From Abditibacteriaceae bacterium (GTDB taxonomy: Bacteria > Armatimonadota > Abditibacteriia > Abditibacteriales > Abditibacteriaceae), in NCBI GenBank assembly GCA_031425655.1, contig JANPJS010000135.1:1-18331 (forward strand): a stretch of 18,331 bases of DNA. The letters run 5' to 3'. The first letter of the stretch is position 1; each line of letters opens with the position of its first letter. Below are positions 1 to 18,331 of the stretch, piece after piece. A program made the position numbers and the translations under genes. The notes beneath the pieces were generated by a model that saw only the letters and a list, made by a program, of their open reading frames with translations, did not search any database and was not told where the DNA came from.

Positions 1-105
1 TACAATGAAGAGCGTCCCCATTCGAGTTTGGGCTATCAAACACCCGCCGAGTTTCGGCAGGCCTTCCTAAACGCCCAAGCCGAGTCAGACAAAGAAAAAG
101 ACTAA
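1..105 (+). CDS. IS3-family transposase, C-terminal end (partial, runs off the window start)
   Basis: Frame 1 reads YNEERPHSSLGYQTPAEFRQAFLNAQAESDKEKD*. YNxxRPHSSLGYxTPxEF is the typical IS3-family integrase-core C-terminus. Confidence 0.9.
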   Translation, partial: YNEERPHSSLGYQTPAEFRQAFLNAQAESDKEKD

Positions 106-139
106 CCTTAAAACTGGATCAGAATTTGGGGGCAGGTCA
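1..139 (+). mobile_element. Right end of an IS3-family insertion sequence
   Basis: The transposase stop at 105 is followed by ACTGGATCAGAATTTGGGGGCAGGTCA, ending in the IS3-type terminal CA at 139. The left IR is outside the window. Confidence 0.8.
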
Positions 140-341
140 ACCAGTGCTCATTGCAGACTCGTTTCAAAGCTTCGTGCAGGCGCTGGAGCAAGTTCAATTG
201 CTGTCAAACGAACGTCAGAATCCAACTGAGTTAGAGAAGAACCCACTATCAAAGGGAGAAACTACAACTCTGTTAAAGAGTATCAGGCAAAGTAACCCCA
301 AGGCATCAATGGATTTTTGGAGAACTTGGCTCACTAACTAA
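140..341 (+). pseudogene. 3' remnant of a gene interrupted by IS3, possibly SMI1/KNR4 (SUKH)-like
   Basis: An open frame starts right at the IS3 end (PVLIADSFQSFVQAL...DFWRTWLTN*). The ORF-track start at 126 lies inside the IS IR. IADSFxxF resembles SUKH C-terminal segments, which is a weak assignment. Confidence 0.45.
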
Positions 342-593
342 CTCCGGCCTCACTCGTGGCCTTGTTAGCAGCAGCAGTTGAAAAATTGCACACAGCATTA
401 CATCGCAAATATGCGCTTTTGGGCCATGCTAACCTCCACAGAAGAGGAATGGAGTTATGTAGCGAAAAAGCTAACACGGATGGGAAACGCCTGCAAAAGT
501 GAGCCGATTCCATTCTCCATATGTGTCAACAATCATCTGAACAGCTTTGCTCTATGGAGAGTATGAAACGCTGAGCATTTTTCTCAAAATCTG

Positions 594-1390
594 GGTAATG
601 TCTCAAAAGTGATGATAGATGAGAAGTGAGCCTCGGACAGGTTAATCTTCAGGTGTGCAATCTGAAACAACCTGTCCGCGGTGTGGCTGCTGCCACACTG
701 TAAAGAATGGCAAAACGCGCCAACTCAAGCAACGTTATCGCTGTCAACACTGTGGACGACAGTTCTTAGCCTTGTTCAGCTACAGCTATCGAGCCTGCAT
801 GAAGATTTACCGAACTCTCATTGTGCCTATGACCCTGCGCAGTAGCGGAGTGCGTGATATTGCTGAGGTTTTGAAAATCAGCACCAATATCGTCCTCGCC
901 CAACTCCGCAACGCTGGTGCTCACGTGCCAGAACCCACGTGCCAGAACCCACGCCTCCGCCGAGTATCGAGGAACTTGAAATGGATGCGGGCGCCCTCTG
1001 GGCAGCATGGTCGTTTGTCGCTCGAAAAAACTACAATGCTGGTTGTGGCTGGCACGAAACCGACGCACCGGACACATTGCTGCCTTTGAACTGGGACGGC
1101 GCACCGATCACAGTTGCCGGCGCTTATGTCAGAAGTTGAAATCCGTTCGAGTCGGCTCTTTTTTCACCGACGATCGGCAAAGCTACCGCAAATGTCTTGA
1201 TCCGCAGCGTCATCAGATCGGGAAAAGTGGCACCCAGGGCATCGAACGCTGCAACCTCAACTTTCGCACCCACCTCAAACGACTCCAGCGGCGAACCATC
1301 TGTTTTTCCCGTTCACCAGAACTCCATGAGGCGGTCATCAAGCTCTACGTTCACAAACCCAATGCCTATCCTCACTTTTGAAACATGACC
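594..1390 (+). mobile_element. IS1-family element, full length, disrupted
   Basis: Left IR GGTAATGTCTCAAAAGTGATGATAG (594-618) versus the reverse complement of the right end GGTCATGTTTCAAAAGTGAGGATAG (1366-1390), 22/25 identical. Encloses InsA- and InsB-like frames. No target duplication seen. Confidence 0.9.
655..1381 (+). pseudogene. IS1-family transposase (InsA Zn-ribbon/HTH plus InsB DDE), frameshifted
   Basis: CPRCG...KNG...QRYRCQHCGRQF, an HTH (GVRDIAEVLKIS), then ELEMD..WSFV, FTDD and IERCNLNFRTHLKRLQRRTICFSRS. The frame is broken by a 14-bp tandem duplication (922-949). An A6C run sits at 1025-1031. Confidence 0.88.
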
Positions 1391-1484
1391 GGCAAACCTT
1401 CGTATAGTCGGTGATGGTGCCCTGATAAATCTGGCCTGTCGCGCAGTGGGCGCACGCTCTCGTTTCAACCTGCTTTACTGTCAT
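1391..1484 (-). pseudogene. Small CxxC-containing gene, 5' part, truncated by IS1
   Basis: On the minus strand an AGGAG SD precedes ATG at 1484, giving MTVKQVETRACAHCATGQIYQGTITDYTKVC before the frame runs into the IS1 right IR. It is divergent from the XRE gene. Confidence 0.5.
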
Positions 1485-1514
1485 CGGAATCGTTCTCCTA
1501 AAGGGGATTTCACG

Positions 1515-1551
1515 AAGGGCGCGCGAACTTTCTCAGGGTGGGCGCGCCCTT
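1515..1551. terminator. GC-rich hairpin (possible terminator or attenuator)
   Basis: AAGGGCGCGC (1515-1524) and GCGCGCCCTT (1542-1551) form a 10-bp perfect stem with a 17-nt loop and a short T tail. Confidence 0.4.
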
Positions 1552-1565
1552 TCGTTTGCGCGCTG

Positions 1566-1685
1566 AGTGTCTAAAGAAACACTCATTCTTCTATTATTCT
1601 ATGTTTAAATAGACACTGCAAGGGCAAATTGAAATAGATTTTTCTCTCGTTGTTGAGTGTTTATATAGGTGCTAAAATAGACACT
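1566..1685 (+). promoter_or_regulatory. Divergent control region: four related 18-bp operator-like palindromes and a sigma70-type promoter
   Basis: AGTGTCTAAAGAAACACT (1566), TATGTTTAAATAGACACT (1600), AGTGTTTATATAGGTGCT (1656) and GGTGCTAAAATAGACACT (1668). TTGTTG-N17-TAAAAT with a TGn extension spans 1650-1678. Confidence 0.6.
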
Positions 1686-1895
1686 ATGACCAACGAAGAG
1701 GCAACCATAACAAAAAGCCCAGTTAAAGAGATTCGGGAAAAATTGGGCTTGCGTCAGGTGGATATGGCAGAACGTTTAGGATGCTCGCTCAGCAGTGAGC
1801 GGCGCTTTGAATATGACGGCTCTATACCGACCGTTGCCGCAGTCCTAAAGAATTTTCAAAAGCTGGCAAAACAAGCTGGCGTGACCATCGAATGA
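1686..1895 (+). CDS. XRE/Cro-family helix-turn-helix transcriptional regulator
   Basis: VKEIREKLGLRQVDMAERLGCSLSSERRFEYDG is an HTH_3-type pattern. ATG 1686 is preferred over TTG 1650, which overlaps the promoter. Confidence 0.85.
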   Translation: MTNEEATITKSPVKEIREKLGLRQVDMAERLGCSLSSERRFEYDGSIPTVAAVLKNFQKLAKQAGVTIE

Positions 1896-1966
1896 GCGCG
1901 CACCACAACTACGGCTACACCGACGACAGCGCGCCGTGCGGCGCATCGTGCGCCAGAGGTAAAACC

Positions 1967-2219
1967 ATGACCTTAACTCTCCCCCTTGCCCCCGAAATCG
2001 AAGCGGTGCTGACTGAAAAAGCCTGGCGCGTCGGGGAAGCGTTACCGATCTATGCGGTGCGCGTGCTGGCGCGTGAGGCTGAGGCGCCGGAGATAAAAGA
2101 CGACGATGCGTTGTTTGCAGAGTTGGATGCCTTAGCAGGGCAATTCCCGACGAACGCGGCGCCGCTGGCCGATGATGCCGTTGCGCCTTTATGCCGAGCG
2201 AGAGGTCGCGTCCTTGTGA
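1967..2219 (+). pseudogene. Putative type II antitoxin, frameshifted near its 3' end
   Basis: GAGGT SD then MTLTLPLAPEIEAVLTEKA... with an acidic C-terminus. The +1 frame ends LYAEREVASL*, and that TGA overlaps the toxin GTG (GTGA, 2216-2219). Confidence 0.6.
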
Positions 2220-2704
2220 AGGCGCCCGGCACGCCGGTTTACCTGCTCGATGCCAACGTGTTGCTTCGTCTGGCGCAGTCCGCGCACCCGCAACACGTCA
2301 CGGCGCGCACCGCGTTGCACGTCCTGCGAAACAGCAGCGCGCAGCTCGTGACAGCGCCGCAAAGCCTCTATGAATTCTGGGCGGTGGCGACAAGGCCAGC
2401 CATAGCGTGCGGCGGGCTGGGAATGCCGGGGCCGGGCGCCTTAGCCTATGTGAATCTCTTCACCGGCATTTCCCGCCATTGGGTGAGGTGCCGGTCTATA
2501 CACAGTGGAGGCGCCTCACACAGTGGAGGCGCCTCGTGACCAACTACGGCGTGGTCGGCCTGAACACTCACGACGCACGGTTAACGGCCTGTGCGCTGGC
2601 TCACGGCGTCACGCATTGTGCTGACGTTCAACAAGAAGGATTTCAACCGCTACACGCCAGAAGGCATTACAGTAGTAGAACCGGCCAGCATAACCGCACA
2701 ATGA
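2216..2704 (+). pseudogene. vapC: PIN-domain (VapC-family) toxin with two frameshifts and an 18-bp duplication
   Basis: Across three frames: YLLDANVLLR ... PQSLYEFWAVATRP ... GGLG / WRRLVTNYGVVGLNTHDARLTACALAHGVTH / VLTFNKKDFNRY. Shifts occur near 2470 and 2615. Confidence 0.85.
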
Positions 2705-2722
2705 GCAGAGGACACAACAAAT

Positions 2723-2782
2723 CGGACTTTCAAAATTCTAAATACTTGGACTTTTGAGTATCTGAAATTTCAAAAACACAAA
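2723..2782 (+). repeat. Phased degenerate 8-bp repeat array upstream of parA (centromere/operator-like)
   Basis: CGGACTTT CAAAATTC TAAATACT TGGACTTT TGAGTATC TGAAATTT CAAAAACA, running up to the parA ATG. Confidence 0.7.
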
Positions 2783-3406
2783 ATGATAATTACGATTGCG
2801 GCCTTTAAAGGTGGAGTGGGGAAAACCACAACGGCGGTGCATATGGCGACTTATCTGCAACAAAAAGCACCAACGCTTCTTATTGATGGTGACCCAAACC
2901 GCAGCGCAACAGGATGGGCCAAACGCGGCAACGGTAACCATGCCCTACCCTTTCGCGTCGTTGACGAACGCCAAGCGGCGCGCTACGTTCGCGATTACGA
3001 ACACGTTGTCATTGATACTCAAGCGAGGCCGTCGCGCGAAGATTTGGAGGCGTTAAGCGATGGATGCGACTTGCTAATTTTGCCCTCCACACCGGACGCT
3101 TTGGCACTTGATGCTTTGTTACAAACCGTGGACGAATTGCAGGCGCTAAAAGCCGACCGCTACCGAATCCTTCTGACCATGATTCCACCGAAGCCAAGCC
3201 GCGACGGGGAAGAAGCGAACAATACTTTGCAGGACGCAGGGCTGCCACTATTCTCCACCATGATCCGCCGATTGGTAGCTTTCCAAAAAGCTGCGCTCGC
3301 GGGACTACCTGTCAATGCGGTGGCCGATCCACGCGCCGCTATAGGCTGGGATGAGTATTGCCGTGTCGGTCAGGAGATAGAGCAGAGGGGGAAACCGAGT
3401 GAGTAA
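2783..3406 (+). CDS. parA: ParA/ParF-type plasmid partition ATPase (short type Ib, no N-terminal HTH)
   Basis: Deviant Walker A KGGVGKTT at the N-terminus, A' LIDGDPN and Walker B VVIDT; 207 aa. Confidence 0.95.
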   Translation: MIITIAAFKGGVGKTTTAVHMATYLQQKAPTLLIDGDPNRSATGWAKRGNGNHALPFRVVDERQAARYVRDYEHVVIDTQARPSREDLEALSDGCDLLILPSTPDALALDALLQTVDELQALKADRYRILLTMIPPKPSRDGEEANNTLQDAGLPLFSTMIRRLVAFQKAALAGLPVNAVADPRAAIGWDEYCRVGQEIEQRGKPSE

Positions 3407-3686
3407 ATTTTCCGCAGTGTTGGCAGCTAAACGCGAGACGCAAGATTATCAGGTGCCAGACGGGAAAGCACCCACAGACACCTCGTTAGCAGGCGACGGA
3501 CGCAGGCGTGGCAGGCCCAATGCGAAGCGCAGCGACCCCATGTTTGTGCAAACGACTGCCTACATTCGCAAAGAGACTCTACGCGAAACAAAAAGGGCGC
3601 TTTTGGAGTTGGAAGACGAAAACAAACGCGACTTCTCAGAACTGGTGGAGGAATTACTTTCGACGTGGCTGAAAGAAAAACGTTAG
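3399..3686 (+). CDS. Small partition adaptor / centromere-binding protein (ParG-like, probable ribbon-helix-helix)
   Basis: Overlaps the parA stop; 95 aa. A flexible N-terminus (MSKF...) is followed by QTTAYIRKETLRETKRALL...DFSELVEELLSTWL, a strand-helix-helix pattern. Confidence 0.75.
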   Translation: MSKFSAVLAAKRETQDYQVPDGKAPTDTSLAGDGRRRGRPNAKRSDPMFVQTTAYIRKETLRETKRALLELEDENKRDFSELVEELLSTWLKEKR

Positions 3687-3771
3687 ATATTTGAAATTTT
3701 AGATATTCACATTTTTGAATATCTAAAATTATGGGTATTCAGTTATTCAGACATTTAAGTATCTGAAATTA
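3684..3771 (+). repeat. Second phased 8-bp repeat array, 11 units (parS/parH-like)
   Basis: TAGATATT TGAAATTT TAGATATT CACATTTT TGAATATC TAAAATTA TGGGTATT CAGTTATT CAGACATT TAAGTATC TGAAATTA. It shares AGTATCTGAAATT with the upstream array. Confidence 0.75.
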
Positions 3772-3785
3772 ACTGGGAGAGAATC

Positions 3786-4937
3786 GTGTTGAACATGAGC
3801 GAATCGAAGCAGGAGCCAACCAGAAAACGCAAACAGCGGGAAGAATACGGTATTTCAACTTCGCAGGAAGCTGACGCCATCATGCGGGCGGCCAGTGACG
3901 GCAAGAGTGGGCGTCATTGGGAAACCCTTCTTGGTGCCGATGCACGTATTCACCAAGCGCCGGGCGCATCACATTATGTTCGTCTTGTCCTAACGGATGG
4001 AGAACGACAGATGGGTGTGCCAGTAGATGCACTGGAATCCGCTACGCTGCGTTGCGATGCCGACGACGATTTCATGCTGCTTTACATTTCGCGGCTCTTG
4101 ACGCCAGCGCAGCCCCTTGCGCCGGGGACATTACCGTATGCTACGGTGCAGCTTGACGATGTTATAAAAGCGATTGGCTGGTATCCGCAGAACACCCGAC
4201 AGCGGGGCGATATGCGCGAAAGGGTTTGGCAGTTCATTAAGTTCGTATCCCGCGCCCATATCGTCGGGCAACGCACTTATAAGCAACGTGACTCCTTGAC
4301 AGGTGAGGAACTGGATACTTATATGGATTCGCCACCGTGGATGCTGGGCGGCAGGCAGCGCGAAGAAGTGCCACAGCCGTCATTGTTCGACGATGACAAG
4401 GCTCCGCTCAGTATCGAAATCACGGCAACTCCGATGTGGACAAGACTTACTGCCTTACCTGACACGGCACAATTTCTACCGCTTGGCGAAGTGTTGGGTA
4501 TCATTCCCGGTGGTAAACCCGCTGGTGCTTGGGCGCGTGTCATCGGTCTGGCACTTTCTAACTTTTGGAGACGCCATCCCCGCGAGTCTATGAGCGGCAC
4601 CCTAAAGCCAACCCGTCGGGAATTATTGGAACGCTACACGCCTGCGACTGGCAGTGTTATCGAGTTCCTGAGTAGCCCAAACGCATCGCGCGCCGTGCAG
4701 TATTGGGCTGGTGCATTACGTATCCTCGTGGAGTGTGATTTCGTAGCAGATACGGGAGAAGCCGCTATCCCTTACGAGCAACAGCGCGATACTCTGCCGC
4801 TACGTGGCTGGCAAGAAGACTGGTTGAATGGCTGTGTCGAATTGCAACCGGGCACTGCAATTATTGAAGTGATCAAAGAACGAGCGAAGGCGTTGCCTAT
4901 CCCTACCGTAAGCACAAGGCGAAAAAGAAAACTGTGA
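3786..4937 (+). CDS. Hypothetical protein, putative plasmid replication initiator
   Basis: Intact 383-aa ORF with a GGGAGA SD and no motif I recognise. The function is inferred from its position between the par locus and the iterons/helicase/primase. The start could be ATG 3795. Confidence 0.6.
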   Translation: MLNMSESKQEPTRKRKQREEYGISTSQEADAIMRAASDGKSGRHWETLLGADARIHQAPGASHYVRLVLTDGERQMGVPVDALESATLRCDADDDFMLLYISRLLTPAQPLAPGTLPYATVQLDDVIKAIGWYPQNTRQRGDMRERVWQFIKFVSRAHIVGQRTYKQRDSLTGEELDTYMDSPPWMLGGRQREEVPQPSLFDDDKAPLSIEITATPMWTRLTALPDTAQFLPLGEVLGIIPGGKPAGAWARVIGLALSNFWRRHPRESMSGTLKPTRRELLERYTPATGSVIEFLSSPNASRAVQYWAGALRILVECDFVADTGEAAIPYEQQRDTLPLRGWQEDWLNGCVELQPGTAIIEVIKERAKALPIPTVSTRRKRKL

Positions 4938-5040
4938 GATAAAGATAAAGAACTGTGAGTTCGACGTAAAAAACTGTGAGATAGACATAAAGAACTGTGA
5001 GTTGATGAGTTCAAATGCTCTCCCAATAAACAATAACAAT
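4930..5040 (+). repeat. Iteron array and AT-rich patch (putative replication origin)
   Basis: AACTGTGAG occurs at 4930, 4951, 4972 and 4993, an exact 21-bp period, followed by CAATAAACAATAACAAT near 5024-5040. Confidence 0.8.
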
Positions 5041-5162
5041 GGCGCCGTTCGCTGCTGACGCCGCGCGGCGTATGTTGTCCCGCTCCGCGAACCAGACCAC
5101 GACGGAGCACTCCGCAGTGCCGCACGCATTGGAAGAGATTAAAAGAGAAAGGTAATTTAGCC

Positions 5163-6113
5163 ATGAACAACCCGGTCAGCGAACACGCGCGCAACGGCTA
5201 CAACGCAGACGAACCCTACACGCCGAACACTAATGGTAGCGTCCCACACGCCGAGCCGAAAGCGCAAGCCACACTCATGCGCTTTGCCGACGCGCTCGAC
5301 GGGGCCGTTGCCGATGCCGCCGCCGCCCACGAAGCGCGATTGACCGGCAAGCCGCGCGGCCCGGTGACCAACTTCCCCAAGCTCGACAAAGAACTGGGTG
5401 GCGCCTTCGCCCCCGGCGTTCATGCCATCCACGGCGACCCCGGCGCCGGAAAAACTTCCTTCGCCTTGCAAGTGGCTACGACCTGCCAGTTTCCGGCGCT
5501 TTTCGTGACGGCGGAGATGGCTCCGGCAGAATTGCTTCGCCGACAAGCGGCGCGTGTCACCTCCACTTATTTAGGCCGCTTCAAGTCTGGGGAAATGCCC
5601 CCGGCAGAAGTTCGCGGGCTTTTGCTGCGCGGCATCGAAGCGGCGCCGCAATTCGCCTTGCTGGATGCCACGCGCGAACCGGCCAGCCCGCTGTTCATTC
5701 GGGACTGCGCTGCGATTATCAAGGGCAATGCGCCCAATCTCCTGATCGTGATTGATTCGCTGCACAGTTGGGCCGAAGGCAACGCCAATGGCAATGAATA
5801 TGAAGTCCTAAACGAAGCGATTGCGGCTTTGCGACGTTTGTCTTCGTTGCTGGACTGTCCCGTGGTTTACATCGCTGAGCGCAACCGGCTGAGCATGGGT
5901 AAGGACGGCCAATCGTCGGGCGCGGGATCGCGCAAAATCGAATACGGTGCGGAAACGGTCATCAGTCTGAACCGCGCTGCCGATGCCAGACCAGACGTTA
6001 GCGGCAACGTCCCAGTCATGCTGAAACTTCCCAAGAACCGTCATGGTGTGCCGGGCGTTGAAGTGCGCTTGAGTTTCAATGGCGCGCTGCAACGCTTCAG
6101 CGAAGACCATTAG
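5163..6113 (+). CDS. DnaB-like (SF4) helicase, C-terminal ATPase domain only
   Basis: TNFPKLDKELGG, Walker A GDPGAGKT, H1a FVTAEM, Walker B LIVIDSL, GSRKIEYGAE and H4 KNRHG. SD AAAGGT. Confidence 0.9.
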   Translation: MNNPVSEHARNGYNADEPYTPNTNGSVPHAEPKAQATLMRFADALDGAVADAAAAHEARLTGKPRGPVTNFPKLDKELGGAFAPGVHAIHGDPGAGKTSFALQVATTCQFPALFVTAEMAPAELLRRQAARVTSTYLGRFKSGEMPPAEVRGLLLRGIEAAPQFALLDATREPASPLFIRDCAAIIKGNAPNLLIVIDSLHSWAEGNANGNEYEVLNEAIAALRRLSSLLDCPVVYIAERNRLSMGKDGQSSGAGSRKIEYGAETVISLNRAADARPDVSGNVPVMLKLPKNRHGVPGVEVRLSFNGALQRFSEDH

Positions 6114-6131
6114 AAAACCACTAAAGGGGCT

Positions 6132-7226
6132 GTGGTGGACAGTTCAGGCAAATCCTTATCGCTGGCCGACCTTGAAGCCTACGACGGCCAGTCCGCCGGG
6201 CGCGGCGTGGAACGGCGCTTCCTGTGCCCGTATTGCGGTGATGCCAAGCCTCGCAACAGCGCGCACCGTAGCATGGCGGCCAACATGGACACGGGCGCCT
6301 ATAACTGCCACCGCTGCAAAGTCAAAGGCAAGCTCAGCGAGTGGTGGACAGACCGTCCGTTGACCTCGCCGCGCACGGCACAGAGCGCCCGCTTGCGCCG
6401 CGCCTTTGCGGTTGAGCCGATAGCTTCGCCAACCTCCACCGATTCGGATTGGCGCAAACGGCTCGAAAACCTCATCCCGCTGGATAGTCCGGAGGCGCAG
6501 GTCGGAGCAAAATATCTGGCCGGGCGTGGCATTTCTGTGGAAATCGCCGCGTTATCCGGCGCACAGTTTTGCCGTTCTTGGTATGGTGATCCGGCGATTG
6601 TTTTTCCGCTTTACGATGAAGCAGGCGCGCTGACAGCGGGGCAGGGTAGGGCGATCTTCAACGATAAGAAGCTGATTGCCGGGCCAAAGTCCAACGGCGT
6701 CTTCACCGCGCACGCCAGAGCCGAGAATGGCGATGTTCAGCACGCCATAGACGGCCAGCAGCGCGTGATGGTGACGGAAGCACCCATAGATGCCTTGAGC
6801 CTCGCTTGCTGCGGCTTCCCCGCCGTGGCACTGTGCGGCACATCGTTTCCGGCGTGGTTTCACCGCAAGTGCGGTTTGCGCCGTGTCATGCTGGCCACCG
6901 ATGCGGATGAAGCCGGTGATGCGGCGGCGGTGACACTGGCGGCGATGTTGGCGCGTTACGGCGCTAAGTGCGAACGCTTGCGTCCTATTGGAGCTAAAGA
7001 CTGGAATGCAATGCTACTGGCCTCTGGATTGAGGACGCTGCGTGATTACATTGAGGCGTGTGTCCTGCCTCCACCGCTTCCCGTGCCGAACACGGCGCGC
7101 ACGGCCTATGATGCGCGCTATGCCATTGAATTTGCGTTGGGCGACGAACGACTGCTGCCGGATCAGCGCGCTCGTCTTTTGGATATTGCCCACCAGTTGA
7201 TAGAAGCGAACCGGGTGAAGGCATGA
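6132..7226 (+). CDS. Zinc-finger plus TOPRIM DNA primase-like protein
   Basis: CPYC...H...YNCHRC zinc-binding motif, YLAGRGIS, IVFPLYD, and TOPRIM TEAPIDALS, LATDADEAG and KDWN. Confidence 0.88.
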   Translation: MVDSSGKSLSLADLEAYDGQSAGRGVERRFLCPYCGDAKPRNSAHRSMAANMDTGAYNCHRCKVKGKLSEWWTDRPLTSPRTAQSARLRRAFAVEPIASPTSTDSDWRKRLENLIPLDSPEAQVGAKYLAGRGISVEIAALSGAQFCRSWYGDPAIVFPLYDEAGALTAGQGRAIFNDKKLIAGPKSNGVFTAHARAENGDVQHAIDGQQRVMVTEAPIDALSLACCGFPAVALCGTSFPAWFHRKCGLRRVMLATDADEAGDAAAVTLAAMLARYGAKCERLRPIGAKDWNAMLLASGLRTLRDYIEACVLPPPLPVPNTARTAYDARYAIEFALGDERLLPDQRARLLDIAHQLIEANRVKA

Positions 7227-7297
7227 TATACACCACGAAGTAATCGTTACGGGCGTTCAACCGCCGGGCTATGTAGAAATTGAAAACGAGGCACAAA

Positions 7298-7618
7298 ATG
7301 AATCAAGTCCCGATCAACTGAGCAACAGAGGGCAAGACGCCAGAATCGCCGGAATCGCTGGCGGCCAAACCGAACGGCCAGATGCAACTCAGCCCGTTCG
7401 CGCAGATGATTCTGCGCGATACGAAGGAAATACAGCCGAAGCTGGTCAAGGCGCTGCTGAGAAGTAACGAATTATTGCCGCGCCTGATGGAGTTGGACAA
7501 GGCGGCAGCCCCGTATTATCTGGCGCTGGTGGGAGCGGGAGTGGACACACATGAAGCCCTCAAGCTGACGGCGCAAAATTACCGACTGGGCAAACCAGCA
7601 ACAGACTCGGTGCTTTGA
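7298..7618 (+). pseudogene. Hypothetical protein with a probable premature stop at codon 8 (or a 78-aa CDS from 7382)
   Basis: GAGG SD and ATG 7298 (MNQVPIN*), TGA at 7319-7321, then the same frame stays open through the 7382..7618 ORF. Confidence 0.45.
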
Positions 7619-7889
7619 GGCCCGCGCACAATCTACCGTAAACAGCTTTTCCCAGATCACCCAGGTAAGACGCAGAATTGAAATATGAAAACACTCGAAG
7701 ACGCAATCGCGCTGGCGGCGCTGGCGCACAAGGGCCAAGTAGATAAGGCCGGAGAAGCCTACATCTGCCACCCACTGCGGTTGATGCTGACCATGACGAG
7801 CGAAGCCGAGCGCATGGTGGCTGTTCTGCATGATGCTGTGGAAGACACGCATGTTACGCTGGACGCCCTCGAAACGGGAGACTATCTAT

Positions 7890-8099
7890 CTTTCCGGTAT
7901 GGGTTTTTGAAAAACAGGCGTCAAAAAGCCCCGAAATGTGAAAAACAGAAGCGATGTCATCCTGAGCTTGCGAAGGATCTCTGCGTAATACGAGCTATTT
8001 TGCAGAGATTCTTCGCAAGCTCAGGATGACAAAACTCTCACTTTTTGCTATCTACTCGTATGCTTTCCAAGCCCTTTTTCCAAAACCCATACCGGAAAG
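7890..8099. mobile_element. 210-bp non-autonomous MITE with an 11-bp target duplication
   Basis: Terminal IRs CTTTCCGGTATGGGTTTT and AAAACCCATACCGGAAAG (18 bp perfect), flanked by AGACTATCTAT at 7879-7889 and 8100-8110. The boundary is ambiguous by 1 bp at each side. Confidence 0.92.
7955..8031. repeat. REP-like 30-bp-stem palindrome inside the MITE
   Basis: TGTCATCCTGAGCTTGCGAAGGATCTCTGC and GCAGAGATTCTTCGCAAGCTCAGGATGACA pair at 29/30 positions plus one G-T, with a 17-nt loop. Confidence 0.85.
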
Positions 8100-9433
8100 A
8101 GACTATCTATCCCAGGTTATAGCGGCGGTCGCAGTGCTGACGCATGAGCCGGGCGTGCCTTACATGGATTATGTGCGCTGCATCGGAAGCAACGTGCTCG
8201 CGCGAAAAGTCAAAATGGCTGACCTTAAAGACAATATGAACTTGAGTCGTATCTCGGCTCCGACGGCTAAAGACTATGCCCGGATCGAGAAGTATCAAAC
8301 GGCATTGGCGCTTTTAGAGAGTGCCCCATGATGCGCGCAGGTTTGCACCTCTTGCTGGTTGCCAGTGAGGTGGAGATTGGCGAAGTCGAGTCACTGGCCA
8401 ATGGGCCACAACCGAAGCGACCACGACGGGGAGCCAACGCCGGATAGTTCGTCGTTTGCCACGCTGGTATTTGTCAAACTGCGTCAAACAAGGATTATAA
8501 TTGTTGATACCTAATTTAGTTTTATTGCTTGTCGGGGATGAACCGCTTCGATAGCGTGTTTCCCTATATTCCGTAAGGCTTTTCGGGGATTTTGGCGACG
8601 GCGCAAGCAGCGCATTTGATCAAACTAAAACGCACTTCGCGCGTGTAGCGGCGTGCCTTAATTCGAGTTCCTTTATAGCTCAATCAAGCGTTGAATTCGA
8701 CCTGCCGAGTTAACTTGTCACAATAGAAAATTCAACTATCAAGCTTGTCTCAAAATGTGGGATGGTTTTGAACTAGCCAGATTGACTTCCACTTGTGACA
8801 AGTTGATTTCCGCTTCCGTAGAATTTGTTCACTAAACAGAGTTAGCGCAAAATAATCTGTGGCTGAGCAGGGTAGGGCCGTATTCGCCTGTTTATCCTGT
8901 GACACCCGATGGCCAGACAACCAGACAAGGCTCTGTTACGGATTCGGTGCGGAGTTATGGGCGGAGTATGCCGGGCACGGCTACTGGTAATGCACCAGCT
9001 AAGAGTGTGTCCACGACCTCCTGCGTGTGGGCTGACACGGTGACCGAGCGCACGCTAAGTGCCCACTTATTCGGTTATCCGGCGCCGAATTCGCCGCGAA
9101 AATCGCCGTTCCTCGCTGGGCTGAGGGTTTGGCCTGTCCGACTTCCTTCATGCTTCCTTCATGTTACCTACGTGCAAATATCGGCGGGCTTGCATTGCAA
9201 CAGCTTACAGCCTTTCGAGCGTCACTGCCCTAACCGAATTCCATTGGCCGCTTTGGACAAGTCCCAGACTCGTGTTTCAATTTCCGTGCTGGGTCGGTTA
9301 ATCACGGTCTCCGGGAATAATTAGCGCCGATGCGCAGAAAGTTGATCGCATTCTCCACCCCTGTGGGAATAGTTCCTGCATTCTTTAAAGATAGCCCTCA
9401 AGGGCCAAACTTGATTGATCAGGAAGTGTTTCA

Positions 9434-9755
9434 ATGCAGAAGTCAGTTTTGGGAATCGCCGTTTTGACAGTAACCGCTATCGGTGGCATGGTGGGCACGA
9501 GCCAAGTGGCTCACAGCAAGATCGCAATCCCGGTGATAGTCGGAGCAACCACCTCAGCACGGTTGTAAAGGGCGGCGTGGCCGGTATGTGCGGCTGCGGC
9601 ACGACACCGGCACCGGCACGCGTTGACGTTAAGCCGGGCTATGGCTTTGGCACCACGGGGCACTATGGTCCTCCGGGACAAGGCTTCAAGCCCACAAAAA
9701 CATGGCGTCAAACCGTCGCTGCGGGCGGCACCACCACACCCAAAGGCGGCAACTG
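9434..9755 (+). pseudogene. Putative secreted Gly/Thr/Pro-rich protein, frameshifted and truncated by miniature transposons
   Basis: AGGAAG SD then a signal-peptide-like MQKSVLGIAVLTVTAIGGMVGTSQVAHS, with a stop at 9568. A -1 shift near 9555 continues into STVVKGGVAGMCGCG...PKGGN up to the element edge. Confidence 0.45.
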
Positions 9756-10023
9756 GGGGTAGACCCAACAGTCGTGTCACCAGCCGCCACTTGGACTTTT
9801 CACGGCCTTTTTGTGATTGACCTGTCGGAAAACAGATGTTTTGCGACAAAATGCTGTCCCCTGCTGCTATCCCAAATCAGTCATCAAATAGCGAACGGAA
9901 AGCCCTGTCGCCAACCCAAACATACGGAAACCGAGGTTTTGATGTTTTCCGTATACGCTAAACATTGATTTGCTGCTACCCATTCTAAATGGCGGCTGGT
10001 GACACGACTGTTGGGTCTACCCC
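9756..10023. mobile_element. 268-bp Tn3-family-derived miniature element with internal res-like sites
   Basis: 34-bp perfect IR GGGGTAGACCCAACAGTCGTGTCACCAGCCGCCA (38/40 overall). 5-bp target duplication AACTG at 9751-9755 and 10024-10028. Confidence 0.92.
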
Positions 10024-10027
10024 AACT

Positions 10028-10277
10028 GGGGTAGTAGCCTCAATCGAGAGAAAAACCGGGTTAAGGATTTAAGAAGCGGCAGAAAAGCGAGTAGTAGTGG
10101 GGCCGTCGGAGGGAAAAGTGCATAGAATCAGGTTACAGCGCATTCTTTCGTCTTAATTTATCCTCCCGTCGAGATAGATAGGACTGTCAAATCAAGAAAA
10201 AGCCCTAAAAGGGCGTGGTCATTGCTCGAAAACGCACTTCTTAACGCGGTTTTTCTCTCGATTGAGGTTACTACCCG
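10028..10277. mobile_element. Second, 250-bp Tn3-family-derived miniature element
   Basis: 38-bp IR GGGGTAGTAGCCTCAATCGAGAGAAAAACCGGGTTAAG (10028-10065) matches 10240-10277 at 35/38, in the GGGG...TAAG form. No target duplication. Confidence 0.85.
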
Positions 10278-10464
10278 TATCCGGCGGTTTATGAGAAAAT
10301 CGAAGCCTATTGAAACTGTCACAAGGGGCGTTCAATCAAGTTCAGCTCCGCCATACAGGAAGAGAAACCGCTCGAAATTGGGCGAACTGCGACGAAATCG
10401 GCTGTGCAACGCATAGTGGCATCGATCATGCAGCAAGTGAGAATAAGCAGCAAAGGAGAAGGCT

Positions 10465-10821
10465 ATGAAACACAACCGATGGATTGCTTTGGCTCTGTTA
10501 GTCGTTTTCGGTGCCACAATGATAGTGGGGCCGCTGGTTGGCACAGCTCAGGCCAGCAGCAAGGGGCGGCGTAACACCGCTATTGCTCTGGGTGCCGTAA
10601 CAGCTTACGGTTTGCTCAAAAAGAAAAAGACGGTAGCCATCGTAGGCGGTCTGGGCACACTTTATGCTTACAAGCGTTATCGTGACGCTAAGAAGGCCGA
10701 GCAACGCGGTCGCACGGTTAGTCAGGTGTTTGGTGGTCGGGCAGTTTACGATAGTAATGGCAACCGCTATAGCCCCAGCAGTCGTTACTACGCCAACCGC
10801 ACCTACTACAGGCACCGATAA
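10465..10821 (+). CDS. Small basic secreted/membrane hypothetical protein
   Basis: Strong SD AAGGAG, a signal-peptide-like N-terminus ending AQA, two short hydrophobic Gly/Ala segments, a Tyr/Arg-rich tail, and a terminator downstream. Confidence 0.8.
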   Translation: MKHNRWIALALLVVFGATMIVGPLVGTAQASSKGRRNTAIALGAVTAYGLLKKKKTVAIVGGLGTLYAYKRYRDAKKAEQRGRTVSQVFGGRAVYDSNGNRYSPSSRYYANRTYYRHR

Positions 10822-10844
10822 TCGGTAGAGCAAAGTAGTGAAAG

Positions 10845-10881
10845 AAAAGCACCGACATCTTGATTGATGTCGGTGCTTTTT
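10845..10881. terminator. Bidirectional rho-independent terminator
   Basis: AAAAGCACCGACATC-TTGATT-GATGTCGGTGCTTTT, 24 nt after the stop codon, between convergent genes. A second 11-bp hairpin lies at 10893-10918. Confidence 0.85.
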
Positions 10882-11086
10882 GCTTTAAGGGGATGCCACA
10901 TCGCCGCCGATGTGGCATGGCGCGGCGCTCGCTGTGACAGTTAAAATGCAGTCATTAAGGGTAGTTCCAAAAACGACGGTTCATGAGAATTCTAAGGCAT
11001 TTGAAATTGGCACAACCGTCATTCAATCAGTTCAATAGCAGTAGAACGCGGCACAAAATGGACTACTATCAGGTTGAACCTCTGTT

Positions 11087-11293
11087 TCAGCTGTCCCCAT
11101 TAGCGGGTGAAGTCCACAGGATGAAGGGCACCCAAATCAAGAGAATTAGGATTGGCACGACGATAGGAGAGACGTGTAAATATTGACTCAGTGGCCACGC
11201 AAGTGCTGGTGTTACCATAAGCAGAGCATAAGGCCATACAGAGTGGCTTGAATGTTTAACTGGATTGTCCATCGTATCTTGTTTCTCTTTCAC
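11087..11293 (-). CDS. Small two-helix membrane protein (hypothetical)
   Basis: GAGGTG SD before GTG, and two hydrophobic segments (VWPYALLMVTPALAW and IVVPILILLIWVPFILW). Confidence 0.55.
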   Translation of the reverse strand: MKEKQDTMDNPVKHSSHSVWPYALLMVTPALAWPLSQYLHVSPIVVPILILLIWVPFILWTSPANGDS

Positions 11294-11474
11294 TTGTCAC
11301 CTCAACTCAAAAAGATTATAACACGCAGCCAATTTTGCACACCGAATAGCGAGCTTGATAGTTGTTCCCAAATTGCGACAGGTTGAAGTGTGTAGATTCT
11401 ATGGTTTACGTCAAGGGCACGGCGACGGTTTGGAGCCGTTTTGTTGGTAAACGCGGTCGGGGTTGTAGGTTAGT

Positions 11475-11500
11475 CCACCACAAACGTCCGTTTGTGAGGA
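11475..11500 (-). other. hix/res site I-like recombination site (left copy)
   Basis: CCACCACAAAC-GTCC-GTTTGTGAGGA. Bases 11482-11498 are the exact reverse complement of 13921-13937. Confidence 0.65.
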
Positions 11501-11516
11501 AGAACGTGCGCCCCTC

Positions 11517-11786
11517 TTATAACTTGTCATCGCTGCTGGTGGCGACTGCGGCATCGTAATCCACTTTGTCCACCGCGTTCACGGCCATGCCCCCGGCGCT
11601 GGCGCCGACTAAACCGCCGACCAAACCGCCGGCGAGGGCACCGAGTGGACCTACCATTGAGCCAGCTATGGCCCCGATAGCGGCGCCGCCCAGTCCGCCC
11701 ATCGCTGCCCCTTTCTCTGCATCATTGTGTGAATAGTCACCAGAAGTCTGGGTGATATTTTCGTCGGATATGTGAATCTTCTCCAT
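11517..11786 (-). CDS. Glycine-zipper small membrane protein
   Basis: Repeating GxxxG motifs (GAAMGGLGGAAIGAIAGSMVGPLGALAGGLVGGLVGASAGG); 89 aa. Confidence 0.8.
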   Translation of the reverse strand: MEKIHISDENITQTSGDYSHNDAEKGAAMGGLGGAAIGAIAGSMVGPLGALAGGLVGGLVGASAGGMAVNAVDKVDYDAAVATSSDDKL

Positions 11787-12028
11787 AATGCCCTAATTCT
11801 ACCTTAATTTATGGAACGCAGCGGCCCCGTCTCCGGCAAAAGCCCAACGCCCCGCAATGTGCCGACGTTGCCCCATGCGGTTCGCTAATACGCCGGGTAG
11901 TGTTGCGCGATTGTAGGTAGTCACGCGCTCTGTGGGCGGCATGACCCATGCTGCCCAGTGGCTTTTCTACTATGCCTTCACTCAAGTTCTCTGTGCCACC
12001 TCTTAAGTTTGATACTTCCTCAAAGATG

Positions 12029-13222
12029 TTAAAGGATGGCTTTTTCTGCGGACATGAGCCAGTCAAGCGAGAAACGCGCGAACACGATGCGGTTGGCGTT
12101 ATCGGTTTCAAAGAGACAGGCGAATGTGCCGTTGGGCAAGGCGCACAGGACGGAATAAGCAAAGCTACCGGCAAAGAGTGTCTTCTTGACGGGCCAAGTT
12201 ACGCCGTCGTCTTCGCTGAGATAAAGGGTGCCGTTTTCGCGCTTGGTGGAGCGCGGGCCGCAATACAACAGGCGAGGCCGCTCGCCGGGCACGCGGAGTA
12301 TCGAGGCCATGCAGCCGGGATCAACCAGATCGGGCACGTCTTCGACCGGCGACCAAGTTTGCCCGCCGTCGTCGCTGAGACTGGTTTTTCGCACAGCCTT
12401 GCCGCCCCAACGCCGCGCGTTGAAGCGCACGCGGCCATCCGCTAACTCGACCAACTGACACTCGTTCACGGTGCTAATGGTGCCGCCTTTGCCATCCGGT
12501 ATCAGGCCGCCGGGCACGACTTCTCCGCGCGCCCATGTTGCGCCGCTGTCGTCGCTGTAAACCGCGTAGATGTTCCACTGGCCAAAAGGCCCCTCATTGA
12601 ACGGTATTAACAGGCGCCCAGCGTGCGGCCCGGTTTTCAATTGAATGCCGATGCCCGGCCCGCTCGCTATGGTAGTGACTTTTTCGCCGCGTTTCACTTG
12701 GCGCGTGATGTCTTCGGGCTGACTCCAGGTTTGCCCTTCGTCATCGCTATGCAGCAGATACGACTTGACGATTTCATCGCCCTCATAGCCGGTCTTGATC
12801 TGCCCACTGGCCTCTTTCAAGCGCGCCGGATACGACTGCACCATCAGCACCACGCGCCCGCTGCGTTCGTCCACCACGGCGCAGGGATTATTAATGGGTC
12901 GTTCACCGTCATCGAGGATCACGCGGAGCGGCGACCACGTCCTGCCGCCATCGGTCGAGCGGCGTTGCAGCAGTTTGTTTTGGGCCTGATCAGAATGACT
13001 ACTGCGTCCTTCGGCAAAGGCCAACAACGCGCCGGATTTCGTTACCACGAGGGAGGGGATACGAATTGAAGCAAAGCCGTCTTTACCAGCGGTGAAAACG
13101 TCGTGCATTTCCGGTCTCATTGCGGATTCAAGCGGCGCGGCGAATGCGGACGAAGTGTGGATCAGGAACCCAGTCAAGAGTGTGGTCAAAAGCAAGATTG
13201 TTCTGGTCATAAGGCTCGTCAT
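12029..13222 (-). CDS. Sialidase-family (GH33) BNR/Asp-box glycoside hydrolase, secreted
   Basis: Signal peptide (...SSAFA), RIP motif, five Asp boxes (STDGGRTW, SDDEGQTW, SDDSGATW, SDDGGQTW, SEDDGVTW), NECQ and AYS. The start could be the second Met. Confidence 0.92.
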   Translation of the reverse strand: MTSLMTRTILLLTTLLTGFLIHTSSAFAAPLESAMRPEMHDVFTAGKDGFASIRIPSLVVTKSGALLAFAEGRSSHSDQAQNKLLQRRSTDGGRTWSPLRVILDDGERPINNPCAVVDERSGRVVLMVQSYPARLKEASGQIKTGYEGDEIVKSYLLHSDDEGQTWSQPEDITRQVKRGEKVTTIASGPGIGIQLKTGPHAGRLLIPFNEGPFGQWNIYAVYSDDSGATWARGEVVPGGLIPDGKGGTISTVNECQLVELADGRVRFNARRWGGKAVRKTSLSDDGGQTWSPVEDVPDLVDPGCMASILRVPGERPRLLYCGPRSTKRENGTLYLSEDDGVTWPVKKTLFAGSFAYSVLCALPNGTFACLFETDNANRIVFARFSLDWLMSAEKAIL

Positions 13223-13794
13223 GTCTTTGTCGAGGGGTCGTTTGTCTCACTTGCCGGAATCCAGCGATAAAGCGTAGGAACGGAAACACCCAAGTTGGCG
13301 GCCACATCTTTAGGCAGGACACCAGCATCCAAAAGTTTGCGGGCCACTTCCACTTTCGAGGGCGTCATCTTGGCTTTGCGGCCACCAACGCGCCCCTGCG
13401 CTTTAGCGGCATCCAGACCGGCGCGTGTGCGCTCAACCAGCAGTTCGCGCTCCATTTGCGCCAGCGAAGCCATGACGTGAAAAAAGAAGCGCCCCGCCGG
13501 AGTCGAGGTGTCAATGGCATCGGTCACGCTGCGGAAGTGAACGCCGCGCTTTTCCAAGTCGCCGACGAGTTCGACCAAATCTTTCACGCTGCGCCCCAAG
13601 CGGTCGAGTTTCCATACGACCAACGTATCGCCTTTGCGCAGCCCATCCAGCGCGCGTTCCAAGCCGGGCCGGTCGCGGCGTGTCCCGGACAACTTGTCTT
13701 CAAAGATGCGCTCGCAGCCTGCGCTTTTCAGTGCGGTTGTTTGTAAATCAAGGTTTTGGTCTTGTGTGGAGACACGGGCATAACCGATCAACAT
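13219..13794 (-). CDS. Small serine recombinase (Tn3-family resolvase / Gin-Pin-like invertase)
   Basis: GYARVST catalytic Ser, VVWKLDRLGRS, ERELLVERTRAGL, GRVGGR and a C-terminal HTH (VAANLGVSVPTLYRW). Confidence 0.96.
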   Translation of the reverse strand: MLIGYARVSTQDQNLDLQTTALKSAGCERIFEDKLSGTRRDRPGLERALDGLRKGDTLVVWKLDRLGRSVKDLVELVGDLEKRGVHFRSVTDAIDTSTPAGRFFFHVMASLAQMERELLVERTRAGLDAAKAQGRVGGRKAKMTPSKVEVARKLLDAGVLPKDVAANLGVSVPTLYRWIPASETNDPSTKT

Positions 13795-13810
13795 GGGGTC
13801 TCTCTTTCTC

Positions 13811-13944
13811 TTCTCTAAACCCGTTTTTAGAGGCTGAATCGAGAAAAGAGTTTCGAGAATGGTTTGTGAGAAGATCGGCTGAGTTCAAGACGGCTGCAAT
13901 TATGCGCATTACACAGCCTTCTCACAAACGGACGTTTTCTTAAC
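13811..13944. promoter_or_regulatory. res-type multi-subsite region upstream of the recombinase
   Basis: Palindrome CTCTAAACCCGTTTTTAGAG (13813-13832); 12-bp IR GTTTGTGAGAAG (13862) with CTTCTCACAAAC (13918); 26-bp site TTCTCACAAAC-GGAC-GTTTTCTTAAC (13919-13944). Confidence 0.75.
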
Positions 13945-14054
13945 GCTATCTCTGAATCAGCAATTGCCCCGTTTTTCGGCCCCTAAACGGCCAAGAAACC
14001 CGGTTAAGTAATAAAATTTAGAAAAATCAGCGAGAATACGGGTTTCTTAACGTA

Positions 14055-14466
14055 TTGTTTTGCACAAAACTCCATTGTTCGTCCACTTCCAAAGCTAAAA
14101 TACGCAGTGGGACACACGGCTCAGGTGTTTGAGCGGCTTCGCCTCGCAGCACAGCCAGCACCGTTGTGCTACTGATCTGCAAAACACGTGCGATGTCACT
14201 CACGCCCGACGCATTAAGGGTTATGGTCACAATCAACTGACGATACAACGGACTGCACGCACGGTAGGTGTAATCCAAACAAAAGAAGAACTGCCTGGCA
14301 CACGCTTTAACTTTACAGCGATAGCGTTGCTTGCCTTGACTCGTTGTGCCATTCTTTTTGGTGTGGCCTAAGCCACAGCCGGACAGGTGATCTTTTCGGT
14401 CTTCACATCCCAAAAGAGTCTGTTCGAGGCGTTATGATCCCTCAGCATCATTTCTGTAACACGACC
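14055..14466 (-). mobile_element. Truncated IS1-family element (left end and N-terminal transposase fragment)
   Basis: Left IR GGTCGTGTTACAGAAATGATG from 14466. The frame KKNG..QGKQRYRC...GVSDIARVLQIS...LEVDEQWSFVQ stops just after the first catalytic Asp. Confidence 0.85.
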
Positions 14467-14491
14467 AAAAAGCGACTTCCAGAGGTTACTG

Positions 14492-16702
14492 ATGAGCAAA
14501 ACTAAGGCTGGCGCGCCAACTCTTACCGTGAAACCGGTGCCGTCCGAAGCCGCGCACGACGGCGGCGTGACGGCGCGCGTCTTTGGTTTTTCGTTGCTGC
14601 TGGCCTGTTTTTTCGGCTACATTAACCCGATTATTGATGCCAAACTCGCCAACACGTTTTTGGGCGCGCAGCATTTGCCGCCGGGCGCCGTCGGCGTTCT
14701 GATTGCGGTTCTGCTCATCATCAACCCGCTGACTCGTCTGGCTAATACGCGGGTCTGGGCGTTGCCGGCTTATTTCGGCGGCGCGGTTTTGTGTTTCGTC
14801 TGGGCGTATTTGAACTGGCAGAAAAACGGCGCGGGTGTCAGCGTGTGGACTCCCGCTTCGGTCGGCGCGCTACTGCTGATTTGCGCGATGATGGGACGGC
14901 GCCCGCTGTCGCGCAATGAAACGCTGGTTATTTACATTACCTGTCTGGTGTCGTGTCTGGTGCCCGGCCACGGCGCCGAAAACTTCTTTATTCCCACGCT
15001 GATGGGGCCGTTTTATTTCGCGTCGCCAGAAAACAAATGGCTCGATTTTCTGACCCTGCACACTCCGCAATGGCTGACTCCGGCGCTGTGGGCCGACCCC
15101 GGACAAGAGTTCGGGCCAATCGGCAAAAAGCTGGTCAGCGACTGGTATTCGGGCAACGGTGGCCATGTGCCGTGGCAGTATTGGATTGTGCCGCTTTTGG
15201 TGTGGTCGTCGCTGATTTTGGCGATTTACACCATGCTCGGCTGCTTCGCGGTGATGCTTCGCGCACAATGGGCCGAGCACGAGGCGTTGGCGTTTCCGTT
15301 GATGCGCCTGCCGCTCGAACTCACCGAAGACATGGATCGCGGCGACAAATACGGCGTATTCAGCCGCTTTCTTCGCAATCCGCTGACGTGGATTGGGTTT
15401 GGCATCGCGGTTTTCATTCAAACGCTGAACGGCCTTAATTTTTACTTTCCCGACGTGCCAAAATTCCCGACTTCGCTGGACACCGGGCCGTATTTGAGCG
15501 AGCCACCGTGGAATCAAATCGGCTGGACGCCGATTCAGATTTATCCCATCGCCATCGGCATCACTTTTCTGCTAACAGCGGAAACCTCGTTTTCGCTGTG
15601 GTTTTTCTACTGGTTCGTGCGCTTTCAGCTTATCGGCGCGTTTTATCTCGGTTTCATGCCGAATGCGCTGCCGGGCGCGCTGGGCGGCGGGGGCAAAATC
15701 TTCATCGCTTATCAGCATTTCGGCGTTTACTTGGCTTACGCGGCGATTGTGCTGTGGACGGGCCGAATGCATTACTGGCACGTCGCGCGGCGCGCTTTTG
15801 GTCGCACGCCGATGAACGAGGCCGAAAAACGCGAAATGGTTTCTTATCCGGTGGCGTTTTGGGGTTTCATGCTTTCGCTGGCGTTTTGTCTGGCGTGGAC
15901 GGTAAATATCGGCGTTAGTCCGCAGGTGGCGCTGCTGATGTGGGCCTCGTATTTCGTGCTGGCCATCGGCCTGACGCGCGTGGTGGTCGAAGGCGGCTTG
16001 CTCTTCGTGCAACAGGGTTGGACGGGATTCGGCACCTTCGCGCAACTGGCCGGATGCGGGCCGGGAACGTGGCTGCCGCCGAGCGTTTTGGTGCCCGGTT
16101 CGTTTTTGCAACACGCCATCATGCACGATTTTCGCGGTTTTTTGCTGCCGAGTTACGTGCAGGGTTTCAAGGTGGCGCACGACCGAAACCTCAGTCGTCG
16201 CCCGTTGCTGGCGTTGCTCATTTGCGTGATTTTAATCGGCTTGTTTCTCGGAATTGTGATGCGCGTGAAGCTCGGTTACGATGCCGGCGCGCTGGGTTTT
16301 CACAGCTGGTTCGCCAAAGGCGGCGCGCAACAGCCGGCGCTGACTTCGAGCAGCTTAATTAAAGGCGCCCGCGACGTGAGCTGGCTCAACTGGGTGTGGA
16401 TGGGCGGCGGCATGGCGCTGACGTGGCTGCTGATGGCGGCGCGCAGTCGCTTTTTGTGGTTCCCTCTGCATCCTCTCGGCTTTCTCGTTAACCTCGGCTA
16501 CGCCATGCAAACGCTGTGGTTTTCGATTTTCGTCGGCTGGTTTTTCAAAGTGCTGATTACACGCTATGGCGGCGTAGACACTTATCGGCAAACGATCCCA
16601 TTGTTTCTCGGTCTGGCGCTCGGCGACGTGACGATGATGCTGGTCTGGCTGCTGGTGGACGGTTGGCAGGGCCGCACTTATCATTATTTGGTGCCAACGT
16701 AA
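14492..16702 (+). CDS. Large polytopic membrane protein (DUF6785/DUF6784-like, putative transporter)
   Basis: 736 aa with many TM segments. Motifs QWAEHEALAFPLMRLP, RVVVEGG, WFPLHPLGF and WFSIFVGWFFKVLITRYGG recall this family from memory. GAGG SD. Confidence 0.8.
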   Translation: MSKTKAGAPTLTVKPVPSEAAHDGGVTARVFGFSLLLACFFGYINPIIDAKLANTFLGAQHLPPGAVGVLIAVLLIINPLTRLANTRVWALPAYFGGAVLCFVWAYLNWQKNGAGVSVWTPASVGALLLICAMMGRRPLSRNETLVIYITCLVSCLVPGHGAENFFIPTLMGPFYFASPENKWLDFLTLHTPQWLTPALWADPGQEFGPIGKKLVSDWYSGNGGHVPWQYWIVPLLVWSSLILAIYTMLGCFAVMLRAQWAEHEALAFPLMRLPLELTEDMDRGDKYGVFSRFLRNPLTWIGFGIAVFIQTLNGLNFYFPDVPKFPTSLDTGPYLSEPPWNQIGWTPIQIYPIAIGITFLLTAETSFSLWFFYWFVRFQLIGAFYLGFMPNALPGALGGGGKIFIAYQHFGVYLAYAAIVLWTGRMHYWHVARRAFGRTPMNEAEKREMVSYPVAFWGFMLSLAFCLAWTVNIGVSPQVALLMWASYFVLAIGLTRVVVEGGLLFVQQGWTGFGTFAQLAGCGPGTWLPPSVLVPGSFLQHAIMHDFRGFLLPSYVQGFKVAHDRNLSRRPLLALLICVILIGLFLGIVMRVKLGYDAGALGFHSWFAKGGAQQPALTSSSLIKGARDVSWLNWVWMGGGMALTWLLMAARSRFLWFPLHPLGFLVNLGYAMQTLWFSIFVGWFFKVLITRYGGVDTYRQTIPLFLGLALGDVTMMLVWLLVDGWQGRTYHYLVPT

Positions 16703-16721
16703 GTATCACCCCATTGAAATG

Positions 16722-16759
16722 GGGGTAACCACAGGAAACGGAAATTAAAGTCCGTTAGT
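16722..16759 (+). mobile_element. Orphan Tn3-family (Tn21-like) 38-bp terminal IR
   Basis: GGGGTAACCACAGGAAACGGAAATTAAAGTCCGTTAGT resembles the Tn21/Tn501-type IR. I saw no partner IR in the window. Confidence 0.65.
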
Positions 16760-16919
16760 GCGTTGCAATAAAAACGAAGCCACTCAAAAAGGAGCGTTTT
16801 ACACACTGCAAGAACGCAATTTTTGGGCGTATTACAGTTGGGATGTTCCGAGCGACGATGCCTCGTTCGCCTGTCCGAAAAAATTACCGCGTTCTTCAAA
16901 CACCCGGCGCAGGCGGGGC

Positions 16920-17164
16920 AGTCTTACAAATACCACACCTTTGTCATCATCGGCAATTTAGCCATCGTTGAGCGTAATCTGCGCGGGCGCTGGATTTTGC
17001 AGGACGACATGAAACTTCTGGTGCCCACCGCACTGGAAAACGAGGCCGCGCCGCAACTTTAGGATTTGAAAAACGACCCGCACGAAACCAAAAATCTCGT
17101 GCTCGAAAAACCGCAAATAGTCCAGCAACTCACTGCCGCGCTCGATGCGTGGTGGAAGCTCTAA
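16920..17164 (+). pseudogene. Sulfatase C-terminal remnant with a nonsense codon
   Basis: ...WILQDDMKLLVP...PQL*DLKNDPHETKNL...LDAWWKL*. This is the sulfatase LYDLxxDPxExxNL motif with Tyr replaced by TAG (17060-17062). The 5' boundary is approximate. Confidence 0.75.
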
Positions 17165-17179
17165 TTGCCAAAGGAAACC

Positions 17180-18133
17180 ATGAAAAAACTTGCCCTGCTC
17201 GTCACCTTGCTCGCCGCGCCATTGGGCGCCCAAAATGCTGCGCCGAATCGCAACGCAGTGGACGTAAACCTCAATCCCGTGCCGTGGCCCAAAAGCGTGC
17301 CACAGCCGACGCTGTCGAATGTGCCTTACGGCAAACATCGCAAGCAGGTTTTGCATTTTTGGAAGGTTGAATCGGACAAACCGACGCCGCTTTTGTTTTT
17401 CATTCACGGCGGCGGCTGGCAAAATGGGCATCGCCTTAGCGGCCCGGCGATTACGATTCCTGAATATCTGAAAAACGGGGTTTCCGTAGTTTCGATTGAA
17501 TACCGCTTCACCAGCGAAGCGACGAAGGACGGCGAAGTGCCGCCGGTGCGCGGCCCGCTGCGCGACGCGGCGAGGGCACTGCAATTCGTGCGAAGCAAAG
17601 CGACGGAATGGAACATTGATAAAACGCGCATTGCCGCGTCGGGCAGTTCGGCGGGCGCCTGCTCTTCACTGTGGCTGGCCTTTCACGATGATATGGCCGA
17701 CCCCAAAAGCGACGACCCGATTGCCCGCGAATCCACGCGCGTTATAACCGCCGCTGTGACGGGCGCGCAGACCACGCTCGACCCGCAGCAGATGAAAGAG
17801 TGGACGCCCAATAGTCGCTACGGTGGCCACGCCTTCGGCTTCAAAAACTTCGCCGAGTTTCTCGATGGCCGCGACAAAATCGCGCCGTTGCTCGCGGAGT
17901 ATTCGCCGTATCATCTGGTGACCAAAGACGACCCGCCGGTTTATCTGATTTACTCTGCGCCGCCCGCGCTGGGCAAAGAAGAAAAAGACCCGACACACAC
18001 CGCCAACTTCGGCGTGAAACTTCAGGAACATTGCCGTGCAACCGGCGTAGAGTGCGAACTCTATTATCCCGGCGCGCCGGACGCGAAGCACAACAGCGTT
18101 TTGCAATATTTGCTGCAAAAATTGCAGAAGTGA
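17180..18133 (+). CDS. Secreted alpha/beta hydrolase (HSL-like esterase/lipase)
   Basis: AAGGA SD, signal peptide MKKLALLVTLLAA, oxyanion HGGG, SIEYR, nucleophile GSSAG and DDPPVYL. Confidence 0.92.
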   Translation: MKKLALLVTLLAAPLGAQNAAPNRNAVDVNLNPVPWPKSVPQPTLSNVPYGKHRKQVLHFWKVESDKPTPLLFFIHGGGWQNGHRLSGPAITIPEYLKNGVSVVSIEYRFTSEATKDGEVPPVRGPLRDAARALQFVRSKATEWNIDKTRIAASGSSAGACSSLWLAFHDDMADPKSDDPIARESTRVITAAVTGAQTTLDPQQMKEWTPNSRYGGHAFGFKNFAEFLDGRDKIAPLLAEYSPYHLVTKDDPPVYLIYSAPPALGKEEKDPTHTANFGVKLQEHCRATGVECELYYPGAPDAKHNSVLQYLLQKLQK

Positions 18134-18190
18134 TTCGCCGGCAACAGAGCAGTTGCTATTATCATCACAGTTGCAACGGTTCTTCTCAAT

Positions 18191-18331
18191 CAATAGTCCG
18201 GTAAGAATCAAACAGCCCATTGGCCAATGTCGAGGCATTGAAGATAGGTGGTTTGGTGTTTATTCAAACTCAGGTCAAGACCTAAGTTTTGAAAAACTCT
18301 GTCGGTCCAAAGTTGGTTGGTGAAAAGCAGT
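18191..18331 (-). mobile_element. Probable end of an IS4-like element with the transposase C-terminus (18208..>18330)
   Basis: The minus frame LLFTNQLWTDRVFQNLGLDLSLNKHQTTYLQCLDIGQWAV* ends next to CAATAGTCCGGTAAG, an IS4-type CAATA terminus. The partner IR is outside the window. Confidence 0.55.

Follow-up and report, generated by a model that had tools for sequence, protein, structure and literature searches.

A probable plasmid maintenance core from an Abditibacteriaceae-type bacterium belongs to a previously undescribed replicon family

Positions 2723–7226 of the window, by which we mean the whole 18,331-bp stretch of DNA analysed here, probably form the maintenance core of a plasmid from an Abditibacteriaceae-type bacterium, with a partition module joined to an iteron-controlled replication module that most likely works in theta mode. 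The core belongs to a real and previously undescribed family of plasmid replicons, large and unnamed, which relates both to iteron theta replicons and to the self-sufficiency of IncQ-like plasmids. It comes from a little-studied group of soil and sediment bacteria, and its family brings its own unwinding and priming enzymes beside a conserved origin. Literature searches found no description of a plasmid family with the order rep, iterons, helicase and primase, and the initiator has no family in Pfam, NCBIfam or PHROGs, consistent with a reading made from the DNA letters (the sequence-only reading) that did not recognise the replicon type as described. The same reading had claimed five intact, co-oriented genes with their cis sites, and we confirmed this: parA, a small adaptor gene, rep, the helicase gene and the primase gene are all open on the plus strand, and two sets of repeats occur far above chance. 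The features are:

2752–2769, no strand: centromere-like repeat/palindrome, TTGAGTATCTGAAATT, upstream of parA (pattern match 2754–2769; palindrome I1, 2752–2783)
2783–3406, plus strand: parA, Walker-type partition ATPase, 207 aa (CbiA 6.9e-16, ParA_partition 1.7e-28, phrog_164 2.8e-37)
3399–3686, plus strand: partition adaptor, 95 aa, without a family; its C terminus resembles a pIAD-21 protein in the same position
3683–3770, no strand: four 16-nt centromere-like repeats of the TTAGATATTTGAAATT family (repeat family D2), between the adaptor gene and rep
3786–4937, plus strand: rep, initiator, 383 aa, tandem winged-helix (WH1–WH2) fold with a basic C-terminal tail
4928–5003, no strand: four iterons, core AAAACTGTGAG / AGAACTGTGAG, exact 21-bp period, starting at 4928, 4949, 4970 and 4991
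5004–5041, no strand: spacer that holds a TCAAA box and a tandem-hexamer tract rich in A+T, ATAAACAATAACAAT (5026–5040), a candidate DNA-unwinding element
5042–5071, no strand: G+C-rich stem-loop directly after the hexamer box
5163–6113, plus strand: SF4 helicase, 316 aa, DnaB linker helix and RecA-like C-terminal domain
6132–7226, plus strand: primase, 364 aa, C4 zinc ribbon (CPYC-x24-CHRC), TOPRIM (E...DADEAGD) and a 60-aa helical tail

Rep had been called an unknown initiator, and this description holds for its unnamed sequence family but not for its fold. The AF2 model (pLDDT 90, pTM 0.87) aligned in VIA-align with RctB domains 2–3 (Z 11.8, 254 residues aligned) and with the pi–iteron complex (Z 10.7, 222 residues), with the next match at Z 6.6 or below, and Foldseek returned RctB (1.4e-3), then RepE54, pi and pPS10 RepA. 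A profile built from 40 Rep members, searched to E 10, retrieved no PDB sequence, and none of the 40 members matched a Pfam Rep family at E up to 1. Rep is not a new kind of protein, because it has the WH1–WH2 fold of pi, RepE and RctB: over nearly its whole length it shares tandem winged helices with pi of R6K (2nra), RepE of F, pPS10 RepA and RctB domains 2–3 of Vibrio chromosome 2 (5ubf), although it has no detectable sequence similarity to any of them. The arrangement of iterons beside the gene, followed by an A+T-rich tract, is also common to these replicons. Classical plasmids of the pi/RepE/RepA type, however, rely on host DnaB and DnaG, whereas in the family described here a dedicated helicase gene follows the origin in 51 of the 62 related loci with at least 1.5 kb of downstream sequence.

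The origin had been placed between the initiator and helicase genes, and the iterons, A+T tract and hairpin all lie in that gap. The first iteron overlaps the rep stop codon. With at most one mismatch, AAAACTGTGAG occurs five times in the window, four of them phased at 21 bp (0.28 expected; none of 200 shuffles reached five). At least three repeats at exact 21-bp spacing were found in the rep–helicase gap of 53 of 56 distinct helicase-bearing loci; these loci have an AAAACT-type core in common and flanking bases that differ from locus to locus, the pattern that co-evolution of such a site with its Rep should produce. An (ATAACA)2-type box was matched by a regular expression in 55 of 81 loci, which misses the window because its first unit is one base longer. 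The tract in the window is short and only 70% A+T (the highest value in any 30-nt stretch after the last iteron is 0.70), which counts against reading it as an unwinding element. As single-stranded DNA the hairpin in the window has a folding energy of -10 kcal/mol and is no more stable than shuffled sequence (z -0.39). Across 48 loci its 13 pairs are 81.5% paired, compared with 35–45% when the partners are slid, a percentage inflated by deriving the structure from the same sequences that were counted; double-change cells, which are less affected, numbered 68 compared with 22.6 in shuffles (0 of 500 shuffles reached 68). Judging from the sequences compared, it is the structure of this covarying 13-bp hairpin, and not its sequence, that is conserved across the family.

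The helicase matched DnaB_C (1.6e-16, residues 69–313), and the profile search found no DnaB N-terminal (collar) domain. In its AF2 model (pLDDT 85.9) residues 1–24 are disordered and a linker helix (41–61) precedes the C-terminal domain, in agreement with the earlier claim that the N-terminal domain is missing. The best Foldseek matches were the E. coli DnaB C-terminal construct 6kza_B (3.4e-17) and the G40P ATPase domain 3bh0 (TMt 0.77). A DnaB truncated at its N terminus is not known to be competent as a helicase by itself. We assume that the protein is active as a helicase because its motifs are intact (Walker A GDPGAGKT and KNRHG, read by eye) and its family is large, with at least 555 homologues, of which the 120 listed have 278–412 aa and mostly about 300 aa. 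The primase gene starts 18 nt past the helicase stop codon. Its product matched Toprim_2 (3.8e-13) and phrog_47 ‘DNA primase’ (6e-35) and scored 38 bits against dnaG TIGR01391, for which the cut-off is 283.6; with the C4 zinc ribbon, these matches support a Zn-finger/TOPRIM primase and not the AEP-like type of IncQ plasmids, as had been suggested. The closest phage matches were T4-type gp61 primases (23–27% identity, E about 1e-8), and the PDB matches were weak (T4 primase zinc domain and DnaG catalytic cores, E 0.0015–0.007). Profile and structure searches, which had been proposed as a check on the replication proteins, gave a WH1–WH2 fold for Rep, a DnaB C-terminal domain for the helicase and a zinc-ribbon/TOPRIM architecture for the primase.

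This gene pair resembles T4 gp41–gp61 and T7 gp4 in combining a DnaB-family helicase with a C4 zinc-ribbon and TOPRIM primase, and in the tight coupling of the genes, which are 18 nt apart here and overlap in two relatives (L108 and L051). It differs from these primosomes in the helicase without an N-terminal domain, in an identity of only 23–27%, in the coupling to a plasmid-type initiator and iterons and, compared with the fused gp4, in having separate genes in the reverse order, helicase then primase. DesKuz-E1, a large integrated conjugative element, has its primase and helicase fused into a single protein (Gadelle et al. 2014, PMC4117785), which sets it apart from the separate genes in the window.

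ParA is small, lacks an N-terminal HTH, has a KGGVGKT motif (read by eye) and scored 99.6 bits against NCBIfam ParA_partition, under the 180-bit cut-off. The adaptor ORF overlaps the parA stop by 8 nt, an overlap that indicates translational coupling. The adaptor matched no family in Pfam, NCBIfam or PHROGs and no PDB sequence; ‘CopG family’ (0.95) and Antitox_RHH (0.91) are among its nearest protein-atlas clusters and serve as leads only. Its N-terminal tail is basic and probably disordered, and its C terminus is likely ribbon-helix-helix-like, a fold suggested solely by a language-model lead; the C-terminal 67 aa have 48% identity to a 150-aa protein at the same position on plasmid pIAD-21. 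The 16-mer pattern has four matches in the window (0.06 expected; none of 200 shuffles reached four), three within 3683–3770 and one at 2754–2769, and a repeat search added a fourth copy to the downstream region, at 3699–3714. That region also contains a perfect 15-nt inverted repeat (I2), and the repeat at 2752–2769 probably doubles as operator and promoter region for par. On pIAD-21 a related motif, GATATTTGAA, is arrayed at the same two positions, and in both pIAD-21 and locus L011 the par operon is flanked on either side by arrays of repeats, whose motif differs between the two.

These properties resemble type Ib systems (ParF–ParG of TP228 and par2 of pB171) in the small ParA without a DNA-binding N terminus, the small adaptor, which has a basic tail and probably a ribbon-helix-helix C terminus, and the repeat arrays upstream and downstream of the operon; par2 of pB171 has centromeres on both sides. 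They differ in the adaptor without a family match and in the ParA score below the NCBIfam cut-off. The par genes are our only pointer to copy number, which may be low. The claim of an attached partition module stood for the coherent replicon and par block in the window, but the module does not always include parA: ParA of at least 48% identity lies upstream in 3 of the 90 related loci (L002–L014 and L055–L131, near-duplicates kept in the counts), with weaker ParA matches (27–32%) in nine more and no ParA among the small circular relatives. Taken as a whole, the sequence-only reading was partly supported: it was right about the coherent block, the site of the origin and the types of helicase and primase, but the initiator that it called unknown has a known fold, and parA is a variable component.

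In the mechanism that we propose, Rep, whose tandem winged helices place it in the pi/RepE/RctB structural class and which belongs to a nameless sequence family, would bind the four iterons directly downstream of its gene, spaced by 21 bp or two helical turns, and would open the adjacent A+T-rich (ATAACA)2 tract. Rep would load the plasmid’s own collar-less DnaB-type helicase in place of host DnaB, and this helicase and the T4 gp61/T7-like zinc-ribbon TOPRIM primase from the same operon would act as a two-gene primosome; the replicon may be independent of host DnaB and DnaG. The source genome has a dnaB (301 bits) and a dnaG (421 bits) of its own, located on other contigs, so the plasmid helicase and primase are extra copies. 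The hairpin beside the unwinding tract would be part of the origin, and would most likely serve as a priming or helicase-loading signal exposed in single-stranded DNA or, alternatively, as an element tied to the promoter of the helicase–primase operon. ParA, a small Walker protein, and the 95-aa adaptor would be translated as a coupled pair in type Ib style, with the adaptor binding the flanking 16-nt repeats to bring about segregation and auto-repression.

Synteny had been proposed as a test, and the order rep, iterons, helicase and primase recurs widely: a helicase gene follows rep at the frequency given above, and of the 47 loci whose sequence continues for 3 kb or more beyond rep, 32 have both helicase and primase genes after it. 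The trio is not obligatory, because seven relatives whose flank reaches at least 3 kb, among them pIAD-21, encode a helicase without a primase beside it, and in 8 of the 47 loci no helicase lies next to rep; evidently, host DnaG or DnaB can serve some family members. The complete circular Abditibacteriota plasmid pIAD-21 (102,890 bp) carries ParA (73% identity), the adaptor, Rep (46%), iterons and helicase (49%). Seven metagenome contigs of 5,650–11,717 bp are circular, as judged by terminal overlaps of 86–127 nt; the only replication genes that could be recognised on them are those for Rep, helicase and primase (L098 lacks the primase), and further genes encode PIN or ParE toxins, HTH_17 proteins, one integrase and one restriction-modification pair. 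In a related genome, a 15,762-bp contig consists of 2.18 tandem copies of a 7,229-bp unit, the first two 100% identical, which encodes Rep, helicase, primase, a PIN protein and an HTH_17 protein. The circular contigs and this concatemer act as natural mini-replicons.

IncQ-style strand displacement, in which Rep opens the origin, a plasmid helicase unwinds it and a primase primes once per strand at hairpins, with continuous copying and no lagging-strand synthesis, is an unlikely explanation for this core. IncQ plasmids such as RSF1010/R1162 encode their own RepC initiator, collar-less SF4 helicase RepA and primase RepB′, and have an oriV of iterons, an A+T tract and hairpins, with ssi sites in RSF1010. 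The window shares the plasmid-encoded trio and the order of direct iterons, A+T-rich tract and structure-conserved hairpin, and many family members are small circles of 5.6–11.7 kb. IncQ origins, however, have two hairpins, on opposite strands, whereas we found one conserved hairpin. A plasmid that encodes its own initiator, helicase and primase bears the textbook mark of strand displacement (PMC7858055). The window initiator, by contrast, matches no Pfam family, that of IncQ RepC included; its primase is of the zinc-ribbon/TOPRIM and not the RepB′ type; its helicase is a homologue of the DnaB C-terminal domain and folds like it, with no IncQ RepA among the 24 Foldseek matches listed (ranks to 48); and the order is rep, ori, helicase, primase. 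Repeated lagging-strand priming is the work of just such a pair, a DnaB-type helicase and a DnaG/gp61-type primase, and the attached par cassette is typical of low-copy theta plasmids. The sizes of the 102.9-kb plasmid and of the 70–160-kb contigs that hold several family loci fit poorly with long single-stranded intermediates, and a 103-kb member together with the par cassette points to theta replication.

A phage, phage-plasmid or integrative-satellite module is highly improbable: the primase is closest to T4-type gp61, helicase and primase both match PHROG families, the small circular relative L108 has tyrosine integrase and excisionase-like HTH_17 genes, and one relative lies on a 139-kb contig of a viral collection, but Rep was unmatched in 50,697 phage records, its loci number one in the viral-contig scan compared with 76 in metagenomes and 13 in genomes, the 79 ORFs scanned on the seven circular relatives hold no capsid, terminase, portal or relaxase domain, the one cultured example (pIAD-21) is annotated as a plasmid, and the window has a partition cassette. 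We infer the replicon status, host and copy number in the source organism, because the contig is unclosed, ends in IS fragments and comes from a metagenome bin of 327 contigs; the window is the whole contig, and the circularity check found no terminal overlap. It is quite unlikely that the core is a stranded relic, a former plasmid module now in a chromosome or on a decaying element and not working as a replicon. Such a relic would fit the unclosed contig, a truncated rep fragment on contig C179 of the same genome, and related rep genes that are chromosomal in two genomes, closed or nearly so (G084:C1 and G059:C1, of which the second is split). It would also fit the surroundings of the block, where IS1 and IS3 fragments lie on both sides. 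Most neighbours had been called pseudogenes, which is true of both immediate neighbours and of the nearby IS1 pieces, which are partial: in ORF 1892–2539 the PIN/VapC match spans only the first part of the profile (Pfam/NCBIfam profile search), with the remainder in other frames (read by eye), and an HD phosphohydrolase is split into 7685–8029 and 8026–8331, matching consecutive parts of phrog_990. Four genes farther off, however, look whole: those for a BNR protein (397 aa), a resolvase (191 aa), a DUF6785/6784 protein (736 aa) and an esterase (322 aa). The five genes of the core are open with intact catalytic motifs, the four iterons and the par repeats are intact, and selection for plasmid maintenance functions would leave just such an intact core amid decay, in keeping with the plasmid core that we favour. 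A 94%-identical helicase on another 16-kb contig indicates that the lineage is current.

The module is laid out as follows, with the repeat coordinates taken from a repeat search:

2754-2769: a single outlying copy of the 16-nt AT-rich centromere-like repeat
2783-3406, forward strand: parA
3399-3686, forward strand: adaptor gene
3683-3770: array of 16-nt AT-rich centromere-like repeats
3786-4937, forward strand: rep
4928-5003: four iterons in exact 21-bp phasing
5042-5071: stem-loop of the origin
5163-6113, forward strand: helicase gene
6132-7226, forward strand: primase gene

All five frames between 2723 and 7226 are open and co-oriented, as the sequence-only reading had described, and both repeat sets occur far above chance. 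Natural evidence of three kinds, drawn from sequence comparisons, suggests that this module is a replicon. The complete circular 102,890-bp plasmid pIAD-21, from a cultured Abditibacteriota strain, has the same order, with a ParA (73% identical), an adaptor related at its C-terminus (48%), a Rep (46%), 21-bp iterons and a helicase (49%). All four of its module genes are annotated ‘hypothetical’, and no replicon type is given in its record. In a set of 72,556 plasmid records, pIAD-21 was the sole match of Rep and of the helicase (E up to 1e-10), and the primase had one weak match elsewhere. We also found seven metagenome contigs of 5,650-11,717 bp (L090, L092, L094, L097, L098, L108 and L111) that end in direct overlaps of 86-127 nt; a terminal direct overlap is the usual mark of circular assembly. 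The sole replication genes among the 79 ORFs of these circles were rep, helicase and primase, the last being absent from L098. The other genes encode PIN/ParE toxins, HTH_17 proteins, endonuclease VII, a tyrosine integrase and a methylase/GmrSD pair, and no capsid, terminase or relaxase domain was found in the 79 ORFs scanned. Finally, in a contig of a related genome (L051; G125:C7, 1-15762) a 7,229-bp unit is repeated in tandem 2.18 times over the whole length, copies one and two being 100% identical. The unit encodes a Rep of 588 aa, a helicase of 332 aa, a primase of 362 aa, a PIN protein, an HTH_17 protein and a few small ORFs, and it is probably a small plasmid that was assembled as a concatemer. 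In the circle L108, the tyrosine integrase is joined by excisionase-like HTH_17 genes and by an EcoRI-type methylase paired with a GmrSD nuclease, and some members may therefore be integrative.

The initiator had been called unknown. Rep (383 aa) had no match in Pfam, NCBIfam or PHROGs, and none of 40 family members (Rep and 39 relatives) matched any Pfam replication-initiator family at E up to 1. By sequence, Rep belongs neither to the IncQ RepC family (Pfam, 40 members) nor to a curated initiator family such as Pfam Rep_3, and the 40-member profile matched no PDB sequence at E up to 10. An AlphaFold model built from a 40-row alignment (pLDDT 90, pTM 0.87) was more informative. Foldseek matched it first to domains 2-3 of RctB (E 1.4e-3) and then to RepE54, pi and pPS10 RepA. 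An all-against-representatives structural search gave RctB at Z 11.8 (254 residues aligned) and the pi-iteron complex at Z 10.7 (222 aligned), with the third-best chain at Z 6.6. The model identifies Rep as a tandem winged-helix (WH1-WH2) iteron initiator by fold. ‘Unknown’ is therefore apt for the sequence, which has no detectable family, but not for the fold, which is of the RctB/pi class. A word-indexed search returned 133 related proteins at E up to 0.001; the sole name among the 120 listed was ‘hypothetical protein’, and none of these had a precomputed Pfam domain. In 1.84 billion proteins, the 40-member profile matched 607 cluster representatives (50% identity) at E up to 0.001, 336 of which reached E up to 1e-30. 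The Rep family is sizeable yet unnamed.

Most of the 150 profile matches listed are 450-660 aa long and have an N-terminal extension that is absent from the window Rep; this extension spans 100-280 residues and has no Pfam match. The short form of about 380 aa goes with ParA and larger contigs, and in small elements an HTH_17 gene lies directly upstream of rep. A weak AT-hook match was seen in six of the 40 family members. We considered a phage origin of Rep and rejected it, as there were 0 matches in 50,697 phage records. A complex prediction for Rep and the helicase scored 0.00, which is informative neither for nor against binding.

The helicase (316 aa) matches DnaB_C (1.6e-16) from residue 69, with just a linker helix ahead, and covers positions 146-432 of TIGR00665, beginning about 145 residues into the DnaB model. 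Walker A, Walker B and arginine-finger motifs were read by eye from the sequence. In the structural model (pLDDT 85.9), residues 1-24 are disordered and one long helix (41-61) precedes a RecA-type core. The best Foldseek match was the E. coli DnaB C-terminal construct 6kza_B (3.4e-17), the ATPase domain of G40P aligned with a TM score of 0.77 on target length, and all 24 matches listed (ranks to 48) were DnaB proteins or SPP1 G40P. IncQ RepA, considered as the nearest helicase fold, was absent from these same 24. The DnaB N-terminal Pfam domain had no match in the protein, and the model contains the linker helix and RecA core only, bearing out the earlier description of a helicase without that domain. 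As modelled, the protein is a DnaB C-terminal domain plus linker helix that lacks the N-terminal collar, the helical platform on which DnaG binds. It shares with IncQ the trait of a plasmid-encoded, collar-less SF4 helicase, with its hexameric form a prediction. At least 555 homologues matched; the 120 listed are 278-412 aa long and 51-94% identical to the window helicase.

The primase (364 aa) starts 18 nt past the helicase stop and combines a C4 zinc ribbon (CPYC-x24-CHRC) with TOPRIM acidic E/DxD motifs, that is, the zinc-binding domain and TOPRIM core of DnaG/gp61/gp4-type primases. It scored 3.8e-13 against Toprim_2 and 6e-35 against phrog_47, and its nearest phage relatives are T4-type gp61 primases (23-27% identity). 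Against the bacterial dnaG model TIGR01391 it reached 38 bits, where the cut-off is 283.6, over model positions 202-358. The Toprim_2 and phrog_47 matches and the zinc ribbon rule out an AEP-like primase of the IncQ RepB' type, a distinction that had already been drawn from the sequence. In bacterial DnaG the C-terminal domain binds DnaB. In the window primase, residues 300-364 have no Pfam domain, and this tail appears poorly conserved, since tblastn matches in relatives mostly stop near residue 312.

The host bin encodes its own dnaB and dnaG on other contigs, so the window helicase and primase are accessory copies. The replicon may be independent of host DnaB and DnaG. Family members that lack a primase indicate that a host enzyme can be used. 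In three of these (L004, which is pIAD-21, L011 and L067), the helicase has about 100-145 additional residues at its N-terminus, is 410-460 aa long and has no adjoining primase gene; the same three have the short Rep and an upstream ParA. Helicases that adjoin a primase are 288-396 aa long, most of them under 345. These lengths hint that the N-terminal extension might stand in for a dedicated primase, for instance as a docking site of host DnaG. The host dnaB itself (G000 C119, 6945-9020; L015 and L017) matches DnaB_C in two pieces, at profile positions 1-39 and 31-255, with about 1.2 kb between them inside a single open frame of 909 codons. This split match has the pattern of a putative intein-bearing DnaB.

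The origin lies between rep and the helicase gene and has a recurrent order: iterons, a short box, a hexamer tract and a G+C-rich stem-loop. The iteron motif occurs five times in the window against 0.28 expected, a count reached in 0 of 200 shuffles. At least three repeats at exactly 21-bp spacing were present in the rep-helicase gap of 53 of the 56 distinct helicase-bearing loci, the window included. A core of the AAAACT type is common to the loci, and the remaining bases vary from locus to locus. The short box after the last iteron has the consensus CACGCTCAAAAC and is weak in the window. A regular expression for the (ATAACA)2-type tandem hexamer tract matched 55 of 81 loci and missed the window tract, ATAAACAATAACAAT. 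By layout, the origin has iterons adjoining the gene followed by an A+T-rich unwinding tract, with binding by Rep being predicted.

In a 48-locus alignment, the 13 pairs of the stem were 81.5% paired, compared with 35-45% when the 3' partners were slid by 1-3 columns, although the structure was drawn by hand from the same sequences, which favours the paired figure. Compensatory changes were found at all 13 pairs, and double-change cells numbered 68 against 22.6 ± 4.0 in shuffles, a value reached in 0 of 500. RNAalifold recovered the inner 4 pairs only, because outlier rows of the origin alignment were misaligned. The window hairpin has a folding energy of -10 kcal/mol, which is not unusual for its composition. 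What is conserved in the hairpin is pairing, not sequence, and this favours a structure in single-stranded nucleic acid over a protein-binding palindrome. The hairpin follows the (ATAACA)2 box in nearly all family members, at the same position from L005 to L125 in alignment A3, and its loop is often TTGNC(A/G), which resembles a -35 hexamer. By eye, several small elements have a second hairpin just before the helicase start that seemingly spans the ribosome-binding site. A scan of 2500-7700 for sigma-70 promoters and terminators found 5 promoter-like sites against 2.7 expected and no usable promoter for helicase and primase, and no Rfam family reached its gathering score anywhere in the window.

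We then compared gene order by tblastn with the five window proteins across 90 loci, of which 13 come from species-representative genomes, one from viral contigs and 76 from metagenomes. Counting near-duplicate loci, the helicase came next after rep on the same strand at 51 of the 62 loci with at least 1.5 kb downstream and was absent at the other 11. With at least 3 kb downstream of rep, 39 of 47 loci had the helicase and 32 of 47 had both helicase and primase. A helicase without an adjoining primase was found at seven loci (L002, L004, L011, L067, L098, L099 and L121). An upstream ParA at 48% identity or more was present at 3 of the 90 loci, with weaker ParA matches (27-32%) at 9 more, and none was found on the small circular relatives. 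Of the gene order expected to be conserved, rep-iteron-helicase(-primase) is widely kept, but ParA does not always accompany it. The Rep profile matched 21 of 401 sampled genomes of the phylum, including the window's own, and 12 of the 26 other genomes of its family; the titles of the matching loci name Abditibacterium, Abditibacteriaceae, Armatimonadales and Chthonomonadales. One Actinomycetota and one Blastocatellia bin have Rep homologues of lower similarity (29-30% identity), without a helicase. At these two loci (L013 and L014), a 7-bp tandem repeat in 8-13 copies comes after rep, in place of 21-bp iterons.

The attached partition genes resemble a type Ib system. ParA (207 aa) is a small deviant-Walker ATPase whose ATPase domain begins at residue 2, with no N-terminal DNA-binding domain; it matches ParA_partition at 1.7e-28, below the curated cut-off. 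The adaptor (95 aa) begins at a GTG that overlaps the parA stop and had no match among protein families or in the PDB. It has a basic N-terminal tail and, as read by eye, a strand-helix-helix pattern at its C-terminus. Its language-model neighbours include clusters named CopG and Antitox_RHH, which are leads only towards a ribbon-helix-helix fold. The 16-mers adjoining the operon, which are putative centromere sites, have 4 matches in the window against 0.06 expected. Repeat arrays on both sides of the par operon were also found on pIAD-21, with a related GATATTTGAA motif in 8-bp phasing, and on L011, with a different motif. Such locus-specific motifs would fit a centromere that co-evolves with its binding protein.

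How such a module replicates can be weighed against the IncQ plasmids. These have one ssi hairpin on each strand, next to the iterons, and replicate by strand displacement. They share with the window a collar-less SF4 helicase of their own and differ in initiator family (RepC) and primase type (RepB'). IncQ-like strand displacement is the main rival reading here, as a trio of initiator, helicase and primase is its textbook signature (PMC7858055). Several features favour theta replication instead: the enzymes are of the DnaB/gp61 type, one covarying hairpin was found, a partition cassette is present, and the family includes a member of 103 kb, pIAD-21. The best reading of the module is an iteron-controlled theta replicon, in which the winged-helix Rep would hand the opened origin to the plasmid-encoded helicase-primase pair and the hairpin may signal priming or loading, or else be linked to a promoter. 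A single earlier case, an integrated element on which a RepE-like gene adjoins a fused DnaG-DnaB protein (PMC4117785), gives some precedent for enzymes of this kind beside an initiator of this class. The literature searched contained no description of the Rep family or of Abditibacteriota plasmid replication, in keeping with the initial impression of a replicon type not recognised as described.

A more specific proposal, which we consider possible but rather less than probable, is that the window represents a large theta-replicon family without a name (607 initiator clusters at 50% identity) and is the first member of it to be recognised. In this proposal, a winged-helix initiator would be firmly tied to its own DnaB helicase, which has no collar and needs no loader, and to a gp61-like primase, the two enzymes amounting to a ‘split, reversed gp4’ primosome. 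The origin would have a fixed grammar of 21-bp iterons, (ATAACA)2 unwinding box and structure-conserved hairpin as primosome entry or priming signal, and replication would start without host DnaA, DnaB, DnaC/DciA or DnaG. If true, such a replicon might supply a vector backbone of broad host range for soil bacteria that are hard to manipulate, those of the Armatimonadota type among them.

The module itself provides a first sequence-defined replicon type for plasmids of Abditibacteriota/Armatimonadota, a phylum for which the literature searched yielded no plasmid biology. Its initiators form a new sequence family, missed by curated libraries, that plasmid-typing and annotation pipelines could add. 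Because a pi/RepE-class initiator is coupled here to a dedicated collar-less DnaB-type helicase and TOPRIM primase, two questions come within reach of experiment: the loading of a DnaB-type ring that has neither loader nor N-terminal domain, and the docking of a primase on this ring. The natural circles of 5.6-11.7 kb point to a compact cassette from which cloning vectors for uncultivated or genetically intractable groups might be built.

The window is one entire contig (C135; 18,331 bp) from a bin of 327 contigs (5.98 Mb, 97% complete) and has a G+C content of 54.5%, against 56.7% for the genome; because the bin is metagenomic, we infer the host and copy number of the contig. A circularity check of the contig found no terminal overlap, and the joints for the stretch listed in public runs rest on just 21-31 nt. 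Most neighbours had been taken for pseudogenes. This holds for the IS1/IS3 pieces and for the two immediate neighbours, but four larger genes farther along look whole. The two broken neighbours are:

PIN/VapC gene, frame-broken
7685-8331: HD-domain phosphohydrolase gene, as two overlapping ORFs matching consecutive parts of phrog_990

Scanning 72 stop-to-stop frames of the flanks against Pfam contributed an HTH_3 ORF, IS1 pieces and a glycine-zipper ORF and nothing else; such a scan cannot tell decayed from merely unknown DNA at 8300-11500. A perfect 18-bp tandem duplication lies at 2500-2535, inside the broken PIN/VapC gene, and one copy of it is missing from one contig of another sediment run (X2). 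Summed contig depth in run X1 over 7957-8568 was about 7 times that of neighbouring bins, which suggests that part of this segment is repeated or shared with other organisms.

Further copies of rep were seen outside the module. The window's own genome has a second rep on contig C179 (5261-5677; L054), 51% identical over residues 3-134. It is cut off after about 135 codons, with an excisionase-like HTH gene before it and unrelated DNA after it, and resembles a decayed rep of the small elements. Two closed or nearly closed genomes likewise have a Rep homologue within the chromosome (L052, G084:C1, about 7.07 Mb; L053, G059:C1, about 3.19 Mb), and one of these genomes is the host of pIAD-21. The two homologues may be integrated or decaying copies. 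In the genome that is not the pIAD-21 host, the chromosomal rep is split and has a primase upstream.
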